A stretch of DNA of 64,000 nucleotides from sequence record PZ445427.1. One strand, written 5' to 3'. Shown in pieces: positions 1 through 64,000 of this stretch. Position numbers and translations under genes: made by a program. How positions within the stretch are numbered: position 1 is the stretch's first letter; each line of letters begins with the position of its first letter. This stretch comes from a phage. A model generated the notes under the pieces. The model saw nothing but the letters and a program-made list of their open reading frames with translations. It ran no database searches and was not told the origin of the DNA.

Positions 1-173
1 TCATCTTCACCACAGAAGCGACGGAAGCCAGCTTCAAAGTTAGGCAAGCTACATACTTCCTCTAGATCGTACTCATCCCACAAGGATTTCCCACTAGCAG
101 TATCAGTACGGAAAGCACGAACACCACTATCTACACTCAAACCTGCACCACTAACAACGATTAGTCTACGCAT
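1..173 (-). CDS. Sir2-like NAD-dependent deacetylase, N-terminal part (gene continues left of window)
   Basis: Minus-strand ATG at 173..171; translation MRRLIVVSGAGLSVDSGVRAFR... matches sirtuin GAGxSxxSGIxxFR NAD-binding motif; TAATG overlap with upstream gene. Confidence 0.5.
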   Translation of the reverse strand, partial: MRRLIVVSGAGLSVDSGVRAFRTDTASGKSLWDEYDLEEVCSLPNFEAGFRRFCGED

Positions 174-325
174 TATACGATTCCTTGCTTGAATCCTTCG
201 ATGATATTTTGGAGCAGAATTGCTTCTTCTGGGCGAACCTTCTCTTGCTTAATAAGTATATCCAAACCAGCAATACAGGTAGCTACTCCAGCATTATACC
301 CAGCATTCCACTGCTCCATGAGCAT
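173..325 (-). CDS. hypothetical small protein (50 aa, internal Met of track ORF 173..451)
   Basis: Track ORF 173..451 overlaps 336..539 in another frame; only the part after stop of 336..539 is likely coding. Confidence 0.25.
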   Translation of the reverse strand: MLMEQWNAGYNAGVATCIAGLDILIKQEKVRPEEAILLQNIIEGFKQGIV

Positions 326-335
326 ATTTTCTAAA

Positions 336-539
336 TTACTTTTTAGATTCTGATTCAAGAAGTCCATAAAGTTTTTCCTCCAATTCCATAATACGATTTT
401 CGTAAGAAGCACGCAGCTTCTCGATGGACAAAGCACGAACTGTAACTTCATCTGAATTGATCGCTAGCTGAGCTAGATCTTCTGTTTCCATACGTCCGTT
501 GTAAATTAAGCGATATTTAAGATGTTTTACGTTTTTCAT
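336..539 (-). CDS. hypothetical protein (67 aa)
   Basis: ORF with AAGGAAC RBS upstream of ATG 539; in operon with flanking minus-strand genes. Confidence 0.45.
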   Translation of the reverse strand: MKNVKHLKYRLIYNGRMETEDLAQLAINSDEVTVRALSIEKLRASYENRIMELEEKLYGLLESESKK

Positions 540-548
540 TCTTGTTCC

Positions 549-830
549 TTAGTTCTGTACTGTAAATTCATTCTTATCACAGTGAGCATAATAATACCCA
601 TACATACGATAAATTTTAACAGCCTTAGTAGATCCTTTGGATTCTTCATAATCAATCCAGAGCCACTTGTCTTTACCTACATAATGTACCCGAAACTTCT
701 TAACTTTCTTATCATTCCATGTTGCAACAACACGACGATAATCAAATCCGCCTAACCAATCGAGAGCCTTACGTTCATCACTAGGCTCTCCAAGATGTGA
801 AACATCTACTTTAGGAAGCAATTCGCTCAT
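549..830 (-). CDS. hypothetical protein (93 aa)
   Basis: ORF preceded by GAGGAG RBS and a T5-type promoter on minus strand. Confidence 0.6.
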   Translation of the reverse strand: MSELLPKVDVSHLGEPSDERKALDWLGGFDYRRVVATWNDKKVKKFRVHYVGKDKWLWIDYEESKGSTKAVKIYRMYGYYYAHCDKNEFTVQN

Positions 831-857
831 AGCTTTCTCCTCTCAAATTTATAAATC

Positions 858-886
858 AATTATACATAAGTTTTAGCTCGAAAGCA
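858..886 (-). promoter_or_regulatory. sigma70 promoter (minus strand) TTGCTT-17-TATAAT
   Basis: plus-strand attata 858..863 and aagcaa 881..886 give minus-strand -10/-35 with 17-bp spacer; followed by ATAAATTTGAGAGGAG box. Confidence 0.6.
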
Positions 887-889
887 AAT

Positions 890-920
890 AAAATAAAAGC
901 CAGGTCGACTAGCAACCTGG
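890..920 (-). terminator. rho-independent terminator downstream of nrdD
   Basis: Stem gccaggt/acctggc (898..904/914..920) followed on minus strand by TTTTATTT. Confidence 0.6.
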
Positions 921-928
921 CTGATTCA

Positions 929-2803
929 TTATTTAGCGCGAATGTCCTGATGTTTCACTCGACCCATAACCTCATGTTGTTTGCCTGGGTTAAATGGACG
1001 AGCACCTGGATTTCCAAGATATCCGCAAACTCGACGAGTTACCTCAAGAGTCTCAGGATCATGATTGCCACAAATTGGGCATTTGAAACCATCCTCAGAA
1101 GCTATAGTTTCACCCAAGAACCCACATTCCCCACAAGAGTCTACTGGAGTATTAATACCGAAGTAATGAACTTTACTTGCAGCATAGTTAATAACCCATT
1201 CCAGTGCATCAGGGAATCGTTTCATATCCGGTAATTCCACATAGGAAATGCACCCACCAGAAGCAATAGGAGTAAAGTTAGACTCATAATCAAACTTCAC
1301 ATTTGGAGCAACCTTACGTTCTACATCAAGGTGATGGGAATTAGTGTAATATCCTTTAGCCAGAATATCTTCATGCTCTGGGAAATACTCACGGTCTAGG
1401 CGACAGAAGCGATCACATAGAGATTCAGATGGTGTAGCATACAGACTATACCCTAATTGAGTCTCTTCCTTCTTCTGATCAGCACGATCACGCATGTATT
1501 GTAGCACACGTTGAACGAACTTGATACAAGACTCAGACATTGTATCTACATCTTTACCAAACATGAGTTGCAACATTTCGTGGCAGCCAATATATCCTAG
1601 GGATACAGAAGCACGCTTGTAGAAATGATCAAATACATATTCATCTGGCCCCAGACGTAATCCAAAGGCTCCTGACATATAGAGGATGGGCGCAGCTTTA
1701 GCTTGAATGTATTTTAAGCGATCAACCCTCCACTCCAATCCTTTTAACGCGGTATCCACACGCAGCTCAAGCAGATCGAAGAATAGATCAATATTTCCTT
1801 CCGCTTCGATAGCAATTCGAGGAAGGTTCACAGAAACAACACCTAAGTTATTACGGCCAGAAGTTTCACCATCTTCCGCAGCAGCTAGGAATGAACGACA
1901 GCCCATAGAGACTTTGTAGTCACCAGTAACTTCTACAACCTTATCATAACTGATATAGTCAGGATACATACGTTCAGCAGTACATTTCATAGCTAACTTC
2001 TTGATATCATAGTTAACATCACCAGGTTTCATGTTAACACCATCACGAAGTACAAATACCAGTTTAGGGAAGATAGCTGTACGTTTATTAATACCCAAAC
2101 CATCCATACGCACTTCTAAGATTGCTTTCTGTACAAGACGTGCTTCCCAAGAAGTTCCTAGACCAAAACCAAAGGTAATAAATGGACTCTGACCATTAGA
2201 GTTGAACATCGTATTGATCTCATACTCTAGACCCTGACAGGCATCGTAAACTTCCTTCTCAGTCATTTCCGTAGCCATTACAGATGCTTTAGCTTCATCC
2301 TTAGTCCAACGTTTTGCAAACGCATGATTCTTATCATAAGACTTACGAACATAAGGAGCCAATACTTCATCTAATCGGTCTACAGAAGTACCACCATATT
2401 GATGTGAACTAACCTGAGTGATAATCTGAGCTGTGATAGCAGCCGCAGTAGTAATAGAGTTTGGCGTACTGATTTCAGCATTACCAACCTTCATACCGTT
2501 TTTCAACATATCTTCCAAAGCAACCAGGCAACAGTTAGTCATACCTAACGCAGCGTAATCAGCATCATGGAAGTGAATATCACCAATCATGTGAGCATTT
2601 CGAATCTGGATTGGCATTTCTTCCAGAATCAGATATTTACTCAATTCCCCTGCAAGCATGTCCCTTTGTGTAGGGAAACGTTCTGAGGGCTTATTGGCAT
2701 TATTAAACAGCAGCTCTTCATCTGCTGAACCTTCGATAATTTCTTTGCAGTTTCGAATCAAGGACTGCATTCCTTTATACTTTAGTTCTTCATTGCGATT
2801 CAT
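929..2803 (-). CDS. nrdD: anaerobic ribonucleoside-triphosphate reductase (class III)
   Basis: 624 aa; C-terminal glycyl-radical motif RVCGYLG and CxxC...CxxC zinc site; AAGGAGG RBS. Confidence 0.9.
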   Translation of the reverse strand: MNRNEELKYKGMQSLIRNCKEIIEGSADEELLFNNANKPSERFPTQRDMLAGELSKYLILEEMPIQIRNAHMIGDIHFHDADYAALGMTNCCLVALEDMLKNGMKVGNAEISTPNSITTAAAITAQIITQVSSHQYGGTSVDRLDEVLAPYVRKSYDKNHAFAKRWTKDEAKASVMATEMTEKEVYDACQGLEYEINTMFNSNGQSPFITFGFGLGTSWEARLVQKAILEVRMDGLGINKRTAIFPKLVFVLRDGVNMKPGDVNYDIKKLAMKCTAERMYPDYISYDKVVEVTGDYKVSMGCRSFLAAAEDGETSGRNNLGVVSVNLPRIAIEAEGNIDLFFDLLELRVDTALKGLEWRVDRLKYIQAKAAPILYMSGAFGLRLGPDEYVFDHFYKRASVSLGYIGCHEMLQLMFGKDVDTMSESCIKFVQRVLQYMRDRADQKKEETQLGYSLYATPSESLCDRFCRLDREYFPEHEDILAKGYYTNSHHLDVERKVAPNVKFDYESNFTPIASGGCISYVELPDMKRFPDALEWVINYAASKVHYFGINTPVDSCGECGFLGETIASEDGFKCPICGNHDPETLEVTRRVCGYLGNPGARPFNPGKQHEVMGRVKHQDIRAK

Positions 2804-2832
2804 TATACCCTCCTTCTCTAACTAAGACTACT

Positions 2833-2861
2833 ATTATAACTCATTCGAAGGCGGATGTCAA
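2833..2861 (-). promoter_or_regulatory. consensus sigma70 promoter for nrdD (TTGACA-17-TATAAT)
   Basis: plus-strand attata 2833..2838 and tgtcaa 2856..2861 = perfect -10 and -35 on minus strand, 17-bp spacer, about 25 nt upstream of nrdD start. Confidence 0.65.
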
Positions 2862-2912
2862 CAATATTTTACTATAACATTCTGTAAATTGATCTGAGTC
2901 AAAAAATTTTAT

Positions 2913-2941
2913 TTGCCAACCTCTATTAAAAATAGTATAAT
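2913..2941 (+). promoter_or_regulatory. sigma70 promoter TTGCCA-17-TATAAT
   Basis: ttgcca 2913..2918, tataat 2936..2941 in divergent nrdD/phoH intergenic region. Confidence 0.45.
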
Positions 2942-3053
2942 CACGCGCCCGTGTACGCGATATAAAATGATTATCTAGTACCACACATCTCCCAATAAAA
3001 GCAAGCAAATTTTTTATTTAAAAGCAATATCATAGGCTTATTTAAAATTGTAG

Positions 3054-3082
3054 TTGCTTTCTCCCGTATATATTGGTATAAT
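3054..3082 (+). promoter_or_regulatory. sigma70 promoter TTGCTT-17-TATAAT (phoH)
   Basis: ttgctt 3054..3059, tataat 3077..3082. Confidence 0.55.
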
Positions 3083-3155
3083 ATATTTGTAAGTTGATAA
3101 ACAAGATCTTTTTGTTGATCCTCTGTTAGCGAAGTACACTATAGGAGTGTTATTT

Positions 3156-3908
3156 ATGGGAAAAGCACGTCAAAAAAGAGAGAACCGCAATGGTTCAAGA
3201 AAGCGTGGCAACAAGTACGAGAGTAACGTAATTCAAGCAGATTTCTCTGGTGATTACGCCAATCCAGTTGCTAAATCCCTAGTTGGTAAAAACCGTGAGC
3301 AAAAATCATATATCAATATGATCAAGAACAACACAGTGACTGTGGGTATTGGTGAACCAGGTACTGGTAAAACCTTTATTCCATCCGTTCTTGCAGCTCA
3401 GGAACTCGTAGACATTCACTCAGATATTGAGCAAGTGATCCTCGTGCGTCCGAACGAACCTCTAGGTAAATCTCTTGGTATGCTCCCAGGTGATCTGGCA
3501 GAAAAGCTAGAGCCTTGGTTGGAACCAATAGCCGATGGCATGAAATGGGCAATCGGTGATCACGCCTACAAAGGATATGTCGAACGTCAGAAAATTAAAT
3601 TCCTGGCTATCGAACATGCCCGTGGCCGAACTTTCAACAACTCCTATGTAATTGTCGATGAAGCTCAGAATATCTCCGTTGAAGCAATGATCTGTCTCTT
3701 GACTCGTGTAGGACAAGATTGTCGTTTAATTATCTGTGGGGATATAGCGCAGAAAGACATCAAGGGTGATTCAGGTCTAGCACTTCTTATGGAAGTCTAT
3801 GAGAAGTATGAAAACTCTCCTTTCTCTATGATCGAACTGATCGACAACGTTCGCTCACCAGAGTCTAAAGCATTCTACGATATCTTTAAGGATATGGGGA
3901 AGGTGTAA
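3156..3908 (+). CDS. phoH: PhoH-like ATPase
   Basis: Walker A GEPGTGKT, PhoH-like fold; likely start ATG 3156 after AGGAG (track start 3147 is GTG). Confidence 0.8.
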   Translation: MGKARQKRENRNGSRKRGNKYESNVIQADFSGDYANPVAKSLVGKNREQKSYINMIKNNTVTVGIGEPGTGKTFIPSVLAAQELVDIHSDIEQVILVRPNEPLGKSLGMLPGDLAEKLEPWLEPIADGMKWAIGDHAYKGYVERQKIKFLAIEHARGRTFNNSYVIVDEAQNISVEAMICLLTRVGQDCRLIICGDIAQKDIKGDSGLALLMEVYEKYENSPFSMIELIDNVRSPESKAFYDIFKDMGKV

Positions 3909-3909
3909 T

Positions 3910-4152
3910 ATGGGAAACGTCGTACATCTGCACCGCAAAACTAAGATCCACCGTACTTCACTGAGTGCTGCTAATATGATTACACGTAAGGAAGGGGAAG
4001 AAAGTCCTAAGACTACCCTAGCGTGGAAAATTGTAGCCTCTAATCCAAATCGGCCTTTTAATTATAATGAACTTTCAACATCAGTAGATATTCTTCTGAG
4101 GGCGAATGCGAAAGCAAAAGTAATTAATCAAGCCGAAAAACTAGACTGGTAA
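3910..4152 (+). CDS. hypothetical protein (80 aa)
   Basis: ORF directly coupled to phoH stop (TAATATG). Confidence 0.4.
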   Translation: MGNVVHLHRKTKIHRTSLSAANMITRKEGEESPKTTLAWKIVASNPNRPFNYNELSTSVDILLRANAKAKVINQAEKLDW

Positions 4153-4273
4153 TATAGAAGGCCTGGGTATGAAAATACTCGGGCCTTTTCTATCAGAAAA
4201 TTTTATTTGCCAAATGACTGAGAATAAAGTAAACTATTTCCTAAATCCTGATAACTACAAAAAGGAAAGCCAA

Positions 4274-6604
4274 ATGAGCCATCGCATAGAAAAAGTAATC
4301 AAACGTGACGGTACTGTAGAAGACTTTGCTCCTGAAAAACTCAATGGTTGGGCAGTGTATGGCTGCAAAACAGTTGATGTAAGCTGGTCATCCATCACTA
4401 TGGCTGCTCAAAAAACTCTACCTAAAGGTGTTGTAGACTCCGACACCCTAATGGATGCGTTAATTAAAGCCGCTGAAGGTCTTATCAAAGATAACCCAGC
4501 ATATGATGTGCCAGCTAAGGAATTACGTCTTGCGCAGATGCGTAAACGTCTATATGACTCCTTCGAGCCTCCTTCTCTGCGTTTCTTCCACGATCATATG
4601 GTTAGTGTTGGAGCTTGGGAAGACATGAGTGCATGGATTAGCGATGATCAGTTTGATGCTCTGAATCAAGTTATCGATCATGATCGCGATCGTTTATTCA
4701 CCAGTGGTGGACTGAAACAGTTCTTCGACAAGTATTCCCGTCGTAATATTGCAACTGGTGAAATTTATGAAACCCCGCAGTTTGCCTACATGGGCATGGC
4801 AATGGCGATGTTATCTCAACCTAACTGGACAATCCTAGATGCAATCGACCTCTACAATGCAATGTCGCTCCACAAAATCAACGTTCCTACTCCACCTCTC
4901 GTGGGTCTTAGGAGCAGCGACCGCGGTTTTGCTTCTTGTTGTCTTGTTGATAGTACTGATACCCTCGATTCAATCGACACAGCCGAGCATATCGTCTTCA
5001 AAATGGTCGCAGCCAGAGCGGGAATCGGGTATCATCTTGAAAGCCGATCAATTGCTGATCCGGTGCGAAATGGGGCATTCCCGCATTCCGGAAAACTGCC
5101 ATATTATCGACACATTGACCGTTCAGTAAAAGCTAACACTCAGCAAACCCGTGGCGGTTCTGCTACTGTGTCTTATCCATACTTCGATCCTGAAATCATT
5201 CAGTTGATGCAGGTTAAGCAGCAACGTGCTACAGACGAGAATAAAATCGATAAGATGGATTATTCTCTGAGCTTTAACAACCTTCTGTTAAAACGTTACC
5301 TGAAAAACGAAGATATTACGCTAATGTCCTACTTCTACGCACCAGAAGTTCATGAAGCGTTTTATGGTGAAGATGAGGCTAAGTTTGAAGAAATCTACGT
5401 GGCAGCGGAGAAACGTGTGGCATCTCTTACAAAGACCGACCACGAAGGAAAAACAATTCCAGCAGCTCCTAGAATCTCTGCAAAAGAAATCCTAGATACT
5501 TGGTTACGTATCCGTATGGAAACAGGGCGTATGTATGCTCATCACATTGGTGAATCTAACCGTCATGGTAACTTCCTTGACCCGATTCGTATGACCAACC
5601 TTTGTGTTGAAATTACTCAGCCAACCCGTCCATTCCATCACATTACGGAACTGTATAAAACCCAAGATCAGTTAGACGATATGCGTCCAGAAGATATTGG
5701 TGAAGTATCTCTGTGTAACTTAGGTGGTGTTGTACTAGGCCGCATGGAATCTCTGGCTGAATGGGAGAAAACTTGCTACATCCTTCTGAAATTCGTTGAT
5801 ACAATCATCGAGATTCAGGATTACCCATTCCCAACTATGGAATACACGGCTAAGAAACGTCGAAACGTTGGTATTGGCCTGATGAACGCAGCAGGTGCAA
5901 TGGCAGCAGAAGGTTTGGCTTACGAAGGTGTTGAAGCTCGTAACTGGATTCACCGTGAAGCTGAAAAACTGTCTTACTTCCTGCACAAAGCATCTGTACG
6001 TCTGGCTAAAGAACAAGGTGCATGTGACTGGTTTAATCGTACTAAGCCATCCAAAGGAACTCTGGTAATCGACACGTACAAGAAAACTGTTGATGAACTG
6101 GTAACCGTAGGTCTAGAAATGGATTGGGAATCTCTGCGTGCAGATATCCTGAAATACGGTATGCGTAACTCTGTTCTGACTGCTCAGATGCCGGGTGAAA
6201 GTTCCTCTGTACTGCTAGGTGTTACTAACTCTATTGAACCACCTCGTAAGATTGTATCTATCAAGGGTAGTGCAGTGAATAAAGTAATTGCAATTGCTCC
6301 AGGTGCAACCGATTGGGATACATTAATGAGCTATAAACTGGCTTATGATGTAGATCGTATCGAGTGGATCAAATGGGTAGCAACCATGCAGAAATTTTTC
6401 AGTCAGTCTATCAGTACGAATATGTACTATGACTACACCAAGTTTGAGAATGAAATCATTCCTGGTCCAGTAGTAGTTCGTGATTTCATGACTGCTGTTA
6501 AGTACGGTTGGAAAACTTGGTACTACGCTAACTTCAACACTGAAAATGGTGGTGGAGCTGGTGAAGAAGCAGCAGGTTGTGCATCCGGTGGTTGTAACCT
6601 ATAA
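4274..6604 (+). CDS. nrdA: ribonucleoside-diphosphate reductase large subunit (class Ia)
   Basis: ATP-cone VIKRDG start, C-terminal CxxxxC tail; start taken at ATG 4274 after AAAGGAAA (track ORF starts earlier at 4169). Confidence 0.9.
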   Translation: MSHRIEKVIKRDGTVEDFAPEKLNGWAVYGCKTVDVSWSSITMAAQKTLPKGVVDSDTLMDALIKAAEGLIKDNPAYDVPAKELRLAQMRKRLYDSFEPPSLRFFHDHMVSVGAWEDMSAWISDDQFDALNQVIDHDRDRLFTSGGLKQFFDKYSRRNIATGEIYETPQFAYMGMAMAMLSQPNWTILDAIDLYNAMSLHKINVPTPPLVGLRSSDRGFASCCLVDSTDTLDSIDTAEHIVFKMVAARAGIGYHLESRSIADPVRNGAFPHSGKLPYYRHIDRSVKANTQQTRGGSATVSYPYFDPEIIQLMQVKQQRATDENKIDKMDYSLSFNNLLLKRYLKNEDITLMSYFYAPEVHEAFYGEDEAKFEEIYVAAEKRVASLTKTDHEGKTIPAAPRISAKEILDTWLRIRMETGRMYAHHIGESNRHGNFLDPIRMTNLCVEITQPTRPFHHITELYKTQDQLDDMRPEDIGEVSLCNLGGVVLGRMESLAEWEKTCYILLKFVDTIIEIQDYPFPTMEYTAKKRRNVGIGLMNAAGAMAAEGLAYEGVEARNWIHREAEKLSYFLHKASVRLAKEQGACDWFNRTKPSKGTLVIDTYKKTVDELVTVGLEMDWESLRADILKYGMRNSVLTAQMPGESSSVLLGVTNSIEPPRKIVSIKGSAVNKVIAIAPGATDWDTLMSYKLAYDVDRIEWIKWVATMQKFFSQSISTNMYYDYTKFENEIIPGPVVVRDFMTAVKYGWKTWYYANFNTENGGGAGEEAAGCASGGCNL

Positions 6605-6613
6605 TAAAAACAA

Positions 6614-6640
6614 GGAGATCTTCGGGTCTCCTTTTTCTTT
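6614..6640 (+). terminator. rho-independent terminator after nrdA
   Basis: ggagatc-ttcg-ggtctcc hairpin then T-run. Confidence 0.6.
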
Positions 6641-6650
6641 GAAATTTTAC

Positions 6651-6679
6651 TTGCTAATCGCTACCAGATTTGCTATAAT
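6651..6679 (+). promoter_or_regulatory. sigma70 promoter TTGCTA-17-TATAAT (nrdB)
   Basis: ttgcta 6651..6656, tataat 6674..6679. Confidence 0.6.
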
Positions 6680-6710
6680 ATTCCTGAAATAGTGAGAAAG
6701 AGGAAAATCA

Positions 6711-7856
6711 ATGACTACTTTACTAAACCTGAATTGGGATCATACTAACGCTGACCTTTTCCTGGGCGATTCTCTTGGTATCGCAGATTACGTTCGTGTA
6801 GCACATCCTGAACTTGAGCGTCTAGCACTTCTGCAACGTTCTCAATTTTGGACTGAAACTGAAATCAGTCTGGAAGCTGATAAGAAACAATGGCCAAACC
6901 TCCCGCGTGATATCCAGGAAATTACTCTCCTGAACTTAGCATGGCAAACTCAAACAGATTCTTTCATTAGTCGTGCTCCTGAGGCAGCTATTATGCCACT
7001 TGTAAGCCGTCCTGAATTGGAAGGTATGCTCAAGCAGTGGAGCTACTTCGAAGATCTACATAGCCGTGCGTATAGTAACATTATTCGTAACGTTCTGACT
7101 GACCCAGCAGAATTTATTGATTCTGTAACTAAAAACCAAGAAGCATTTGCACGTATCGCAGATTCTGTTGAACTGTTTGATGAATTGTATCTGTTAGGTC
7201 AGTATTTCCTTGCAGTACGTGATCATCAGGGTGATAATACTTATCCAGAAACTGAGTTCCCTGAAGTTAAACGTGAAACTCAGGCTAAGCTGTTAGATGC
7301 TTACTTTGCAATCTACGGTCTGGAAGCAATGCAGTTCTACGCATCTTTTGCATGTACCTTTGCTCTAGCAGAGAACGATATTCTGCAAGGTATTGCCAAG
7401 AACCTGCAACTAATTGCTAAAGATGAAGCTCTGCACACTCAAATGTCTAAAGCTATCATCCAGATTATGTTTCAGCAGTTTGATAAAGATCTGGTAGATG
7501 AAGCATTAGCTAAAGCACCAGCACAACTCCTAAAAACTCTGAAAACTGAGATTGAATGGGGTCACTTTATCTTTAAAGGCCGTAGTCTGATTGGTTTGAA
7601 CGCAGAACTGCTTGAAGAATATCTTTACTTTGTAGGACGTAACGCATTTATGCATATTGGTGTAGAATGGCCAAGCCACTTACCTGTAATTACTAAGAAC
7701 CCTATTCCGTGGATTATGAACTGGTTGGATACTACGTCTTTACAACCTGCTCCGCAAGAGATTCAGATTGGTGCGGCATACCGCGTAGGTCAGGTCACAG
7801 AAACCTCTGCTGATACTCTGAAAGATCTTGGCAACGAATTTGAGGGTATGTTCTAA
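6711..7856 (+). CDS. nrdB: ribonucleoside-diphosphate reductase small subunit
   Basis: 381 aa, ferritin-like diiron R2 fold, AGAGGAAA RBS. Confidence 0.9.
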   Translation: MTTLLNLNWDHTNADLFLGDSLGIADYVRVAHPELERLALLQRSQFWTETEISLEADKKQWPNLPRDIQEITLLNLAWQTQTDSFISRAPEAAIMPLVSRPELEGMLKQWSYFEDLHSRAYSNIIRNVLTDPAEFIDSVTKNQEAFARIADSVELFDELYLLGQYFLAVRDHQGDNTYPETEFPEVKRETQAKLLDAYFAIYGLEAMQFYASFACTFALAENDILQGIAKNLQLIAKDEALHTQMSKAIIQIMFQQFDKDLVDEALAKAPAQLLKTLKTEIEWGHFIFKGRSLIGLNAELLEEYLYFVGRNAFMHIGVEWPSHLPVITKNPIPWIMNWLDTTSLQPAPQEIQIGAAYRVGQVTETSADTLKDLGNEFEGMF

Positions 7857-8386
7857 TGATAGCAGCAATCTATGCAACTGGGCCGAATGGGGAGTTCGGC
7901 CTCAACGGTAAACTCCCTTGGGGTTCTTTCAAAGAAGAACTAGATATCTTCTACGCTACTTTGGATTCTCTAGCACCTGATAATATTATTGTAGGAGCAG
8001 GAACTTGGTTAGCCTTCCCTGAGACTCTGCAAAAAAGAATACTAGGAGATTCTGACCTATTTATTTATGCAAATAGACCACTACCTAACTCTGTAGGATC
8101 AGCCACACGCATAAGTAACATTGGATACAGTCTACCTGATTTCCTCAAGGAAGAAGTAACTGTAGTATTAGGGGGAGCAACTCTGCTTCTTGAAATGTAT
8201 GTCAAAAATCATCTAGATATGGCGTATATCTCTACTATTACTTCAGCTACACCATTATCTGCTGATGTACATCTGCATCATCACATTACTTTAACTAATT
8301 CAATGGCAACTAGAATGGACTATGTAGCAGGACAGAATGCAGATAAAACACTTTCTTTCTTACAAGAATTGGTGATATTTAAATGA
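7856..8386 (+). CDS. frd: dihydrofolate reductase-like protein
   Basis: N-terminal GLNGKLPWG and IVGAGTW / VLGGATLL motifs as in phage DHFRs; translationally coupled to nrdB and thymidylate synthase. Confidence 0.6.
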
Positions 8387-9237
8387 GGCAATATATTGAA
8401 ACTGGAAAACGTATTCTAGAAGAGGGTGTATGGGTAACGAATCCTAGAACAGGGGTTCGTTGCCTAACTATTATTGATGCAGACTTTACCTTTAACGTAG
8501 GAGCAGGAGAACTGCCGCTAGTAACTACTCGTAAAGCATTTGCTAAACAAGCAATAATGGAAATGATCGGATATCTCCGTGGGTACGACTCAGCAGCACA
8601 ATTCCGCGCTATTGGTGTTAATACATGGAATGCTAATGCAAATGAAAATATTGCCTGGCTAGGTAATCCATTCCGTAAAGGCGAGGATGATATGGGACGA
8701 GTCTATGGTGTTCAAGGACGTCATTGGACTAATTCTGATGGTATGGTATTTGATCAGTTAGCCAAAGTCTATCATAATTTGAAAAGAGGGATTGACGATC
8801 GTGGAGAAATTTTAACTTTTTGGAACCCTGGGGAATTTCGTAAAGGATGCCTACGTCCGTGTATGCATACCCATCAATTCTCTATTTTAGGTGATACACT
8901 ATACCTAAACTCTTTCCAGAGGTCTAATGATTTCTTGCTGGGCCAAGTATTTAATATGGTGCAATGTTATGCACTTCTAGCTATTATGGCACAGATTACA
9001 GGTCTTAAGCCAGGTATTGCTCGTCAAAAGATTATCAATCTTCATATCTATGAAGATCAGTATAATGTTCTGATGGAGCACAAGCAATTCGATCGTAAAC
9101 CTTTTGCATCTCCTACTTTAGAAATCAATCCAAATATCCAAACTTTGGATGATGTATTAACGTGGGTAAATAAGGATGATTTTACTGTTCGTGGCTATGA
9201 ACACCATCCTGCTATTGCATACCCATTCACAGTCTAA
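8383..9237 (+). CDS. thyA: thymidylate synthase
   Basis: 284 aa; catalytic RPCMHTHQF motif; ATGA overlap with upstream gene. Confidence 0.85.
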
Positions 9238-9242
9238 TTCAA

Positions 9243-9267
9243 ATAGCCCTTCGGGGCTATTATATTT
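9243..9267 (+). terminator. rho-independent terminator
   Basis: atagccc-ttcg-gggctat hairpin followed by TATATTT. Confidence 0.55.
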
Positions 9268-9276
9268 AAATTTCAT

Positions 9277-9305
9277 TTGCTTACTGAGTGAAATTCAAAT
9301 ATAAT
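9277..9305 (+). promoter_or_regulatory. T5-type early promoter
   Basis: ttgctt 9277..9282, 17 bp, tataat 9300..9305. Confidence 0.6.
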
Positions 9306-9329
9306 ATATTTTATAAATTGGAGACACTT

Positions 9330-9584
9330 ATGGGACTCTTTAAAAAGAAAGTTTATTTAACACAAAGTCAAGAACGCAGGTTCTTAGCTCTGTCTCAGTA
9401 TTACCATTTACCTTTCGATCATTTCATAGAACGGGCGTTAGAACAATTCCTAGAAAAGGAATTAAGGGCAATTAGACCTGAACCGCCAAGAGCACCAAAT
9501 GATGCACAGAGAGGTCATCCACGTATCCCACCTATGCCGCCAGTTCCACCAGCGACTAGGGTCATTATAGAAGGTGAAAAATAA
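9330..9584 (+). CDS. ribbon-helix-helix-like small DNA-binding protein with Pro-rich tail
   Basis: ATG 9330 after GGAGA; N-terminal KKVYLTQSQERRFLALSQYY resembles RHH beta-strand/helix; C-terminal PRIPPMPPVPP. Confidence 0.45.
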   Translation: MGLFKKKVYLTQSQERRFLALSQYYHLPFDHFIERALEQFLEKELRAIRPEPPRAPNDAQRGHPRIPPMPPVPPATRVIIEGEK

Positions 9585-9853
9585 TGTCTATTCTTTTATC
9601 TGCTTTAGAAGCAAAACAAAATACTATTGCTAGTATTAAAAAGGAAGTAATTGACTTAGAGTCACTTATTGCCGTAGAGATTGACAAAGCCATCAAAGAT
9701 AAAGAATTTAACTGTCACATCCAGGGATTGACTGAATATTCAGAAAATGCTAGAAATAGCGTCATGCAAAAACTTAGCAAACTAGGTTATGTTGTGGAAG
9801 CTAAGTATGAGCAACGTGAAGGTTTTTGGCTTGAAATTGATTGGAGCAAATAA
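9584..9853 (+). CDS. hypothetical protein (89 aa)
   Basis: ORF translationally coupled (TAATG) on both sides. Confidence 0.5.
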   Translation: MSILLSALEAKQNTIASIKKEVIDLESLIAVEIDKAIKDKEFNCHIQGLTEYSENARNSVMQKLSKLGYVVEAKYEQREGFWLEIDWSK

Positions 9854-10329
9854 TGTCGGTTTTCCACATATATACAGATGGTGCATGTAAGGGCAATCCT
9901 GGTTTAGGTGCGTGGGGATTCGTTGTCTATAATGATAATGATGATCGTATTGGCTCTAAATCTGGCTTCAGCCATAAAACTACTAATAACGAAATGGAAC
10001 TTACTGCAATTGTTGAAGTTCTTCGTTGGTCTACTAAGAAAGATAATCGTCCAGTAATTATCTACACTGATTCTGCTTACTGCAAAAATGGTATGGAAAG
10101 CTGGATGTGGTCTTGGCAGAAGAAAGGATGGAAGAAAGGAGATGGTGAAACTCCTCTTAATCTAGAACTCTGGCAAGAAGCGTTTAAACTAACTCAACAG
10201 TATATTAATTTCCATGATACTAACCCAACCTTTGTTAAGGTTAAAGGTCACTCAGGTATTCGTGGTAATGAAGAAGTTGATGCTCTATGCAATACTGTAA
10301 TTACTGAGCAAGAACTTGCTGAGATGTAA
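9853..10329 (+). CDS. rnhA: ribonuclease H
   Basis: HIYTDGACKGNPG and ELTA motifs of RNase HI; ATG 9853 overlaps upstream stop. Confidence 0.8.
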   Translation: MSVFHIYTDGACKGNPGLGAWGFVVYNDNDDRIGSKSGFSHKTTNNEMELTAIVEVLRWSTKKDNRPVIIYTDSAYCKNGMESWMWSWQKKGWKKGDGETPLNLELWQEAFKLTQQYINFHDTNPTFVKVKGHSGIRGNEEVDALCNTVITEQELAEM

Positions 10330-10349
10330 TAAATAATTTAAAAATTCAC

Positions 10350-10378
10350 TTGCTTAAAGCCCTCGAATTTAGTATAAT
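10350..10378 (+). promoter_or_regulatory. T5-type early promoter
   Basis: ttgctt 10350..10355, 17 bp, tataat 10373..10378. Confidence 0.6.
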
Positions 10379-10405
10379 ATTCGTATTGAAAGTGAGGAGG
10401 GCTTT

Positions 10406-10684
10406 ATGCGAATTTACAACTCAAATTCATTAGGATTTAAACCTTTGAGAAAACGCGCACAATCTCCGCGTCAGATCAGAAAGGCAAATATTGGTGAGCC
10501 AGAAACTAGGCTTCCACCACCTCCGGAGCAGCGTCTAGTTTATCTAGATGAAGAATTAGCCGAAAGGGAACGCAAAGCTCAAGAAGAAATTGAGCGCAAG
10601 AAACTGTGTACTGCTCCTGCATATAACAAGGGTGGTTATCAGTACGTTTCCAGTGAGGAACAAGCTAAGATGATCGGCAGATAA
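10406..10684 (+). CDS. hypothetical protein (92 aa)
   Basis: GAGGAGGG RBS. Confidence 0.55.
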   Translation: MRIYNSNSLGFKPLRKRAQSPRQIRKANIGEPETRLPPPPEQRLVYLDEELAERERKAQEEIERKKLCTAPAYNKGGYQYVSSEEQAKMIGR

Positions 10685-10700
10685 TTTTTAAAAAATTCAT

Positions 10701-10729
10701 TTGCTAAACGCTTCAAAATTTCGTATAAT
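10701..10729 (+). promoter_or_regulatory. T5-type early promoter
   Basis: ttgcta 10701..10706, 17 bp, tataat 10724..10729. Confidence 0.6.
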
Positions 10730-10767
10730 ATATCTCATAAATTGATCAACAAAAAGGAAAACAAATA

Positions 10768-11283
10768 ATGGCTAAGCAGAAAAACGCAAAAACTCAGGCA
10801 GCTCCGGCAGTTAAAACTTTCGCTCAGACCGAAGCCAATCGTAAGGCTCGTCTGGAACGTCATCTGCGTAAGCATCCTACTGATGCTCAGGCTCAGACTG
10901 CCCTGAAGTCTGCGGCTCCGGTTCGCCAGAAGCCGAAGGCCAAGAACTCTACTCGCGCAACTGCTAAGCAGATTGTGTTCATCAAGGATGAAGGTCATAA
11001 GTCTGTACCGGTAACTCTGAGCTTTAACGGCGGTGCTGAGATGTTCGCCCGCAACGGTATGGCTCTGAAAGACTACGAAAAAGCAGTCAATCAGAAGCGT
11101 AAGCCAATGGCTGACGTAATGCGTGAATCCCGTGGACAGTTTGGCTCCGTTAAACCGAATATTTTCGGTGTAGAGTATAGCCGTGACAACGTTCGCGCTC
11201 TGTGCTACGGTATCGGTATTAAGTTTACTGGTGCTTCTGATCGTAAATCCGCTAAACCTACTCGTAAGCGTAAAGCGAAGTAA
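10768..11283 (+). CDS. basic (K/R/A-rich) hypothetical protein, highly expressed codon style
   Basis: 171 aa, AAAGGAAA RBS, strong codon bias (CTG, CGT, GCT); antisense ORF 10735..11307 is spurious. Confidence 0.6.
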   Translation: MAKQKNAKTQAAPAVKTFAQTEANRKARLERHLRKHPTDAQAQTALKSAAPVRQKPKAKNSTRATAKQIVFIKDEGHKSVPVTLSFNGGAEMFARNGMALKDYEKAVNQKRKPMADVMRESRGQFGSVKPNIFGVEYSRDNVRALCYGIGIKFTGASDRKSAKPTRKRKAK

Positions 11284-11344
11284 TGATTGATGGGGCGAAA
11301 GCCCCATATACTAACTCTTTCTCTGACTAATTAAGGATATTTTT

Positions 11345-11560
11345 ATGTTCTCTAAGAAACCACGTTCCGTTACTGAAATCGTTGCTTCCTTTACCACTAT
11401 TACTGATGAACTTCAAGCTCGTATTGAAGCTGACCAGAAAACTGCTGCTGATATTCAGAAACAGCAGGAAGAACTCGCTCTGAAACTGGCTGAAACCAAT
11501 AAGAGTGAAAAATCTGCTCAAACTATTAAGGAAAATATCCTTAAACTGCTGGGCAAGTAA
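11345..11560 (+). CDS. hypothetical coiled-coil protein (71 aa)
   Basis: AAGGA RBS. Confidence 0.5.
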   Translation: MFSKKPRSVTEIVASFTTITDELQARIEADQKTAADIQKQQEELALKLAETNKSEKSAQTIKENILKLLGK

Positions 11561-11601
11561 TTTAAATCAGGGGGCGAAAGCCCCTCTTATTTGGAGAAAC
11601 T

Positions 11602-11814
11602 ATGCGTAACTTCGTTGCAAAGAATGATTTTAACCGTGCTAGCACTCACAAGTCTGCTAGAGACTACACTCGTCTTTCTAAACATGAGCTTCTAGAAGAA
11701 ATCATGGAAGAAAACTGGGATGTTAGTGAAAATGGAACAGACCTGTTTGAAGAAGAGGAACTTCCTCTGAAAGACCCCAAACAGTGGGAGTCTATTAAAG
11801 AGACAGCTCTTTAA
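11602..11814 (+). CDS. hypothetical acidic protein (70 aa)
   Basis: GGAGA RBS. Confidence 0.5.
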   Translation: MRNFVAKNDFNRASTHKSARDYTRLSKHELLEEIMEENWDVSENGTDLFEEEELPLKDPKQWESIKETAL

Positions 11815-11844
11815 TAGTTTTCTACAACAATAAAGGACATAATT

Positions 11845-12546
11845 ATGAAATTCAAGCCCTTTGGTATGCTGGACATTGAATCTCTAGGTACTCCAGGAAA
11901 TTGCGGTACTACTCATATTGCAATGCCTTCTTTCGCTTTTGTAGCGATGCACGGAATTGATAAAGATCCTGATCTGGTATTCGTTACTCTAGACGTTCAA
12001 GATCAGCTTAATGCGGGTGCTAAGGTAACTGCCTCTACTATTGCATTCTGGATGGATCAAGCTAAAAACAGTCCATCTGCGCTCCATATTATGGAGGCTC
12101 TAAATGGTCGTAATCCTAAACTGATTGCCTTCCGTGATGGTAAGCATCACTGCACTAATGACGTAGGCTCTAATTATGCTGCCTTCTCTATGGCTCAGAA
12201 CATTATGGAATTGTCTCTAGGAGATAATGCTCTGTATTACGGCAATGGCCCAGAGTTTGATATGACAATCTACTCTGCAAATACGTTCCATGCCGGAACC
12301 CATGAAGAAATAGTTCCGTGGAAATTCTGGAACTTAGGTAACGTTCGATCTTTCCGTAATCAGTGGATGCAAGCTGGTTATAGCTATAAAGATCTAGAAG
12401 CCGAAGGTGCTAGCTGGGCAAAAGCTAAAATGGAAAAGATGGACACCATTCGTTATGGAATCTATCCTGTGAAGCATGATCCAGCATTCGATGCTTTAGT
12501 TGAAAGTTATTGTGTAGCCGTCATGATCGAAAAAATCAAAATTTGA
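11845..12546 (+). CDS. DEDDh-type 3'-5' exonuclease-like protein
   Basis: Exo I motif LDIES near N-terminus and Exo III motif HDPAFDA near C-terminus. Confidence 0.5.
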   Translation: MKFKPFGMLDIESLGTPGNCGTTHIAMPSFAFVAMHGIDKDPDLVFVTLDVQDQLNAGAKVTASTIAFWMDQAKNSPSALHIMEALNGRNPKLIAFRDGKHHCTNDVGSNYAAFSMAQNIMELSLGDNALYYGNGPEFDMTIYSANTFHAGTHEEIVPWKFWNLGNVRSFRNQWMQAGYSYKDLEAEGASWAKAKMEKMDTIRYGIYPVKHDPAFDALVESYCVAVMIEKIKI

Positions 12547-12547
12547 T

Positions 12548-12576
12548 TTGCTTTCAGCTCCAAAATTCTGTATAAT
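12548..12576 (+). promoter_or_regulatory. T5-type early promoter
   Basis: ttgctt 12548..12553, 17 bp, tataat 12571..12576. Confidence 0.6.
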
Positions 12577-12616
12577 ATATTCATAAATTTGAGAGAACAA
12601 CAAAAGGAAAACAATT

Positions 12617-12799
12617 ATGCCAGTATCTAAAAACGTCCGTAAAAATGGTAAAGTAGCAAAACGTAACCTGGGTCTGCGTCGTATGGCTGAACGTCAGTCC
12701 GGCATCCAGAAAATCTTTAACGTACTGAATCGCGCCAATCCGAATATTGATAACAGTTCTGATACTGTTCTGCGCACTCTGCTCGCAATCGGTCTGTAA
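12617..12799 (+). CDS. small basic protein (60 aa)
   Basis: AAAAGGAAA RBS. Confidence 0.5.
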   Translation: MPVSKNVRKNGKVAKRNLGLRRMAERQSGIQKIFNVLNRANPNIDNSSDTVLRTLLAIGL

Positions 12800-12853
12800 T
12801 AGACCGTTTTTAAAACAAATTCAAATCTCAAACTTCATATAAGGAAGCAAATA

Positions 12854-13492
12854 ATGACTACTCGTATCTCTAAAACTCGTGCTCTGGCAACTATCAAGTC
12901 TCTGGAAGCTAAAATCCGTAAAGCTACTGAACAACAGCTTTTGATTGCTGTTGGTGAAGGTAAAGACAAGAATCAAGTTGTCGTTGGTGCTGCAATCGAA
13001 GTAGATGCTCTGTCTACTCGTATTAAAACTGATTTCCAGTCTCTGCTGGATATGATGACCCAGCGTGATCATCTGAAAGCAGCGCTGATCAAGAGCAATG
13101 CTGAAACTGTTGTAGAGATCGGTTCCCGCTCTATGACTGTTGCGGAAGCAATCGAAGCTAAGCGTTCTATGGAACTCAAAGCTCAGTTGCTGGCTAACAT
13201 GCGTAAGCAGTTCCATGCTGCTACTGTTAAGTTTAACACTCAAAAGGCTCAGTTTGATGCCAAGTATGAGCGTTTGCAGGATACCATGGCTACCCGTGAC
13301 AAGAAGACTTCCGAGGATGAAGTTAAGATGCAGCTTAACCTGCTGGAACTCAAGAACACTCCGTTCCTGATCGATCCGCTGGAGCTGGAAAAGCTGATCA
13401 AGCAACACGACGAAGAGTACCAGGACTTTGCAACCAACGTTGACTTTGTTCTGTCTGAGTCCAACGCCTCTACTTTTATCGAAGTAGAGTAA
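12854..13492 (+). CDS. hypothetical protein (212 aa), highly expressed codon style
   Basis: TAAGGAAG RBS; antisense ORFs 12821..13408 and 13249..13464 are spurious. Confidence 0.6.
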   Translation: MTTRISKTRALATIKSLEAKIRKATEQQLLIAVGEGKDKNQVVVGAAIEVDALSTRIKTDFQSLLDMMTQRDHLKAALIKSNAETVVEIGSRSMTVAEAIEAKRSMELKAQLLANMRKQFHAATVKFNTQKAQFDAKYERLQDTMATRDKKTSEDEVKMQLNLLELKNTPFLIDPLELEKLIKQHDEEYQDFATNVDFVLSESNASTFIEVE

Positions 13493-13501
13493 TAATTTAA
13501 A

Positions 13502-13855
13502 AGACTAGTAAATCGGTAGACGAAAGCCCAAGCATCTTACCTCGCAGCAGCGGTTGAAATACGAGGTTAAATAAGACCGCTGACCATACTATAAAGTATA
13601 ATCTATTGGAGATTATGTTTATTACATCAGACATTTAATCTGACACGTAAAAACAAAAGGTCGTTGGTAGTACCAACACAACTTCAAAGATCAACGCTCA
13701 AGTATGAAAGCTGAAAAGTTAAAAGCACTCAAACTTCTAACCTTCTAAAGCTAAAAGATGCAAAGTATTCGTTGATGATTCAAACCCTAGATCAAAGGTA
13801 CATGGCTCATAAGATATGGCCTGTGGCGCCTCTAGGCTGTTTATCGGTTTACTAG
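13502..13855 (+). other. ORF-free structured region closed by long-range stem (candidate ncRNA or processed 3' UTR)
   Basis: agactagtaaatcgg at 13502.. pairs with ccggtttactagtct at about 13840..13855; no ORF of 60 aa or more and no tRNA motif inside. Confidence 0.3.
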
Positions 13856-13876
13856 TCTCTCAATTTAAAAATGTAT

Positions 13877-13905
13877 TTGCTAATTAGTTTAGTTTTCTAT
13901 ATAAT
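13877..13905 (+). promoter_or_regulatory. T5-type early promoter
   Basis: ttgcta 13877..13882, 17 bp, tataat 13900..13905. Confidence 0.6.
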
Positions 13906-13935
13906 ATATTTTTAAATTGATGAGACGAGGCTATT

Positions 13936-14253
13936 ATGATTTTTCATATTCTGATTGATGATGTGCGTAACCTTCATGGAATGGACATTATCATTCGAAC
14001 CCCCGAAGCCGCTGTTGAGTTTCTGAATAAAACCGATACCACAGGTCATTTCGTTTATATGGATAACGATCTGGCTGTAGATGGTATGGAAGGTTATCAA
14101 ATTCTTCGTTTACTCCTAGAATTTGGTCAGAGACCCAAGAAAGTGGTACTAGTAACCTCGAACCCAGTAGCTAAAGAGACCATGCGTAATGATCTCTTAG
14201 ACGAAGGGTATCAAGAAAGCCCTAATCGTATTGAGTACGATTGGCCGGAGTAA
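13936..14253 (+). CDS. CheY-like receiver-domain protein (orphan)
   Basis: ILIDDV acidic pocket, YMDNDLAVDGMEG around the putative phospho-Asp, VVLVTSNP; 105 aa. Confidence 0.4.
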   Translation: MIFHILIDDVRNLHGMDIIIRTPEAAVEFLNKTDTTGHFVYMDNDLAVDGMEGYQILRLLLEFGQRPKKVVLVTSNPVAKETMRNDLLDEGYQESPNRIEYDWPE

Positions 14254-14258
14254 ATAAA

Positions 14259-14708
14259 ATGAAGGCAGCTTTGCTTTTAATAGCTGCCCTAACCTATAGC
14301 TTCAATAGTCATGCGACCTACGACTCAAAGCAGATTGATTGCATTGCAAAAAATATCTACTTCGAAGCACGAGGTGAGGGCACTAAAGGAATGATCGCAG
14401 TTGCACAGGTTACTAAAAACCGTGTTAACTCTGGTACTTTTCCTGATTCTTACTGTAAAGTAGTATATCAGTCTAACCAGTTCTCTTGGGTGGCCAAGAG
14501 ACCAAAAGTTGATAAAACCGATGAGGCTTGGCAAGTTGCTAAGAATTTAGCTAGAGTGATATACTACGTTGATTTACCACAAGATCCAACACATGGAGCG
14601 TTATACTTCCATAGTGGTAAAGATAAACCGTACTGGACAAAGAAGTTTAAGAAAACAACGAAGATTCAAGGCCATACGTTCTACAAGCCTGTGGTTAAGA
14701 AAACTTAA
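14259..14708 (+). CDS. secreted SleB-like cell-wall hydrolase (Hydrolase_2 family)
   Basis: Start ATG 14259 after GGAG gives signal peptide MKAALLLIAALTYSFNSHA; motifs NIYFEARGE, AVAQVTKNRV, YQSNQFSWV. Confidence 0.6.
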   Translation: MKAALLLIAALTYSFNSHATYDSKQIDCIAKNIYFEARGEGTKGMIAVAQVTKNRVNSGTFPDSYCKVVYQSNQFSWVAKRPKVDKTDEAWQVAKNLARVIYYVDLPQDPTHGALYFHSGKDKPYWTKKFKKTTKIQGHTFYKPVVKKT

Positions 14709-14716
14709 AAATTCGA

Positions 14717-14745
14717 TTGCTTAAAGCCTTAAATTTCTGTATAAT
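14717..14745 (+). promoter_or_regulatory. T5-type early promoter
   Basis: ttgctt 14717..14722, 17 bp, tataat 14740..14745. Confidence 0.6.
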
Positions 14746-14776
14746 ACTTTCATAAATTAATGAGAGGAAGCGAAAT

Positions 14777-14947
14777 ATGAAATCAGTTGTAATTATTGGT
14801 GTTAATACTCGTGGTATCCGTACTACGAAAACAGTTAAAACTACTAACGTTGCTGAAATTACTACAAACCCTAAGAAGTTTGATTTCGCTAAAGTCTCGG
14901 CAGTTATGACAGAACAATCTTTTAACCAAGCACTGGGAATTAAATAA
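14777..14947 (+). CDS. small hypothetical protein (56 aa, below track cutoff)
   Basis: GAGAGGAAG RBS then ATG 14777; stop overlaps next start (TAATG). Confidence 0.45.
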   Translation: MKSVVIIGVNTRGIRTTKTVKTTNVAEITTNPKKFDFAKVSAVMTEQSFNQALGIK

Positions 14948-15390
14948 TGGAAGAGAATATTCTAAATGTTTTGCGTAGGGCTTTGCAGGAATCTAAGGTT
15001 GATGGTTCTGATAAAGAAGTAGCTAAAAGCTACCAGACCATAATCGGAGATCTTCAGCGTGTTGATAAAGACTTCATTACTTCTGAACAGTTTGTATCTT
15101 ATCTAAAAGCTCAACTGAAAAGCATTAATCAGACGAAAGCTAAACTTCACGGTCAAGACCTTGATAATTATAGCTTGCAGTCTGCTCAGTATGAGTATAT
15201 ACTGAACAAATGGCTACAACAGTATCTGCCGCCTCAGTTATCTGATTCTGAGATTCGCAAATACTTTGCAGAATTAGTTAAGTTGAACCCTGGGATTACA
15301 AAAGGTATGCTGATGAAAGCGATTAAGGAAGAGTTTCCTGGTCGTTACGACGGTGGCATTGCTGCTCAGGTTGCTGGCGAATTTAATTAA
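14947..15390 (+). CDS. YqeY/GatB-domain-like protein
   Basis: 147 aa; LNVLRRALQESK ... ELVKLNPGITKGMLMKAIKEEFPGRYDG resembles YqeY family. Confidence 0.45.
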   Translation: MEENILNVLRRALQESKVDGSDKEVAKSYQTIIGDLQRVDKDFITSEQFVSYLKAQLKSINQTKAKLHGQDLDNYSLQSAQYEYILNKWLQQYLPPQLSDSEIRKYFAELVKLNPGITKGMLMKAIKEEFPGRYDGGIAAQVAGEFN

Positions 15391-15398
15391 AAATTGAT

Positions 15399-15427
15399 TT
15401 GCTAAACGCCTCAAAATTCTGTATAAT
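15399..15427 (+). promoter_or_regulatory. T5-type early promoter (very close to classical P_N25 sequence)
   Basis: ttgcta 15399..15404, 17 bp, tataat 15422..15427, then AGATTCATAAATT. Confidence 0.65.
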
Positions 15428-16286
15428 AGATTCATAAATTAGAGAACAGCGAGCCGATTACGCTGAGTGAGTTTAGTGATTCCTACTAGGATAGCTATTC
15501 CACTGAATAGAGTCGGTGAGTTGGAGACTAGTAAGTACTCTGAGAGAGGCTACGAGCTAACGCTTATTGCTATTGATAGGGAACTGAAAATCTGCGGAAA
15601 ACTCGGGAGCTGTCCCGAAATCTCGTAAACTCTTCTCTAGTTTATGTTAGTGGGGTGTCGAACTGACTTATGTGATAACACTGCCGTCCTAGTATAAACG
15701 GTAATATCAAACCGTAACTGGTGGAAGATGCAGGTTCGAATCCTGCGGTCGGAAAGAATCAGATAACTCGGGCTTATACCGGATAAGCATTCGCTGCTGG
15801 AGTACATACTATGACGGTTCAGGAGGTACGCCACCTGATCAGTATTAGGTTAGAATCGAAACAGCTAAACCACGAGGAAACCTGACGGCCTCAACCAAAC
15901 TCGGAACTCGGGATCACTGCCTAGTGTGTGCCCCGTTTAACCTGAGACTAGGCATCCAGCTTCGCATCGAAAATCGGAGGTGCGATTCTAACAGACCGCG
16001 TGAATATGAGAGTGGGAAACGCTGACATGAGAGATGTCACTAATGGTGCCCAATAGTACAGGTAATTCGCGATAATTCCTGTTGAGCGGCAGCAGTAGGC
16101 TGGGAGTCATGACCTAAGCCTAACCGAGTTCTTCACATACGGAGAACATAACCACAAAGTCACCCTGACTTAAACTGGAAGATATTGTCTGACGGAAGGG
16201 CTGCAGAGCTTAATCTGAGGGGGCTGACCCTACCTACCGTCGGGTATCTTTAAGAGCTTTTATAAGAGTTCTTAAAAATACCTAAA

Positions 16287-16361
16287 CGGGGTGTAGTCTA
16301 AGGGATAGGCAGGAGTCTTCTAAATTCCTTTATGCAGGTTCGAATCCTGTCACCTCGGCCA
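16287..16361 (+). tRNA. tRNA-Arg(TCT)
   Basis: Acceptor cggggtg/cacctcg, anticodon loop cttctaa, T-arm gcagg-ttcgaat-cctgt, CCA encoded. Confidence 0.75.
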
Positions 16362-16387
16362 ATTTTATTAACTGCTAGGAAAATAAA

Positions 16388-16588
16388 GTGAAAACACGAT
16401 ATATAGTAAAAGTAGTAGGTGAACATTCACAAGTAAATACCACCGATGTTACAGCGCTAGCATTTGAAGTAGTCTCCGGTATAGTCATATTTCATAACGG
16501 AGATATCAAAGCTCCTGAATTTGCTGTGGATGCTAGCCTGTTTATTTCTGCAACTAAAGTAACTGTAGTAGCTAACTCTTCTAAATAA
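16388..16588 (+). CDS. hypothetical protein (66 aa, GTG start)
   Basis: AGGAAA RBS before GTG. Confidence 0.45.
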   Translation: MKTRYIVKVVGEHSQVNTTDVTALAFEVVSGIVIFHNGDIKAPEFAVDASLFISATKVTVVANSSK

Positions 16589-16599
16589 TAAGGAAATAT

Positions 16600-17544
16600 A
16601 TGTTTACTAAAAACACTAAAGAACTGACTTCCGATCAAAAAGTAATTCGTACTATTAAACGTTGGGGTGTTGGTGCTGTAGTTGGTCTTGGCGCTCTTAT
16701 TCTGGCTCTCAATTCCTACACAGTTGTTCAGGATGGTACTGTTAAGACTCAAACCTTCCTGGGTAAAGTTAGCCCGAACCCTGTACTGCCAGGCTTCCAT
16801 ATTGTTAACCCATTTGCTTCTTTTGATACTTTTAGTACGAAAGATATTTCTATGAAACTGGATAAACTTCAGGTTCCTAGCCAGGATAAGTTTAAGTCTA
16901 CTGTTGACATTACCGTTATGTTGCAGTTTGATGGTGCTAAAGCTCCTATGAACCGTGTTAACGCAGGTACTCAGGATCAGGCTCTGAACAAGTACGTTGA
17001 AGAGAAGATGCTATCTACGATTCGTGAGTTTGGTAAGTCTGTACCAAAAGCACAAGATCTGTTCGACGCTAAGATTCAGGCTCAACTGCAAACTGCTATT
17101 CAGCAAGAAGTAGAGGAGTATGCGCGTCCTTATGGTTACACCGTTAAGCAAGTATTCCTTCAGGATATTACTCTGCCACCGGTAATCATGGAACAGGTAC
17201 AGAACACCAAAGTTCGTGAAGAACAAGTTAACGCTGCAAAAGCTGAACTGGCTCGTGTTGAACAAGAAGCACAACAGAAAGTTAAGCAAGCTGAGGCAGA
17301 TCGTTCTGCTCGTGAAAACATGGCAGTAGCTAACGAACGTGACGCAGATGCTAAACTGTACGCAGCTAAGAAAGAAGCTGAAGCTAACGCCGCTCTGCAA
17401 CGTACCATTACTCCTGAAATGATTCGTTGGAAGCAGCTGGAAGTTGAAATGCTTCGTGCTGAAAAATACCAAGGTGGTGTACCGCAGACTGTTGTTGGTA
17501 CTGGCTATGATGGTCAAATGATCATGGATATGCGTAACAAGTAA
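16600..17544 (+). CDS. SPFH/band-7 (prohibitin/HflK-like) membrane protein
   Basis: N-terminal TM segment then SPFH-like core (VVQDGTVKTQTF, PGFH, DITV) and long coiled-coil tail. Confidence 0.6.
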   Translation: MFTKNTKELTSDQKVIRTIKRWGVGAVVGLGALILALNSYTVVQDGTVKTQTFLGKVSPNPVLPGFHIVNPFASFDTFSTKDISMKLDKLQVPSQDKFKSTVDITVMLQFDGAKAPMNRVNAGTQDQALNKYVEEKMLSTIREFGKSVPKAQDLFDAKIQAQLQTAIQQEVEEYARPYGYTVKQVFLQDITLPPVIMEQVQNTKVREEQVNAAKAELARVEQEAQQKVKQAEADRSARENMAVANERDADAKLYAAKKEAEANAALQRTITPEMIRWKQLEVEMLRAEKYQGGVPQTVVGTGYDGQMIMDMRNK

Positions 17545-17568
17545 TAGTTACACGTAATCTTCGAACCA

Positions 17569-17601
17569 AGCCCGCGTTTCCTCCGAGAGCGCGGGCTTTT
17601 C
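17569..17601 (+). terminator. rho-independent terminator
   Basis: agcccgcg ... cgcgggct hairpin then TTTTCT. Confidence 0.6.
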
Positions 17602-17611
17602 TGTATTTAAG

Positions 17612-17654
17612 ACAAAAGAAAAGCCCCTTACCTTTCGGCAGGGGCTTTGTTTTT
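17612..17654. terminator. bidirectional terminator between convergent transcription units
   Basis: aagcccct ... aggggctt hairpin flanked by A-run upstream and TTTGTTTTT downstream. Confidence 0.6.
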
Positions 17655-17861
17655 GGTTTAGAACCATATACTCTTGTTACAGCAACCACCCATACGGGAG
17701 ACCAATCTTGACTGAAAATCTACTCTAGGGGGCAGGATAAGAGTAGGCTTAAAGGCAAACGGATTGAACACCGGTATTTGCGTAAACATTGCTGGAGAGC
17801 AACAACGTGCTACAGGCATTGGGCAGCATGATGTAGGTTTTCTACAACACATATAAACTCC

Positions 17862-18281
17862 TTAGGATTTCTCCCCATTTTGCGCTTTTGCAACTTGACT
17901 TTGACAGAAACTATTAAACTTACCCATAAGTGAAACAAGTTGCTTCCCATCCTCTGTTTTAGCGAAGTCTTCGAAAAGGGCTAGAACAGCCTGTCCTTCC
18001 GCAGATACCTGCGGTTGTTGGGTTTGTTGAGTCATCTGCTGCTGTGGTTGCATTTGCTGAGGCATCATCTGCTGAGGCACCATTTGTTGCATTTGCATTT
18101 GCGGCTGCATTTGCATCTGGTTGATGTTTCCCTGCGGGTTTTGCAGGGAATTTTGCATTTGCTGTGCTTCTGCCAATCTCTGTTGCAACTGTTGTAAGTA
18201 GGGGTTATCCAGCCCCGGAACGGGCTGCTGGGAGCCCATACTTTGATTAAATCCGTTGTTCACAAAACCATATTTACTCAT
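17862..18281 (-). CDS. Q/M-rich low-complexity protein (139 aa)
   Basis: GGGGAGGAG RBS; central QMQMQPQMQMQQMVPQQMMPQQMQPQQQ tract. Confidence 0.6.
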   Translation of the reverse strand: MSKYGFVNNGFNQSMGSQQPVPGLDNPYLQQLQQRLAEAQQMQNSLQNPQGNINQMQMQPQMQMQQMVPQQMMPQQMQPQQQMTQQTQQPQVSAEGQAVLALFEDFAKTEDGKQLVSLMGKFNSFCQSQVAKAQNGEKS

Positions 18282-18303
18282 GATGGGCTCCTCCCCTTAA
18301 TTA

Positions 18304-19299
18304 TTAAGCCGGCAGTTTAGCCTGCAGACCAGCCAGAGTCTGAGTGATAGCACCAAGACTTACAGCGATTTGGTTGATTACCTGACCGTTAGCACCGCTA
18401 CCCTGAGCGATAGCTTCACGCAGACGGCATTCGTTCAGTTCGTCCTGAATACGCGCAGTAGTTACACCAGCGATTGCAGACTGAAGTTCACAGCAGCATT
18501 CAGCGATCTGACGTTCCAGAGCGTTCTGGTTAGCACAAGCCTGAGCAGCTACAGCAGCGAACTGGTTGTTAGTCTGGATAGACTGAGCAAACATGATCTG
18601 AGCGGTATCGAACTTGTCTTGAGCACGTGCGATCTGGTTAGCAGCGAAAGCTTGATCCATTTGACGAGAAAGATCGAACTGACCCTGAATAACATTACGA
18701 GTTTCCTGACAGATCTGGTTGGACAGGTTAGCACCAGTACCGTAGATCGTAGTCAGAAGCTGTTGAGTACTAGCAGCTTGAGCAGCTCCTACACCATTTA
18801 CTGCACTCAGAACAGCACCAGTACCCTGATTAGCTTCAGTACGAGTAGTGTTGATTGCAGCTAGAATACTTGCAGTATCCTGGTTAGAAAGGATCGCATC
18901 CACAGCAGTTCCCTCAGCGGCAACACCAGCACCGCGGCCAAAACCACCGAAACCACCGAATCCGCCTGTTAATAGAGCACCGATTAGGATAGCTCCGAAT
19001 AGACCCATACCTTCACCACCGAAAGCACCATTAGCAACTGCTGGGTAACCACCCATTAGGCCAGGGAAGCCACTAGTGAATACGTTTACTGGTTCTTGCA
19101 TTTTATGTTTTCCATGTTTATGACAATGTTCATCATCGTCATCTTCTTCATCATTTTCATCGTGTTCACGATGTTCTTTTTCGTAGGCCTTGACCTTCTC
19201 CCACTTTTTCTTGTCTGATTCTTCGTGACGACGCAGTTCTGCTGCTACGCCAGCGACCGTATCAGGACTCTTAGCTACTTCTTCTGTCATTTTTGACAC
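18304..19299 (-). CDS. membrane-anchored Gly/Ala/Gln-rich protein (331 aa)
   Basis: AGGAGGTG RBS; acidic His-rich segment, TM LFGAILIGALLTGGFGGFGGFG, A/Q-rich C-terminal half; antisense track ORFs inside are spurious. Confidence 0.6.
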   Translation of the reverse strand: MSKMTEEVAKSPDTVAGVAAELRRHEESDKKKWEKVKAYEKEHREHDENDEEDDDDEHCHKHGKHKMQEPVNVFTSGFPGLMGGYPAVANGAFGGEGMGLFGAILIGALLTGGFGGFGGFGRGAGVAAEGTAVDAILSNQDTASILAAINTTRTEANQGTGAVLSAVNGVGAAQAASTQQLLTTIYGTGANLSNQICQETRNVIQGQFDLSRQMDQAFAANQIARAQDKFDTAQIMFAQSIQTNNQFAAVAAQACANQNALERQIAECCCELQSAIAGVTTARIQDELNECRLREAIAQGSGANGQVINQIAVSLGAITQTLAGLQAKLPA

Positions 19300-19351
19300 C
19301 TCCTAGTATATAGAAAATGTGTGTCTCTTTGATCACTCATCCATATCATAT

Positions 19352-19380
19352 ACTTTACATTACCCCAGCGAAAATGTCAA
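19352..19380 (-). promoter_or_regulatory. sigma70 promoter (minus strand) TTGACA-17-TAAAGT
   Basis: plus-strand tgtcaa 19375..19380 gives minus -35; -10 TAAAGT 17 bp downstream. Confidence 0.45.
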
Positions 19381-19496
19381 GGGGTCTTTAAAAATTGCCC
19401 CCGGATTTTTAGTGGGGTAACAATTTCTGGACTTCACCACTCACCTGCTACCCTTAAGTGCCCTGCGATTTTCCACTAAAAAGTTTAAAAATTCGA

Positions 19497-19525
19497 TTGC
19501 TTGAATGCTAAATTCTCTGTATAAT
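19497..19525 (+). promoter_or_regulatory. T5-type early promoter
   Basis: ttgctt 19497..19502, 17 bp, tataat 19520..19525. Confidence 0.6.
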
Positions 19526-19555
19526 ATATTTATAAATTTGAGAGAGGAATCAAAT

Positions 19556-20611
19556 ATGATTAAGACTGGTCTAGTAATTGGTAAGTTCGCACCATTAACG
19601 CGTGGTCATATTAACCTAATAAACACAGCAGCAACTATGTGTGAACGAGTTATTGTTGTAGTTAGTCATGATAATCGTTGGCTGGATAAGCAGAACACAC
19701 GTGATCAGGAAGTATTACAGTTAAAGAATCGACTTCGTTGGTTAGAACAAACTTACGCGGATATTGAGCACATTTCGGTAGAGTACATTATTGAAGATGA
19801 TATTCCTGAATATCCGAATGGTTGGCCGGAATATGCTAGAATCCTTAATGAAAATTACGGACATTTGCCTGAGATCACCATTTTCTCTAGCGAACTAGAC
19901 TATGATGCAGAATATAAGAAATATCTGCCGAAGTTTGGTCATTATATTGTAGATTCTGATCGGACTCGTGTTCCAATCTCAGCTACAATGATTCGTAATG
20001 ATCTTATGAAGTATTGGGAGTTTCTTCCTAGCGTAGTTCGTAAAGATTACGTGCGTAAGGTTGTAATCATTGGGACTGAAAGCTCGGGAAAGACTACTTT
20101 AACAAAATACCTTGCGAAGCTATACAACACTTCGTGGGTAGAAGAATATGGCCGAACGTATTGTGAAGTTGATCTAGTTGGTAACGAAAATCTACTTACC
20201 AGTGAAGATTATAGTAAAATTGCGTTCAGACACAAAGAGCTAGAGTTTGAAGCAGAACGTACTGCAAATAAGATCATGTTTGTGGATACAAATGCTTTTA
20301 TTACTGAGTTCTACCACAGACTTTATGAACATCGTAAGAATCCTGTGGTTACAGCAATTGCAAAAGAAGAACATTACGATTTAGTAATTGTTCTAGCGCC
20401 TACTGTTAAGTGGGTAGATGATGGTTTACGTATTAACTCCGATCGTTCAATTACTTCTGAACTGTTCGAGCAGATGAAGAAAGAATTTCCAAATCAGTTC
20501 CCTGAAGGGCGTACTGTTTACATCGACTCCCCGGACTACAAAGTTCGTATGGACGAAGCAGTAAACGCAGTAGACTGGCTGATTCATCACTTTAACGTTG
20601 GAGAGTTTTAA
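19556..20611 (+). CDS. nadR: NadR-like bifunctional NMN adenylyltransferase / ribosylnicotinamide kinase
   Basis: GKFAPLTRGH nucleotidyltransferase motif and IIGTESSGKTTL P-loop; start ATG 19556 (track start 19505 lies in promoter). Confidence 0.7.
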   Translation: MIKTGLVIGKFAPLTRGHINLINTAATMCERVIVVVSHDNRWLDKQNTRDQEVLQLKNRLRWLEQTYADIEHISVEYIIEDDIPEYPNGWPEYARILNENYGHLPEITIFSSELDYDAEYKKYLPKFGHYIVDSDRTRVPISATMIRNDLMKYWEFLPSVVRKDYVRKVVIIGTESSGKTTLTKYLAKLYNTSWVEEYGRTYCEVDLVGNENLLTSEDYSKIAFRHKELEFEAERTANKIMFVDTNAFITEFYHRLYEHRKNPVVTAIAKEEHYDLVIVLAPTVKWVDDGLRINSDRSITSELFEQMKKEFPNQFPEGRTVYIDSPDYKVRMDEAVNAVDWLIHHFNVGEF

Positions 20612-20612
20612 T

Positions 20613-21290
20613 ATGACTAACTATCTTGTAAATGACTTTAAAAACTGGAAACCTTTGGAATATCTGTGGCTGTTTATAGCAGTCGCCTTTATTAGTTTAG
20701 CAAACTATAATGGTACAGCTCTAGATTGGGCTACTGCAATAACCAATGTGGTTTGTGTTATTCTGGTTGCAAAAGGACGTGTTTCCAACTATATTTGGGG
20801 CTTAGTGGGTGTTCTTACATATGGTATTACAGCTTTAAACGCAGATCTTTATGGTAACGCTGCACTAAACCTGCTATACTACGTTCCTATGCAGTTTTAT
20901 GGAATGTACTTATGGCATAAAAATAAGCCAAGTAATCTGCCAGATGTTCCAACTAAGGTTCTGACTAAAGCCCAAGCTCTGCTGACTCTAGGGATTCTAG
21001 CAGTAGCCACGTTAGGGTATGGTAGTTTCTTAGCTACTACGGCTGATCCATTCCCAATGTTGGATGCATTTACTGCGGTAGGTAGTGTGATCGCTATGTG
21101 GCTTATGGTTAAGCAGTATGCCGAGCAGTGGCTGATCTGGATTGCTATTAACATTGGTACTGTGTACATTTGGCTTGTAACTGCTCAATCTACAGGTGCA
21201 TCTTATGCAATCCTAGCAATGTGGCTAGTATTCTTAGGTAACTCTATTATGGGAGCCTATAAAGGATACTTTGTACGCGTTAACAAATAA
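20613..21290 (+). CDS. pnuC: PnuC-like nicotinamide riboside transporter
   Basis: Polytopic membrane protein immediately after nadR; start ATG 20613 after GGAGAG. Confidence 0.6.
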   Translation: MTNYLVNDFKNWKPLEYLWLFIAVAFISLANYNGTALDWATAITNVVCVILVAKGRVSNYIWGLVGVLTYGITALNADLYGNAALNLLYYVPMQFYGMYLWHKNKPSNLPDVPTKVLTKAQALLTLGILAVATLGYGSFLATTADPFPMLDAFTAVGSVIAMWLMVKQYAEQWLIWIAINIGTVYIWLVTAQSTGASYAILAMWLVFLGNSIMGAYKGYFVRVNK

Positions 21291-21296
21291 AGTAGT

Positions 21297-21325
21297 TATA
21301 GCCCTCGCTTAGAGGGCTATTATAC
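21297..21325 (+). terminator. hairpin, probable terminator
   Basis: tatagccctc-gctta-gagggctat stem-loop, weak U-tract. Confidence 0.4.
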
Positions 21326-21337
21326 AGAAATTTTCAC

Positions 21338-21366
21338 TTGCTTTATATAGAAAATTTCTGTATAAT
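21338..21366 (+). promoter_or_regulatory. T5-type early promoter
   Basis: ttgctt 21338..21343, 17 bp, tataat 21361..21366. Confidence 0.6.
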
Positions 21367-21396
21367 ATATTTATAAATTTGAGAGAGGAATCAAAC

Positions 21397-21693
21397 ATGA
21401 AACGCATTGTACTTGCATTGACTCTAGTATCTACTTCTGTATTTGCTGTTCCACAACAGGAACTTTGTCAAGTTCAGGTTTGTAATAAGTTAGAACGATT
21501 TACTTTGGATATTTGGTCACACATTAAAGATAATATGGGTGAACAGTGTTTTGATATTGTTCTGCCAAAAGAGCAGGCTGTTCCTGGTGCTGTTCTTAGC
21601 TCAGAGTCACGTTGGTGGCAGGGTTCTTCTATCAACCCAACTAAGAAGTCAGTGACACGTATCAAACAGGTATATCAGTGCAATGTTCAGTAA
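21397..21693 (+). CDS. secreted hypothetical protein (98 aa)
   Basis: ATG 21397 gives signal peptide MKRIVLALTLVSTSVFA; track start 21379 is TTG inside promoter box. Confidence 0.55.
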   Translation: MKRIVLALTLVSTSVFAVPQQELCQVQVCNKLERFTLDIWSHIKDNMGEQCFDIVLPKEQAVPGAVLSSESRWWQGSSINPTKKSVTRIKQVYQCNVQ

Positions 21694-21701
21694 AATTTCA
21701 C

Positions 21702-21730
21702 TTGCTTAATGCCGAAATTTTCTGTATAAT
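21702..21730 (+). promoter_or_regulatory. T5-type early promoter driving tRNA cluster
   Basis: ttgctt 21702..21707, 17 bp, tataat 21725..21730. Confidence 0.6.
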
Positions 21731-21744
21731 ATATTCATAAATTT

Positions 21745-21838
21745 GGAAGATTAACCCTAAAGGTAAGGGAGCTGTTTGCTAAACAGCCAGTAACTGTGGA
21801 GACACGGTGTGCCAGTTCGAATCTGGCATCTTCCTCCA
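21745..21838 (+). tRNA. tRNA-Ser(GCT)
   Basis: Acceptor ggaagat/atcttcc, anticodon loop ttgctaa, long variable arm, T-loop ttcgaat, CCA. Confidence 0.75.
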
Positions 21839-21843
21839 AATTT

Positions 21844-21921
21844 GGTTCTCAAGCTCATTTGGTATGAGCCGTCGCCTCATAAGCGAAAGGTAGGTAGGTT
21901 CGAATCCTCCGGGAGCCACCA
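21844..21921 (+). tRNA. tRNA-Met/Ile(CAT)
   Basis: Acceptor ggttctc/gggagcc with G-U pairs, anticodon loop ctcataa, T-arm with one mismatch. Confidence 0.55.
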
Positions 21922-21938
21922 ATTAATTAGGAGACTAT

Positions 21939-22124
21939 ATGTCTAGATTCTACGAAATGAAGAAAGCATTAGAAGAATGTCGGTGTAAGGACTGTCATGG
22001 TGGTGGTAGGCAGGATGATGCAGAACCTGGGGATATTTTCTGTAGAGAATGGGAATGTCCTACATGTAAAGGTACTGGTATCAACCCTGAATATGCAATT
22101 TGTCTAGACATTGAGCGAGGCTAA
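21939..22124 (+). CDS. small zinc-ribbon-like protein (61 aa)
   Basis: AGGAGA RBS; CxxC...CxxC. Confidence 0.5.
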   Translation: MSRFYEMKKALEECRCKDCHGGGRQDDAEPGDIFCREWECPTCKGTGINPEYAICLDIERG

Positions 22125-22125
22125 G

Positions 22126-22464
22126 ATGGATATTTTTACTACTCCGGCAATAAACCTTTTAGGTGTTGGCTTGTTCCAAGCTACGGTGTATCGTACCGAT
22201 GATTCTACTGATGTGGTAACGTTCATCGTACCTGAGTTCTTCCTAGAAAAGTTCTTTGAAGAGTTTGAGCAGTTCCGTGAAGAACACAATGCTCATTCCG
22301 ATATGGAAGATCTAGCAGCTATGTTCCCTGCGGTTTACGGCTATATCTTTGAAGGTAATGGCCTAGATCTTAATAAATCTGAACTCGTTGAACTTAATTG
22401 GGGCATCAATTTTGAGGTTGGCTCTCCATTCCCTCGATATTTCCAGGGTTTAGAGATTCGCTAA
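22126..22464 (+). CDS. hypothetical protein
   Basis: ATG 22126 after previous stop; track start 22111 is TTG. Confidence 0.5.
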   Translation: MDIFTTPAINLLGVGLFQATVYRTDDSTDVVTFIVPEFFLEKFFEEFEQFREEHNAHSDMEDLAAMFPAVYGYIFEGNGLDLNKSELVELNWGINFEVGSPFPRYFQGLEIR

Positions 22465-22472
22465 GATTACAT

Positions 22473-22549
22473 GGGGGTGTAATCGAATTGGCATAGGTAC
22501 TGGACTTAAAATTCAGGTTTTGTGGGTTCGAATCCCACCACCCCTACCA
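22473..22549 (+). tRNA. tRNA with anticodon TAA (Leu-like, short variable loop)
   Basis: Acceptor gggggtg/cacccct, anticodon stem ctgga/ttcag loop cttaaaa, T-arm gtggg-ttcgaat-cccac, CCA. Confidence 0.5.
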
Positions 22550-22564
22550 AATTAAGGAAATAAA

Positions 22565-22686
22565 ATGAAAGCTATTAAGAAAGCACTACGTAAATTTATG
22601 TACTGTCGTTTCCATAGTATTAAGGCTTCAACTAATGGTACGACTTACGATCGCTATGATCCTAAGTTTGGCTTACATTCTAAATA
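22565..22686 (+). CDS. small hypothetical protein (40 aa)
   Basis: AAGGAAA RBS then ATG; below track cutoff. Confidence 0.3.
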
Positions 22687-22700
22687 ACTGGAGATAATAA

Positions 22701-22907
22701 ATGGCTAATCCTGAAATTACTGCACAGCGCTTTATGCTGAAAGGTATTATTGCTGAAGCAGGCATGACAGAAGAAGTTGCAGATTTTCAAAAGCAGTTCC
22801 TAAATATTCTCACTCAAGCCAAAGAGCTAGGAGAGAAAGAACATGGCGCGGCTATTATGGCAATCACATTGGTTGGGCTTGATCTGGCAGAAGAATCAGG
22901 AGTTTAA
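22701..22907 (+). CDS. hypothetical protein (68 aa)
   Basis: GGAGA RBS. Confidence 0.5.
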   Translation: MANPEITAQRFMLKGIIAEAGMTEEVADFQKQFLNILTQAKELGEKEHGAAIMAITLVGLDLAEESGV

Positions 22908-22937
22908 CTCCTCCAAGCAGAAATTTTAAAAATGTAC

Positions 22938-22967
22938 TTGCTTTTTACTTAAGATTTCTGCTATAAT
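22938..22967 (+). promoter_or_regulatory. T5-type early promoter
   Basis: ttgctt 22938..22943, 18-bp spacer, tataat 22962..22967. Confidence 0.55.
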
Positions 22968-22997
22968 AGTTATATAAATTGATGAAGGAGTTAACGA

Positions 22998-23273
22998 ATG
23001 TCAAAACGTGTTACTTCAACTGGTGTTGAAAGTGCTGTTTGTAAATCCTGGGGTGGCTGGGAAGGTGAGATTGAATGGCTTTATTTCTACGATGTAGAAC
23101 TTCTGCCGGAAGTCAAAGCTAAATGTGTGGAAGCTGGTATGGCTCCTGATGCAAAGGCTGATATCGAAATCACCATGACTAAGCTAGAAGGTCGTGTAAT
23201 TACGCTCAATGATGATTATGAAGAAGTGTTCGAGCTTCCATTCAAACTGAGTGTCACTCCTAGCTTCGAGTAA
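22998..23273 (+). CDS. hypothetical protein (91 aa)
   Basis: AAGGAG RBS. Confidence 0.55.
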   Translation: MSKRVTSTGVESAVCKSWGGWEGEIEWLYFYDVELLPEVKAKCVEAGMAPDAKADIEITMTKLEGRVITLNDDYEEVFELPFKLSVTPSFE

Positions 23274-23309
23274 CTGATATAGCACTGAGCAAGTTCTTTA
23301 AAATTTGAC

Positions 23310-23338
23310 TTGCTCAGTCCTTCAAAACTTGATATAAT
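23310..23338 (+). promoter_or_regulatory. T5-type early promoter
   Basis: ttgctc 23310..23315, 17 bp, tataat 23333..23338. Confidence 0.55.
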
Positions 23339-23403
23339 ATTTATCTAATTTGGAAACATATTTAAAAGTGTTTAAATGAGAATTTTTGAATACTTCTAAA
23401 TAT

Positions 23404-23491
23404 GGGCGTTTATTCCGTAAGTGGTAGCGGAGGGGATTGTAAATCCCTGGTCATTGCGACTCGAGTGGTTCGACTCCATTAACGCCCACCA
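23404..23491 (+). tRNA. tRNA-Tyr(GTA)
   Basis: Acceptor gggcgtt/aacgccc, anticodon loop ttgtaaa, long variable arm, T-loop ttcgact, CCA. Confidence 0.75.
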
Positions 23492-23508
23492 AATTAAAGG
23501 TAAAGGAT

Positions 23509-24000
23509 ATGTATATTGATCGGATAATTCAAGAAGCTGCAAATAGGGGTATTATACAGTTGGGTTCACCCGCTGATATAAATAAAGATCTAATATTAGA
23601 AAGCCTCACATTTGGTACAGCTAACTTTGGTCGCGATAGTAATCGTCGATATAGCTTGAAGTTATCTGCACTATCTTTTATCAAGTATAACAAAAGTATT
23701 GGAGAAAAATCCAGCTGTGGTTTTATTTACGCAATAACTAACCCAGCTTGGGATAACTATGTAAAAATTGGTATGTCTTCTGATCCTAAAACAAGATTAA
23801 GAAATTACCAAACCTATTCTCCTTTACGTGATTATAAGTTAATACATTGGTCATTCTGGTTTAATGCTAGAGAAGCGGAGAAAATGCTTCATAATAGCTT
23901 TCCTGAACGGCTTAACGAATGGGTAGTGTTAGACAGAGGTGTAGACGAAATACTTTCCGAGTTTAACAATTTATCCAATAAGCAATTTAAGTCCTGTTAG
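23509..24000 (+). CDS. GIY-YIG nuclease-like protein (T5orf172-type domain)
   Basis: CGFIYAITN ... YVKIGMSSD ... RLRNY arrangement typical of GIY-YIG/T5orf172 domain; sits inside tRNA cluster; stop overlaps tRNA-Glu. Confidence 0.5.
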   Translation: MYIDRIIQEAANRGIIQLGSPADINKDLILESLTFGTANFGRDSNRRYSLKLSALSFIKYNKSIGEKSSCGFIYAITNPAWDNYVKIGMSSDPKTRLRNYQTYSPLRDYKLIHWSFWFNAREAEKMLHNSFPERLNEWVVLDRGVDEILSEFNNLSNKQFKSC

Positions 24001-24067
24001 ACAAACTGGTAAAGTCACTACCCTTTCAAGGTAGGATTTGCGGGTTCGATCCCCGCACAGGACGCCA
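23991..24067 (+). tRNA. tRNA-Glu(TTC)
   Basis: Acceptor gtcctgt/acaggac, anticodon stem ctacc/ggtag loop ctttcaa, T-arm gcggg-ttcgatc-cccgc, CCA. Confidence 0.7.
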
Positions 24068-24075
24068 ATTTCTGC

Positions 24076-24152
24076 ATTCCTAGAGTGTTACTGGACAGCA
24101 TGTCGGTCTCCAAAACCGTACGGTCTAGGTTCGAGTCCTAGTAGGTTTGCCA
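24076..24152 (+). tRNA. tRNA-Trp(CCA), acceptor stem imperfect
   Basis: Anticodon loop ctccaaa, T-arm ctagg-ttcgagt-cctag, CCA; 5' acceptor pairs only 5 of 7. Confidence 0.4.
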
Positions 24153-24158
24153 ATATTT

Positions 24159-24233
24159 GCACCTTTAGCTGAGATGGATTAGCGCTTGCCTGAAGAGCTT
24201 GAGAGGTTCGTTCAATTCGAACAGGGTGCACCA
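24159..24233 (+). tRNA. tRNA-Phe(GAA), weak anticodon stem
   Basis: Acceptor gcacctt/agggtgc, anticodon loop ctgaaga, T-arm gttcg-ttcaatt-cgaac, CCA. Confidence 0.45.
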
Positions 24234-24252
24234 ATTAATCAATATAAGGCTT

Positions 24253-24633
24253 ATGGAAACAAAAACGTGTAATAAGTGTGGAAATACATTTCCCTTGAGT
24301 ACGGACTACTTCTTTAAAAGTGGTAAGCAAGTCTCAGGAAAACAAAAATGGAAACCTATGTGCAAACAATGCGAAAGTATATCTCGTATTGAATACTATA
24401 ATAATACAATTGCCGAGGTTTTTCCTGACTTACATTGTGCTATTTGTGGGTATAACAAGTGTCCACAGGCGATTGATTTCCATCATTTAGAGCAGGATGA
24501 TAAAGAGTTTAATATTAGTGAAGCTAGACGGGGTACGTTTAACAAAGAAAAACTAATAGAAGAGCTTGAGAAATGTGTACCTTTATGCTGTAGGTGTCAC
24601 AGAGAATATCATGCTGGAGTTATTGAGCTTTAA
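24253..24633 (+). CDS. HNH endonuclease-like protein
   Basis: CAICGY...HHL...N...CCRCHREYH HNH/zinc motif; start ATG 24253 (track start 24199 overlaps tRNA). Confidence 0.65.
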   Translation: METKTCNKCGNTFPLSTDYFFKSGKQVSGKQKWKPMCKQCESISRIEYYNNTIAEVFPDLHCAICGYNKCPQAIDFHHLEQDDKEFNISEARRGTFNKEKLIEELEKCVPLCCRCHREYHAGVIEL

Positions 24634-24647
24634 ACTGAAAAATGTAG

Positions 24648-24676
24648 TTGCTTAAATCCTTAAAGTTCTGTATAAT
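24648..24676 (+). promoter_or_regulatory. T5-type early promoter
   Basis: ttgctt 24648..24653, 17 bp, tataat 24671..24676. Confidence 0.6.
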
Positions 24677-24704
24677 TATTATATAAATTGAACTGGAGAA
24701 CTAG

Positions 24705-24893
24705 ATGAAAGCACCTAAACCGAAATTAGTTAAGTTCGACTGCTGTGACACTGAAATCTTATTTACTAAGTTTGGTGAATTTAAGATGTGTGAATGTGGA
24801 ACATGTGGTTATGATCATGGTGATGGATATTATTGCAGAACCCTCGGGCCTTCTGAACTAATCCACTTCTCATGGCCGGAAAGTAAAGAATAA
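24705..24893 (+). CDS. small Cys-rich protein (62 aa)
   Basis: GGAGAA RBS; CCxxC...CxCGxC. Confidence 0.5.
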   Translation: MKAPKPKLVKFDCCDTEILFTKFGEFKMCECGTCGYDHGDGYYCRTLGPSELIHFSWPESKE

Positions 24894-24895
24894 TA

Positions 24896-24971
24896 CGACC
24901 GTTGGCTGAATGGCTTAGGCGGAGGCCTGCAAAACCTCCTTATGTGAGTTCGAATCTCATGCGGTCGTCCA
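24896..24971 (+). tRNA. tRNA-Cys(GCA)
   Basis: Acceptor cgaccgt/gcggtcg, anticodon region ctgcaaa, discriminator U, T-loop ttcgaat, CCA. Confidence 0.6.
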
Positions 24972-24978
24972 AATTTTA

Positions 24979-25061
24979 GGGTCGTTAGCCAAGCGGTTTG
25001 GCGGTGGACTGTTAATCCATGTCGAAAGACAACGTAGGTTCGAATCCTACACGGCCCGCCA
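24979..25061 (+). tRNA. tRNA-Asn(GTT) with unusually long variable arm
   Basis: Acceptor gggtcgt/acggccc, D stem gcca/tggc, anticodon stem gtgga/tccat loop ctgttaa, 13-nt variable arm (gtc-gaaa-gac), T-arm gtagg-ttcgaat-cctac, CCA. Confidence 0.6.
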
Positions 25062-25164
25062 TATTCTGTGTAGAGTTAAGTAAACCGGTAGCCAACCAGC
25101 TATCATTGCTGATATCGAATTCAGTCACAGATACCATTTTTCATTAACAACTGAGGAAATAGAT

Positions 25165-25350
25165 ATGACAACTCGTGCAATTGCTCGACTAGAAGCTGAT
25201 CGTGATAGTCTGATTAATAATATTAAGGTTTGGGATCAAGAAATTGAAAACCAAAAACTGACATTAATTCAAGATATGCAACAACAGAATGCCCGTCGTG
25301 AAGCTCTAAAAGAGGTTGAGGAAGCTATCGAAAAACTCAAAACTGAGTAA
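25165..25350 (+). CDS. hypothetical coiled-coil protein (61 aa)
   Basis: GAGGAAA RBS. Confidence 0.5.
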   Translation: MTTRAIARLEADRDSLINNIKVWDQEIENQKLTLIQDMQQQNARREALKEVEEAIEKLKTE

Positions 25351-25359
25351 ATAAATTAT

Positions 25360-25436
25360 GCGATCGGGGCTGGCTTGGTAATGGTACTCCCCTGTCACGG
25401 GAGAGAATGTGGGTTCGAATCCCATCGGTCGCGCCA
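25360..25436 (+). tRNA. tRNA-Asp(GTC)
   Basis: Acceptor gcgatcg/cggtcgc, anticodon stem ctccc/gggag loop ctgtcac, T-loop ttcgaat, CCA. Confidence 0.75.
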
Positions 25437-25442
25437 AATAAT

Positions 25443-25518
25443 ACATCCATAGCTCAATGGTTAGAGCTACCGCCTCTTAAGCGGAGGGTTCTAGGTTCAA
25501 GTCCTAGTGGGTGTACCA
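25443..25518 (+). tRNA. tRNA-Lys(CTT)
   Basis: Acceptor acatcca/tgggtgt, D stem gctc/gagc, anticodon loop ctcttaa, T-arm ctagg-ttcaagt-cctag, CCA. Confidence 0.65.
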
Positions 25519-25519
25519 A

Positions 25520-25731
25520 ACATCAGAGCAGCGTGATGTACTGCAAAGACCCAAAGTCCGGGGTGGACTTCTTGATTCAAAGGAGCAGGCATTAATTATC
25601 ATTCTAGCGTGGTGGAGAGGGGACACCAGCTTGCCGAGGGTAGAAGCTCGTTCGATTCGAGTGAAAGAATGGTTCTCGTAAATCCGCACAAGTGATAGTA
25701 GGTTCAAGTCCTACCTAGATTGACTCATTAT
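25520..25731 (+). other. unresolved tRNA-like region (two T-arm-like hairpins without canonical acceptor stems)
   Basis: gctcg-ttcgatt-cgagt at 25646..25662 and gtagg-ttcaagt-cctac at 25698..25714; no 7-bp acceptor partner found by eye. Confidence 0.3.
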
Positions 25732-25805
25732 GCGTTCGTAGTTAAAAGGTATAATTTTTGGTTGCCAACCAGAAGTTGAGGGTTCGATTCCCTCCGACCG
25801 CACCA
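25732..25805 (+). tRNA. tRNA-Gly(GCC)
   Basis: Acceptor gcgttcg/cgaccgc (1 mismatch), anticodon stem tttgg/ccaga loop ttgccaa, T-arm gaggg-ttcgatt-ccctc, CCA. Confidence 0.65.
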
Positions 25806-26053
25806 AATTTAGGTTTCTGCTTCCTAGAGAACTGACTCCTAGATAAACAAGGCGATGAGTTTCCGGCCGGTTCTAGTCGCTGAAAATCCTCCCGACCAGG
25901 TAGGTGTAAGTAAACGAAAGTTTACTTATTAAGTAAGTCCGACACATCGGCGGGTGTGTTCTAGTACTTAAAGAAGGTCTCGCAAACTTTCTCGCTAGCA
26001 TGAGTTGATAGCTCGGTGACTTACCTAATAAGTAAATTTATTAAAAAATGTAG

Positions 26054-26082
26054 TTGCTATTTAGCTTAATTCTCTGTATAAT
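26054..26082 (+). promoter_or_regulatory. T5-type early promoter
   Basis: ttgcta 26054..26059, 17 bp, tataat 26077..26082. Confidence 0.6.
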
Positions 26083-26114
26083 ATATTTTATAAAGTGAGT
26101 TAACAAAGAATATT

Positions 26115-26192
26115 CTCCGTGTAGCTCAGTTTGGCCAGAGCGTTTCGTTTGGGGCGATAGGGTCGGGGGTTCAAATCCTCCCACGGAGACCA
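26115..26192 (+). tRNA. tRNA-Pro(TGG)
   Basis: Acceptor ctccgtg/cacggag, anticodon loop tttgggg (G37), variable gggtc, T-loop ttcaaat, CCA. Confidence 0.7.
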
Positions 26193-26198
26193 AACAAT

Positions 26199-26276
26199 TG
26201 CGGGTTAGATCTCTGGTAGAGATCGCTAGTCTCATAAGCTAGAAAGAGGTAGGTTCGATTCCTACACCCGCTTCCA
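26199..26276 (+). tRNA. tRNA-Met/Ile(CAT)
   Basis: Acceptor tgcgggt/acccgct with 1:72 mismatch, anticodon stem ctagt/gctag loop ctcataa, T-arm gtagg-ttcgatt-cctac, CCA. Confidence 0.6.
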
Positions 26277-26297
26277 ATTTAATAGAAGGATTTCGAA

Positions 26298-26462
26298 ATG
26301 AAATTATTTCGTTTAAAAGTAAGTGATCTACGTTCTAGCAAAGATCGTAAGAAGTATCCACTAGCCCATTACGGTAAAGATGAAAATGAAGTGATGGCGG
26401 AATTTGGTATTAATCATCCTTACTTGAAAGTTCACTCTATTAAAGAAGTATACATGTATTAA
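26298..26462 (+). CDS. small hypothetical protein (54 aa)
   Basis: AAGGA RBS; between tRNAs; below track cutoff. Confidence 0.35.
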   Translation: MKLFRLKVSDLRSSKDRKKYPLAHYGKDENEVMAEFGINHPYLKVHSIKEVYMY

Positions 26463-26464
26463 AT

Positions 26465-26542
26465 TGACCGTTAACTCAACTGGATAAGAGTACCGAGCTT
26501 TTACCTCGTAGGTTCTGGGTTCGAATCCCAGACGGTCAACCA
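26465..26542 (+). tRNA. tRNA-Lys(TTT)
   Basis: Acceptor tgaccgt/acggtca, anticodon loop cttttac, T-arm ctggg-ttcgaat-cccag, CCA. Confidence 0.7.
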
Positions 26543-26559
26543 ATTTAAAGGAATTTGTT

Positions 26560-26877
26560 ATGAATATTAACAAAGTTCTAGGAACAATATCAGAAATGTC
26601 TGGTAGAGCTGGAAAACGCTTTACTGAATTATGTATTAAAAATCAAAAAGTACCAGAACATCAATGTCATTATTGTCGAGACTGTGAACAATACCATGAA
26701 ATGTGTGTGGTTGAAGATTGGGTCTGGGATCAGATAAGAAAAGAACAATCCAAAGATATTGTTCTATGTTTTACTTGTATGGAACGACGTTTAGGACGTA
26801 AAATTACTCTTAAAGATCTTAAACATGTTCCCTGTAACGCTCCTTACTTCATTGGTTTTAGAATGGAGAGATTTTGA
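26560..26877 (+). CDS. Cys-rich zinc-ribbon-like protein (105 aa)
   Basis: AAAGGAA RBS; CHYCRDC and CFTC motifs. Confidence 0.55.
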   Translation: MNINKVLGTISEMSGRAGKRFTELCIKNQKVPEHQCHYCRDCEQYHEMCVVEDWVWDQIRKEQSKDIVLCFTCMERRLGRKITLKDLKHVPCNAPYFIGFRMERF

Positions 26878-27010
26878 TGATAATCTGGTTTTACTTAATG
26901 AAACAAAAAGTCAAGCAGTACAACGTATTTTCTGCTGATTTTACTATTGGAATGTTCTTAGCGGGATTATGTGAGTTTCTGTTTGAAGCCTACATCATAG
27001 GAAGTCTTTT

Positions 27011-27084
27011 GCTCGGTTAGTTTAATGGGAGAACCCCGTCTTTACACGGCGGTTGCGATAGTTCGATTCTATCACCGAGTACCA
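27011..27084 (+). tRNA. tRNA-Val(TAC)
   Basis: Acceptor gctcggt/accgagt, anticodon stem ccgtc/ggcgg loop tttacac, T-arm gatag-ttcgatt-ctatc, CCA. Confidence 0.7.
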
Positions 27085-27103
27085 ATTAACTCAAAATAAG
27101 GAA

Positions 27104-27463
27104 TTGCAAATGCAATTATCAAGCAAGGTTCAAGGCTATTTCGGGCATGTAACAATGGAGTTCGCTATCTCTAAAGGTTGGGACTTCGAACAAGATCTAG
27201 CTGAATTCTACAAAGATATTGATCTGAATGTACCGTACATAGGACTCTCTACTGGTCAAGAGATCACAGAAGGCGATGTGTTCAAGGCAAGTCAAGGTGA
27301 GGTAACACCTAGTTTTGCCGAGTTCTGGTTAGGTATTACTTTGAAAGAAGATGCACCGGATGGTGGTGTGGTTATGCAGAGTATGCACTCTGGAAGCTCT
27401 GACTACCTTTTCGTTAGTGACGTTAAGGAAATACAAGAAATCTGCAAAAATGTACTTGCTTGA
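27104..27463 (+). CDS. hypothetical protein (119 aa)
   Basis: AAGGAA RBS. Confidence 0.55.
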   Translation: MQMQLSSKVQGYFGHVTMEFAISKGWDFEQDLAEFYKDIDLNVPYIGLSTGQEITEGDVFKASQGEVTPSFAEFWLGITLKEDAPDGGVVMQSMHSGSSDYLFVSDVKEIQEICKNVLA

Positions 27464-27484
27464 TGCTTAATTTCTTGTTATAAT
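27456..27484 (+). promoter_or_regulatory. T5-type early promoter
   Basis: ttgctt 27456..27461, 17 bp, tataat 27479..27484. Confidence 0.6.
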
Positions 27485-27727
27485 ATTTATATAAATTGAT
27501 GGGGAGAAATCCTCATCAAAGTTCACTAAGGTATTAGCTCGACCTAGGACTGGCTGCCAAAAAGCACGATCCCTACGACTTGGGAGAAGTTCTAGATTAG
27601 TCCACTAGATTCAGTGGCAACTGAATAGTGTATCGGGTTTGTGAAGAGCGGTTATCCTCTACTGGCTAATGTCTGAGGGTAATACGCACACCGAGCTAAT
27701 AGCCTTAGTAAACTAGAAGGAATATCT

Positions 27728-27991
27728 ATGTTTGATCTTAAAGATATGGCTAAGAAACTAATGTCGCAACGTTATCAACAAAGAACCCTCCATAAACGAG
27801 TTTCCGATATGAAGAAACGTTGCAATAATGCTAAGTATTATAATAGTCTTAATAAACTATCTGATGTAGATCTTGCTAAAACTGAAGCAATATATAATCA
27901 CTTAGTAGTAGAATCTGATATAGTGAATAAAGATATTGCTAGGCTAGAAGCTCAGATTGTAGCAACTGTTCTCGATATGTATAGAGAATAA
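27728..27991 (+). CDS. hypothetical protein (87 aa)
   Basis: AGAAGGAA RBS; preceded by about 240-nt ORF-free leader. Confidence 0.5.
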   Translation: MFDLKDMAKKLMSQRYQQRTLHKRVSDMKKRCNNAKYYNSLNKLSDVDLAKTEAIYNHLVVESDIVNKDIARLEAQIVATVLDMYRE

Positions 27992-28000
27992 ATAAATTTT

Positions 28001-28079
28001 GGGGAATGGGTCTGCATGGAGTGGACACCTCGCTTGCACCGAGGACATCAGAACGGTTCGATTCCGTTATTCTCCACCA
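28001..28079 (+). tRNA. tRNA-Ala(TGC)
   Basis: Acceptor ggggaat/attctcc with G3-U70, anticodon stem cctcg/cgagg loop cttgcac, T-arm aacgg-ttcgatt-ccgtt, CCA. Confidence 0.65.
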
Positions 28080-28085
28080 AAATTC

Positions 28086-28161
28086 GGGGTCATAGGTTAT
28101 TTGGTTAAACTTACTGCCTTGCAAGCAGTGGAACTCAGTTCAATTCTGAGTGACTCCACCA
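28086..28161 (+). tRNA. tRNA-Ala(TGC) second copy (divergent sequence)
   Basis: Acceptor ggggtca/tgactcc with G3-U70, anticodon stem actgc/gcagt loop cttgcaa, T-arm ctcag-ttcaatt-ctgag, CCA. Confidence 0.6.
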
Positions 28162-28180
28162 AACAAATTAAGGAAATAAT

Positions 28181-28399
28181 ATGGTATTCTTAGCAGCCTC
28201 TGTAGTTCTTGCAGCTTTAGCACTAGCTATCTATTTTAGAACTATTAAAGATTTAGCTAAAGAAAAGAAAACTTTCTTTACTGATTATTCTTGGGGCGCT
28301 CCATATACCGTCCGCTTTATCAGCTTAGAAGCTATGCTGATAATGGTATTCAGTGGTATAGGTTCCGTTGTTACAGGGTTACTATTTATTTCTAACTAA
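28181..28399 (+). CDS. small membrane protein (72 aa)
   Basis: AAGGAAA RBS; two hydrophobic segments. Confidence 0.5.
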   Translation: MVFLAASVVLAALALAIYFRTIKDLAKEKKTFFTDYSWGAPYTVRFISLEAMLIMVFSGIGSVVTGLLFISN

Positions 28400-28406
28400 A
28401 TAAAAT

Positions 28407-28487
28407 GGGGATGTGGCGAAATTGGCAGACGCGCTAGATTTAGGCTCTAGTCTTCGGGTGTGGGTTCGAGTCCCTCCATCCCTACCA
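28407..28487 (+). tRNA. tRNA-Leu(TAG)
   Basis: Acceptor ggggatg/catccct, anticodon stem ctaga/tctag loop tttaggc, long variable arm, T-loop ttcgagt, CCA. Confidence 0.7.
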
Positions 28488-28661
28488 AACATTGGATTAA
28501 CTCATGATGAAAACTCCTATAACTGATATCTGGTTAGCTGTTAATACATTAACTAAAGAGTATGTGTTTATAGAGTATGGTCAGAGGTATGACCAAAAGA
28601 TGTATAATCTCATACTTCCAGTATCCGCTAATGAAGTTTATGATTTAATCCTGAGATCTAC

Positions 28662-28752
28662 GGAAGAGCAAATCGATTAGGTGACGAAAACCGCTTGGAA
28701 AGTGGCTGACTGGTAAAACGGCTTGAGAGTTCGAATCTCTCTTCTTCCGCCA
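28662..28752 (+). tRNA. tRNA-Ser(GGA)
   Basis: Acceptor ggaagag/ttcttcc, anticodon loop ttggaaa, long variable arm, T-arm gagag-ttcgaat-ctctc, CCA; 91 nt. Confidence 0.55.
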
Positions 28753-28774
28753 AACAACTTACTAGGAAACTAAT

Positions 28775-29131
28775 ATGTCAGAAGTGACAATCTATAATGA
28801 AATGCTTGGCAAAATTTTTACTAGTGTATGCCAAGACCAAGATACTCTTATCTTCATTTGTACTGATGGTAAGAACTATAAGTTTTATCATGAGCAGGAC
28901 TGCTGTGAAGATGTTCATATAGATGATATTATTGGTGATTTACATGACCTTTTAGGTTATCCAATCATAGAAGCAGAGGAAGTAATCACACACGCTACAG
29001 AAGATTGGGATTCAGTAACCCATACATGGTATAAGTTTGCCACAGCTAAAGGCTGTGTAACCGTTAAATGGCATGGTTCTAGTAATGGTTATTACTCTGA
29101 ATCTGTAAACTTTGTAATATACGAACAATAG
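28775..29131 (+). CDS. hypothetical protein (118 aa)
   Basis: AGGAAA RBS. Confidence 0.55.
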   Translation: MSEVTIYNEMLGKIFTSVCQDQDTLIFICTDGKNYKFYHEQDCCEDVHIDDIIGDLHDLLGYPIIEAEEVITHATEDWDSVTHTWYKFATAKGCVTVKWHGSSNGYYSESVNFVIYEQ

Positions 29132-29219
29132 AAGATAGGACGTAGTGGTACGTAACCGGTCTTGAAAACCGGCCCGCTGTAGTGATATGGTGATGGTTCG
29201 ACTCCATTATCTTCTGCCA
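29130..29219 (+). tRNA. tRNA-Ser(TGA)
   Basis: Acceptor agaagat/atcttct perfect, anticodon stem ccggt/accgg loop cttgaaa, long variable arm, T-loop ttcgact, CCA. Confidence 0.75.
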
Positions 29220-29356
29220 AATCTTGAAGTATGCCGGAATCGGTAGACGGGGCTTCCTAAAGGGCGTAAGGGGAACATCCACTCCTCATAAGATACCCGA
29301 AAACGAGGCTGAGATAAATGGTCTATCTCGTGAAGGTTCAAGTCCTTCTGCTTCTT
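29220..29356 (+). other. unresolved tRNA-like structured region
   Basis: Hairpin gagata-aatggtc-tatctc followed by T-arm-like gaagg-ttcaagt-ccttc; no canonical acceptor stem found. Confidence 0.3.
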
Positions 29357-29577
29357 GATATTCAATGGCTCAAAGAGTAACGGTGCACCTTTCTAGAGAA
29401 TTTCCTGGGCGAGAATCCAGGTGTAATCAACTAGTTGTTAGTGTGATGAGTTTCGGAGAGCCGCCACAATTGAAAATTCGTACTCGTCTTGAGCTTCGTG
29501 CAATAGAAGATAACTTGATTAGTATTCTAGAAAATGCTATTTGAGGATGGTTTCGCTAACCCTGCGAGTTTTCAATT

Positions 29578-29654
29578 GTGGCTATATCATAATTGGTTAA
29601 TGATCCTGATTGTGAATCAGGCCTATGTGGATTCGAGTTCCACTAGCCACCCCA
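29578..29654 (+). tRNA. tRNA-His(GTG)
   Basis: Acceptor gtggcta/tagccac, anticodon stem cctga/tcagg loop ttgtgaa, T-arm gtgga-ttcgagt-tccac, CCA. Confidence 0.75.
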
Positions 29655-29660
29655 AATATT

Positions 29661-29735
29661 GCGTCCTTATTTCAACGGAAAGAATGTAAAGCTACGAACT
29701 TTACGATCGGGGTTCGATTCCCTGAGGATGCACCA
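29661..29735 (+). tRNA. tRNA-Arg(ACG)
   Basis: Acceptor gcgtcct/aggatgc, anticodon stem taaag/cttta loop ctacgaa, T-arm cgggg-ttcgatt-ccctg, CCA. Confidence 0.7.
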
Positions 29736-29759
29736 ATTAACTTAAACAGGAAAATAATA

Positions 29760-29960
29760 ATGGCTGATTTCTGTAAAGAATGCTCTATCGATATGTGGGG
29801 CAAAGATACACAAGATCTTTCTGGTCTTATCACTGAAGCCGAGGTTAAAGAGGGCTACGGTGCTGTAGTAATCTGCGAAGGTTGTGGTATTATCCGTGTT
29901 GATCATGAAGGCAAACGCCTTGAAGAACCTGAGCCAATCGCAACGGTTCCTGTAGAGTAA
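29760..29960 (+). CDS. small zinc-ribbon-like protein (66 aa)
   Basis: ATG 29760 after AGGAAAA; CxxC...CxxC; track ORF 29625.. overlaps tRNAs and is rejected as start. Confidence 0.5.
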   Translation: MADFCKECSIDMWGKDTQDLSGLITEAEVKEGYGAVVICEGCGIIRVDHEGKRLEEPEPIATVPVE

Positions 29961-29968
29961 AGAATTAT

Positions 29969-30044
29969 TGGGATGTAGATCAATTGGCAGATCGTCGGCC
30001 TCTGACTCCGAAGGTTCCACGTTCGATCCGTGGCATCCCAGCCA
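29969..30044 (+). tRNA. tRNA-Gln(CTG)
   Basis: U1-A72 acceptor tgggatg/catccca, anticodon loop ctctgac, T-arm ccacg-ttcgatc-cgtgg, 3' end CCCAGCCA. Confidence 0.7.
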
Positions 30045-30050
30045 AACAAT

Positions 30051-30126
30051 TGGAGAGTAGTGTAACGGTTAGCACAACGGCCTTTGACTCCGTTAATGGT
30101 AGGTTCGATTCCTCCTTCTCCAGCCA
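30051..30126 (+). tRNA. tRNA-Gln(TTG)
   Basis: U1-A72 acceptor tggagag/ttctcca, anticodon loop ctttgac, T-loop ttcgatt, CCA. Confidence 0.65.
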
Positions 30127-30132
30127 ATTTAT

Positions 30133-30207
30133 GCGTGATTAGTTCAGTGGCTAGAATAACTGGCTTCCAACCAGTAGACACGAGTTCGACTCTCGTATCC
30201 CGCACCA
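30133..30207 (+). tRNA. tRNA-Gly(TCC)
   Basis: Acceptor gcgtgat/atcccgc (1 mismatch), anticodon stem actgg/ccagt loop cttccaa, T-arm acgag-ttcgact-ctcgt, CCA. Confidence 0.7.
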
Positions 30208-30223
30208 AATATAAGGAAACGTT

Positions 30224-30466
30224 ATGGACGTTTTTGAGTTTCGTAATAAAAGCCCCAATAGGCGCGTTTTGATTATTGGTGAAACATATCGAGCTTATGA
30301 GCAAGAAGATGGTTCGGTTTTACTAAACGATGAAAAGCAAGGTTATAGCTTTTATCCAGAAGAAACGTATGAAGAATTTCGTACCAAGTTTCTCTTACCA
30401 GACTGGCTAGCAGTAGCCGAGCAACGAGAATCCGAAGATGGCAGAAAACCTAAAATTAAAGGTTGA
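30224..30466 (+). CDS. hypothetical protein (80 aa)
   Basis: AAGGAAA RBS. Confidence 0.55.
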   Translation: MDVFEFRNKSPNRRVLIIGETYRAYEQEDGSVLLNDEKQGYSFYPEETYEEFRTKFLLPDWLAVAEQRESEDGRKPKIKG

Positions 30467-30612
30467 CAAACAAAAGAAATACGTTGAGGTTGAATTAGGC
30501 GAAGAACGCTTAAAGCTATCCTTCGAGTTTCTTCAGCAGTTGGCGATGACAGTAATGTCTGATAAGTCTCCTGTATTTGAGAAAGAAATCCCGTTGAAAT
30601 GACGGGTTTATT

Positions 30613-30687
30613 GCTCCTAAAGCATTGCTGGCGATGCAGTTGCCTTGTAAGCATCTGAACCGGGTTCGATTCCTGGTGGGAGCACCA
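30613..30687 (+). tRNA. tRNA-Thr(TGT)
   Basis: Acceptor gctccta/tgggagc, D stem gcat/atgc, anticodon loop cttgtaa, T-arm ccggg-ttcgatt-cctgg, CCA. Confidence 0.7.
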
Positions 30688-30702
30688 AATTTAAAAATTC
30701 AT

Positions 30703-30731
30703 TTGCCTTCTCTCTTATTTCTTGTTATAAT
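30703..30731 (+). promoter_or_regulatory. T5-type early promoter
   Basis: ttgcct 30703..30708, 17 bp, tataat 30726..30731. Confidence 0.55.
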
Positions 30732-30761
30732 ATTTATATAAATTAATGAGAGGGAAACCAA

Positions 30762-31055
30762 ATGAAACGTTATCTTTCTGTCGTATTCCAAACGGGTGGT
30801 CAACGCTACACTTACGAATTTCCTGAGTCTTGGAAAATCAAAGAGGGTGATCAAGTTGTTGTGTTAACACCTCGTGAAGGCTTCAAAGTAGTAACGGTTA
30901 AACAAGTATTTCCAAAAGATCACGAACCATCTAAGTCTCTTAACTATAAGATGATTCATGGTCTGGTACGAAAAGTACCTAGAACAGAAGTCGAAGTAGA
31001 TAAAACTGGAGAAGCTAAATACCAGTATACCTCTTACTTAGACGAAATGATGTAA
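30762..31055 (+). CDS. hypothetical protein (97 aa)
   Basis: GAGAGGGAAA RBS. Confidence 0.55.
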   Translation: MKRYLSVVFQTGGQRYTYEFPESWKIKEGDQVVVLTPREGFKVVTVKQVFPKDHEPSKSLNYKMIHGLVRKVPRTEVEVDKTGEAKYQYTSYLDEMM

Positions 31056-31056
31056 T

Positions 31057-31132
31057 GCTCCGATAGTTCAAACGGTTAGAACAGGCGACCGATAATCGTC
31101 AAATCTTGGTTCGATCCCAAGTCGGAGTACCA
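31057..31132 (+). tRNA. tRNA-Ile(GAT)
   Basis: Acceptor gctccga/tcggagt, anticodon stem ggcga/tcgtc loop ccgataa, T-arm cttgg-ttcgatc-ccaag, CCA. Confidence 0.6.
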
Positions 31133-31138
31133 AATTAT

Positions 31139-31211
31139 AGTTAGTTGGCAGAGTGGTTATGCACCTCCTTCATACGGAGTGACTACAGTGGTTCAAATCC
31201 ACTACTAACTA
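31139..31211 (+). tRNA. tRNA-Met/Ile(CAT), CCA not encoded
   Basis: Acceptor agttagt/actaact perfect, anticodon loop ttcatac, T-arm agtgg-ttcaaat-ccact. Confidence 0.6.
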
Positions 31212-31583
31212 CTAAACAGAGGATCAGGTCATTGTACCAGATCCTGCTGAGAAGAGAGTCCACATTCTATAAATGGCCGGGCGTGACAGCAGGAAGTAGA
31301 CTGCAACTCCATGCTATCCAGGAGTATAAATGTAGAAGCTAGGACTTTAGATAGCCATTGTCTTAGCGTGAGCAATCACGTAGTTGCAACAGACCTGGAA
31401 GATCGCAACGTTAAAATCAAAGTTCCAGTGCTTATTTATCTAATCGAGACCATCAATCTCACCGGAATGCTAGCACCCCAACAGTAGCTAGTGATTAGAT
31501 AATAAGCAAGCCTGCCTTCCAGTTTTTATCTTGCTTCTGGGTTAACAAAAAGCTGAGCCAAATTCTAACATCAGGGAGATCTA

Positions 31584-31952
31584 ATGAAAGCATATCAAAG
31601 TCTTAAGTCTGGCGTAATTAACATTGTTCATAACAATCAGATCATTCAACTATATTCTAAAGATGGTGAACTTAAACAGAAAGTTCTAGTCGAAGATCTA
31701 GAAGGTATCACACCTCACTTTGACCCTGAGGCCTTTCGCATTGTAGATGTGGAAGTGGTTCCTCAAGTCGAGGGTGGTCAGCACCTAAATGTCAATGTGT
31801 TAAGCCGTGATCAGCTTTTGGATGCACAGAAACATCCTGAAAAATATCCTCAGTTGACCATCCGTGTCTCTGGCTATGCTGTTCGATTTAACGCATTGAC
31901 GCGTGAACAACAGAACGACGTTATTAGTCGTACATTTACTCAGGCGATATAA
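31584..31952 (+). CDS. grcA: autonomous glycyl radical cofactor (GrcA/YfiD-like)
   Basis: 122 aa; [11 protein letters not shown] and [32 protein letters not shown] closely match the GrcA / pyruvate formate-lyase C-terminal glycyl-radical domain. Confidence 0.8.
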
Positions 31953-32033
31953 TGGGGTTTGGATACGATTTCTCCCAGCTACGCAAGGTAGTCGAGCAAA
32001 CTCCATTTATCTCCCAAGTTTTAGGAGAAATGT

Positions 32034-32333
32034 GTGGATCGAGCATTAAGACGCCATCACCGGCAACGTGTGAAAAACAACCGAAAGAAGTATTGGACAG
32101 TATTCCCTCATGAAGAAAGTCCTAAGCGGTTAGGCATTATTACTACCACGCCTTGCATCTGTTCTTGTTGGATGTGTGGGAATCCTCGCAAATACTATAA
32201 GAATAGTAAAGCAGGTATGAAAATCTCGGAGATTAAAAAGATGGATGCAATGATTATGGGCACCACCTTTACAGGTGGTATCTCTGATGAATTCGACGGT
32301 TTTGTAACTCAAGATATTGTTGAAATTATCTAA
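32034..32333 (+). CDS. hypothetical protein (start uncertain)
   Basis: Track ORF; overlaps an alternative 53-aa ORF at 31952..32113; no clear RBS. Confidence 0.3.
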   Translation: MDRALRRHHRQRVKNNRKKYWTVFPHEESPKRLGIITTTPCICSCWMCGNPRKYYKNSKAGMKISEIKKMDAMIMGTTFTGGISDEFDGFVTQDIVEII

Positions 32334-32342
32334 TTAATAATA

Positions 32343-32378
32343 AACCCCAGCTATTGAATAAGTAGTCTGGGGTTTTCT
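32343..32378 (+). terminator. rho-independent terminator
   Basis: aaccccag ... ctggggtt hairpin then TTTCTT. Confidence 0.6.
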
Positions 32379-32397
32379 TGTATGTAGGATTTTCGAA

Positions 32398-32583
32398 ATG
32401 AAAATTTTTAAAGTGAACTATAGAGGCCTGTGGTTAGGTGGTACAGCTATTGTTGTTGCGGAAACTGCGGAAGAAGCAATCGAACTGGCTAGAAACCATA
32501 GAAGTTCTATAGAGTTCGAAGATGCGAGGGTAGAAGAACTCCCAAGCAGTGGGGTAGTATACAACGACAACGGAGATTACTAA
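32398..32583 (+). CDS. hypothetical protein (61 aa)
   Basis: Track ORF, weak RBS. Confidence 0.4.
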   Translation: MKIFKVNYRGLWLGGTAIVVAETAEEAIELARNHRSSIEFEDARVEELPSSGVVYNDNGDY

Positions 32584-32641
32584 TGTTATATTTTGAAGTT
32601 CGTCCACATTAAGTTAATTCAAAAGACTTAATGGAGGTAAT

Positions 32642-32989
32642 ATGAGCCGTACTTATCGTAAACAATCTGGTGATCAGTGGTGGAAATCAAAAGCTAAGTA
32701 TACTCAGGAGTACACTCTCCTCAAAGGTAGTGGCTACTGGATTCGAGTTACTTACGCTAAATCCTGGGATGAAGTAGAGCAGGAAATGAAGGAAGCAACT
32801 ATCCGCAACGAGAAAAAGGATGGTTACAACTGGGATTCTGTTAGCAAGAATGTTAAGTGGCATTCTAACAAAATGGTTCGTCAAGGGAATCGTCAAGAAC
32901 TCCACCGTGTAATGAGAGATCCAGAAAATTACGACTATAATCGCGACCATGACATGCGTAAGCGTGGTTTATGGTGGTGCTACGACTAA
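32642..32989 (+). CDS. hypothetical protein (115 aa)
   Basis: GGAGG RBS. Confidence 0.55.
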   Translation: MSRTYRKQSGDQWWKSKAKYTQEYTLLKGSGYWIRVTYAKSWDEVEQEMKEATIRNEKKDGYNWDSVSKNVKWHSNKMVRQGNRQELHRVMRDPENYDYNRDHDMRKRGLWWCYD

Positions 32990-32995
32990 GGAAAT

Positions 32996-33493
32996 ATGGA
33001 AACCTGGAAAGACATAACAGGTTTTGAGGGTAAATACCAGATATCTAATAAGGGGAATGTCTCTAGTTATTTATCTGGTAAAATTCTCAAACCCCAAGTA
33101 AATAGACAAGGGTATCTTGTCATCAACCTATATTATGAAGTAGGTAAAGCTAGAAAATTTAGGATACACAGACTTGTAGCTGAGCACTTTATACCTAATC
33201 CAGATAATAAACCCTTCGTTAATCATCTGGATGGTGATAAGTCAAATAATGACGAGGATAACCTAGAATGGAGCACCTCGGAAGAGAATAATAGACATGC
33301 CCGTGAAAATGGTTTAGCTAATTGGGCGAAAGGGGAACAGCATGGTAGGTGTAAACTATCTGATGCAGATATCTTTTGGATAAGAAGTCATTATCAGCCA
33401 AGAAACCGAGAATTTGGTCAAGCTGCTTTAGCTAGGATGTTCGGTGTAAGTCAACCTCACATATCGTATATAATTAACGGGCATAAAAGGTAA
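32996..33493 (+). CDS. HNH homing endonuclease (NUMOD4 + HNH)
   Basis: GFEGKYQISNKGNV NUMOD4 motif and HRLVAEHFIPNP...NHLDGDKSNN...NLEW HNH motif; C-terminal HTH-like tail. Confidence 0.85.
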   Translation: METWKDITGFEGKYQISNKGNVSSYLSGKILKPQVNRQGYLVINLYYEVGKARKFRIHRLVAEHFIPNPDNKPFVNHLDGDKSNNDEDNLEWSTSEENNRHARENGLANWAKGEQHGRCKLSDADIFWIRSHYQPRNREFGQAALARMFGVSQPHISYIINGHKR

Positions 33494-33509
33494 AAATGAA
33501 ATAATTCAT

Positions 33510-33538
33510 TTGCTAAAGAACCTCTTTATTGATATAAT
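33510..33538 (+). promoter_or_regulatory. T5-type early promoter
   Basis: ttgcta 33510..33515, 17 bp, tataat 33533..33538. Confidence 0.6.
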
Positions 33539-33569
33539 ATTTATATAAATTGATAGAGAGGGCTTTGAA

Positions 33570-33851
33570 ATGAAAACTCGCCTAGACTGTGCTGTTCATG
33601 TACTTGAGCATGATATTGTTGGGACTTGTATGTCTTATCATGAAGCAGGTAAAATGATTGTTAAACGTGTTGCTGATGTTTGTAGTTTGAAAATCACCGA
33701 AGATGAAGCAGACGAACTGCTTGGACAGGCAATAGAGAAAACAGAAATTTTCTTGTGCGATTCTTGTTCTTGGTGGTGTGAAGCTCACGAACATTCTTTC
33801 AATGATTATGATGTATGCCGTGACTGTAAAGAGGACGATGAAGATGAATAA
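33570..33851 (+). CDS. Cys-rich acidic protein (93 aa)
   Basis: AGAGAGGG RBS. Confidence 0.55.
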   Translation: MKTRLDCAVHVLEHDIVGTCMSYHEAGKMIVKRVADVCSLKITEDEADELLGQAIEKTEIFLCDSCSWWCEAHEHSFNDYDVCRDCKEDDEDE

Positions 33852-34143
33852 GTTTATTATTGCTCTGGTAATTTCAGCAGTCAGTTTCGGTTCTCTGGCA
33901 TCTACCAAAGTTTCTATGAAAAATGGTAATGTTAAAGTTCAGCAGAATGGCATTACCACCGAATATGGTAAAGTACGTGATGTAAAAGAACGTAATGGCA
34001 AAGTAGAAATATATACTAATAAAAACTTCTCTACTCCGGCTGTTACTGTTAGTAAACGTGGTGAAATCACTACTCAACGTACTAATAGTTCTGATTCTTT
34101 TACTTGCCGTTATGACTGCGGCTTTGAAGGTGAAGATGAGTAA
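33844..34143 (+). CDS. secreted protein with signal peptide (99 aa)
   Basis: ATG 33844 gives MNKFIIALVISAVSFGSLA signal peptide; track start 33778 rejected. Confidence 0.5.
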   Translation: MNKFIIALVISAVSFGSLASTKVSMKNGNVKVQQNGITTEYGKVRDVKERNGKVEIYTNKNFSTPAVTVSKRGEITTQRTNSSDSFTCRYDCGFEGEDE

Positions 34144-34555
34144 TTTAGACCCTAGAATTAAACATGCAGTTGAAGAAATCCAAGATCAAATCGATGAGGA
34201 TTTCACTGTTTGGTCAAGATTTGGTAATGGTGAAGGTTGTCAGCTTTATAGCATGAAAATGGGTATCTCGATTGAACTTAGTATCAATCCCGAGGGTAAC
34301 GTAGAAGCCCAACCCATGTTCAGTGTTCCAGGCTTCTCTGGATTTGTTATGGGCATGAAACTATGTCTACCAAATAAACATCTTTACCGTGTTATCTGTC
34401 AGCTAGAAACAATTAAACATTTCTTGCCAGAAGATAACATTAATGACTACTATCATGAAGTTGTAGCAGCTTACATGATGAAAGAACGCAAACGTCGGAG
34501 AGCAGAACGTGAAAGAGCTAAATCTCAACAGTCTAGTACAGATTCCAGCAACTGA
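34136..34555 (+). CDS. hypothetical protein (139 aa)
   Basis: ATG 34136 (MSNLDPRIKHAVEE); track start 34058 is upstream in overlap. Confidence 0.5.
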   Translation: MSNLDPRIKHAVEEIQDQIDEDFTVWSRFGNGEGCQLYSMKMGISIELSINPEGNVEAQPMFSVPGFSGFVMGMKLCLPNKHLYRVICQLETIKHFLPEDNINDYYHEVVAAYMMKERKRRRAERERAKSQQSSTDSSN

Positions 34556-34805
34556 TGCTGTACTAGACTTCCTCAAGCAGGAACATATTAAGTTCTGGAC
34601 TAACTATGCAGAACAGTACGAAGAAACTTCTAGTGCAATAACATTCGCGGATAAACGAATAGCTGAGTATACAGATCCTAGAGTTAAAAATGGTATGATT
34701 ACCTTACCACTTTGGGATGTAATGGAAAAGTTTGGTAAAGATTTGTGCCCAGGTTGTATACCATTGTTTGTTACTATTCTAATTGACGAAAAGGATCTTA
34801 AATGA
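34509..34805 (+). CDS. hypothetical protein (GTG start, uncertain)
   Basis: Track ORF begins with GTG overlapping previous gene by 47 nt. Confidence 0.3.
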   Translation: MKELNLNSLVQIPATDAVLDFLKQEHIKFWTNYAEQYEETSSAITFADKRIAEYTDPRVKNGMITLPLWDVMEKFGKDLCPGCIPLFVTILIDEKDLK

Positions 34806-35086
34806 TTATCTCTCCATTTGCTTTGTGGTTTGTTATTGGTGCAGTTGTCGCGATTTACAGTCTGATTGATGATCTGTATATCTCTAAAAATAAAGATGTT
34901 ATTCTTTATGTTATAAACAAATATCGTCCGCCAGAATTAGCAGAATTTGACGATGAAAAGATGTTCAAATTCATTATGTCAGGTATGCTTATTATGGACA
35001 CCTTGTTCGGGCCAGTAGCTACTTATTTCTTCTTCCGTAAAACTCGTAAGATGAAAAAGTTCCGTGCTGAAATGCAGAGCAAGTAA
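34802..35086 (+). CDS. membrane protein (94 aa)
   Basis: ATGA overlap start; two hydrophobic segments. Confidence 0.5.
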   Translation: MIISPFALWFVIGAVVAIYSLIDDLYISKNKDVILYVINKYRPPELAEFDDEKMFKFIMSGMLIMDTLFGPVATYFFFRKTRKMKKFRAEMQSK

Positions 35087-35202
35087 AGAACTCGCGTAGG
35101 ACCGAGTTGCGTCACCTGCAACTGTTACGGATAAGGGAGTCGTGCCCCTTAGTGCGGTAAGTGGTGAGTTGGTCGCTGACCTCAACTTTAACTGGAGATA
35201 TC

Positions 35203-35550
35203 ATGAGCTTTATTTTATTTATTGTAGCAGCATGGTTTATTATTGGTTTAGGCTATGCTATTGCAGTTATTCGTCATCTGGATGAATATTCTGCTGAATG
35301 GTTTATTAAGTACCTACGTTTAGACGATCAAGAACACGAGTTCGACAGTGCTGAGGAAAGACAGGCTGTCCAGTCAATGACTCCCAAAGAATGCTTGCTT
35401 TACATGCGTGTAATTGGTTTCTTTGGACTGTTGGTAGCGGGGCCGCTAGGTCTTACTATTGCTCCCTACAAAGAAGTTGTTGACGACATTAAACTATGGA
35501 GAACCGCTGGATCGCTACGTCGTGCTAGAGAATTAAGTAAACAAGAGTGA
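35203..35550 (+). CDS. membrane protein (115 aa)
   Basis: ATG 35203 after GGAGA; track start 35161 is upstream alternative. Confidence 0.5.
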   Translation: MSFILFIVAAWFIIGLGYAIAVIRHLDEYSAEWFIKYLRLDDQEHEFDSAEERQAVQSMTPKECLLYMRVIGFFGLLVAGPLGLTIAPYKEVVDDIKLWRTAGSLRRARELSKQE

Positions 35551-35585
35551 TGATAATCACCTCCTAGCAAGAATAATAATGACAA

Positions 35586-35620
35586 AGCCCAGCCTGCAAT
35601 TTTGCGACTGGGCTATTTTT
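35586..35620 (+). terminator. rho-independent terminator
   Basis: agcccag ... ctgggct hairpin then TTTTT. Confidence 0.6.
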
Positions 35621-35635
35621 GTAATAAAATTTCAG

Positions 35636-35664
35636 TTGCTCAGATGCCACAAGTATTGTATAAT
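35636..35664 (+). promoter_or_regulatory. T5-type early promoter
   Basis: ttgctc 35636..35641, 17 bp, tataat 35659..35664. Confidence 0.55.
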
Positions 35665-35695
35665 ATGTTTATAGATTGAGGCAAAAGGATAATTT

Positions 35696-36394
35696 ATGAG
35701 AATCATTTCAAAGTTCAATGATGTATACGATTTGCAGAATAGTTTATTTGATCCAGATCGTGTCTGGGAGCGTAAAACTGAAGAGCTGCTAGTAAAAGTA
35801 ACTGACGATGTAGAAAAGAATATCGTTCATAATCGTCAGGTGTTTCGTGAGGGTTCCTTATCCTTCCGTGGTGACTTCGAATACTCAGTAAATCCACTGT
35901 TTATTGCAGGCGAAGTTTACTGGTTACATGAACTGTCCTGCTGGCATCCAGCATTCAGTTTCAAAACGTTCAACATCGATGCTGTGTTCGATAAAATGGA
36001 AGAAATGGGATTACATGCCCGTTCTTACTTACTAGATAAGAATCGTGGTGATGTTCGTGAAACCATGCGAGATATGTTGGTTGAAGCAAAACCTAAAGCA
36101 GAACGTATCTTATCTGAACTGCGCGTACCAATTGCATATGTGAAAGGTATTAAGAAGAACGATAACGATGATGTTCGTAACTTCGTAATTCAGACAAACA
36201 TTCGTTTCCATCAGTCAGGTATTCCGTGGCAGGAAATTGAAAGTAACTTATACCGTTTACACCAAGTTCTCGAACAGTATATCTTCGGTGTACTAGGAAC
36301 TGGTGAGCCTGATATGATTACCGTATCAGATAAAGACAGGTTAGCAGCACATGGATTTGATACAAAAACTTCTTTCAGGAATATGGCAAGGTAA
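35696..36394 (+). CDS. hypothetical protein (232 aa)
   Basis: AAAAGGA RBS. Confidence 0.55.
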   Translation: MRIISKFNDVYDLQNSLFDPDRVWERKTEELLVKVTDDVEKNIVHNRQVFREGSLSFRGDFEYSVNPLFIAGEVYWLHELSCWHPAFSFKTFNIDAVFDKMEEMGLHARSYLLDKNRGDVRETMRDMLVEAKPKAERILSELRVPIAYVKGIKKNDNDDVRNFVIQTNIRFHQSGIPWQEIESNLYRLHQVLEQYIFGVLGTGEPDMITVSDKDRLAAHGFDTKTSFRNMAR

Positions 36395-36800
36395 GTGGTA
36401 TATCCTGGGAGCTGGTCTTGCGATAGGTATCGGATTCGGTGCTTATCACTTAGTAAATAAGGTTGAAACCCTAGCTGGGGATCTTGCAATTGCGACTAAA
36501 AAGATCTCCACTCTAGAGACTTCCCTTAATAAGGTGAAAACTGAGAGTGAACTTCGTGAGACTCGAATGAACCAGTATTTCACAATGAATAATATTTCGC
36601 AAGCAGATCTAGACAAAAAGATTAAGCAGTTAGATAAAGCTCTTAGTCGTCAAGATGTTATCGCTGCAAAGCCTGGATTGGTAACATTAATTGCTAAAAA
36701 GCAGAATAAAGAGTTCGAGGAAAGATTAGCATGTTTAACTGGAAACTTGGAGTACTGCTCGCAGCCGCAATCACAATCACAGGCTGTGCAGAAGAAATAA
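36351..36800 (+). CDS. membrane-anchored coiled-coil protein (i-spanin-like)
   Basis: N-terminal TM WYILGAGLAIGIGFGAY then coiled-coil; overlaps next gene. Confidence 0.4.
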   Translation: MDLIQKLLSGIWQGKWYILGAGLAIGIGFGAYHLVNKVETLAGDLAIATKKISTLETSLNKVKTESELRETRMNQYFTMNNISQADLDKKIKQLDKALSRQDVIAAKPGLVTLIAKKQNKEFEERLACLTGNLEYCSQPQSQSQAVQKK

Positions 36801-37084
36801 AACCAGAGCCATCTCATGAGTTAAAGCAAGCTCATGTTGACTGGCCTAAAGGACTTCAGCCGTGTAGCTTTGATTTCAAATTCGAAAAGAAATTAGCTAC
36901 AAATGGTGAAGATGGCGTAGTAGTTGTTGTACCTTACAAAGATTGGAATGCAAAAGCAAAATGCGAGGAAGCAGTTTACTCTTACATTTCACGACTGACC
37001 GGTATGGTTTGCTTCTATCGTCAAGATTTACAAGAAAAACGTTGCTTAGTTTACTATCCACCCATTACAAATAGGAAAGATTAA
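36731..37084 (+). CDS. lipoprotein (o-spanin-like), overlapping upstream gene by 70 nt
   Basis: GAGGAAAG RBS; signal peptide with lipobox LLAAAITITGC. Confidence 0.45.
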   Translation: MFNWKLGVLLAAAITITGCAEEIKPEPSHELKQAHVDWPKGLQPCSFDFKFEKKLATNGEDGVVVVVPYKDWNAKAKCEEAVYSYISRLTGMVCFYRQDLQEKRCLVYYPPITNRKD

Positions 37085-37836
37085 TGTCAGTATTAGTCGG
37101 TTTACATGGTGAGGCTGGTGCGGGAAAAGATACCGTTGCAGAATTAATGATTGACTGGTGTAATGACACGTTCCCAACGTGTTTATCCCGTCGTTATAGT
37201 TTTGCTAAACCCGTTTACGAACTTGCATCCGTAATCCTCGGGGTAACCCCAGAGTTTCTGGGAGAGCGCAGGGGAAAAGAGATTGACCAATGGTTTACAG
37301 TCACACAATCTCAATTGGAGCGAGCTAGAGACGTATGGTTTAAGTATGGTATCGATAAGTTTGAGGACTTCTCGTACGTTTGGCCGATATTTGAAGGAAA
37401 ATACCTTGATCCTCAGCAGTTAATTGGGCAAGCTGATGATGCGCTGTATAGCGTATTTATCTCCCCAAGAAAAATGCTACAGCTTGTAGGTACTGAGTTA
37501 GGAAGGCAGCTGGTGCATGAACGCATTTGGCTCATAATTCTGGAGCAATCCATCGATAAAGACGACCCAGACGTCGCAATCGTTACCGATGTGCGTTTCC
37601 CCAATGAGGGAGAGCTAATCATGGAAACCAATACTCTAGATATGGATTCCATGCTTATTAAGGTTGAATCTGGTATTACTAATAAGTATCGCATCGAGAC
37701 AGATCATCCGTCTGAAAGCGGTATTCCTGAAAAATACATTTCTCATAAATTTGAGAATACCTTCAACGGACTTGATGCACTTCGTACCGATGTGTACCAC
37801 TTCTGTGACTTAGAGCTAGAACCACTAGTTGGATAA
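37084..37836 (+). CDS. dnk: deoxynucleoside monophosphate kinase
   Basis: GLHGEAGAGKDT P-loop and overall similarity pattern to phage dNMP kinases (T4 gp1 type). Confidence 0.65.
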   Translation: MSVLVGLHGEAGAGKDTVAELMIDWCNDTFPTCLSRRYSFAKPVYELASVILGVTPEFLGERRGKEIDQWFTVTQSQLERARDVWFKYGIDKFEDFSYVWPIFEGKYLDPQQLIGQADDALYSVFISPRKMLQLVGTELGRQLVHERIWLIILEQSIDKDDPDVAIVTDVRFPNEGELIMETNTLDMDSMLIKVESGITNKYRIETDHPSESGIPEKYISHKFENTFNGLDALRTDVYHFCDLELEPLVG

Positions 37837-37848
37837 TTAAGGATCACT

Positions 37849-38448
37849 ATGACTAATAAGAAAGAAGAAAAGACTAACCTGTTTCACACTGTTCGCCAAT
37901 CTAACGAATATACCTTTTTCTTTGATGAAGAATTAGGCTCACCGGATGAGTATCGTGATCTATCAATGATACTGATGCAGGCTGGTGAAGATGATGAAAT
38001 TAATCTGATGATTAATGGGCCTGGTGGTTACGTTGATACTGCTGCACAACTATCTAACCTAATCGCTAACTGTCGTGGAACGGTTATTGGACACCTGCTC
38101 GGTCCTAGTGCTTCTGCTTACTGCACAATCTTCCTGTCTTGCCATGGTTGGGTTGTACATCCACATGCTACGCTTATGGGACATACGTTCTCTGGCGGAT
38201 TCTGTGAGAAAGGTCAAGAAATCAAGAAAGCCTATGAATCTTACAACCAGTTTGTAGAAGATATGATGCTCGATGTTTACTTCCCGTTCTTCTCTATTGA
38301 CGAGATCGAGGACATGGTAAAAGAGAATAAGAATATCTACCTCAACAGCAAAGAAATCAATAAGCGTATTGAAATTTTGGCGAATTATCGCAAAGAGCAA
38401 TATAGTAAAGCTCAAGCTCCACATCCAGAAGAACATGGAGAAGTGTAA
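37849..38448 (+). CDS. ClpP-family serine peptidase-like protein
   Basis: LMINGPGGYV and GPSASAYC resemble ClpP/S14 core motifs. Confidence 0.45.
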   Translation: MTNKKEEKTNLFHTVRQSNEYTFFFDEELGSPDEYRDLSMILMQAGEDDEINLMINGPGGYVDTAAQLSNLIANCRGTVIGHLLGPSASAYCTIFLSCHGWVVHPHATLMGHTFSGGFCEKGQEIKKAYESYNQFVEDMMLDVYFPFFSIDEIEDMVKENKNIYLNSKEINKRIEILANYRKEQYSKAQAPHPEEHGEV

Positions 38449-38457
38449 GTAGTTTTA

Positions 38458-38489
38458 AGCCAGAGTTTAACGACTCTGGCTTTTCTTTT
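38458..38489 (+). terminator. rho-independent terminator
   Basis: agccagag ... ctctggct hairpin then TTTCTTTT. Confidence 0.6.
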
Positions 38490-38551
38490 GCCTAAAATTC
38501 TTCTTGACAACGACAAAAAATTATGCTCCAGAAGTGATCTTTAAAAACACG

Positions 38552-38580
38552 TTGTAATTTTCCTCTAGAATTAGTATAAT
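38552..38580 (+). promoter_or_regulatory. sigma70 promoter TTGTAA-17-TATAAT (lysis cassette)
   Basis: ttgtaa 38552..38557, tataat 38575..38580. Confidence 0.5.
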
Positions 38581-38604
38581 GGTAATGGTTAGAGGAGGTT
38601 ACAA

Positions 38605-39261
38605 GTGGAAAAGTTTCTACAACTATTAACGGTACTGCTCCAAGAAGCGAAAGATCCAGCTTCGCTACTAAAACGTCTGCTAACTATCTTAGTTGCTGTC
38701 ATTATTTTCTTGTTTGTAAGTAACACTAGCGAGGTGATGTCATTTTTAAAGACTTTCTCCACGTCTGCGGTTTTACAGGATGTTCAAACCCAAAGGATAG
38801 ATAACTTTCCTAATGTAGCACGAGAAAAGAGCATGGTTCTTTTCTCTCAGACGGGTGCGGATGCTGTTTTTGTAGTCAAGTATAAACCCGATGCTATAAA
38901 CGATTATTCGAACATTATTGCATGGGAAAGCAATGCGCAATTGGATAGGGCTGACTTGGCCGATAAAGCAGTAAACAAGACGTCTGAACTTTATAGACGT
39001 CACCTGGAAGGCTTTAACTACGCTTCGGATTTAAGTGTAAAAGTAAATAAATATATGGGGTCAAATATACCCGCGTTTAAGAACGTTACTTTTAATTACG
39101 TCTATACTTGTCCGTATTTCAACCTAAATAATATCTATGCTGGATACATAGGTATTGCCTGGAAGGATAAACCCGTAGATACAGCTGACTCGGAACAATT
39201 TAAGGAGTACTTAACAAAGCTTTGCTCACCGCAGCAAAGATCATTAGGTAGATCTATATGA
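38605..39261 (+). CDS. holin (T5-type)
   Basis: GTG start after AGAGGAGG; 218 aa with single N-terminal TM; immediately upstream of and overlapping endolysin. Confidence 0.7.
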   Translation: MEKFLQLLTVLLQEAKDPASLLKRLLTILVAVIIFLFVSNTSEVMSFLKTFSTSAVLQDVQTQRIDNFPNVAREKSMVLFSQTGADAVFVVKYKPDAINDYSNIIAWESNAQLDRADLADKAVNKTSELYRRHLEGFNYASDLSVKVNKYMGSNIPAFKNVTFNYVYTCPYFNLNNIYAGYIGIAWKDKPVDTADSEQFKEYLTKLCSPQQRSLGRSI

Positions 39262-39671
39262 GTTTTAAATTTGGTAAAAATAGCGAAAAACAATTAGCAA
39301 CTGTTAAGCCCGAGCTACAAAAGGTAGCTCGTAGGGCTTTAGAACTATCCCCATATGATTTCACAATCGTACAAGGTATTCGTACAGTAGCACAAAGTGC
39401 CCAAAACATTGCTAATGGTACTTCATTTTTGAAAGACCCTAGCAAAAGTAAGCATGTAACTGGAGACGCTATCGATTTTGCACCATATATTAATGGTAAG
39501 ATTGATTGGAAAGATCTGGAAGCATTTTGGGCTGTTAAGAAGGCTTTTGAACAAGCTGGTAAGGAACTTGGTGTCAAACTTCGTTTTGGTGCCGACTGGA
39601 ATAGTTCTGGTGATTATCATGATGAGATCGATCGTGGTACTTACGACGGTGGTCACGTAGAATTAGTCTGA
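39258..39671 (+). CDS. lys: endolysin, L-alanyl-D-glutamate peptidase (M15-type)
   Basis: 137 aa; Zn-binding H...D...H pattern (SKHVTGDAIDF ... GGHVELV) as in T5 Lys. Confidence 0.8.
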   Translation: MSFKFGKNSEKQLATVKPELQKVARRALELSPYDFTIVQGIRTVAQSAQNIANGTSFLKDPSKSKHVTGDAIDFAPYINGKIDWKDLEAFWAVKKAFEQAGKELGVKLRFGADWNSSGDYHDEIDRGTYDGGHVELV

Positions 39672-39681
39672 TAATAAATCA

Positions 39682-39705
39682 AGGCGGGGTAATTCCCGCC
39701 TTTTA
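39682..39705 (+). terminator. rho-independent terminator
   Basis: aggcggg-gtaatt-cccgcct then TTTT. Confidence 0.6.
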
Positions 39706-39746
39706 AAGCAAAGGGGGCTTTAAAAACTTAATGATAGGAGAAAGCC

Positions 39747-40163
39747 ATGTTTGCAGAACTATTCACCATGATATTACTAGGAATATGGAAAATAAGCCTA
39801 GTAGTTTTCATCTTAATGATAATTCTCACTGTTGTCGCACTAGTTACCCAAAATGATACATTAAAGAAAGTCGTTCATGGGCTAGAGTATATAATTATGG
39901 GCACATTCGGCGTTTGCAAATGCAACTGCCAGAGGAATACGAAATATTGTTGGCTTTGGATGGAGTTAGAGAACTGCATCACAGTAGCCCTGGCTGTCTC
40001 ATTCGGTATGATTCTTATGGCCCTTACTCTAGCATTGATACCACTGATGTTAGCTGGGGGAGTCACGGCTTATTTCACCCTTTTCTCCCCTATACTTATG
40101 TATTCAATATATCCAATAACTATGTACTTAGTTAGGAAGAGATTCCCACATCAAGCACACTAA
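39747..40163 (+). CDS. polytopic membrane protein (138 aa)
   Basis: AGGAGAAAG RBS; four hydrophobic segments. Confidence 0.55.
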   Translation: MFAELFTMILLGIWKISLVVFILMIILTVVALVTQNDTLKKVVHGLEYIIMGTFGVCKCNCQRNTKYCWLWMELENCITVALAVSFGMILMALTLALIPLMLAGGVTAYFTLFSPILMYSIYPITMYLVRKRFPHQAH

Positions 40164-40175
40164 TATAAAAAAGTA

Positions 40176-40204
40176 GTTGACTTTCCGCTGAAATTTTTAT
40201 ATAA
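40176..40204 (+). promoter_or_regulatory. T5-type early promoter
   Basis: ttgact 40176..40181, 17 bp, tataat 40199..40204. Confidence 0.6.
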
Positions 40205-40238
40205 TATTTGTATAAATTGAATCAGAGGAGTTTCACAA

Positions 40239-40649
40239 ATGTCAGATCGTTACTATACTCAGATGGCTAACCATTACAATATGGCTCCGTATGAATTGAA
40301 CATCGCATTACGTGACCTCGATTCACCAGAGCGTGCAAAACTTGAGAAAAAGGCGGGAATTCGTATGTCTAGCAATGGCAAGAAACTTACTCGTATTGAC
40401 TTAAATACCATGCTAATGGAAGAGCTTGGCGTGAATATTGAAGGTCAGAAGTTGCCTCTCAATGTTCTTGAAACGATGCTGGATATAGTCAAAAAGAAAA
40501 CCTATAAGAAAGTACAAGTACCGGAAGGCAGGCTAAAAGCCCCTTATCAGGCTGCTGTATCTGAGTGCTTAGGTGCTACCTTAGATCTTAGCACTGCAAC
40601 TGTTAAAGTGATGAAGGCATTTTTGGAGGCCATTAATAAACATGAGTAA
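40239..40649 (+). CDS. hypothetical protein (136 aa)
   Basis: AGAGGAG RBS. Confidence 0.55.
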   Translation: MSDRYYTQMANHYNMAPYELNIALRDLDSPERAKLEKKAGIRMSSNGKKLTRIDLNTMLMEELGVNIEGQKLPLNVLETMLDIVKKKTYKKVQVPEGRLKAPYQAAVSECLGATLDLSTATVKVMKAFLEAINKHE

Positions 40650-40932
40650 ATTAGTATATCTATTAAAGGGATCTACCTGCAATCCGTGCAAAATGTTCGA
40701 GCCTGTATTTGATAAAGTAGTACAGGACTACAGTCTAGAAGTTCATAAAGAGACTGATAACACAGAACTTATGCAGAAATTTGGCGTTCGTCAGGTTCCT
40801 GTAGTAGTTTTAGCAGATCGTCTCCCGAATGGTCGTGTGGAAGCCAACCACATTCTGATTGGTCGTCAGCTTCGTAAAGAAACTATGCACGATGCAATCA
40901 AAAACTTCCTGGAAGATAATCCAGAAGATTAA
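40642..40932 (+). CDS. thioredoxin/glutaredoxin-like protein (CNPC active site)
   Basis: N-terminal GSTCNPCKMFEP CxxC motif in thioredoxin-fold context. Confidence 0.55.
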   Translation: MSKLVYLLKGSTCNPCKMFEPVFDKVVQDYSLEVHKETDNTELMQKFGVRQVPVVVLADRLPNGRVEANHILIGRQLRKETMHDAIKNFLEDNPED

Positions 40933-40940
40933 TAAATCCA

Positions 40941-40970
40941 ACCCAGATCTTAGCTGATCTGGGTTTTTTA
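40941..40970 (+). terminator. rho-independent terminator
   Basis: acccagatc ... gatctgggt hairpin then TTTTTTATT. Confidence 0.65.
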
Positions 40971-40974
40971 TTAC

Positions 40975-41003
40975 TTGCTTTCTGCTAAAAATTTTGATAT
41001 AAT
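40975..41003 (+). promoter_or_regulatory. T5-type early promoter
   Basis: ttgctt 40975..40980, 17 bp, tataat 40998..41003. Confidence 0.6.
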
Positions 41004-41034
41004 ATATGTATAAATTGATGAGAGGAGTATCACA

Positions 41035-41415
41035 TTGAATTACGCATATCTTATAATACATAACAACGTGGTCTGTGGTACTCGTGCTGTAGAGATGGGA
41101 ATCACAGAAGAAAAGTATAAGTCACTGCCTGAAAAGGAGCAAGAATATTATGTTGAGCAAGCTGCTTGGGAATATGCTGAAGTTTATCCCGAAGAACGTG
41201 AAGGCCGTGTTACTATTGTTGTTGCTCTGGGGCTGGTGGGCTGTGATACCGAAGTTGATACAGATCTAGAAACACTTGAAGAATGGGAAGAGCTGGATAT
41301 TGCAGAGCAAAATGCTATTATCCGTGAATCTTTCTGGGAAGCAGTAGACTGTCACGTTGTATTTGAGCCAAACGATACAGAAGCTGAAAAACACACTAAT
41401 TGGATGACTCGATAA
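41035..41415 (+). CDS. hypothetical acidic protein (TTG start)
   Basis: GAGAGGAG RBS 6 nt before TTG 41035. Confidence 0.45.
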   Translation: MNYAYLIIHNNVVCGTRAVEMGITEEKYKSLPEKEQEYYVEQAAWEYAEVYPEEREGRVTIVVALGLVGCDTEVDTDLETLEEWEELDIAEQNAIIRESFWEAVDCHVVFEPNDTEAEKHTNWMTR

Positions 41416-42278
41416 TGAAAAAAGAATTTAACCTGCATGAAATGTTAGTAGTACCAGATGATGTTAACCTGTTCTTCGTAGGAGATATTCACGGCTGTAA
41501 TGATATGCTGGAAGATGCTCTTAAACTAGCAGGGTATAAAGAGAAGCGTGATTATGTTGTCTGTGTTGGCGACCTAATTGACCGTGGCCCGCAGAACTTA
41601 CAGGTTCTAGCCAAATTCTTATATAACCCACGCTTCCGTAGCGTTCGTGGCAACCATGATCAGTTTATGATTGCTGGTGACTATGCCAACTGGATGTATA
41701 ATGGTGGAATGTGGGCAATGAATGATCTGGATACCGATACAATTAAAGGTATCGCAGAAGATATGGCAGTTAAAATGCCAGTATTCATGACTGTACTCCA
41801 TCGTGGCAAGAAATACGGTGTTGTTCATGGTGGAATACCATTCCAATATAAAGATGCGGGATTCGATGTACATACACCTAATTGGGACGATATTATTGAT
41901 CATATCGCTGCAAGTGAAAATGATCCTAATGATCATCCTAGTTATTACATTGAGCCATATCTATGGGATCGTGATGTAATTCAGGAAATTGGTTTTCATC
42001 TGTCTAAGCAAGGTGCAGAGCACCCCTATTTCCAGCGTTATACAGGATTTAAAGATGAACTGACTGTGGAAGTGCCAGAAGTTGAAAGTGTAGATTTCGT
42101 ATTCCATGGTCACACTGGTGTTCCTTACCCAATTCTGTACAAGAACCGTGTTTATCTCGATACTGGCGGTGTTTTCAACGGGCAGTTGACGGTTGCGCAA
42201 GTTAATGATGAAGCTGGTAAGATTATGACATTTACCACTGACAAAGATGATAGCTGTGGTGTACAGAGGATTCTATAA
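41415..42278 (+). CDS. Ser/Thr protein phosphatase (calcineurin-like, lambda-PP type)
   Basis: GDIHGC, GDLIDRG, RGNHDQ motifs; ATG 41415 overlaps upstream stop. Confidence 0.8.
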   Translation: MKKEFNLHEMLVVPDDVNLFFVGDIHGCNDMLEDALKLAGYKEKRDYVVCVGDLIDRGPQNLQVLAKFLYNPRFRSVRGNHDQFMIAGDYANWMYNGGMWAMNDLDTDTIKGIAEDMAVKMPVFMTVLHRGKKYGVVHGGIPFQYKDAGFDVHTPNWDDIIDHIAASENDPNDHPSYYIEPYLWDRDVIQEIGFHLSKQGAEHPYFQRYTGFKDELTVEVPEVESVDFVFHGHTGVPYPILYKNRVYLDTGGVFNGQLTVAQVNDEAGKIMTFTTDKDDSCGVQRIL

Positions 42279-42646
42279 TGGAACGTGAAGAACGTTATGT
42301 AGTTATAAAGCTGTCTGATATTGAGAAAGCCCTAGAATTAGGGCATATCACTCAGAGTAACTTTACCACTTTGGAACATATCTTGTCCAAACTATGGTAT
42401 AGTCGAGCACAACGTGGTAAAGAAGATCTCAAAACCGTCGTGGTAGAGCATGATTGGCCAGAGTACGAAGAAGTCTGGAAAATGCTAGAGAATCGTGTTG
42501 GTTTTGAGCAAGCACGACAGGAAGAACTTGACAAAGGATATCAAGAAGCGAAAGAGCACCATGAGGTTTATGATGAAATATTCAAACTTCGTGGTATTAG
42601 TAGTTATTGTCAGGGTTGGAATAAATATGCGGAGGAAGTTCTGTAA
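42278..42646 (+). CDS. hypothetical protein (122 aa)
   Basis: ATGA overlap coupling. Confidence 0.5.
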   Translation: MEREERYVVIKLSDIEKALELGHITQSNFTTLEHILSKLWYSRAQRGKEDLKTVVVEHDWPEYEEVWKMLENRVGFEQARQEELDKGYQEAKEHHEVYDEIFKLRGISSYCQGWNKYAEEVL

Positions 42647-42852
42647 TGAAGAGATTACTACTAGTATCAGTACTAATACTAGCTGGATGTGATCCTTATG
42701 ATAATAGTATGAGATTCACCGCAGAAGATACTAGACACTTGTGTGATGTAGCTGGAGGTGAGCTGGATAATTCCAGCATCCAAATTGGACTCACAAAAGG
42801 TATATTCTACGATAGTTATACTATTACCTCAACTTGTGTAAGGAATAAGTAA
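42646..42852 (+). CDS. small lipoprotein (68 aa)
   Basis: Signal peptide with lipobox LILAGC. Confidence 0.5.
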   Translation: MKRLLLVSVLILAGCDPYDNSMRFTAEDTRHLCDVAGGELDNSSIQIGLTKGIFYDSYTITSTCVRNK

Positions 42853-43442
42853 TGAAAGTTAAATTCTGGTCGGATTTGCACCTAGACCATCCTGGAACTC
42901 TTCGCTTCCGTCCGTGGTTTAAGAACATGAAAGAGCACGATGAATATATCCTAGATACTTTGTCCAAGCACATTGGCAAGCGTACAAAACTTGTATTGCT
43001 AGGAGATATTGCCGTGGGGCGTGAAGGGTTGGCTAAATTGAAGTCGGTTATCCACAATGTGCCTAACCAATTAATCATGGGCAACCACGATGCTGAACGT
43101 CAGGGTCTGCGTATTAAAGATCTTGTAGACGTTTATGATGATATTCAGGCTCTAGGTAAGCAAACAGGTGGTGGCAAGAAGTTTTGGCTGTCACACTGTC
43201 CATTGCACGAAGCAGAACTTCGTGGTAAGCTAAACATTCACGGACATGTGCACACCAATTCTGTGCGTGACCCACGTTATATCAACGTCTCTTTTGAGAT
43301 GAGCAAGACTCCTATTCCTCTAGAGGATATTGTGTCTGGCAAGTTCACAAGCTATGATAAAGTGGTTAACTGCACTACTGGTGAAATACTCCAAATCGAT
43401 GAAGATGTGGCGGCGGTATTGAGAGGAGATATCAATGTTTGA
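42852..43442 (+). CDS. metallophosphoesterase
   Basis: DLHLDH, GNHD, GHVH motifs. Confidence 0.7.
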   Translation: MKVKFWSDLHLDHPGTLRFRPWFKNMKEHDEYILDTLSKHIGKRTKLVLLGDIAVGREGLAKLKSVIHNVPNQLIMGNHDAERQGLRIKDLVDVYDDIQALGKQTGGGKKFWLSHCPLHEAELRGKLNIHGHVHTNSVRDPRYINVSFEMSKTPIPLEDIVSGKFTSYDKVVNCTTGEILQIDEDVAAVLRGDINV

Positions 43443-43537
43443 TTTTGATGGCATGGCTCGTGAGATATTTATAGCAATAGGTATAGTAGTTCTTATCTCT
43501 TTCTTTACGGGCCTAGGCTTAGGCCTTTTATTTTAAA
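43436..43537 (+). CDS. small hydrophobic peptide (33 aa)
   Basis: ATG overlapping upstream stop; single TM-like segment; below track cutoff. Confidence 0.25.
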
Positions 43538-43544
43538 ACTTCAT

Positions 43545-43573
43545 TTGCTAAAATGCTTAGTTTTCTGTATAAT
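43545..43573 (+). promoter_or_regulatory. T5-type early promoter
   Basis: ttgcta 43545..43550, 17 bp, tataat 43568..43573. Confidence 0.6.
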
Positions 43574-43603
43574 TACTTTATAAATTGATGAGAAGGAATC
43601 AAA

Positions 43604-44035
43604 ATGCAAAAGATTGATAAAGCACTCTTAATCGCAACAGCAGATAAGTTTGAGCAAGTTAAAGCTACTTTTAAGGCAGTCTTTCAGTCCTATGTTCAAG
43701 ACAAATCGAACCCGATTTCTGAGCGTTTGATGATGTGGGAATGTTTTGCTTGCAATGCTCTGCTAATTTCCGATTATAAGGGAGAAGTATCTGAGGAATT
43801 GCATGAGATCTTTATTAATGAGGATACTCCACGCTATCAGTTAGTGAACTTCCAAGATCTAGCTGAGCAAGTTATTCCTGATGATCTTTGGGACAAGTAT
43901 TACGGTGATCCTGAAGAAGATGGTATGGAACCTGAGAAGTGCATCGAACTGATCTGTAAGGATCACCCTGAAATTGCTGAGAAATTTGAGCTAGTATTTG
44001 CTTCTGAGTTCTCAGGTTTCGTTAACGATTGGTAA
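43604..44035 (+). CDS. hypothetical acidic protein (143 aa)
   Basis: AGAAGGAA RBS. Confidence 0.55.
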   Translation: MQKIDKALLIATADKFEQVKATFKAVFQSYVQDKSNPISERLMMWECFACNALLISDYKGEVSEELHEIFINEDTPRYQLVNFQDLAEQVIPDDLWDKYYGDPEEDGMEPEKCIELICKDHPEIAEKFELVFASEFSGFVNDW

Positions 44036-44051
44036 GTAAATAAAAAATTCA

Positions 44052-44080
44052 GTTGCTTTTAGCTTTAAAATTCTGTATAA
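44052..44080 (+). promoter_or_regulatory. T5-type early promoter
   Basis: ttgctt 44052..44057, 17 bp, tataat 44075..44080. Confidence 0.6.
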
Positions 44081-44113
44081 TAAGTTCATAAATTAATGAG
44101 AGAGGAAATTCTA

Positions 44114-44365
44114 ATGGAAAACATGACTAAAACTGAAATGGCTAACGTTCTGGCAATTCTCCTCGATATGCAGGGTTTTGAAGGTCAGCTCATGAAGATG
44201 TCTATTCCGGCAATGAAAAAGATGTATGATTCTCTGAACAAGAATGCTATGGCATTCAACCTTGCAAAACAAGAAGCACGTTTTGCAAAAGAGCATCAGG
44301 CAACTGCGGAACGTCGTGCAGCATCTTTTGAGCGTGAAGTTAAGCAACTGAAAGGTAAAAAATAA
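44114..44365 (+). CDS. hypothetical protein (83 aa)
   Basis: ATG 44114; track start 44096 is the ATG inside the conserved promoter box ATGAGAGAGG. Confidence 0.5.
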   Translation: MENMTKTEMANVLAILLDMQGFEGQLMKMSIPAMKKMYDSLNKNAMAFNLAKQEARFAKEHQATAERRAASFEREVKQLKGKK

Positions 44366-44778
44366 TGACTTACGGCCAATTCTTCTATACACTAGGGCTT
44401 GGTGCCCTAGTTTCACTCTGTATTTCGATGGGCACGACGGGCTATATGCTTAGTCAAAGAGATGCAGATCTACCAAAACCAGTAACTAAAGAAGTATACG
44501 TTTACTCCAGTCCTGAAGTACAAGCAATAGCGGAACGTAATAAAATGCTCGCAGAAGCAAACGTTGCACTTAAACAAACAGAATTAGATGAAGCGTTATC
44601 GAAATATTCTGGGGTTGAAGTAGTAGATGCCTACAAAATGGAAGACTCAATTGAAGTCAAGCTTCAAATTGAAGAGGGTAAAAGATTCTGTAAAATGAAT
44701 GATTCCTCCTTAGTAAAAATTAAGTTTTATGAAACTATAAGCCCCTACATTAAATGTAGTAATGGAGTAACGGATTAA
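44365..44778 (+). CDS. membrane protein (137 aa)
   Basis: Overlapping start; N-terminal TM. Confidence 0.5.
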   Translation: MTYGQFFYTLGLGALVSLCISMGTTGYMLSQRDADLPKPVTKEVYVYSSPEVQAIAERNKMLAEANVALKQTELDEALSKYSGVEVVDAYKMEDSIEVKLQIEEGKRFCKMNDSSLVKIKFYETISPYIKCSNGVTD

Positions 44779-45059
44779 TGATTACAGAAATTTTAATTGG
44801 ATTGCTGGTTCTCACGACTTTAGCAGCAATTGGTGGAATCATTGGCATTCTTAATGCTAATAAAAATATGGAAGCAATGAAGGCCACCAATAATGCGCTT
44901 TGGGAAAAATATATAGCTGCTGAAAAAGATATCGAAGACACGCAAAGACGTTCAGATCTTCTTAAAGAAAAGCTAAAGAATGTTGAAGCTCTTGTTGGTA
45001 ACACTAAACTTCCTATTAAAGTCCTGCGCGCTCAGGTAATCACGGAGATTAAGAAATGA
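44778..45059 (+). CDS. membrane protein (93 aa)
   Basis: Overlapping start; N-terminal TM then coiled-coil. Confidence 0.5.
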   Translation: MITEILIGLLVLTTLAAIGGIIGILNANKNMEAMKATNNALWEKYIAAEKDIEDTQRRSDLLKEKLKNVEALVGNTKLPIKVLRAQVITEIKK

Positions 45060-45301
45060 TGTTAATTATCTTAGCTTTTTATCTGGTTATTGTTGGTGTT
45101 CTGGTTACTAAGTATCACACCTGGACTCCAAAGAACGTTGGTAAAGTAGCGCTGTTTGTTCTGCCAGTTCCTATCATCATTGTTGCTATGTTGTTCACGA
45201 TGTTGGCAGGTAAAGTGACAAAAACTGATGTAAAACGCATTGTAGACGAACTACAGCAATCTTCTGACCTGATCGAGGATATTCTGAAAGATGAAGCTTA
45301 A
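45056..45301 (+). CDS. membrane protein (81 aa)
   Basis: ATGA overlap; two TM segments. Confidence 0.5.
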   Translation: MMLIILAFYLVIVGVLVTKYHTWTPKNVGKVALFVLPVPIIIVAMLFTMLAGKVTKTDVKRIVDELQQSSDLIEDILKDEA

Positions 45302-45623
45302 TTTTAGTGAATTAACCCTGCTGGACGAGTTTCTAGGTTTTGTTACTGAACGTGGGTTTATTAACGTAGACCCCCAGACACTAGAAGTCCTTCAATCTAT
45401 CCAGAATAAAACTAAAACAGATCTGGAAGACTTATGGCGACCGCTTTCTGAGTTAACTCCTCTTAATATGAAAGTGATTGTTAAAAATATTGAAACTGGT
45501 GAAGAACGTGAGATGGTTCGTAAAGAACTAGCTAATAGTTATTCTCCAGAGTCCTTAGTGATGCATCATGACGATGAACCAGAAACACTTTGGACAGCCC
45601 ATTACGTTTGGCGTCTACCTTGA
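45291..45623 (+). CDS. hypothetical protein (110 aa)
   Basis: Track ORF in coupled gene run. Confidence 0.5.
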   Translation: MKLNFSELTLLDEFLGFVTERGFINVDPQTLEVLQSIQNKTKTDLEDLWRPLSELTPLNMKVIVKNIETGEEREMVRKELANSYSPESLVMHHDDEPETLWTAHYVWRLP

Positions 45624-45722
45624 TTGATTTAACAACTGTTACGGCAATCTTAATCTTCGGTTTAGTGGTTGCCGTTTTCATAATCATTGAGCAGGCCAAA
45701 GTAATACGGAGACTTAAAAACA

Positions 45723-45923
45723 ATGCTAAGACTTCTTAGTTCCAAGCTCTCCCAATCCATTTGGGAGTATTTTATAATTCTACCAGCTTTTATGTTAAGT
45801 TGTGCAATCATTAACATTATGTATCAAGAAGCTGGTTGGACAGTCCAAGATTTCCACATTTCACAAGTTCTTCCTTTCATGTATGAAGGCGTTATCGCAG
45901 CAATAAATGGAGTTCGTAAATGA
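45723..45923 (+). CDS. small membrane protein (66 aa)
   Basis: Track ORF; hydrophobic core. Confidence 0.45.
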   Translation: MLRLLSSKLSQSIWEYFIILPAFMLSCAIINIMYQEAGWTVQDFHISQVLPFMYEGVIAAINGVRK

Positions 45924-46387
45924 CAGCACTGCAAAGATTACAGAATTACTGGTTTGATGACCAATTTAATGATTTATTCATCCAGTTGTTTGTCGAAACG
46001 AACGGACGTTTTAACTACCGCTTCTTTAATACTTTCCATGAAACGAAGTTCTCGCATACAGAGATTAACGCAGCGATTCAAGATCTCACTGGTTCTAAGG
46101 TAATTCCTTATCGTGATGTAGATTTTGCACCTGACTGTTTTGGTTTTGAACTGTTTAAGAAAGCATATAAGTTTGGTAAGTTCGAAGATGCACGACATTG
46201 GGTTCATGACTTCTGGTATAATACCGATATCGTCCCTAGCCGTGTACTGATCCTCAACTGGATTGCTAAACAACATCCGCCGAAGGCACAATCGGCATTC
46301 CTTCCAACTGATACAGGAAATCTTTACCATGACACAAAAGAAAAATCCAGTGCTAGAGCAGATGAAGCAGTTGGAGAAGCAGATTGA
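45920..46387 (+). CDS. hypothetical protein (155 aa)
   Basis: ATGA overlap start. Confidence 0.5.
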   Translation: MTALQRLQNYWFDDQFNDLFIQLFVETNGRFNYRFFNTFHETKFSHTEINAAIQDLTGSKVIPYRDVDFAPDCFGFELFKKAYKFGKFEDARHWVHDFWYNTDIVPSRVLILNWIAKQHPPKAQSAFLPTDTGNLYHDTKEKSSARADEAVGEAD

Positions 46388-46712
46388 GGAAGGAAGCGTT
46401 GATGGACAGTCAATTGTCAATCATGCTTTTGATCTTACAGTAGGATGTGCTAATCCGCTGGTGGCAGGTGAAACAGCAGATATTCTTGGGCTTTTAATGG
46501 CAGTTGGCCAGTTAATCGAGATTACCCAAGAAGAGCTAGACAATGATGAAGAAGTAACTGTTCATGATGTTCTCGGTGCTCTAGATCTGATTGTTAATGC
46601 TTATGCCTATAAACGCCGCCACTCAATTGATGAATATCTAGTTTCTCGTGAGATTACCGAATCTCTTCTGGAAACTGCTGATATGGCCTTAAACGGCAAG
46701 CAACTTCACTAA
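46329..46712 (+). CDS. hypothetical protein (127 aa)
   Basis: ATG 46329 after AGGAAA; track start 46263 is upstream in overlap. Confidence 0.5.
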   Translation: MTQKKNPVLEQMKQLEKQIEEGSVDGQSIVNHAFDLTVGCANPLVAGETADILGLLMAVGQLIEITQEELDNDEEVTVHDVLGALDLIVNAYAYKRRHSIDEYLVSREITESLLETADMALNGKQLH

Positions 46713-46719
46713 TCCTAGA

Positions 46720-46747
46720 GGCCAGGACTTAATTGTTCTGGCCTTTC
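46720..46747 (+). terminator. hairpin, probable terminator
   Basis: ggccag ... ctggcc hairpin then TTTCG. Confidence 0.4.
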
Positions 46748-46756
46748 GTGTATACT

Positions 46757-47275
46757 ATGAGAGATAAAATAAACGAATTACTTTATGAGGAAGCACTACA
46801 ATTCCCCATAAATAGATTCACTAAATCAGATGGATCTATTAATAGAACTAAGCTCAAACAACTTCATCCAGACTTCCAGCAAGATGCACTTAATCTTATC
46901 TTTATTAGAAGAGCTGTAGAAGCACATGGTAAGTTCTTTGGATATGAAAGAGTTAAGTATAGAACAATGCAACAGCAGGTTGAGGTCTATTGTCCAGATC
47001 ATGATGGCTACTTCTTGCAAACTGCACGGTCTCACTTAGAAGGATACGGTTGCCGATTATGTGCGCATAAAGTTGTGACACGCTTAACAGAATATGGAGT
47101 GTACACCGTACCAGCACCTTTCCACAAATTTGTAGTTGACGGTGAGCACATAATTTGGTATAATAAAGATCAAAAGTTAAAACAGGAGTTAAAGAAAGAT
47201 GGAGTACGTAGTCTGGTCAAACCCCTTAGCTCTACTCTCCCACAAACTGTTCAAGACGACGTGGGGAAGGCATGA
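46757..47275 (+). CDS. hypothetical protein (172 aa)
   Basis: ATG 46757; 3' end overlaps next ORF by 77 nt in another frame. Confidence 0.45.
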   Translation: MRDKINELLYEEALQFPINRFTKSDGSINRTKLKQLHPDFQQDALNLIFIRRAVEAHGKFFGYERVKYRTMQQQVEVYCPDHDGYFLQTARSHLEGYGCRLCAHKVVTRLTEYGVYTVPAPFHKFVVDGEHIIWYNKDQKLKQELKKDGVRSLVKPLSSTLPQTVQDDVGKA

Positions 47276-47483
47276 AGTCTTTATAGATACAAATCCTTAC
47301 CCAAATAATCATCCATTAGTTCCTACATTATTTAAGGTAAAAATTGATGGTAAAGAATATTTACTAGATTCTTTTGGGCATGAGTTTGTAATAGAAGCCA
47401 TAGAAGATAATAGTATCTCTATGCGTGAAGTAATTAATAGAGCAGCCAACTTTGATAAGAGTTGGATGCTAATCTGGGGTTAA
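47199..47483 (+). CDS. hypothetical protein (94 aa), overlaps upstream ORF
   Basis: AAAGAAAG RBS-like before ATG 47199. Confidence 0.4.
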   Translation: MEYVVWSNPLALLSHKLFKTTWGRHEVFIDTNPYPNNHPLVPTLFKVKIDGKEYLLDSFGHEFVIEAIEDNSISMREVINRAANFDKSWMLIWG

Positions 47484-47484
47484 T

Positions 47485-47670
47485 ATGGAAACACTACTTC
47501 TTGTACTACTAGGTGGCTCACTCTTAACCATTCTAGGCTTGATAATTGTATGCAGTCGCCTCAATGTTAAGAATCTAGAATTAAATAGTGAGAATGAGAT
47601 TCTTAACCGAGAAATTAAACAACATAATATCGCAGCTCGTAAGCTGTTAGATAAACTGGAGAATAGATAA
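47485..47670 (+). CDS. small membrane protein (61 aa)
   Basis: N-terminal TM then coiled-coil. Confidence 0.5.
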   Translation: METLLLVLLGGSLLTILGLIIVCSRLNVKNLELNSENEILNREIKQHNIAARKLLDKLENR

Positions 47671-48281
47671 TGTTTACACAACAAACCATTAAAGTAGTTG
47701 CAGATCATGAACTCGACACATGGGATTACAGCTTTAAAGATCTGACTGCTACAGTACAGTTTAAATCTATGCAACTGTCGTTTTTGCACACTGATCTTCA
47801 AGGTTGCAAGGAATTTCAGGCTAAACTCATGAATGCTCGTGCTATCTTTGGCACAGCTCGCATCCCGGCAGATAATCTGATTAATGCACTAATCGATGCG
47901 GGGTATAAACTCATGAAGACTGAGGTGAACCGCCCTAGTACTCCAGTGACTATTCGGGATCCATGGCAGTCAGGGCCAATCGCAATGCTGAATAATTCTG
48001 ATAAAAGATTAATGTCGGATATGCACAATGTTCCTTGTGGTGGCGTGGTAAGCAATACACAATCATATAAGTTTGGGGAAGCATCTAGCGTAGACGAGTG
48101 GGATAAAGCTGGCGTTGCAATGATGGGCTTTGCAAAAGATCGCGGAGCACAAGAAGACTCCGGAGTTTCTAGGAACTCATATACTATTCGTTTGAGCAAT
48201 CCTAGCAAAGAAGGTGAGCTTGAAGAAATGTTAACGAAAGTATTCGAAGCTATTGATGCAGATAAAGCTAGAGGTCGTTAA
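47670..48281 (+). CDS. hypothetical protein (203 aa)
   Basis: TAATG coupling. Confidence 0.55.
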   Translation: MFTQQTIKVVADHELDTWDYSFKDLTATVQFKSMQLSFLHTDLQGCKEFQAKLMNARAIFGTARIPADNLINALIDAGYKLMKTEVNRPSTPVTIRDPWQSGPIAMLNNSDKRLMSDMHNVPCGGVVSNTQSYKFGEASSVDEWDKAGVAMMGFAKDRGAQEDSGVSRNSYTIRLSNPSKEGELEEMLTKVFEAIDADKARGR

Positions 48282-49171
48282 TGGGATTTTATAGTAATAG
48301 AAAGCCGAAAGGTGTAGTTGGTAAATTCGCGGTGGAAGAGAGACCTTTTCCACCGGTCGATGTAGAGAAACTACGTGAACTTCTCGAAATGTTAGAGGGC
48401 TGCCATGAACGTTGTTACTCTGAGCTTTCTTTAAACGAGAAACGTGTTGTTGAGATGTTCTGTATTCGGTCAGCTAGAACAGTTAGAGGTACTTCTCCAA
48501 AAGATGAAATAAAAGAATACAGAGTTCTAGTGATGCATGCTTGGGCACAACGTTTTGCAGTTCATTCACTTCAGGAATGGTTTAATCTTCCAGCATATAA
48601 AGACTTCCATGTTTATGAAGATGAAGTTATGAATTATAATGAGTTGTACGGTTTGTCATTTAAAAAGACAGGCTCACCAATGCATGATGCACTCAATTCA
48701 TTCCCTGATCATTATCTTCCAGTTCGTGAATACAGAGATCGTGAGGGAAATAAACCTTGCTTCACTATATGGAATAAGTCTAAGACAATATCTGATCTAG
48801 ACAATTATTGGTTCCGCACAAAAGAAGGATTCCTAGGAACAGAACCTTTACCTAAGGATCTCAAGCCTATCCTCCCACCTGTGAAACCTAAGCATGAAGT
48901 AACGATTGCTATTAATAGAATAATTCTAGGAGCAGATGATCTTACTAAACAAATCGCCGCAGTTATTGCAGTTCTGTTTGAAGGTACAAAATCTTCCCCA
49001 CGTTATGAAAAGCTAACTGATAACAAATTGCAGATACCTAACGAGTTGTACGAGAGTTCATGTAAGATCTATGATAACTTCAGTAAAGTAGATTACCCTG
49101 TGAGATCCATCAAAGAACTCATGGAGTATGCGGAGATGGGGATGAAAGGAAATCTCATGTTCGATGAATAA
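48281..49171 (+). CDS. hypothetical protein (296 aa)
   Basis: TAATG coupling; last gene before repeat region. Confidence 0.55.
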   Translation: MGFYSNRKPKGVVGKFAVEERPFPPVDVEKLRELLEMLEGCHERCYSELSLNEKRVVEMFCIRSARTVRGTSPKDEIKEYRVLVMHAWAQRFAVHSLQEWFNLPAYKDFHVYEDEVMNYNELYGLSFKKTGSPMHDALNSFPDHYLPVREYRDREGNKPCFTIWNKSKTISDLDNYWFRTKEGFLGTEPLPKDLKPILPPVKPKHEVTIAINRIILGADDLTKQIAAVIAVLFEGTKSSPRYEKLTDNKLQIPNELYESSCKIYDNFSKVDYPVRSIKELMEYAEMGMKGNLMFDE

Positions 49172-49178
49172 ACTCTAC

Positions 49179-49207
49179 TTGACGTTATGATTTCTGCATG
49201 TTATAAT
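49179..49207 (+). promoter_or_regulatory. strong sigma70 promoter TTGACG-17-TGtTATAAT pointing into ORF-free repeat region
   Basis: ttgacg 49179..49184, extended -10 tg at 49199..49200, tataat 49202..49207. Confidence 0.55.
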
Positions 49208-49213
49208 AACTCT

Positions 49214-49400
49214 ATGAAATAACATAGAATAAAGAGATCCACCCGGATACGGATGGTGGATGGGAAACTTCTATTTCCCCCGTAGCTTGTCGGAGGGCTA
49301 GGGAAATCTTCAGAAGTTTTGTACCATCTCACGCAATTCGTATCCCAGGGGTGGAGCATCTCTCACAATCCCTTGGGGATCTTATACTTATATAAAAACT
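49214..49400 (+). ncRNA. candidate structured non-coding RNA
   Basis: Promoter-proximal ORF-free GC-rich segment with multiple local hairpins (gggaaacttctatttccc; cccagggg ... cccttgggg). Confidence 0.3.
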
Positions 49401-49456
49401 AATACTGTTGAATAGATAAATTAACGTTCAAGATGATACACTTGTTGCCGCCGCTC

Positions 49457-49650
49457 TTCCTAGGATGGCACAACACTTTCTAGTAGACTCCTAAGTTTCT
49501 AGGAAAACTCACACCAACTCAGGCGGTTTTCATATTCCTAGAAACTCTAGCAATAGGCGGTTTAATACAGGGCGGTTATTTCTAGGAGACATTTTTCCAA
49601 AACACATTTCTGGAAATTGCTATCGGATTTGCACTCTGTGTTTCTAGAAA
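49457..49650. repeat. array of about 8 TTCTAG(G/A)A motifs with 3 interspersed (A/G)GGCGGTT motifs
   Basis: tcctagga 49459, ttctagta 49479, ttctagga 49498, tcctagaa 49536, ttctagga 49580, ttctggaa 49609, ttctagaa 49643; ggcggtt at 49522, 49556, 49571. Confidence 0.6.
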
Positions 49651-50222
49651 TTTATGGTCGGATTTGCACAATTGCCTAAGTTTTCATGAACACATACTCT
49701 CCTGAAAATAACAGCATTATTTCGGGCCGAAGGCCCATGATTGCCTGAGTTTTTAGAGCCACAGGAATTTTCACTTGTCAAGCTATTTTGCCCCATTTTG
49801 CTAATAAAATTTCGCATAATCTCGCCCCACGCCCAATTATCCCAAAACATCCCACATTATCCCCAAAAACGCAGCAAACTAGGCGTTGCACGCCCTTCCA
49901 GCTGCTACTTTCGTAGTTCCTCCCAAAATCTCATCGGATTCGCACTTCTCCCCAAACTCACACAATCACACACCCTCCAATCGAAGTCACAAAAATCTTG
50001 TCGGTTCTGCACACCTTAACACTTGTCGGATTTGCACATATTCTAGTAAATCCAGCTGGATTGCATCGCAGTTGCGGATTGCTGGAGTTTTTAGGAAAAT
50101 TCATTGTCGGATTCGCACACTGTAAAAATATTTCCCATCGGATTTGCACACTACCAAAAATTGTCGGATTCGCACATGCACGCTGGCACGTAATCCATGG
50201 TGGCAAATGTCGGATTTGCACA
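49622..50222. repeat. dispersed array of about 9 copies of GTCGGATT(T/C)GCACA
   Basis: Copies at about 49622, 49657, 49932, 50000, 50025, 50106, 50137, 50163, 50209 plus 2 degenerate copies near 50057..50085. Confidence 0.7.
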
Positions 50223-50257
50223 AAAGCGCAGGGCAAAATGAAAATGCCCTGCCTGCC

Positions 50258-50405
50258 GAAATGCGAATGATAATGAGATTGATTCGCATTTGAGAAGTTG
50301 AATGCGAATGATAATGATTCGCGTTTAGAAAGGGGAATGAGAATGGTTATCCTTTACAGAGTTGAATACGAATGAGTCGCATTTAGAAAGCGAAGTGAGA
50401 AACAC
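50258..50405. repeat. three tandem palindromic units AATGCGAAT-N-ATTCGCATT
   Basis: gaatgcgaatgataatga...gattcgcattt repeated at 50260, 50301, 50367. Confidence 0.6.
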
Positions 50406-50416
50406 TGTTATTTAAG

Positions 50417-50425
50417 TTATCCACA
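50417..50425 (+). promoter_or_regulatory. consensus DnaA box TTATCCACA
   Basis: Exact 9-mer; two 8/9 copies TTATCAACA at 50478 and 50490. Confidence 0.55.
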
Positions 50426-50506
50426 GGTTTATTAACAGCACGATTTGACTTGACAAAATCCTAGTGATTTTGAGGCGTTATCAACAGACTTATCAACAGG
50501 TTATTC

Positions 50507-50526
50507 TACTGTATATTTATACAGTA
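50507..50526. promoter_or_regulatory. LexA (SOS) box-like palindrome TACTGTATATTTATACAGTA
   Basis: 19/20 match to TACTGTATATATATACAGTA consensus (CTGT-N8-ACAG). Confidence 0.5.
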
Positions 50527-50555
50527 TTCCTGCGTAGTGAATAACTCTAATATAG

Positions 50556-50587
50556 CTCTAAAACGCTCTCAAACGCATTCTAACGCG
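50556..50587 (+). repeat. 31-bp direct repeat copy 1 (tctaaaacgctctcaaacgcattctaacgcg)
   Basis: Second copy at 54824..54854 with 3 mismatches. Confidence 0.6.
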
Positions 50588-50627
50588 TTTATTTTTGGAG
50601 GACGTATTTTAATAAGGGGAAATTTGA

Positions 50628-50668
50628 GGAAGGCCAGAAAAAGCGGGGCCGATAGTTGCGCCCCGTTA
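50628..50668 (-). terminator. rho-independent terminator (minus strand)
   Basis: cggggc ... gccccg hairpin; minus strand reads stem then CTTTTTCT. Confidence 0.5.
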
Positions 50669-50671
50669 TTA

Positions 50672-50866
50672 TTAGTCCGGTATTTGATGGGAGAACTCTA
50701 CGCTTTCACCGTAGGAATCTACTAGATTAGTGTAGTAACCATACTCATCATATATAAGTTTGTCATACTCTTGATTCTCACAAATTGCGCGGTTTTCTTT
50801 TGTATCTTCTACATAGAATGTATCCACGGTAACACTAGTTTTACGAATAACAATTTTATCACTCAT
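50672..50866 (-). CDS. hypothetical protein (64 aa)
   Basis: Track ORF, last gene of minus-strand operon inside IR-bracketed cassette. Confidence 0.5.
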   Translation of the reverse strand: MSDKIVIRKTSVTVDTFYVEDTKENRAICENQEYDKLIYDEYGYYTNLVDSYGESVEFSHQIPD

Positions 50867-50883
50867 AGTAACGCCCTCTTTTA

Positions 50884-51144
50884 TTAGTATTCTGTATTAG
50901 TTATAACTATAGCCGTATTTTCTAATTGTCCAGCACTTTCCGCTAAAAATGTAATATGTGCTGTATTGTTAATATAGATTGACTTATGCGCATTTCTTAA
51001 AGCATAAGCCCACCCACGGATCGCTGGCAAAATCTTGTCAAGCGATATATTTTGCGCTCTCAATTCCTTAGCGCGTACTGCCATTGCTTCATGTGCTTCA
51101 GTCAGTCCCTTAACTGTAAAAATACCGTTGCCGTGGTTGATCAT
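50884..51144 (-). CDS. hypothetical protein (86 aa)
   Basis: Track ORF, minus-strand operon. Confidence 0.5.
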   Translation of the reverse strand: MINHGNGIFTVKGLTEAHEAMAVRAKELRAQNISLDKILPAIRGWAYALRNAHKSIYINNTAHITFLAESAGQLENTAIVITNTEY

Positions 51145-51270
51145 AGTGCCATTGCTCCTAGAATGAGAATGATTATCAATATCATTGTAAAGCCATTACC
51201 AAATCGTAAACGCTGGGAATGTTTCCCAGCGGTATTATTAGATTTATGGCTTTGTGTTTTTCGCCACCAG

Positions 51271-51471
51271 CTATTCACGGTAAACGCTCCAACCGTCTAG
51301 CTTCCATTCCTCCCCCTTGCGAATATTGAAAAACCAATCATTAAAATTGTAACCATCTTCCGACATGATCACGCCGTTTTCTTTCATGTACAAAAACTCA
51401 TCGCTAGTAAAATATTGATTACTAACTTTGAAACCTTGTTTCATTTTTTCTAACGCTTCATCTTTAGTCAT
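51271..51471 (-). CDS. hypothetical protein (66 aa)
   Basis: Track ORF, 4-nt overlap with upstream gene. Confidence 0.5.
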   Translation of the reverse strand: MTKDEALEKMKQGFKVSNQYFTSDEFLYMKENGVIMSEDGYNFNDWFFNIRKGEEWKLDGWSVYRE

Positions 51472-51812
51472 TGTGCAATTTCCCGAAACGCTGTTTCAAT
51501 ACTTTCAGCGGTTGATTGAATATATGCGCCTTTCATAATCAGGCGCTCTGTACATACTTTGCGGAAAATGTCAATAAATTCATTTTCATTTTCTGCTACT
51601 AATGGCTCACCCATAACCTGTACATCACATGCGCCAAAAGTAAGAAACTGGAAGGCAAGCTCGCGAGCAACAACGGCATTAATCTTATAATGTGATTTGC
51701 CCTCATAGATATTAACCACGCCTTTATAAACTGGTGAAAGCTGATTTAAATAGCTTGCTAATAATGCCGGACGGCAATTAGTAACAAAACGATTACCCTC
51801 GTAAATAACCAT
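51468..51812 (-). CDS. hypothetical protein (114 aa)
   Basis: Track ORF, minus-strand operon. Confidence 0.55.
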   Translation of the reverse strand: MVIYEGNRFVTNCRPALLASYLNQLSPVYKGVVNIYEGKSHYKINAVVARELAFQFLTFGACDVQVMGEPLVAENENEFIDIFRKVCTERLIMKGAYIQSTAESIETAFREIAQ

Positions 51813-51921
51813 TTGTCAAGCTCCTAAAGCTGGGAAAATATCAGGTACATTTTTAAAACAAATGCAGCGAATGAGCAAACAACGCCAACGGTAGCAAACG
51901 CTAGAGCAATATATAAGGATC

Positions 51922-52134
51922 TCATAATACCCCACGAAAAGCAGCGTAAAAGGTGGCAAAGTGTTTAACCGTTTCGGCTACCAAATTTCCGCGCTTGTCA
52001 AATTTCTTTTCAGTAACACGGAAAGCGTTTTTGTTACGTGCTACATATTCGATTTTACAATCTGGACGCTCAAACGTGTTAACATCCACCAGCTTAAAAC
52101 CTTTAGAACGGGCAAGGGAAACATTCTTTAACAT
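51922..52134 (-). CDS. hypothetical protein (70 aa)
   Basis: Track ORF; preceded on minus strand by extended -10 TGTTATAAT (plus 52192..52200). Confidence 0.5.
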   Translation of the reverse strand: MLKNVSLARSKGFKLVDVNTFERPDCKIEYVARNKNAFRVTEKKFDKRGNLVAETVKHFATFYAAFRGVL

Positions 52135-52191
52135 TTGCTTAACTCCTAGAAATCAGGGAAAATTTTCAATCCACCGTTTCGGTGTAAAGGC

Positions 52192-52200
52192 ATTATAACA
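52192..52200 (-). promoter_or_regulatory. extended -10 promoter element TGTTATAAT (minus strand)
   Basis: plus-strand attataaca; no clear -35. Confidence 0.35.
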
Positions 52201-52228
52201 AAAAAGGCCGCCGATTAGGGCGACCTTT
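52200..52228 (-). terminator. rho-independent terminator (minus strand)
   Basis: Minus strand reads aggtcgccc-taat-cggcggcct then TTTTTTGT. Confidence 0.55.
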
Positions 52229-52241
52229 ACAAAACTTTACA

Positions 52242-52763
52242 TTACATATATCTGATTATTGCATCGCCGTATAGCTCGCTTTCAGATCGTAACACTTGCT
52301 CGAAACGCTGGTATTCTAGCGCCCTGTTTTCTTTTGGGAAATAGCAAGCGTTTTCTAGTGCCTTTTGATAAACATGCAATTCATTATCAAAACGCTGAAC
52401 GATCCCCAGTTCTAGCAAGGCTTTATATACTTCATCCTCACCATGACCACCATTAACAAATTGATAACTTTTCGTGAATTGCCAGCGGTACGCCGTTGCG
52501 CCCACGTCTGGATTTTCTACCATGTTGCAATCGTCACACTCGCAATCATTAGCAGACTCATCACAATTCTGACAGATTTCATGATTGCTAAAACTGGAGG
52601 CGTTTTCCATCGCCATTTCATGCAACGGCGTTTCAATATCGCCAGCGAAAAAATGTTCTACGCTTGCCCATTGTTCGCCGTGGGTATTAGTGTAACAGTA
52701 CACTAGTGCAATGATCGGATGATCAATATGTGATCCGGTTACTACGTCGCCATACTTTGACAT
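52242..52763 (-). CDS. hypothetical Cys-rich protein (173 aa)
   Basis: Track ORF; CQNCDESANDCECDDC cluster. Confidence 0.55.
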   Translation of the reverse strand: MSKYGDVVTGSHIDHPIIALVYCYTNTHGEQWASVEHFFAGDIETPLHEMAMENASSFSNHEICQNCDESANDCECDDCNMVENPDVGATAYRWQFTKSYQFVNGGHGEDEVYKALLELGIVQRFDNELHVYQKALENACYFPKENRALEYQRFEQVLRSESELYGDAIIRYM

Positions 52764-52777
52764 TAATTAGTCTCCTA

Positions 52778-53086
52778 TTAATTAGCAGGGAAATAAAGAG
52801 AATTTGCTACATCGTAAAATCCTTTATTCAAGAAAATTACGTCATCACGGACTATTTCATCCATTCCATAATCCAGCAAAGTTTCATCTACAAAAATACA
52901 TAGCCAGCCATAACCACGATCAAAGAAAGCATGATAATTATTCGCGCTTTCTACATGTTCCCATAAAAAGGGACGGCCTTGCTTTTCCCATATAGGAATA
53001 TTGCTTTGATCGTCTGAATAATTAACGTGTGGGCTATTCGGCATCTTTTCGGCTAATTGCGTCAACATGATTTGATTCAGTTGCAT
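52778..53086 (-). CDS. hypothetical protein (102 aa)
   Basis: Track ORF. Confidence 0.5.
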   Translation of the reverse strand: MQLNQIMLTQLAEKMPNSPHVNYSDDQSNIPIWEKQGRPFLWEHVESANNYHAFFDRGYGWLCIFVDETLLDYGMDEIVRDDVIFLNKGFYDVANSLYFPAN

Positions 53087-53118
53087 AATAAGTAGTCTCC
53101 TAACAATTAACAGGGAAA

Positions 53119-53145
53119 TAGTAAAGCGGGGAAATAATCCCCGCT
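53119..53145 (-). terminator. hairpin terminator (minus strand)
   Basis: agcgggga-aataa-tccccgct; same stem recurs at 56588. Confidence 0.45.
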
Positions 53146-53153
53146 AGTTATTA

Positions 53154-54149
53154 TTATTCTGTTTCGGTGTTTTGGGTAAAGGTAGAAATGTCAATACCTT
53201 TTACCATTTCATCGATCATTTCAGCAATATTGAAACTTTGTACCATTTCCAACATTGCCGCTTCCATTGCCGCGCCTGCTACCGCTTTAGCTTTCGCATT
53301 AGTCGGGGCGTACTGGTCAACCGCTACACTCAGCAGGTTAGCGATCACTACACGACCAATCGGCGTATCAATATACCCTTTAATCATAAACGGCGCTTTT
53401 TTCGCCGCTACTTTTGTGATTTGAGTCAGTGCAATTTTACCCGCTTCCAGTTTAGCAGCGTTAACAACGGCGGATTTATTAGCGGCAACGATAGAAGATA
53501 CTTTAGACATAATATTTCCTTTATTTTCAGTAGTTTGCGCATTTGCGCTTGAAGTTTGAGAGTTTACAGCCTGTTTTGTTACGTTGTCAAGCGGTAAAAG
53601 TGTAAATCCAGCGTTTGCAACGTTTGATTCATTCCCATACTCTAAATAATCGTTAGGGATCAACATGTTACCGCTAGCGCGTTCAAAACACAATACGCCA
53701 GTTGTTTCGATTGCGTCACTATCAGCACGTTTAATGGCGCTTGTCAATTCGCCCCAAATACTAGATAGTAAATCTTCTACATCGCTGGAATTAATACCAT
53801 TTACGCGAGTAGCGAAAACCATTTCCTTTTCTTGTACATTGTAACCACGGGCAATATAGCTTTTTTCGTCGTGACCTACAATGATAAAATCAATATCGCT
53901 TCCCCGCTGATTTCGCATGATGTGATAGTCACGGTTGTAAAGCACTAGAACGCGGGTAGGGTCTAGTAGTTGTGTGAAATCACTTAAACAATAATGAGTA
54001 TCATTATTATCTAAAATATCATCGTGAATCTTTTCAACCATTGCCGCCGTATGTTGTAGGCTTGCTGGACTTGATCCGTCTAGCAGGTTGCGCAAACTAC
54101 CCTTAATAATAGTGGCGTTTGCTGGTACTGCAATTCTTACAGTAGACAT
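53154..54149 (-). CDS. hypothetical protein (331 aa)
   Basis: GGGAGACAAAGA RBS; first gene of cassette. Confidence 0.6.
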   Translation of the reverse strand: MSTVRIAVPANATIIKGSLRNLLDGSSPASLQHTAAMVEKIHDDILDNNDTHYCLSDFTQLLDPTRVLVLYNRDYHIMRNQRGSDIDFIIVGHDEKSYIARGYNVQEKEMVFATRVNGINSSDVEDLLSSIWGELTSAIKRADSDAIETTGVLCFERASGNMLIPNDYLEYGNESNVANAGFTLLPLDNVTKQAVNSQTSSANAQTTENKGNIMSKVSSIVAANKSAVVNAAKLEAGKIALTQITKVAAKKAPFMIKGYIDTPIGRVVIANLLSVAVDQYAPTNAKAKAVAGAAMEAAMLEMVQSFNIAEMIDEMVKGIDISTFTQNTETE

Positions 54150-54396
54150 TTCTTTGTCTCCCTCGTTAATCGGTGAGTGAATGATATAGATAATTGTTCG
54201 CTAGGGGCAAGAAAAAAGAAAAGGTTTTTTATTTCTTGCTTACTGCCTGTTTTTATGATAACCGCGCGTTTTCTATTTCTAGCTCTCTGTAAGCGTACAC
54301 AAGGCTTTATTATAGTAAGGGGTAATGCTGAAAAACCGCTTAGAACGCGTTTTAGGCCGCTTAAATTTGATTGCGGTTGTTACTGCTACCATTCTA

Positions 54397-54416
54397 CCCT
54401 GTATATTTATACAGTA
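54397..54416. promoter_or_regulatory. LexA (SOS) box-like palindrome (core CTGTATATTTATACAG identical to 50509..50524)
   Basis: ccctgtatatttatacagtagg. Confidence 0.5.
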
Positions 54417-54436
54417 GGATAACCTGTACATAAGTC

Positions 54437-54445
54437 TGTGGATAA
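54437..54445 (-). promoter_or_regulatory. consensus DnaA box (TGTGGATAA)
   Basis: Exact reverse complement of TTATCCACA. Confidence 0.55.
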
Positions 54446-54485
54446 GTCGCCAAAACGTCGCCTATTACGTCAAGTTATTTTGTGC

Positions 54486-54494
54486 TGTGGATAA
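54486..54494 (-). promoter_or_regulatory. consensus DnaA box (TGTGGATAA)
   Basis: Exact reverse complement of TTATCCACA; 8/9 copy at 54770. Confidence 0.55.
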
Positions 54495-54823
54495 CTTTGT
54501 GAATAACCTAAATGATAGTGGTTCTCACTTAGCCGATAGTTTCTTATAGTTATTATTTCTCTTTAATTTATAAATATATTATATAATATGAAATAGTTAG
54601 TTGGCTAATAGGTTTTTAGAGTATTAATAGTCTGCTAACTGTTTCGGCTGTTACAATCCACCAGCGTGATTATCATCCTAGCGATTGTTAGTCTACTAAT
54701 GCTCTGATGCACGTCCAGACTTATTTGTCAATGAAAAATAACAGCAGAAAATACTTTTTTGAAAAATCAAGTGGATAACTCATTAAATTTCATTTTTGCT
54801 TTTTGTATAAGTTATTAACAGGG

Positions 54824-54854
54824 TCTAAAACGCTCTGTAACGCATTCTAAGCGC
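54824..54854 (+). repeat. 31-bp direct repeat copy 2
   Basis: tctaaaacgctctgtaacgcattctaagcgc. Confidence 0.6.
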
Positions 54855-54921
54855 CTCAAAGGAAAAGATAGGCAATCATAAGGGGTACACCGAGAAAACC
54901 TCACCACGAGGATTTTAGATT

Positions 54922-54949
54922 TTGTCAAGTAGGGCAAAGCAAATATAAA
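54922..54949 (+). promoter_or_regulatory. candidate sigma70 promoter TTGTCA-16-TATAAA
   Basis: ttgtca 54922..54927, tataaa 54944..54949. Confidence 0.35.
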
Positions 54950-55180
54950 TGAAAAAATTACTTGCTAAAATGGTTGTTTTGGTGTTATTCGCGCGCCTGT
55001 TTCATTAAATTTAGTGCGCCGCTGGACGTTTGCGGGTAGTGGTTTTCTTTACGTTTCTTTACAAAAATACGCTTGCGCCATTTTCGGGAATAACCTATTA
55101 TTTATCTCGTAGGACGGCAAGACGGAAACGAAAGGCCAGACTACAACGGCGGGGAAGTTTACCGCCATGCTCTTTAAAAA

Positions 55181-55206
55181 CTAGGGAACATCTTAAAGCC
55201 TATCGG
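55181..55206. repeat. 26-bp inverted repeat, left copy (partner 55468..55495)
   Basis: ctagggaacatcttaaagcctatcgg vs reverse complement of ccgataggttttaagatgttccccgtag; flanked by 12-bp direct repeat gctctttaaaaa at 55169 and 55501. Confidence 0.6.
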
Positions 55207-55240
55207 CGGTAAACTTATACATTATAAGGAATCGACGATA

Positions 55241-55459
55241 ATGATCAAATCAAAAAACGCTTTAGTGATTAGTGCAAAACCTGCTAGCCCACTGGATAGC
55301 AGAACAAAAAATTTGTTGACAGTAGCGCAACGATCTGTAAAATACAGATTCAAGCAATACAAGAAAGGCAAGCAACAAGGGCTGGAAATGGTGTGGCGTA
55401 ATATAATGATTGATTTATATAACTCACATCAAATCGAAAAAAGTTTAAAAAACGCTTGA
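55241..55459 (+). CDS. hypothetical basic protein (72 aa) bracketed by inverted repeats
   Basis: Track ORF; lies exactly between the 26-bp IR copies. Confidence 0.45.
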   Translation: MIKSKNALVISAKPASPLDSRTKNLLTVAQRSVKYRFKQYKKGKQQGLEMVWRNIMIDLYNSHQIEKSLKNA

Positions 55460-55484
55460 CACGCTAGCCGATAGGTTTTAAGAT
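55456..55484 (+). promoter_or_regulatory. candidate sigma70 promoter TTGACA-17-TAAGAT
   Basis: ttgaca 55456..55461 overlapping right IR copy. Confidence 0.4.
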
Positions 55485-55495
55485 GTTCCCCGTAG
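55468..55495. repeat. 26-bp inverted repeat, right copy
   Basis: See 55181..55206. Confidence 0.6.
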
Positions 55496-55623
55496 TAACT
55501 GCTCTTTAAAAATTTGGATAACGGTAATGTTTAGGCTAACTCCTAGCGGATTATAATCTAATAGCGTTTCAAAGTATCGAGGCGCTATTGTGGAATAATC
55601 CCCAATAAACCGGAGTATTAAAA

Positions 55624-55875
55624 ATGCAAAACGTTATTACCGCGCCGAAAGTAGGTCAATCTGTATTCATTCCTTTTGTAACTAAAACGGATGAATTAAC
55701 CGGAAAAGCCGAACGTATTAAAGGTGCGGCGCTTGATCCCTTTGATAAGATTGAAGCGGTCTATGCGGAAACGGAACGCAGTAACCACGGCAAGCCTATT
55801 TATAACGTCCGTGTTAAATCTGGCGACGTTGTAAAAATCATTCAGAAAGATGATAAATGGCAAGCTATCGCATAA
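55624..55875 (+). CDS. hypothetical protein (83 aa)
   Basis: GGAGTATTAAAAATG initiation region (motif shared by several genes in this block). Confidence 0.55.
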   Translation: MQNVITAPKVGQSVFIPFVTKTDELTGKAERIKGAALDPFDKIEAVYAETERSNHGKPIYNVRVKSGDVVKIIQKDDKWQAIA

Positions 55876-56161
55876 ATTAATGCGCCTTACATATCATGCT
55901 TAGTTAGGCAATAAAGATAACTCGAAATATTCCTAGCGTGAACGGAATAATAAACAGCGTATAAATACAATGTTGCCTTATTAATTCTCTGGCAAGCCGG
56001 ATAAGGTGAGAATATAAATATATTCGGGAATTAATAAACCGCTTGAAACTGGAAATAAAAATAAAATGTTTCCGTTATATATTCTAGCTAATAGAATATA
56101 TAGCGATTAACATTTAGTTAATCATAATCCCTTAATTAATAATTGAATGGAGTATTAAATT

Positions 56162-56578
56162 ATGTCTAACGTTAAAACCGAAAAAACCGCAAAATTCTCT
56201 TGGAACGAAGAAAACACCGAAAAGGCTGTTTCTATGTATTCTGAAATGGTCGCTAAAAGCGGAATTGAATTTGCTAACAGTGACGGCCTGAAAGAAATTG
56301 CCGCCGCCGTTGGCGCTGCAAGCCCTGTTTCTGTACGTTCTAAACTGACAAGCGCAAAAGCGTACCAGAAAAGTGATAAACCGCGTAAAGTTGGCGGCGG
56401 GTCTAGTGTCCGTAAAGCTCACTATGTGCGCGTTATGGCTAAACATGCCATTGATGCTGGCGTTATCAAAGACGCTGATGATCTGGCAAGTCTGGAAAGT
56501 GCAAAACTGGAAACGCTGGAAGCCGTAGCGCAATTGTTAGGCGTAGCGGAGGAAGTAAAACAGGCCGCAGGTGAATAA
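56162..56578 (+). CDS. hypothetical protein (138 aa), possible A2-like pre-early DNA-binding protein
   Basis: GGAGTATTAAATTATG; position immediately upstream of the A1-like gene; identity is positional inference only. Confidence 0.35.
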   Translation: MSNVKTEKTAKFSWNEENTEKAVSMYSEMVAKSGIEFANSDGLKEIAAAVGAASPVSVRSKLTSAKAYQKSDKPRKVGGGSSVRKAHYVRVMAKHAIDAGVIKDADDLASLESAKLETLEAVAQLLGVAEEVKQAAGE

Positions 56579-56587
56579 ATTTTAATT

Positions 56588-56612
56588 AGCGGGGATTATT
56601 CCCCGCTATAAT
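56588..56612 (+). terminator. hairpin, probable terminator
   Basis: agcgggga-ttatt-ccccgct then ATAATTT. Confidence 0.45.
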
Positions 56613-56636
56613 TTCCCTTTGACCGGAGTTATTAAA

Positions 56637-56864
56637 ATGATCTTCTTCCCTAGTGAAGCGTTTATTTTAGGTTTATTTATAGTTGCCGCTATATTTATAT
56701 TTAATTACGGCAAATATATAATCTCTATTATCGGCATTAATTCAGCTTATGCCGCTGATATGTTTAAACGTCAAGCTAATAAACAAAAATATCTAGCGAT
56801 TATATTTTTAACGCTGGCTATTAGTTGCGGTTTTAGTTCTAGTCTTATGCCAATTCTAGAATAA
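56637..56864 (+). CDS. small membrane protein (75 aa)
   Basis: ATG 56637 after GGAGTTATTAAA; two TM segments; track start 56619 is upstream. Confidence 0.5.
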   Translation: MIFFPSEAFILGLFIVAAIFIFNYGKYIISIIGINSAYAADMFKRQANKQKYLAIIFLTLAISCGFSSSLMPILE

Positions 56865-56972
56865 TATTGCAAATTATAACGCCTTTTAAATTGTCCTCAC
56901 TTCAGGCAAGGCGTTATATTTGGCAATATTGCCAGTATTAATATTTATCCCTTTATAGGAGTTGATTTAGTT

Positions 56973-58637
56973 ATGAATATTTCCGCAGAAAAACAAGCTC
57001 AAATTCTGAAAATGGCCGCAGATTTTAACTTCTACGGTAAGCGTTTACGCGCTACTAAATTGGAAGTTTGCGACGATATTTCAAAAGCTGTTTATGATAC
57101 GCCGAAACATTCGACCGCAATTTGTGACTGGTTGGAAGCAAATAAGCCAGCGAAACCGAAAGCGGCAAAAGCTGAAAAGGCGATTAAAAATGATGATCGC
57201 CCCGAAGCGGCGGGGATTGTTTCTAGTACCGTCGAACAATGGGAAGTTAAATCCGGTCGCCGTTTTATTCTAACGTCGATTCAAAATAATACTTTCCCGC
57301 ATAAAAACTTTTTAGCAAGTCTGGAAAAATTCGCTGAATATTGCGGCGCTGAATTGCTGGTTAGTAAATTCATTTATAATAAAAATGGATTCCAGAATGG
57401 GGAAGGTAGCGACGGCATCAAATACGATCCCGCATTTAATAAATATATTTGCGAGAAAAACGTATTTTTAAATAATCGCCGCTTTGCTTTCATGGCTGAA
57501 ATTAACGTTTTACCAACGGCAGATTATCCGCTTTCAGGATTCGCAGAAACCGCCACGGCTTTAAATATTGAAGGGCTGGCAATCGGTCACGCTAAAATCA
57601 CCGCTGAAAGTGTACCAGCGTTAAAAGGTGAAGTAGTGCGCCGTATGTATTCAACCGGAACGGCGACACTAAAAAACTATATCCAGCAAAAGGCGGGACA
57701 AAAAGCCGAGGCTTTACATAATTTCGGCGCTTTGCTGGTAGAGTTTGACGACGACGGAGAATTTTATTGCCGCCAGCTTGAAACAATGGACGAAAGCGGA
57801 ATGTTCTACGATTTGAACGTGTGCGCTATCGCTACCGGATGTTATGAAACATCGGGCCATGTTCTAGGCTTGCAATATGGCGATATTCACGCCGAAAAAT
57901 TAGATGATGAATGCGCCGTTGCTTCATGGGCTAGTGAAAACAGCTTGCTTGATATTCTCAAGCCTAAATATCAATTTATTCATGATGTGCATGATTTTAC
58001 ATCGCGTAACCATCACAACCGCGCTAGTGGTGTATTCCTTGCTAAACAGTACGCCGCCGGACGTGATAAAGTTATTGATGATCTTATCGATACTGGACGC
58101 GTTTTAGAGTCTATGGAGCGTGATTTCTCTCAAACAATCATTGTGGAATCCAACCATGATTTAGCTCTTTCACGCTGGCTAGATGATCGTAACGCAAACA
58201 TTAAAGACGATCCCGCAAACGCGGAATTGTATCACCGTCTAAACGCTGCGATTTACGCCGCTATTGCTGAAAAGGATGATACCTTTAACGTTCTAGATTA
58301 CGCCTTGCGTAGTGTCGCAGGTTGCGAATTTAACGCTATTTTCCTGACGACAGACCAATCATTTAAAATCGCTGGCATTGAATGCGGCGTACACGGTCAC
58401 AATGGCATTAACGGCAGTCGGGGCAATCCTAAGCAGTTTAAAAAGTTGGGACGCCTTAACACTGGTCATACTCATACGGCTAGCATTTACGGCGGCGTTT
58501 ATACCGCTGGCGTGGCGGGGTCGCTTGATATGGGCTACAACGTGGGCGCGTCAAGCTGGACGCAAACGCATTTAATTACCTATGCAAACGGGCAACGTAC
58601 TTTGATTGATTTCAAAAACGGTAAATTCTTTGCATAA
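56973..58637 (+). CDS. A1: calcineurin-like metallophosphoesterase nuclease, T5 A1-like pre-early protein
   Basis: 554 aa; full set of metallophosphoesterase motifs (GDIH, IHDVHD, ESNHD, GVHGHNG, TGHTHT); TAGGAG RBS; assignment to T5 A1 rests on size, motif set and gene context. Confidence 0.5.
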   Translation: MNISAEKQAQILKMAADFNFYGKRLRATKLEVCDDISKAVYDTPKHSTAICDWLEANKPAKPKAAKAEKAIKNDDRPEAAGIVSSTVEQWEVKSGRRFILTSIQNNTFPHKNFLASLEKFAEYCGAELLVSKFIYNKNGFQNGEGSDGIKYDPAFNKYICEKNVFLNNRRFAFMAEINVLPTADYPLSGFAETATALNIEGLAIGHAKITAESVPALKGEVVRRMYSTGTATLKNYIQQKAGQKAEALHNFGALLVEFDDDGEFYCRQLETMDESGMFYDLNVCAIATGCYETSGHVLGLQYGDIHAEKLDDECAVASWASENSLLDILKPKYQFIHDVHDFTSRNHHNRASGVFLAKQYAAGRDKVIDDLIDTGRVLESMERDFSQTIIVESNHDLALSRWLDDRNANIKDDPANAELYHRLNAAIYAAIAEKDDTFNVLDYALRSVAGCEFNAIFLTTDQSFKIAGIECGVHGHNGINGSRGNPKQFKKLGRLNTGHTHTASIYGGVYTAGVAGSLDMGYNVGASSWTQTHLITYANGQRTLIDFKNGKFFA

Positions 58638-58689
58638 TTAAATTTAATCGGCGGTTGAAATATACCGCCATTAATAAAAGGTTTATTAA

Positions 58690-58968
58690 ATGGCTAGTAA
58701 AATTAATATATCTATCCCTGATAGCAATTGTTTAGAAGATATTGCATGGTCTGAAATGTCTTTTGATAGTTGCGTTTATTTAGTTACCCGTGGAATGTAC
58801 GCGGGAATGTATGCCGTATGGGATAGTAATATTGGCGAAAATATGATCTTTTTCGGAAAAGATTCTATTCAGGTAATGACAGGCGATTACCTTAATCAAG
58901 AAAGGAAAGACGGCGACGAAACATATTTTCGTAAAACTGATTTATCTTTAAATGTATTTTTTCAATAA
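58690..58968 (+). CDS. hypothetical protein (92 aa)
   Basis: Track ORF. Confidence 0.5.
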   Translation: MASKINISIPDSNCLEDIAWSEMSFDSCVYLVTRGMYAGMYAVWDSNIGENMIFFGKDSIQVMTGDYLNQERKDGDETYFRKTDLSLNVFFQ

Positions 58969-59000
58969 ATCCCGTAATTAAATAATCTGGAGTCATAAAC

Positions 59001-59393
59001 ATGAAACAACAAAATATTCCTTTTGACCGCGCTACTTCTTCCATCGTTCTAGTTTATTCTAACGGCGAACGTTATCACGTTGAAGCGGGGCAAGTTAATT
59101 TCGATTTGCTAAATTATAATGACGCTTTGCAGGTTACTACCTTTGCTTATGATACCGGCAAAGTGGCAAGCCATACGAAAGCAAAAGGCGTTTACGCTGA
59201 TACTTTGACAGTGCAAACAATCATTATTGATGCGCTTAAATCCGGTCTAGCGTTTGCAGTTGTTAAGCCGTGTCCGGTCTGCAATCCCGAAGCTAGCGCA
59301 ATGGTTTATACTTGCGCGGGGATTCGTTCTAGCGTACATGGTGAAGATCTTAGTTTTATTGGTGACGCGCTAGCGTATGGCCTCACTAACTAA
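59001..59393 (+). CDS. hypothetical protein (130 aa)
   Basis: CTGGAG RBS. Confidence 0.5.
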   Translation: MKQQNIPFDRATSSIVLVYSNGERYHVEAGQVNFDLLNYNDALQVTTFAYDTGKVASHTKAKGVYADTLTVQTIIIDALKSGLAFAVVKPCPVCNPEASAMVYTCAGIRSSVHGEDLSFIGDALAYGLTN

Positions 59394-59480
59394 TAGTTAA
59401 TTGAACATTGCCAGCTAATCTAATATAATTAGCTGGCAAGATTGAATTAACCTAAATCCCTTAAATGGAGAATGTAACAA

Positions 59481-60215
59481 ATGAATCAAGTCAACATGAA
59501 TATTACCCGCACTTTCCCGCATATTTCCCGCGTTATGATTTGGGATTTAGACGGAACGATTATAAATTCTTTCCATCGTGTAGCGCCTTGCTTTGATGAT
59601 AACGGGAATTTAGATTTAAATAAGTATTCTCGCGAAGCCTGCAAACATGATTTAATTATGCAAGATTCTTTATTGCCGTTGGTTGAATATATGCGCCAAT
59701 GTATGAATGATGCAAATACATTAAATATAATTTGTACCGCGCGCTTAATGTCTAAAAGCGATTATTTTTATTTACGCAAACAAGGCTTGCGAGGGCGCGG
59801 AAATAGTAATATTCGCGTATTTTCCCGCGATACATTACATAAATACTTTGATGCAAATAAGGTTAGCGAAATATATCACAGTAAAGACGCTGTATATAAA
59901 TCTTATTACTTTGAACTGTTTAAACAGCTATATCCTAACGCTGATTTTACAATGATTGATGATCATAAAGGTGTATTATCGGCGGCGGCAAGTGCTGGAT
60001 TTAAAACGCTGGACGCTCAAGCCGTTAATGATATCCTATCAATCGGCGTAACATTGATCGGTGAAACCTTTATTGATGAATCGCTTGATGATGATAACGA
60101 TTATCAATTCCTAGCCGAACGTTTAAAAATGTGTTGGGAAGGTATGACCGAGGAAGAACGCGCGGAATATAGTACCACTCCGCAACAATTCATTGATAAA
60201 TTAAAAGTTGCCTAA
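59481..60215 (+). CDS. dmp: HAD-superfamily 5'-deoxyribonucleotidase (T5 Dmp-like)
   Basis: 244 aa; HAD motif I IWDLDGTIINS; TGGAGA RBS; last gene of the pre-early-like block. Confidence 0.55.
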   Translation: MNQVNMNITRTFPHISRVMIWDLDGTIINSFHRVAPCFDDNGNLDLNKYSREACKHDLIMQDSLLPLVEYMRQCMNDANTLNIICTARLMSKSDYFYLRKQGLRGRGNSNIRVFSRDTLHKYFDANKVSEIYHSKDAVYKSYYFELFKQLYPNADFTMIDDHKGVLSAAASAGFKTLDAQAVNDILSIGVTLIGETFIDESLDDDNDYQFLAERLKMCWEGMTEEERAEYSTTPQQFIDKLKVA

Positions 60216-60227
60216 CAATTAAAAATA

Positions 60228-60264
60228 AAATAGTCACACTGTGTAATGATAACATGGTGTGACT
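60228..60264 (+). terminator. 10-bp perfect hairpin after dmp-like gene
   Basis: atagtcacac ... gtgtgactat; no clear U-tract. Confidence 0.35.
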
Positions 60265-60378
60265 ATTAGCTTGCTAAGTACCGGGGCGGTAATGAGACTC
60301 ATTCTCATCTAGGGAACCTCTGGGCACACCTTCATGTGTAATCTTATGAGATTTCGAGAATTGGTAATTAGCGCTAAC

Positions 60379-60624
60379 TTAGGAGGAACACCGGTCTACC
60401 GGCTTGTCTCCTGATTCTGACATACGAAATCTCCTCCGCGATGCCCGAGATCCATCCGACCACTCTCGCTCAAACTCCTCCCGTTTCTCCGCAAACTTCC
60501 GCTCCCTTTCCGAAAGCTCCCGCGATACTCCCGCAATATATTCACGATGCTTATTAATCGCCCCGAGTGTTCCGAAGATTCCCGCAAGCACCCTGATAAT
60601 AAAGATAGCTACAAAGCTAAACAT
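60379..60624 (-). CDS. small membrane-anchored charged protein (81 aa)
   Basis: Track ORF; N-terminal TM then ERERKFAEKREEFERE. Confidence 0.45.
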   Translation of the reverse strand: MFSFVAIFIIRVLAGIFGTLGAINKHREYIAGVSRELSERERKFAEKREEFEREWSDGSRASRRRFRMSESGDKPVDRCSS

Positions 60625-60811
60625 CTAATTCCCTCTCAAGTTGGTGAATACGTGCCCGATCATTACGTTGGGAGTCCAGTAACTTATCCATATTAATATT
60701 CAGTTGGGTGACTTTATCCTCTAGCCGCTGTATACGATTACGATGTGACGTCATATATCCAACAATCCAGACAAGCCATACTACAAGTGTAATAAGTCCT
60801 AGCCAATCCAT
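60617..60811 (-). CDS. small membrane protein with coiled-coil tail (64 aa)
   Basis: Track ORF; 8-nt overlap with downstream gene. Confidence 0.45.
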   Translation of the reverse strand: MDWLGLITLVVWLVWIVGYMTSHRNRIQRLEDKVTQLNINMDKLLDSQRNDRARIHQLERELDV

Positions 60812-60916
60812 TATTTGTCTCCCCGCAGCTTACGTTCTATACGAGCTAAGTGGTTATCTAGAATGCACTGTCCGATAATTACCACAACTAGTAAAGCAAT
60901 AATTACTACTTCCATT
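60812..60916 (-). CDS. small hydrophobic peptide (34 aa)
   Basis: ATG at 60916 on minus strand; MEVVIIALLVVVIIG...; below track cutoff. Confidence 0.25.
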
Positions 60917-60987
60917 ATAACCACCCCGCCATAGCTGCTAACCAAAAGAGTACAAAGATAAAGAATAACACAGTCCCGAATCCGAAA

Positions 60988-61302
60988 CTATTTATCCAAC
61001 TTTCGTACACTTCCCCGCGTCTGTTCTTTCTTCTGTTGTCGTCTGACATCTCTTTGCTTCTCCTGTAGTCCTGGTATTTGGAATATCCTAGCAATTGCAC
61101 GAACCATTATGACCGTCCCGATAAGATCCATTACTTCATCGAAGCCGGATTCTTCTAGTAAGAAGGATGTTCCCATCACATCTTCCATTGTATCTTCTAT
61201 GACGTCTTGAATGATTTCGTTAATTGCATCATGTATTGCTTTAGTCCTGGGATCTATTTCAAAGTTAACAGGTTCCTGAAAGGCCTTTTCTTCATCTTGC
61301 AT
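60988..61302 (-). CDS. hypothetical acidic protein (104 aa)
   Basis: Track ORF; overlaps alternative ORF 60915..61100 in another frame. Confidence 0.4.
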   Translation of the reverse strand: MQDEEKAFQEPVNFEIDPRTKAIHDAINEIIQDVIEDTMEDVMGTSFLLEESGFDEVMDLIGTVIMVRAIARIFQIPGLQEKQRDVRRQQKKEQTRGSVRKLDK

Positions 61303-61376
61303 TGTGTTTGCTACCTGTACCTCATCCCAGAAATAAAAATTTTTGTTTACTTCGAGATCTTTTTACTTTATACTAA

Positions 61377-61643
61377 TTACAAGTGACCAGATTGTTCTAG
61401 TTTAAATTTGCAATCGCCATATTTGAGGTCAAACTGTGACAAATCCCACCACCCAAACTTAGTGCGTAACTGAGTTTTAGGGAATCGGTAGCCCACAGTA
61501 CGTGCTTCTCGAATATCTAAAGCATAGTGTTCTTCACCAACATGACCATAAGACTTCACGTATGCCTTACAGAATGGCTCGGGAGCTGGTACACAACCAG
61601 TCAACACTACTGCTGCAACTACGATAGCTAATAACTTTTTCAT
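61377..61643 (-). CDS. lipoprotein (88 aa), possibly Llp-like receptor-blocking lipoprotein
   Basis: Signal peptide with lipobox VVLTGC; divergently transcribed from adjacent receptor-binding-protein-like gene, as T5 llp is from oad. Confidence 0.45.
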   Translation of the reverse strand: MKKLLAIVVAAVVLTGCVPAPEPFCKAYVKSYGHVGEEHYALDIREARTVGYRFPKTQLRTKFGWWDLSQFDLKYGDCKFKLEQSGHL

Positions 61644-61726
61644 AATCGTTCCTCTGTTTAATTTATAAATATATTATAGCAAAATAGAGGGATCTAAGCA
61701 AATACATTTTTAAAGAAGGAGATTGT

Positions 61727-63508
61727 ATGAGTTTTTTCGCAGGAAAATTTAGTGATGGTAAAACTGTATTATCGCTAAACGCTGCTAATGGTGGTGATAC
61801 TGGTGAACACTACTCTCCAAATACTAATAGTATCTTTCACTCAGATATGCCTTTCGTCCTGGTTGATGGGACTTATGAAGCGGCTCTAGGTAATGCAGGT
61901 AATGGATACTTTGTTACTCAGATGCCTTGGGATATTATAAATATTAAATCCAATGATCCGGGTAGAGTTATATTAACTGCTATTGAGATTAATGGTACCC
62001 ATAGAGGATTCCTCAATGGTACTCAATCTCAGGTTGGTAGCTATTTAACTCTTGCGGAGGATCCAGGTTTTAGAGCATTCGCTCAAGTAGGCTTAAGTTC
62101 TGCTTTTGCAATCGGCGATAGTCTAGCACACGGTACTTATATTTATAATAGTGGATTAGGACATGAAGAGTCTATAGCCAGACAAGGTACTGGCGGAACA
62201 ATTATACAATCATCAGATGTGGGTATAGTGAGACCTGGGGGTGTTCCGGTAGGGGAAGCGGTTGCCAGAGCATATGAAATGCTTGGATTTCCTAGAGGAA
62301 CTATTAATGTACCTATAAATGCCGGAGATTTAAACTATTGGGATCCTAACTGGCAGGCACCTATTGGTTCTGCCGGTAGAGGTCATGATCATTTCTACGT
62401 ATGTAACTCAAATATTCGCAGCTATATAGGTAAGAAAAAAGAAATACCGGCAAATGTAAATCATATCTATTCCTCCCCTACTTTTCCTTATCTATATACC
62501 TGTAGAGGTTCGGCTAGTAATATGGGTTCTCAGTCTGTTAACACTGTTTATATTCAGGACTGGTATAATATTACACCTACTAAGGTTATCTGGTATGTTT
62601 TAAACCTACGTTACTCTAATGGTAATATGGTGGTTTCTGGTAATCCATTTACTGGTTCTGATATCCTTATCTCTCCATCTAACTTTACTATTAAAGGGGT
62701 AAGTTTACCTAACTCTGGTTATAAATTTATTAATCAGAATGCCTTTGGTAATCTAGGTTATCGTTCAGATATGGAATATATAGGTAATAATGCTGCGTAT
62801 ACTGGGGTTTTTGGGGATACTACTGCGCGATGTGAATTCATTGGCTCTAGCAATGGTGGATTATGGTCTCCAGTTAACTATGGGGGTGCTGCCTCTCAGA
62901 TTAGTTTATATAAGTTTGGTGCAGGTAAACAATGGTATGTAGATACTAATAGTAATTCCATAGGAAATGAACATGGTCCAGTTTGGAGTCCCTCTACAGT
63001 TCCACTACGATTATTCCCTGGTAACGTTGCTAGTACTTATGTTGGGGATGATATAAATCCATCTTACCCAGCGGCAGGCAACTATTATCAGCCTTTAGCT
63101 ACTGTATGGTTGGGTCTGCCTAATGCTCATTCTACTATTATACTAACCACTGAAGTTATTATGGGTAATATTAATACTGCTGGAATGCCTGTGCGTACTT
63201 ACGGAGGTAGTGCTTGGCAGGTACAAGGTAGACGGCAACAAAGTTATACTGCTGGTGATGGTATATTTCATCAAATACTAACATTGCCTCCAGGATATCT
63301 AGTACCATATCATAGTACTACAGCATATAGTTATACACAGGAATGGGCGAGCCGACCAGATAGTATGATTTTTAGAAGGAATGGTTATATTTATACTATT
63401 AAAAACCTTGGTAATGGCAACGTTGAGTTGGGTGTTATTATCCATGCTGCAGAAGCAGCTGCTATCTTCTTACCAAGACTACGTGTAACAGTTCAACGCC
63501 TAACCTAA
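61727..63508 (+). CDS. tail receptor-binding protein-like (pb5/Oad-like), 593 aa
   Basis: GGAGA RBS; large Gly/Asn/Ser/Tyr-rich beta-type protein; position next to lipoprotein gene; identity by context and composition only. Confidence 0.45.
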
Positions 63509-63518
63509 AGGAGGATAT

Positions 63519-64000
63519 ATGGCAAATGATGTATTAGTTCCCGATCTCATGTCTCCCGAAGGCATGGATGTTATTGAAGCCTATTTACAGTGTAGTAGCG
63601 ACGTTCCTGCCGCCGCTCGTAGTCTTGGTATGTCCGAGATTGCATTTCGTGATATAATGAATCGTGGAGAAGTTAAAAACTATCTCAACGATATATTTAT
63701 GGAAAGCGGCTTCCGTAACCGTGACCGTTTATTCGGAGTTCTTGATGAAGTTATCAAGCGTAAGCTGGAAGAACTTGAAGAAACTGGCATGGGTTCTGAC
63801 CAGGATATCATGGATATTCTCTGGAAGGCGCATAAGATGAAGATGGAAGAAATGAAAATGATGGTAGAACTGGAGAAAGTGAAGGCAGCAGCTCGTACTC
63901 CGGCTAACCAGACTAACATTCAGAATAATATTATTGCTGGAAGTGGTGACGAAAACTATATGAATCTTATTACCGCTCTAGCAGGAGGGGGTAAGAGATA
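63519..64000 (+). CDS. HTH-containing protein, 5' part (terminase small subunit-like); continues beyond window
   Basis: AAAGGAGGA RBS; N-terminal [16 protein letters not shown] helix-turn-helix then coiled-coil. Confidence 0.35.

What the first reader, a model, noticed from the sequence alone, without database searches (positions are those of the whole stretch)
13493..13860. 370-nt ORF-free segment closed by a long-range stem
After the stop at 13492 there is no ORF until the promoter at 13877. The segment begins agactagtaaatcgg and ends ccggtttactagtct, which can pair to close a roughly 350-nt domain; inside are further local hairpins. It would be co-transcribed with the upstream highly expressed gene and could be a processed stable RNA or an RNase III target.
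Basis: seen in the sequence. Interest (0 to 1): 0.5.

Follow-up and report, generated by a model that had tools for sequence, protein, structure and literature searches.

The report
Unannotated structured RNA family in T5
The 'empty' gap in this T5-like phage encodes a roughly 357-nt folded RNA that matches no known RNA family, always lies just after one small helical protein gene, and recurs in many large phages and Bacillota chromosomes, so it is probably a previously undescribed RNA-protein module of unknown function.

Summary
Window 13502-13522 pairs with 13838-13858 in a 21-bp stem, against at most 13 bp in 300 shuffles.

It is the closing helix (P1) of a conserved + strand RNA, 13502-13858. 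The RNA lies 3' of the T5.085 homologue (12854-13492) and before the T5.084 promoter.

The same architecture recurs in over 170 loci:
- P1
- a GAAAAC-type junction
- a second long-range helix (P2)
- an H-type pseudoknot
- variable hairpins
- a largely unstructured A/U-rich tract of tandem UUYAAAG heptamers
- a helix (Pc) closing the 3' domain, followed by a GCUG motif

P1 and Pc covary strongly (0 of 500 shuffles reach the observed score). G.U pairs outnumber A.C 133 to 2, which fixes the strand.

Every RNA copy found follows a roughly 210-aa protein with a DIP1984/DUF6847-like fold of unknown function, and no other neighbour is conserved. The module occurs in Demerecviridae, Vequintavirinae, Herelleviridae, Lactococcus and Pseudomonas phages, and in Bacillota chromosomes.

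No Rfam 15 family matches, the T5 reference record leaves the gap unannotated, and I found no paper on it.

Function is not shown. My best inference is a stable, end-protected RNA that displays a single-stranded heptamer array for a protein, most simply its gene neighbour. RNase III cleavage is untested.

The parts
12854..13492 (+). Partner gene: 212-aa T5.085 homologue (phrog_1491, often mis-annotated 'tail fiber protein'). It has a DIP1984/DUF6847-like helical fold of unknown function.
13502..13522 (+). P1 5' arm (AGACUAGUAAAUCGGUAGACG). The inner end is the family-wide C-G followed by G.U.
   Evidence: Family covariation is shown.
13523..13531 (+). Junction J1 (AAAGCCCAA). This is the counterpart of the family consensus GAAAAC that follows P1.
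   Evidence: Family sequences.
13532..13538 (+). P2 5' strand (GCAUCUU), which pairs with 13755-13761.
   Evidence: Constrained fold. Matched-versus-permuted partner test z = 6.1 on 111 sequences, with the compensatory variant UCAUCUU/AAGAUGA in L032 (the 120,938-bp contig).
13540..13582 (+). H-type pseudoknot. S1 is CCUCG 13540-13544 with CGAGG 13562-13566. S2 is CAGCGG 13548-13553 with CCGCUG 13577-13582.
   Evidence: Coordinates. The same topology sits at the same distance from P1, with unrelated sequences, across the family. S2 permutation test z = 11.6 on 126 sequences.
13598..13677 (+). Lineage-specific hairpins H1 (13598-13616), H2 (13627-13643) and H3 (13663-13677). This is the most variable part within T5-like phages.
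   Evidence: In T5-like phages one H2 pair changes from A-U to C-G. Diversity here is pi 0.05-0.13, against about 0.01 in the outer thirds. In L039 the equivalent region holds a whole tRNA-Thr gene.
13682..13766 (+). A/U-rich tract of tandem heptamers with consensus UUYAAAG. It is predicted to be largely unpaired. It contains the P2 3' strand AAGAUGC at 13755-13761.
   Evidence: Lag-7 autocorrelation is 0.47 in the window. The family means are 0.45 at lag 7 and 0.43 at lag 14, against 0.23-0.26 off-phase. Heptamer weight matrix. The tract folds no better than shuffles, mean z = -0.48, whereas the 5' part gives -2.09.
13772..13785 (+). Linker UUGAUGAUUCAAAC, the counterpart of the family motif UCGAUAAAAUCC that leads into helix Pc.
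   Evidence: Alignments A2 and A3.
13786..13836 (+). 3' domain. Helix Pc (CCUAG 13786-13790 with CUAGG 13832-13836) encloses a hairpin (13800-13824) with a 12-nt loop.
   Evidence: Covariance model R1 hits 13774-13842 at 42.8 bits, E = 6e-8, and this is the only hit in the 64-kb window. Pc covariation: 98.1% and 99.7% of cells paired, with 0 of 500 shuffles reaching the observed score.
13838..13858 (+). P1 3' arm (UGUUUAUCGGUUUACUAGUCU), preceded by the conserved GGC of the GGCUG motif.
13877..13905 (+). Downstream boundary, not part of the RNA: the sigma-70-like early promoter of the next gene (T5.084 homologue, 13936-14253).
   Evidence: A promoter is annotated at the equivalent place in T5 record AY543070.

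Best explanation
Window 13502-13858 (+ strand) encodes a member of a widespread, so far uncatalogued family of structured RNAs, about 255-430 nt long.

Shown by the evidence:
- The RNA lies at the 3' end of the transcript of the adjacent gene for a roughly 210-aa protein with a DIP1984/DUF6847-like fold.
- Its two ends are locked in a long helix, P1.
- A second long-range helix (P2), an H-type pseudoknot and a small 3' domain (Pc plus a hairpin) form a conserved core.
- From this core emerges a roughly 85-nt, largely unpaired A/U-rich tract of about 6-14 tandem UUYAAAG heptamers.

Inferred, not shown:
- P1 protects or defines the ends of a stable RNA. The RNA would be released by processing in T5, and by a terminator or by processing of the neighbouring tRNA in relatives.
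- The structured core acts as a scaffold that presents the heptamer array as multiple equivalent binding sites for a single-strand-specific protein.
- The most parsimonious partner is the product of the always-adjacent gene, giving an RNA-protein particle. A conserved host factor that the RNA titrates is the alternative.

The downstream biological role is unknown. An RNA-metabolism or translation role is a guess from the frequent tRNA-cluster context.
For: The structure is real and acts at the RNA level.
- P1 is 21 bp here, against at most 13 bp in 300 shuffles.
- Across 48 distinct family members, the inner 11 pairs of P1 are 98.7% paired. There are 212 double-change cells against 63.8 +/- 6.5 in shuffles. 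The covariation score is 1.06 against 0.22, reached by 0 of 500 shuffles. Slid controls pair only 29-49%.
- Pc is 98.1% paired in 43 phage sequences and 99.7% in 76 bacterial sequences, again with 0 of 500 shuffles.
- The pseudoknot S2 and helix P2 both beat permuted-partner controls, with z = 11.6 and 6.1.

The strand is +.
- P1 holds 133 G.U pairs against 2 A.C pairs, and the inner G.U is invariant in 56 of 57 sequences.
- + strand terminators or tRNA genes follow the RNA directly in 42 and 18 of 121 loci.

The element is under purifying selection. In 32 T5-like sequences its outer thirds have pi 0.005-0.013, against 0.05-0.15 in the flanking coding sequence. The gap alone is also more conserved than the gap plus flanks across about 438 phage records.

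The heptamer tract is periodic and unstructured.
- Lag-7 and lag-14 autocorrelations are 0.45 and 0.43.
- The weight matrix reads UUYAAAG.
- The tract folds no better than shuffles.

The RNA and the protein gene are linked.
- Model R1 finds exactly one + strand hit 200-350 nt after the gene in 47 of 52 phage sources and in 75 of 80 bacterial loci.
- In a scan of IMG/VR that started from an RNA pattern, all loci with an 11-bp or longer P1 had the protein gene upstream, and chance pattern hits had neither.
- None of the T5 neighbour genes tested is co-conserved, and no neighbour recurs across bacterial genera.
Against: - No expression, end-mapping or binding data were available. A discrete RNA species and any protein binding are therefore inferences.
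- The partner protein is mildly acidic, with median pI 6.0, and has no recognised RNA-binding domain. Its only structural relative, 3kdq, has no known function.
- Single-sequence folding pairs parts of the T5 tract, so 'single-stranded' rests on family-level statistics.
- The sequences used for the P1 count were selected for having a P1, so the percentage paired is partly circular. The diversity of pair types and the independent duplex search in loci chosen by model R1 are not circular.
- The pseudoknot is weak in per-sequence shuffle tests, with mean z = 1.7.
Confidence: 0.5

Rival explanations
1. Cis-acting 3' UTR. The structure acts only on the mRNA of the upstream gene, for example as a 3' exonuclease block or an autoregulatory operator for its own protein, and has no function in trans.
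For: The RNA is always on the same strand and 8-60 nt after the stop codon of the same gene. No terminator separates them in the window. A terminator often follows the RNA, so it forms the 3' end of that transcript.
Against: A 255-430-nt element with two long-range helices, a pseudoknot, conserved junction nucleotides and a heptamer array is far more elaborate than known 3' stabilisers. In L039 a tRNA gene sits inside it, so tRNA processing would sever it from the mRNA. In T5-like phages the element is more conserved than the gene it would serve. This rival is not exclusive with the RNA-protein particle model.
Confidence: 0.2
2. Processing signal only. P1 is an RNase III site, as in T7 early transcripts or rRNA precursors, that separates the upstream mRNA from downstream transcripts. 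The interior is incidental.
For: The P1 duplex is 21 bp in the window, which is long enough for RNase III by established knowledge. The element lies between two transcription units.
Against: P1 is only 11-15 bp in many members. The interior is the conserved part, including the Pc domain, J1, pseudoknot, P2 and heptamers. Bacterial chromosomal copies ending in a terminator have no need for such a site.
Confidence: 0.08
3. A degenerate or divergent known RNA, such as a tmRNA-like, tRNA-like, RNase P-like or Y RNA-like molecule, that standard models fail to recognise.
For: The size and outline resemble tmRNA: paired ends, a 5' pseudoknot, then an A-rich single strand. The element is often embedded in tRNA gene clusters. 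The motif UUCGAUAAAAUCC, or GUUCGAAUCC in L033, recalls a T-loop.
Against: ARAGORN finds no tmRNA or tRNA in the gap. Rfam 15 gives no hit even at E <= 10 in the window, or at E <= 1 in 27 related loci. There is no T-arm, CCA end or tag reading frame, and a 7-nt period is incompatible with coding. Local resemblances to RNase P CR-I and CR-V are not conserved in the family.
Confidence: 0.03
4. A DNA-level element, such as an inverted-repeat-bounded mobile remnant, a replication origin or iterons, or simply a chance inverted repeat.
For: Inverted repeats bound the segment, and heptamer direct repeats could in principle be protein-binding iterons. Both strands fold well.
Against: The 133 to 2 excess of G.U over A.C pairs is meaningful only for + strand RNA. 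The arms covary rather than being conserved in sequence. There is one copy per genome at a fixed place relative to one gene, and no other copy in the window. Chance is excluded.
Confidence: 0.02

Closest known systems
tmRNA (SsrA)
   Same: It has a similar size of about 350 nt, with the 5' and 3' ends paired. An H-type pseudoknot near the 5' side is followed by an A-rich, largely single-stranded stretch and then a structured 3' part. tmRNA is also found in phages that carry tRNA sets.
   Different: This RNA has no tRNA-like domain: no 7-bp acceptor stem with G3.U70, no T-arm and no CCA. It has no resume codon or tag ORF, because the single strand is a 7-nt repeat. ARAGORN and Rfam give no hit. 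The linked protein is a helical DUF6847-like protein, not SmpB.
Phage T4 gene 32 mRNA translational operator (own knowledge; the pseudoknot is mentioned in PMC10690425)
   Same: A pseudoknot is combined with an unstructured A/U-rich run of UUAAA/UAAA-type repeats. In T4 that run is coated cooperatively by a single-strand-binding protein whose site size is about 7 nt, the same period as here. The RNA is encoded next to the gene of the protein.
   Different: The T4 operator is a short 5' leader. This element is 3' of the gene and 255-430 nt long. It is closed by two long-range helices, and variable hairpins separate its pseudoknot from the tract. The partner protein has no OB fold, and its binding is untested.
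Protein-sponge small RNAs (CsrB/RsmZ for CsrA, CrcZ for Hfq/Crc)
   Same: Many copies of a short motif are displayed on one stable RNA, which suggests titration or multimeric binding.
   Different: The motif here is UUYAAAG in a strict tandem 7-nt register. It is not GGA in hairpin loops or AANAANAA. The family also occurs in hosts that, to my knowledge, lack CsrA or Hfq, such as Lactococcus. It is encoded with a dedicated protein gene.
Y RNA / YrlA with Ro60 (Rsr)
   Same: The RNA ends pair in a long stem. The RNA is encoded beside its partner protein gene, and it occurs in bacteria and phages in RNA-repair or tRNA neighbourhoods. Here a cREC_REC protein and an exoribonuclease flank the module.
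   Different: No Ro/TROVE protein is present. There is no YrlA or Y_RNA Rfam hit in the element. This RNA is three times larger, and the architecture differs.
Large phage-associated structured RNAs of unknown function (ROOL, GOLLD; also skipping-rope)
   Same: These are large, covariation-supported RNAs found in phages and Bacillota, often near tRNA genes, with unknown function. A skipping-rope RNA lies right next to one bacterial copy.
   Different: None of the Rfam models for these families matches. This RNA is smaller, contains a low-complexity heptamer tract and has an obligate protein-gene neighbour.
Type III toxin-antitoxin RNAs (ToxI and relatives)
   Same: A repetitive RNA is encoded adjacent to a single protein gene, and such systems are also found on phages.
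   Different: ToxI repeats are 34-36 nt, lie upstream of the toxin gene and are cut by the toxin endoRNase. Here the repeats are 7 nt, lie downstream of the gene and are embedded in a large folded RNA. The protein fold is unrelated to ToxN, and PADLOC was not searched.

Membership tests
tmRNA | A tRNA-like domain with acceptor stem, T-arm and 3' CCA, detectable by ARAGORN or Rfam | tested here: not met
   ARAGORN finds 29 tRNAs and no tmRNA in the window, and nothing in 13493-13877. There is no tmRNA-clan Rfam hit at E <= 10. The 3' end is a 21-bp helix arm with no T-arm or CCA.
tmRNA | An mRNA-like tag reading frame with resume codon and stop | tested here: not met
   The single-stranded part is a 7-nt tandem repeat. 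The only micro-ORF, MKAEKLKALKLLTF from the ATG at 13704, shows three changes between the window and T5, and all three alter the amino acid.
Bacterial RNase P RNA | Conserved CR-I and CR-V forming P4; a match to Rfam RF00010, RF00011 or RF00373 | tested here: not met
   There is no Rfam hit at E <= 10. The local resemblances, GACGAAAGCCC and GGCUGUUUAUCGG, are not conserved in family members.
Any Rfam 15 family (4227 models) | A covariance-model match at or near the gathering score | tested here: not met
   Only tRNAs were found at gathering score in the window. In the element at E <= 10 the only hits are three weak microRNA-precursor matches over the promoter palindrome. Nothing was found in the gap of 12 phage loci or 15 bacterial loci at E <= 1.
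Y RNA / YrlA-Ro RNP | An adjacent Ro60 (TROVE) gene and a YrlA-type RNA | tested here: not met
   The adjacent protein has a DIP1984-like helical fold. There is no YrlA hit in the element.
RNase III substrate | A near-perfect dsRNA of about two helical turns (about 20 bp) or more; cleavage that depends on rnc | tested here: inconclusive
   P1 is 21 bp in the window. It is 11-23 bp in the 57 measured elements, with a median of about 15, and up to about 24 bp in other loci. Cleavage itself cannot be tested with these tools.
Evolutionarily conserved structured RNA (generic criterion) | Compensatory base changes that maintain helices across homologues, with a strand-specific G.U signature | tested here: met
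   P1, Pc, pseudoknot S2 and P2. G.U pairs outnumber A.C 133 to 2.
DIP1984 / DUF6847 protein family (for the partner protein) | A match to PF20935 above threshold, or a shared fold with PDB 3kdq | tested here: inconclusive
Type III toxin-antitoxin | Tandem repeats of about 36 nt upstream of a ToxN/AbiQ-fold endoRNase gene | tested here: not met
   The repeats are 7 nt and lie downstream of the gene. The protein fold is a helical bundle.

The most novel reading that the evidence does not exclude
The T5.085-family protein and this heptad-repeat RNA form a previously unrecognised ribonucleoprotein shared by Bacillota cells and many families of large virulent phages. The folded core would anchor the particle, and the UUYAAAG array would bind multiple protein copies or capture a universal single-strand-binding or translation/tRNA-related factor. 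That would be a new class of RNA-protein machine, sitting unannotated in a classic model phage.
Probability: 0.35. Interest if true: 0.85.

Novelty: categorically new. Interest (0 to 1): 0.78.

Why it matters
T5 has been studied for about 70 years, yet this 357-nt element is more conserved than the genes around it and remains unannotated.

The analysis turns a single inverted repeat into a testable object:
- a defined RNA family with mapped helices
- a dedicated partner gene, belonging to a protein family of about 3,400 cluster representatives at 50% identity
- a distribution spanning Gram-negative and Gram-positive phages and bacterial chromosomes

Large structured RNAs with conserved tertiary cores have in the past turned out to be ribozymes, RNA-protein scaffolds or regulators. 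A new one with a genetic handle in T5 and E. coli, and in culturable Lysinibacillus and Bacillus, is directly open to experiment.

It also corrects a widespread mis-annotation, 'tail fiber protein', and explains recurrent 300-550-nt 'empty' gaps in many phage genomes.

Tried and rejected
- **RNase P-like reading.** GACGAAAGCCC, CAUAAGAUAUGGCC and GGCUGUUUAUCGG resemble M1 RNA segments from memory. I rejected this because Rfam gives no hit and the motifs are not conserved in the family.
- **tmRNA-like reading.** Rejected; see the membership test.
- **Coding.**
  - The 45-aa minus-strand ORF and the 27-aa + strand ORF were not examined further.
  - The 14-codon micro-ORF in the tract shows only amino-acid-changing differences between the window and T5.
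  - Rejected on the RNA-level covariation, the 7-nt periodicity, and the absence of any consistent gene annotation there in the related records inspected.
- **Minus-strand RNA.** The minus strand folds slightly better as a single sequence, and a terminator-like hairpin lies on it at 13678-13662. Rejected on the G.U to A.C ratio and the downstream + strand terminators and tRNAs.
- **A tertiary pairing between the 12-13-nt loop of the 3' hairpin (..UAAUUG) and UCGAU of the linker.** Inspection of variants (UAGAU, UCUUUU) showed no compensation, so I dropped it.
- **Heptamers as T-loop (UUCRANY) or anticodon-loop (YU-YAA-AN) mimics.** The weight matrix fits only partly, with C at position 3 in 49% of sites and G at position 7. 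I keep these as leads only.
- **Per-sequence pseudoknot shuffle test.** It was weak, with mean z = 1.7, so I replaced it with permuted-partner tests.
- **Conserved neighbours as functional hints.** None were found in phages or bacteria.
- **Literature.** I found nothing on T5.085, no T5 non-coding RNA at this place, and no functional work on DUF6847, DIP1984 or septicolysin. The catalogue of 10,006 candidate viral structured RNAs (PMC10690425) does not discuss it, and I did not check its supplementary tables. One 2026 preprint on co-evolutionary mining of non-coding elements could not be opened.
Full report
**1. What is in the window**

The window is a T5-like phage. Positions 13300-14000 are 100% identical to Escherichia phage TrudiRoth (Epseptimavirus) and match 438 phage records at 90% identity or more.

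The finding lies between two genes:
- Upstream is a 212-aa ORF (12854-13492), the homologue of T5.085.
- Downstream is a sigma-70-like promoter (13877-13905) that drives a 105-aa cREC_REC-domain gene (13936-14253), the homologue of T5.084.

In the T5 reference record AY543070 the equivalent 363-nt gap (43,142-43,504) carries no feature. The other records I inspected have nothing consistent there.

**2. Checking the observation**

Positions 13502-13522 pair without gaps with 13838-13858, giving 21 bp that include four G.U pairs.

In 300 dinucleotide shuffles the longest comparable stem averaged 9.4 bp, with a maximum of 13. The segment folds with z = -5.6 on the + strand and -6.5 on the minus strand. 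No Rfam 15 family matches, even at E <= 10.

**3. Conservation in close relatives**

In 32 T5-like sequences the outer thirds of the gap (13494-13613 and 13734-13853) have nucleotide diversity 0.005-0.013. The flanking coding sequences show 0.05-0.15, and the middle of the gap shows 0.05-0.13.

The same pattern appears across about 438 GenBank records, where the gap alone is more conserved than the gap plus flanks. Two local changes keep pairing intact:
- The outer end of P1 changes from AGA/UCU to AAG/UUU through an indel plus a C-to-U change.
- One pair of hairpin H2 changes from A-U to C-G.

**4. A family appears in distant relatives**

I fetched loci that encode relatives of the 212-aa protein from IMG/VR, at 29-42% identity. 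Most of them also have a 300-750-nt ORF-poor gap after the gene.

A profile of the T5 gap finds weak + strand matches at the same relative position in 11 of them. Reading those gaps revealed a common architecture, from 5' to 3':
- a long-range stem P1 that ends ...C-G on its 5' arm and is followed by GAAAAC
- an ACUUA-type segment
- an H-type pseudoknot
- variable hairpins
- an A/U-rich repetitive tract
- the motif UCGAUAAAAUCC
- a 5-bp helix (Pc) enclosing a hairpin with a 12-13-nt loop
- GGCUG, whose U and G begin the 3' arm of P1

**5. Tests of each helix**

*P1.* In 48 distinct sequences the inner 11 pairs are 98.7% paired. Nine of the 11 pairs show double changes. There are 212 double-change cells against 63.8 +/- 6.5 in shuffles. 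The covariation score is 1.06 against 0.22, reached by 0 of 500 shuffles, and slid controls pair only 29-49%.

These sequences were chosen for having a P1, so the percentage paired is partly circular. The diversity of pair types is not circular. An independent duplex search in loci picked only by the 3'-domain model also found P1 in essentially all of them.

*Pc.* Pc is 98.1% paired in 43 phage sequences and 99.7% in 76 bacterial sequences. No shuffle out of 500 reached the observed score in either set, and the slid controls are low.

*Pseudoknot.* The same topology begins 15-20 nt after P1 with unrelated sequences in most members. The loop of S1 is more complementary to its own 3' flank than to those of other members, with z = 11.6 on 126 sequences.

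*P2.* A second long-range helix joins the segment before the pseudoknot to a segment near the end of the tract. Examples are GCAUCUU/AAGAUGC in the window, UCAUCUU/AAGAUGA in L032, AGACUUA/UAAGUCU and CUAAACG/CGUUUAG. The permuted-partner test gives z = 6.1.

**6. Strand and transcript context**

P1 contains 133 G.U pairs against 2 A.C pairs, and its inner G.U is present in 56 of 57 sequences. That pattern is expected only for + strand RNA.

Directly downstream on the + strand, 42 of 121 loci have an intrinsic-terminator-like hairpin and 18 have a tRNA gene. In the window no terminator-like site separates the gene from the RNA. The RNA is therefore the 3' part of the gene's transcript. In T5 it ends just before the next promoter.

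**7. The repetitive tract**

The roughly 90 nt before the 3' domain show autocorrelation peaks at lag 7 (0.45) and lag 14 (0.43), against 0.23-0.26 off-phase. The window alone gives 0.47 at lag 7, and bacterial copies reach 0.58.

The unit is U(0.52) U(0.89) C/U(0.85) A(1.0) A(0.92) A(0.70) G(0.59). That matrix counts about 6 strict matches per RNA, and by eye there are 8-14 units.

The tract is 39% A and 33% U. It folds no better than shuffles (mean z = -0.48), whereas the 5' part does (mean z = -2.09). A 7-nt period rules out coding.

**8. Linkage to the protein, and distribution**

A covariance model of the 3' domain (R1) finds exactly one + strand hit, 200-350 nt after the gene, in 47 of 52 phage sources. 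It finds only one hit in the whole 64-kb window, at 13774-13842.

I also searched IMG/VR from the RNA side with the pattern TCGATAAAATCC-N45-65-GGCTG. This split the results into two groups. About 45 loci had a P1 of 11 bp or more, and all of them had the protein gene upstream (E from 1e-10 to 1e-70). The remaining pattern matches, at roughly the number expected by chance, had neither feature, apart from three loci with the gene where my strict P1 search failed.

None of the T5 neighbour genes tested is co-conserved. Named phages with the RNA are:
- Lactococcus phage phiL47
- Bacillus phage BCP78 (Herelleviridae)
- Klebsiella phage KB57 (Vequintavirinae)
- Pseudomonas phage PN09 (Otagovirus)

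In each of these it lies in an unannotated 400-550-nt gap. L032, a 120,938-bp contig, has the same length as Escherichia phage Av-05, which also carries the gene, so it may be that phage.

The module is also chromosomal in Bacillota, including Lysinibacillus, Solibacillus, Brevibacillus, Paenibacillus and Clostridium. There, 75 of 80 loci have an R1 hit after the gene. In a complete Lysinibacillus chromosome the neighbour is an MFS-type membrane transporter by my reading of its sequence, not prophage genes. The bacterial copies have the same P1, GAAAAC, pseudoknot and heptamer organisation. No neighbour recurs across bacterial genera.

The protein family has 3,363 representatives at 50% identity with E <= 1e-3, nearly all 200-217 aa long.

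**9. The protein**

Sequence-level links to PF20935 (DUF6847) are marginal. No Pfam or NCBIfam family fits. The 'tail fiber' label comes from phrog_1491, and an early-region gene is an unlikely tail fibre. The median pI is 6.0.

**10. Mechanism**

The evidence shows a conserved, + strand, multi-helix RNA with a periodic and largely unpaired tract, genetically coupled to one protein.

The rest is inference:
- P1 sequesters and defines the ends of a stable RNA.
- The core acts as a scaffold.
- The heptamer array offers repeated binding sites for a single-strand-specific protein, either the gene neighbour or a conserved host factor.

I put about 0.95 on 'functional structured RNA family', about 0.35 on the particle or display mechanism, and 0.5 on the combined statement.

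The rivals, a purely cis-acting 3' UTR, an RNase III site only, a diverged known RNA, and a DNA-level element, are weighed in their own section. The closest functional analogy is the T4 gene 32 operator, which combines a pseudoknot with UUAAA-type repeats coated at about 7 nt per protomer (own knowledge). The closest outline is tmRNA. Membership in both is excluded.

**11. Novelty and caveats**

No Rfam 15 model matches in the window or in 27 related loci. The literature search found nothing.

I could not inspect the supplementary families of the catalogue of 10,006 candidate viral structured RNAs, and one 2026 preprint would not open. Fragments of this RNA may therefore sit unnamed in a catalogue. 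No expression or binding data were available, so function remains inference.

Noticed in passing
window 13860-13877 and 13903-13920: An 18-nt inverted repeat, 94% complementary (TCAATTTAAAAATGTATT / AATATATTTTTAAATTGA), brackets the -35 and -10 hexamers of the T5.084 promoter at 13877-13905. It could be an operator or a hairpin that affects this early promoter. It is also what produced the weak microRNA-precursor Rfam matches.
   Followed up: no
window 55184-55207 with 55467-55490; 49535-49554 with 50078-50097; 16448-16465 with 16665-16682: The window contains other unusually long long-range gapless stems of 24, 20 and 18 bp. The 24-bp pair encloses a 72-aa ORF at 55241-55459. The 20-bp pair lies in a stretch with only short overlapping ORFs. 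By my offset mapping, which I did not verify, that stretch falls beside a roughly 1.1-kb unannotated gap in TrudiRoth, a few kb from the A2 gene.
   Followed up: partly
window 11845-12546 and 13936-14253: The module is flanked by an Rv2179c-like 3'-5' exoribonuclease domain protein (PF16473) and a cREC_REC 'cyclic-phosphate processing receiver' domain protein (PF20274). A 29-gene tRNA array starts about 2.4 kb downstream. This is an RNA-metabolism neighbourhood, but these neighbours are not conserved with the module in other phages.
   Followed up: partly
L039 (IMGVR_UViG_3300020577_001702) 3229-3305: A complete tRNA-Thr(UGU) gene sits inside the RNA, between the pseudoknot and the heptamer tract. 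After tRNA processing this member would be a two-piece RNA held together by P1 and P2.
   Followed up: partly
L206 (Paenibacillus xylaniclasticus NZ_BIML01000001) 2519-2647: A skipping-rope RNA (RF02924, 54 bits) lies about 90 nt after the 3' domain of the new RNA. Two orphan structured RNAs sit side by side.
   Followed up: no
L251 (uncultured Parabacteroides MAG) 2328-2399 and 2690-2757: There are two hits of the 3'-domain model in tandem downstream of one protein gene. This may be a duplicated RNA.
   Followed up: no
many phage records, e.g. NC_018860 BCP78_0227, NC_023574 T548_0109, NC_028659 KB57_082: The partner protein is widely annotated as 'tail fiber protein' through phrog_1491. In T5-like phages it is an early-region gene, and its fold is a DIP1984-like helical bundle. 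The label is probably a propagated error.
   Followed up: partly
L059 912-1188: A group I intron (RF00028, 64.8 bits) lies about 1.3 kb upstream of the module in an uncultured phage contig.
   Followed up: no
L003 (Escherichia phage JLBYU43) 1965-2786: In some T5-like phages (JLBYU43, and also L007 and L009) the 105-aa cREC gene downstream of the RNA is replaced by a 273-aa ORF that JLBYU43 annotates as a putative HNH endonuclease. The RNA and its boundary stay intact.
   Followed up: no
window 15683-15754: A borderline tRNA call by Rfam (29.3 bits against a cut-off of 29) is not reported by ARAGORN. Conversely, ARAGORN reports tRNAs at 23404-23491, 28001-28079 and 29578-29654 that are missing from the Rfam list.
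   Followed up: no

What the first reader, a model, noticed from the sequence alone, without database searches (positions are those of the whole stretch)
13936..14253. Orphan CheY-like receiver domain encoded by a lytic phage
The 105-aa protein has the acidic pocket (IDDV), a conserved Asp in a YMDNDLAVDGMEG context and a TSNP segment, characteristic of response-regulator receiver domains, with no output domain and no kinase nearby. It could act as a phosphate sink or decoy for a host two-component system.
Basis: seen in the sequence. Interest (0 to 1): 0.5.

Follow-up and report, generated by a model that had tools for sequence, protein, structure and literature searches.

The report
Phage T5-type cREC receiver-like protein
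This real, strongly conserved early gene of a T5-like phage encodes a stripped-down receiver-fold protein of the already described, still untested "cREC" family, which is predicted to be a small phosphoesterase and not a decoy for host two-component signalling.

Summary
The ORF 13936-14253 (+) exists as described. It is the ortholog of phage T5 gene T5.084 and is under strong purifying selection (dN/dS about 0.09). It has its own sigma70-like promoter and ribosome-binding site.

It does not match Pfam Response_reg. It matches PF20274 cREC_REC (55 bits; cut-off 27), the "cyclic-phosphate processing receiver" family defined by Iyer et al. 2021/2022. Near-identical T5-like proteins already carry that name in UniProt and NCBI.

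No histidine kinase is nearby. In other phage lineages the homolog lies beside RtcB, a HAD "Swiss-army-knife" RNA-repair phosphatase, a P-loop kinase or tRNA genes. No partner is universal.

Best reading: a small Asp-based phosphoesterase acting on a nucleotide or RNA phosphate. The substrate is unproven.

The phosphate-sink idea is not supported.

In passing, I found a conserved, covariation-supported structured RNA (13502-13858) just upstream. It is not annotated in the records examined.

The parts
13877..13905 (+). Sigma70-type promoter-like site (TTGCTA, 17 nt, TATAAT) for the transcription unit that starts with the cREC gene
   Evidence: 10 of 12 matches. The T5 record annotates a promoter in the 75 nt directly upstream of the ortholog T5.084. 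BF23 has a predicted early promoter at the same place.
13927..13930 (+). Ribosome-binding site GAGG, 5 nt before the ATG
   Evidence: Read directly from the sequence.
13936..14253 (+). CDS of 105 aa. It is a cREC-family (PF20274) minimal receiver-fold protein and the ortholog of T5.084 / TrudiRoth bas30_0077.
13957..13968 (+). Codons for D8, D9 (acidic pair at the end of strand beta1, the CheY D12/D13 position), V10 and R11. D8 and D9 are invariant; R11 is R in 114 of 120.
   Evidence: strand positions from the model.
13996..13998 (+). Codon for R21, invariant in the family, at the end of strand beta2. It has no counterpart among the canonical receiver residues.
14062..14070 (+). Codons for D43-N44-D45 at the end of strand beta3. 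D43 aligns with the CheY phospho-acceptor D57. D45 (acceptor+2) is invariant and gives a HAD-like DxD motif. N44 marks the DND subfamily.
14155..14163 (+). Codons for T74-S75-N76 at the end of strand beta4. T74 aligns with CheY T87 and is always T or S. N76 is N in 119 of 120.
14209..14223 (+). Codons for Y92-Q93-E94-S95-P96 in strand beta5. Y92 aligns with CheY Y106. S95 occupies the CheY K109 position, so the conserved Lys is absent.
14259..14708 (+). Next gene, 6 nt downstream and probably co-transcribed: a SleB-like cell-wall hydrolase (Pfam Hydrolase_2). DUF7616 (14777-14947) and a YqeY-like protein (14947-15390) follow.
   Evidence: The same order is kept in T5, PMBT31, KKP_3711 and SHSML-45.

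Best explanation
The gene encodes a stand-alone member of the cREC ('cyclic-phosphate processing receiver') family. cREC is a phage-borne offshoot of the receiver fold that has lost helices alpha1 and alpha5 and the conserved Lys. It has kept the Mg-binding Asp pair (D8, D9), the Asp at the phospho-acceptor position (D43) and the Thr/Ser (T74). It has gained an invariant Asp two residues after the acceptor (D45, as in the DxD motif of HAD phosphatases), two Arg (R11, R21) and Asn76. Shown here: family membership, fold, residue conservation, purifying selection, an own early-type promoter and the absence of any kinase partner. Inferred: it is an enzyme, not a signalling switch. D43 would attack a phosphate ester, with D45 as general acid/base and the Arg residues holding the substrate phosphates. 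The published prediction for the substrate is a 2',3'-cyclic phosphate on cleaved RNA/tRNA, or a cyclic-phosphate ADP-ribose or nucleotide derivative. Early in infection this would help either to repair or clear nuclease-damaged tRNA or to remove a nucleotide-type immune signal. Sub-confidences: cREC membership and receiver fold about 0.95; a catalytic phosphoesterase of some kind about 0.5; the specific cyclic-phosphate RNA/ADPr substrate about 0.3.
Against: No cREC protein has been tested biochemically: the 2022 paper says so, and I found no later paper. In the annotated T5-like records examined there is no phage RNA ligase, polynucleotide kinase, 2H, Nudix, Macro or sirtuin, so an RNA-repair role would need host enzymes. 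In my sample of 24 other lineages most neighbours are unannotated small early genes and no partner is universal. tRNA genes within 5 kb occur in only about 6 of 24 lineages, and I could not estimate a background rate. The T74/Y92 pair that mediates switching in classical receivers is retained, which would also fit a phospho-switch. I could not inspect model coordinates, so active-site geometry is inferred from strand ends only. The alignment to CheY is low-confidence at sequence level (hhalign probability 12.6%).
Confidence: 0.5

Rival explanations
1. The protein is an orphan response-regulator receiver that takes phosphoryl groups from host histidine kinases (or acetyl phosphate). It thereby drains or decoys a host two-component pathway during infection.
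For: It has a receiver fold. D8/D9, D43 and T74 sit at the canonical positions. The aromatic Y92 sits at the CheY Y106 position. Small-molecule phosphodonors do not need a docking helix (established knowledge).
Against: There is no Response_reg match. Helices alpha1 and alpha5, which form the kinase/Hpt docking surface in solved complexes (established knowledge), are absent in a confident model. The Lys109 equivalent is absent and not conserved. R11, R21, D45 and N76 are invariant across phages of very different hosts (enterobacteria, Vibrio, uncultured phages) and CPR bacterial genomes, which points to a common small substrate and not to host-specific kinases. No histidine kinase or Hpt family was among the 25 most frequent Pfam families found in neighbours of 24 lineages. 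The literature reports that the family is never found with histidine kinases.
Confidence: 0.07
2. The protein is a non-catalytic binder. It sequesters a phosphorylated small molecule (a nucleotide immune signal, as Tad1, Tad2 and Acb2 do), or it acts as a ligand- or phosphate-dependent adaptor that binds a host protein.
For: It is small (about 100 aa), stand-alone, early-expressed and phage-restricted, like known sponge proteins. One homolog lies within 2.5 kb of a Tad3 Thoeris inhibitor gene. The T74/Y92 switch pair is retained.
Against: The invariant set (DD, DxD, T/S, N and two Arg) looks like a phosphoryl-transfer site and not a mere pocket. There is no match to PADLOC models or to other Pfam families, including Pfam's Tad3 model. 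No oligomeric state could be assessed.
Confidence: 0.2
3. The protein is a partner or regulator of the adjacent SleB-like cell-wall hydrolase, or of the small conserved operon cREC - SleB-like - DUF7616 - YqeY-like. Its function would then be tied to the envelope and not to nucleotides.
For: There are 6 nt between the two genes here. The order is conserved across Demerecviridae. A SleB-like gene is also directly adjacent, in the opposite order, in an unrelated family-B-polymerase phage contig, L023.
Against: This holds in only 2 of about 25 lineages. Other genes are inserted between the two in PMBT31 and KKP_3711. cREC has no signal peptide, whereas the hydrolase has an N-terminal hydrophobic leader, so they would act in different compartments.
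Confidence: 0.08

Closest known systems
cREC / cREC_REC (Pfam PF20274), 'cyclic-phosphate processing receiver domain' (Iyer, Anantharaman, Krishnan, Burroughs, Aravind 2021, PMC7824862; Iyer et al. 2022, PMC9503650)
   Same: Member. The HMM score is twice the cut-off. It has the same invariant Asp residues, the same stand-alone size of about 100 aa, a phage origin and no histidine kinase. Near-identical T5-like proteins already carry this name.
   Different: It belongs to the DND...NPVA subfamily (38 of 120 representatives) and not the majority DHD...NPVG subfamily (72 of 120). In T5-like phages it is not next to an RNA ligase, Nudix, sirtuin or 2H gene as in the published prototypes. Instead it heads an operon with a SleB-like hydrolase beside the tRNA region.
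Classical two-component receiver domains (Pfam Response_reg PF00072; CheY, Spo0F)
   Same: Same fold core and strand order. It has the acidic pair after beta1, Asp after beta3, Thr after beta4 and an aromatic residue in beta5.
   Different: No HMM match. Helices alpha1 and alpha5 are missing, the conserved Lys is missing, and there is no partner kinase. It has an invariant Asp at acceptor+2 plus extra invariant Arg and Asn residues.
HAD-superfamily phosphatases, including the 'Swiss-army-knife' RNA-repair HAD and T4 Pnkp phosphatase
   Same: The active-site logic that I infer is shared: a nucleophilic Asp in a DxD motif, a Thr/Ser, an acidic pair for Mg2+ and a covalent aspartyl-phosphate intermediate. 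The similarity of receiver and HAD sites is established knowledge.
2H phosphoesterases (LigT/ThpR, phage Acb1)
   Same: This is the role the literature predicts for cREC: opening 2',3'- or 1''-2''-cyclic phosphates in RNA repair or in destruction of immune signals.
   Different: The fold is unrelated. There are no paired HxT/S motifs in this protein (read directly from the sequence).

Membership tests
cREC_REC (PF20274) | Match to the family HMM above the curated gathering score | tested here: met
   55.3 bits against a cut-off of 27, E=1.1e-14, residues 4-87 on profile positions 2-86 of 88.
cREC_REC (PF20274) | Conserved aspartates at the receiver active-site positions (DD after beta1, D after beta3) | tested here: met
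   D8, D9, D43 (and D45) are invariant in 120 representatives. They sit at strand ends in the model.
cREC_REC (PF20274) | Receiver-like (Rossmannoid) fold | tested here: met
cREC_REC (PF20274) | Never combined with a histidine kinase | tested here: met
   No kinase is annotated or detected around the gene or in the annotated T5-like region. No histidine kinase or Hpt family was among the 25 most frequent Pfam families found in 144 neighbour proteins of 24 lineages.
cREC_REC (PF20274) | Genomic association with RNA-repair or NAD/ADP-ribose processing genes | tested here: inconclusive
   In T5-like phages no RNA ligase, 2H, Nudix or sirtuin is annotated; only tRNA genes, an exoribonuclease, a YqeY-like gene and, in this genus, NadR/PnuC lie nearby. 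In other lineages I found RtcB, HAD_SAK_2, AAA_33 kinase and DUF2828 in 4 of 24.
cREC_REC (PF20274) | Cyclic-phosphate phosphoesterase activity (the property the name asserts) | not testable with these tools
   This is predicted only. The 2022 paper states that the family is experimentally uncharacterised.
Response_reg (PF00072), classical two-component receiver | Match to the family HMM | tested here: not met
   No hit at E<=10. A family profile against PDB receiver sequences gives only E=0.03-5. CheY by phmmer gives E=1.4.
Response_reg (PF00072), classical two-component receiver | Acidic pair, phospho-acceptor Asp and Thr/Ser (CheY D12, D13, D57, T87) | tested here: met
   D8/D9, D43 and T74. 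The CheY alignment is low-confidence by sequence but agrees with the model's strand ends.
Response_reg (PF00072), classical two-component receiver | Conserved Lys in the beta5-alpha5 loop (CheY K109) | tested here: not met
   Ser95 occupies that position. Across the family it is N 20, K 16, S 14 and others, out of 120.
Response_reg (PF00072), classical two-component receiver | Full (beta-alpha)5 architecture with helices alpha1 and alpha5 | tested here: not met
   Residues 8-17 are a loop in the model, and after beta5 there is only a short C-terminal strand. The model has three helices in all.
Response_reg (PF00072), classical two-component receiver | Cognate histidine kinase or Hpt donor | tested here: not met
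   None is encoded nearby. Use of host kinases cannot be tested with these tools.
HAD phosphatase superfamily | Motif I DxD on strand 1 followed by the squiggle/flap, then motifs II-IV in order | tested here: not met
2H phosphoesterase superfamily | Two HxT/S motifs in a duplicated fold | tested here: not met
   The protein has only H4, H14 and H38, and none is in an HxT/S motif. The fold is receiver-like.

The most novel reading that the evidence does not exclude
T5.084-type cREC would be a counter-defence enzyme with a chemistry not yet seen in the receiver fold. An aspartyl-phosphate intermediate on D43, with D45 as acid/base, would open 2',3'-cyclic phosphates. The substrates would be tRNA halves made by host anticodon nucleases, so that host RtcB or turnover can deal with them, or cyclic-phosphate-bearing immune messengers. 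This would complement the phage's large tRNA set.
Probability: 0.25. Interest if true: 0.6.

Novelty: already known. Interest (0 to 1): 0.3.

Why it matters
This corrects a tempting mis-reading: "phage CheY-like protein" suggests hijacking of host signalling, but the evidence points to a different, enzyme-like branch of the fold. The family is widespread, with about 4,800 clusters at 90% identity, and is entirely untested. T5 is a tractable model phage with an ortholog (T5.084), so the published cyclic-phosphate prediction could be tested directly there. The upstream structured RNA is a separate lead. It is not annotated in the records I examined, and I did not establish whether it has been described before.

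Tried and rejected
- NCBIfam, PADLOC and PDB sequence searches gave nothing significant.
- The AFDB50 fold library was not available.
I therefore used motif-defined sub-alignments and one degenerate DNA pattern, so the locus sample is biased to sequences with exact VTSNPVGR, LVTSNPVA or MNPVG motifs.
- BLAST clustering of 591 neighbour ORFs found no partner shared by more than three independent lineages (thymidylate synthase in 3, SleB-like hydrolase in 2).
- Three distant homologs on long contigs sat among unannotated small early genes.
- Literature searches for T5.084, YP_006912, KVP40.0304, PF20274 and for experimental work on phage receiver domains found nothing beyond the two Aravind-group papers.
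- I considered whether tRNA proximity is statistically enriched. I could not build a fair background, so I report counts only.
- I could not obtain model coordinates, so I measured no residue distances.
- The search for literature on T5 stable RNAs that might cover the upstream element returned nothing relevant.

Full report
**Observation.**
A GAGG ribosome-binding site lies 5 nt upstream. A TTGCTA-17-TATAAT promoter-like site lies at 13877-13905.

The window is a T5-like phage of the genus Epseptimavirus, 99.9% identical over this stretch to Salmonella phage EH3 and Escherichia phage TrudiRoth. The gene is bas30_0077 in TrudiRoth and T5.084 in phage T5. In T5 a promoter is annotated directly upstream, and the only note is "similar to KVP40.0304". 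Every listed GenBank phage record that annotates this gene calls it hypothetical.

The gene is real. Among 18 distinct T5-like alleles the median dN/dS is 0.085. Window versus T5 gives dN 0.050 and dS 0.546.

**Family.**
Pfam gives no Response_reg match even at E<=10. The protein instead matches PF20274 cREC_REC ("cyclic-phosphate processing receiver domain") at 55.3 bits against a cut-off of 27, and PHROG 1479 of unknown function.

Close homologs in the large protein collection all carry PF20274 only. Several T5-like ones are already named [quoted passage not shown] by UniProt or NCBI. A 98%-identical fragment from Salmonella phage SE24 carries that name in the viral structure library.

The family was defined by comparative genomics in Iyer et al. 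2021 (PMC7824862) and revisited in 2022 (PMC9503650). Those papers describe a divergent receiver domain that:
- is never found with histidine kinases;
- is linked by neighbourhood or fusion to RNA ligases, Nudix, sirtuin, 2H and WYL genes;
- is predicted to open 2',3'-cyclic or ADPr-1''-2''-cyclic phosphates;
- is explicitly "experimentally uncharacterized".

I found no later experimental paper.

**Structure.**
An AlphaFold2 model built on 17 homologs is confident (pLDDT 91.5, pTM 0.85). Its secondary-structure order is:
- strand 4-7;
- a loop at 8-17;
- strand 18-20;
- helix 23-32;
- strand 39-42;
- helix 53-62;
- strand 69-72;
- helix 77-90;
- a short strand pair near 92-102.

Compared with the canonical (beta-alpha)5 receiver, helix alpha1 is replaced by a loop and helix alpha5 is absent.

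A profile-to-CheY alignment is weak by sequence (hhalign probability 12.6%) but consistent with the strand ends of the model. It gives these correspondences:

| This protein | CheY |
|---|---|
| D43 | D57 |
| D45 | N59 |
| T74 | T87 |
| G91-Y92 | G105-Y106 |
| S95 | K109 |

**Conservation.**
An exhaustive profile search finds about 400 clusters at 50% identity. The word-indexed search finds about 4,800 clusters at 90% identity. Of the sequences listed, nearly all are stand-alone proteins of 95-115 aa.

In 120 representatives:
- D8, D9, R21, D43, D45 and G53 are invariant;
- R11 (114 of 120), N76 (119 of 120), P67 and Y92 are nearly invariant;
- position 74 is always Thr or Ser;
- the Lys109-equivalent position is variable.

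Position 44 and position 79 covary almost perfectly: H with G in 72 sequences, N with A in 38, and other combinations in 10. This splits the family into DHD...NPVG and DND...NPVA subfamilies. The T5-like proteins belong to the latter.

**What this says about mechanism (inference).**
The receiver chemistry for forming an aspartyl phosphate is retained: the Mg-binding Asp pair, the acceptor Asp and the Thr. The parts needed for signalling are gone: the kinase-docking helix alpha1, the alpha4-beta5-alpha5 output face and Lys109.

New invariant residues appear around the site. An Asp two residues after the acceptor reproduces the DxD motif in which HAD phosphatases place their nucleophile and their general acid/base. 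Two Arg residues at the ends of beta1 and beta2 could hold substrate phosphates in place of the lost Lys.

This pattern fits a small enzyme acting on a conserved phosphorylated small molecule or RNA end better than a sink for host-specific kinases. I could not obtain model coordinates, so I did not measure the geometry.

**Context.**
In this phage the gene opens a conserved early transcription unit:
- cREC;
- 6 nt later, a SleB-like cell-wall hydrolase;
- DUF7616;
- a YqeY-like protein.

An Rv2179c-like 3'-5' exoribonuclease lies 1.4 kb upstream. A tRNA-like element lies at 15683-15754. The first of 29 tRNA genes is at 16287. A Band-7 protein follows, and in this genus a NadR-like NMN adenylyltransferase/kinase plus PnuC lie at 19.5-21.3 kb. 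The NadR/PnuC pair is absent from the equivalent T5 stretch.

No RNA ligase, polynucleotide kinase, 2H, Nudix, Macro or sirtuin is annotated in the T5-like regions examined. No histidine kinase is annotated there either.

To test the published context claim independently, I collected 24 other phage lineages with homologs.
- tRNA genes lie within 5 kb in about 6 lineages: inside a tRNA array in L014, and 26 nt after a tRNA in L028.
- Pfam scans of 144 neighbours found RtcB (L057, also with tRNAs), HAD_SAK_2 "Swiss-army-knife" RNA-repair phosphatase directly upstream (L061), an overlapping AAA_33 P-loop kinase (L018), and DUF2828/DUF7788 in KVP40-like phages.
- The same scans found three calcineurin-like phosphoesterases, one Tad3, an AbiEi/AbiEii pair, and ribosomal-L12-like genes in one group of related phages.
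- No histidine kinase or Hpt family was among the 25 most frequent of the 66 Pfam families matched; the other 41 were not listed.

Most neighbours are unannotated small early genes, and no partner is universal. The RNA-end-repair theme is therefore reproduced in a minority of lineages. It is not directly supported in T5-like phages, where any repair role would have to use host enzymes.

**Verdict on the interpretation.**

The functional part, a phosphate sink or decoy for host two-component systems, has no support and several points against it.

The finding is a correctly spotted member of an already named, computationally described and experimentally untested family. Its interest lies mainly in the fact that T5 offers a tractable system to test the cREC prediction.

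**Seen in passing.**
The 443-nt gap upstream of the gene is the most conserved stretch between this phage and T5 in a 10-kb comparison: 93-99% identity in 150-nt bins, against 79-92% in the flanking genes. It folds far better than shuffled controls (z = -5.8).

With the one divergent relative available (Enterobacter phage KKP_3711), an RNAalifold structure of 85 pairs is 96% paired. It has 18 pairs with compensatory double changes, against 0-4 in slid controls. These include 10 in a 21-bp closing helix (13502-13522 with 13838-13858) that has no broken pair and four invariant G-U pairs, which implies an RNA on the + strand.

The element is present in 447 T5-like records. It is unannotated in nearly all of the 40 records listed, apart from an overlapping predicted promoter or hypothetical ORF in three. 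It has no Rfam match. In PMBT31 it is followed by a different ORF, so it belongs with the 3' end of the upstream T5.085-like gene and not with cREC. All the covariation comes from one sequence, so it is not a set of independent events.

Noticed in passing
window 13502-13858 (+), within the gap 13493-13935: A conserved structured RNA candidate of about 360 nt. It is the most conserved stretch against T5 in 10 kb (93-99% identity). Fold z = -5.8. The consensus structure has 85 pairs, 96% paired, and 18 pairs with compensatory changes; 10 of those are in a 21-bp closing helix with invariant G-U pairs. It is present in 447 T5-like records, nearly always unannotated in the records listed, and has no Rfam hit. 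All covariation rests on one divergent phage (KKP_3711)..
   Followed up: partly
window 15683-15754 (+) and 15399-15427: Rfam finds a tRNA-like match (29.3 bits, at the gathering score) that ARAGORN does not call. It lies in the stretch that T5 annotates as 'RNAX, stable RNA with unknown functions'. A second TTGCTA-17-TATAAT promoter-like site precedes it..
   Followed up: no
window 14259-14708; locus L023 4474-4887 and about 4897-5219: A SleB-like cell-wall hydrolase (Hydrolase_2) is directly adjacent to the cREC gene in T5-like phages (downstream). It is also adjacent, in the opposite order, in an unrelated family-B-polymerase phage contig. In L023 the cREC reading frame is broken at a TGTGTGTG run, probably an assembly error..
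   Followed up: partly
cREC family alignment A2, positions 44 and 79 of the window protein: There is near-perfect covariation of His/Asn at position 44 (between the two catalytic-position Asp residues) with Gly/Ala at position 79 (NPVG/NPVA): H+G 72, N+A 38, other 10. This defines two subfamilies and suggests that the two positions contact each other..
   Followed up: partly
window 19505-21290 (+): A NadR-like protein (cytidylyltransferase-like plus AAA_28 kinase domains) and a PnuC NMN transporter form an NAD+ salvage pair in this Epseptimavirus. The equivalent T5 stretch carries other genes on the opposite strand instead..
   Followed up: no
locus L070 1985-2806 (Shigella phage SHSML-45); protein P0030: In some T5-like phages the cREC domain is the C-terminal half of a 273-aa protein. 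By eye the N-terminal half looks like an HNH homing endonuclease, which suggests a fusion created by endonuclease insertion. In INF11 an HNH gene abuts the cREC gene..
   Followed up: no
loci L064 1395-1682 and L066 about 5742-5774: cREC homologs also occur in metagenome-assembled genomes of CPR bacteria (Falkowbacteria, Parcubacteria, Paceibacterota). One is on a 565-kb contig. In two genomes the homolog lies within about 1 kb of what looks like methionyl-tRNA formyltransferase (judged by eye from N-terminal motifs)..
   Followed up: no
window 11845-12546 (+): This 233-aa protein matches Pfam Rv2179c-like 3'-5' exoribonuclease (E=1.3e-7). Public records annotate it variously as metallopeptidase, exonuclease or recombination exonuclease..
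   Followed up: no
loci L009, L011, L017, L019 (gene directly downstream of cREC): In one group of related uncultured phages the gene overlapping the cREC stop codon encodes a protein with a ribosomal L7/L12 C-terminal domain..
   Followed up: no
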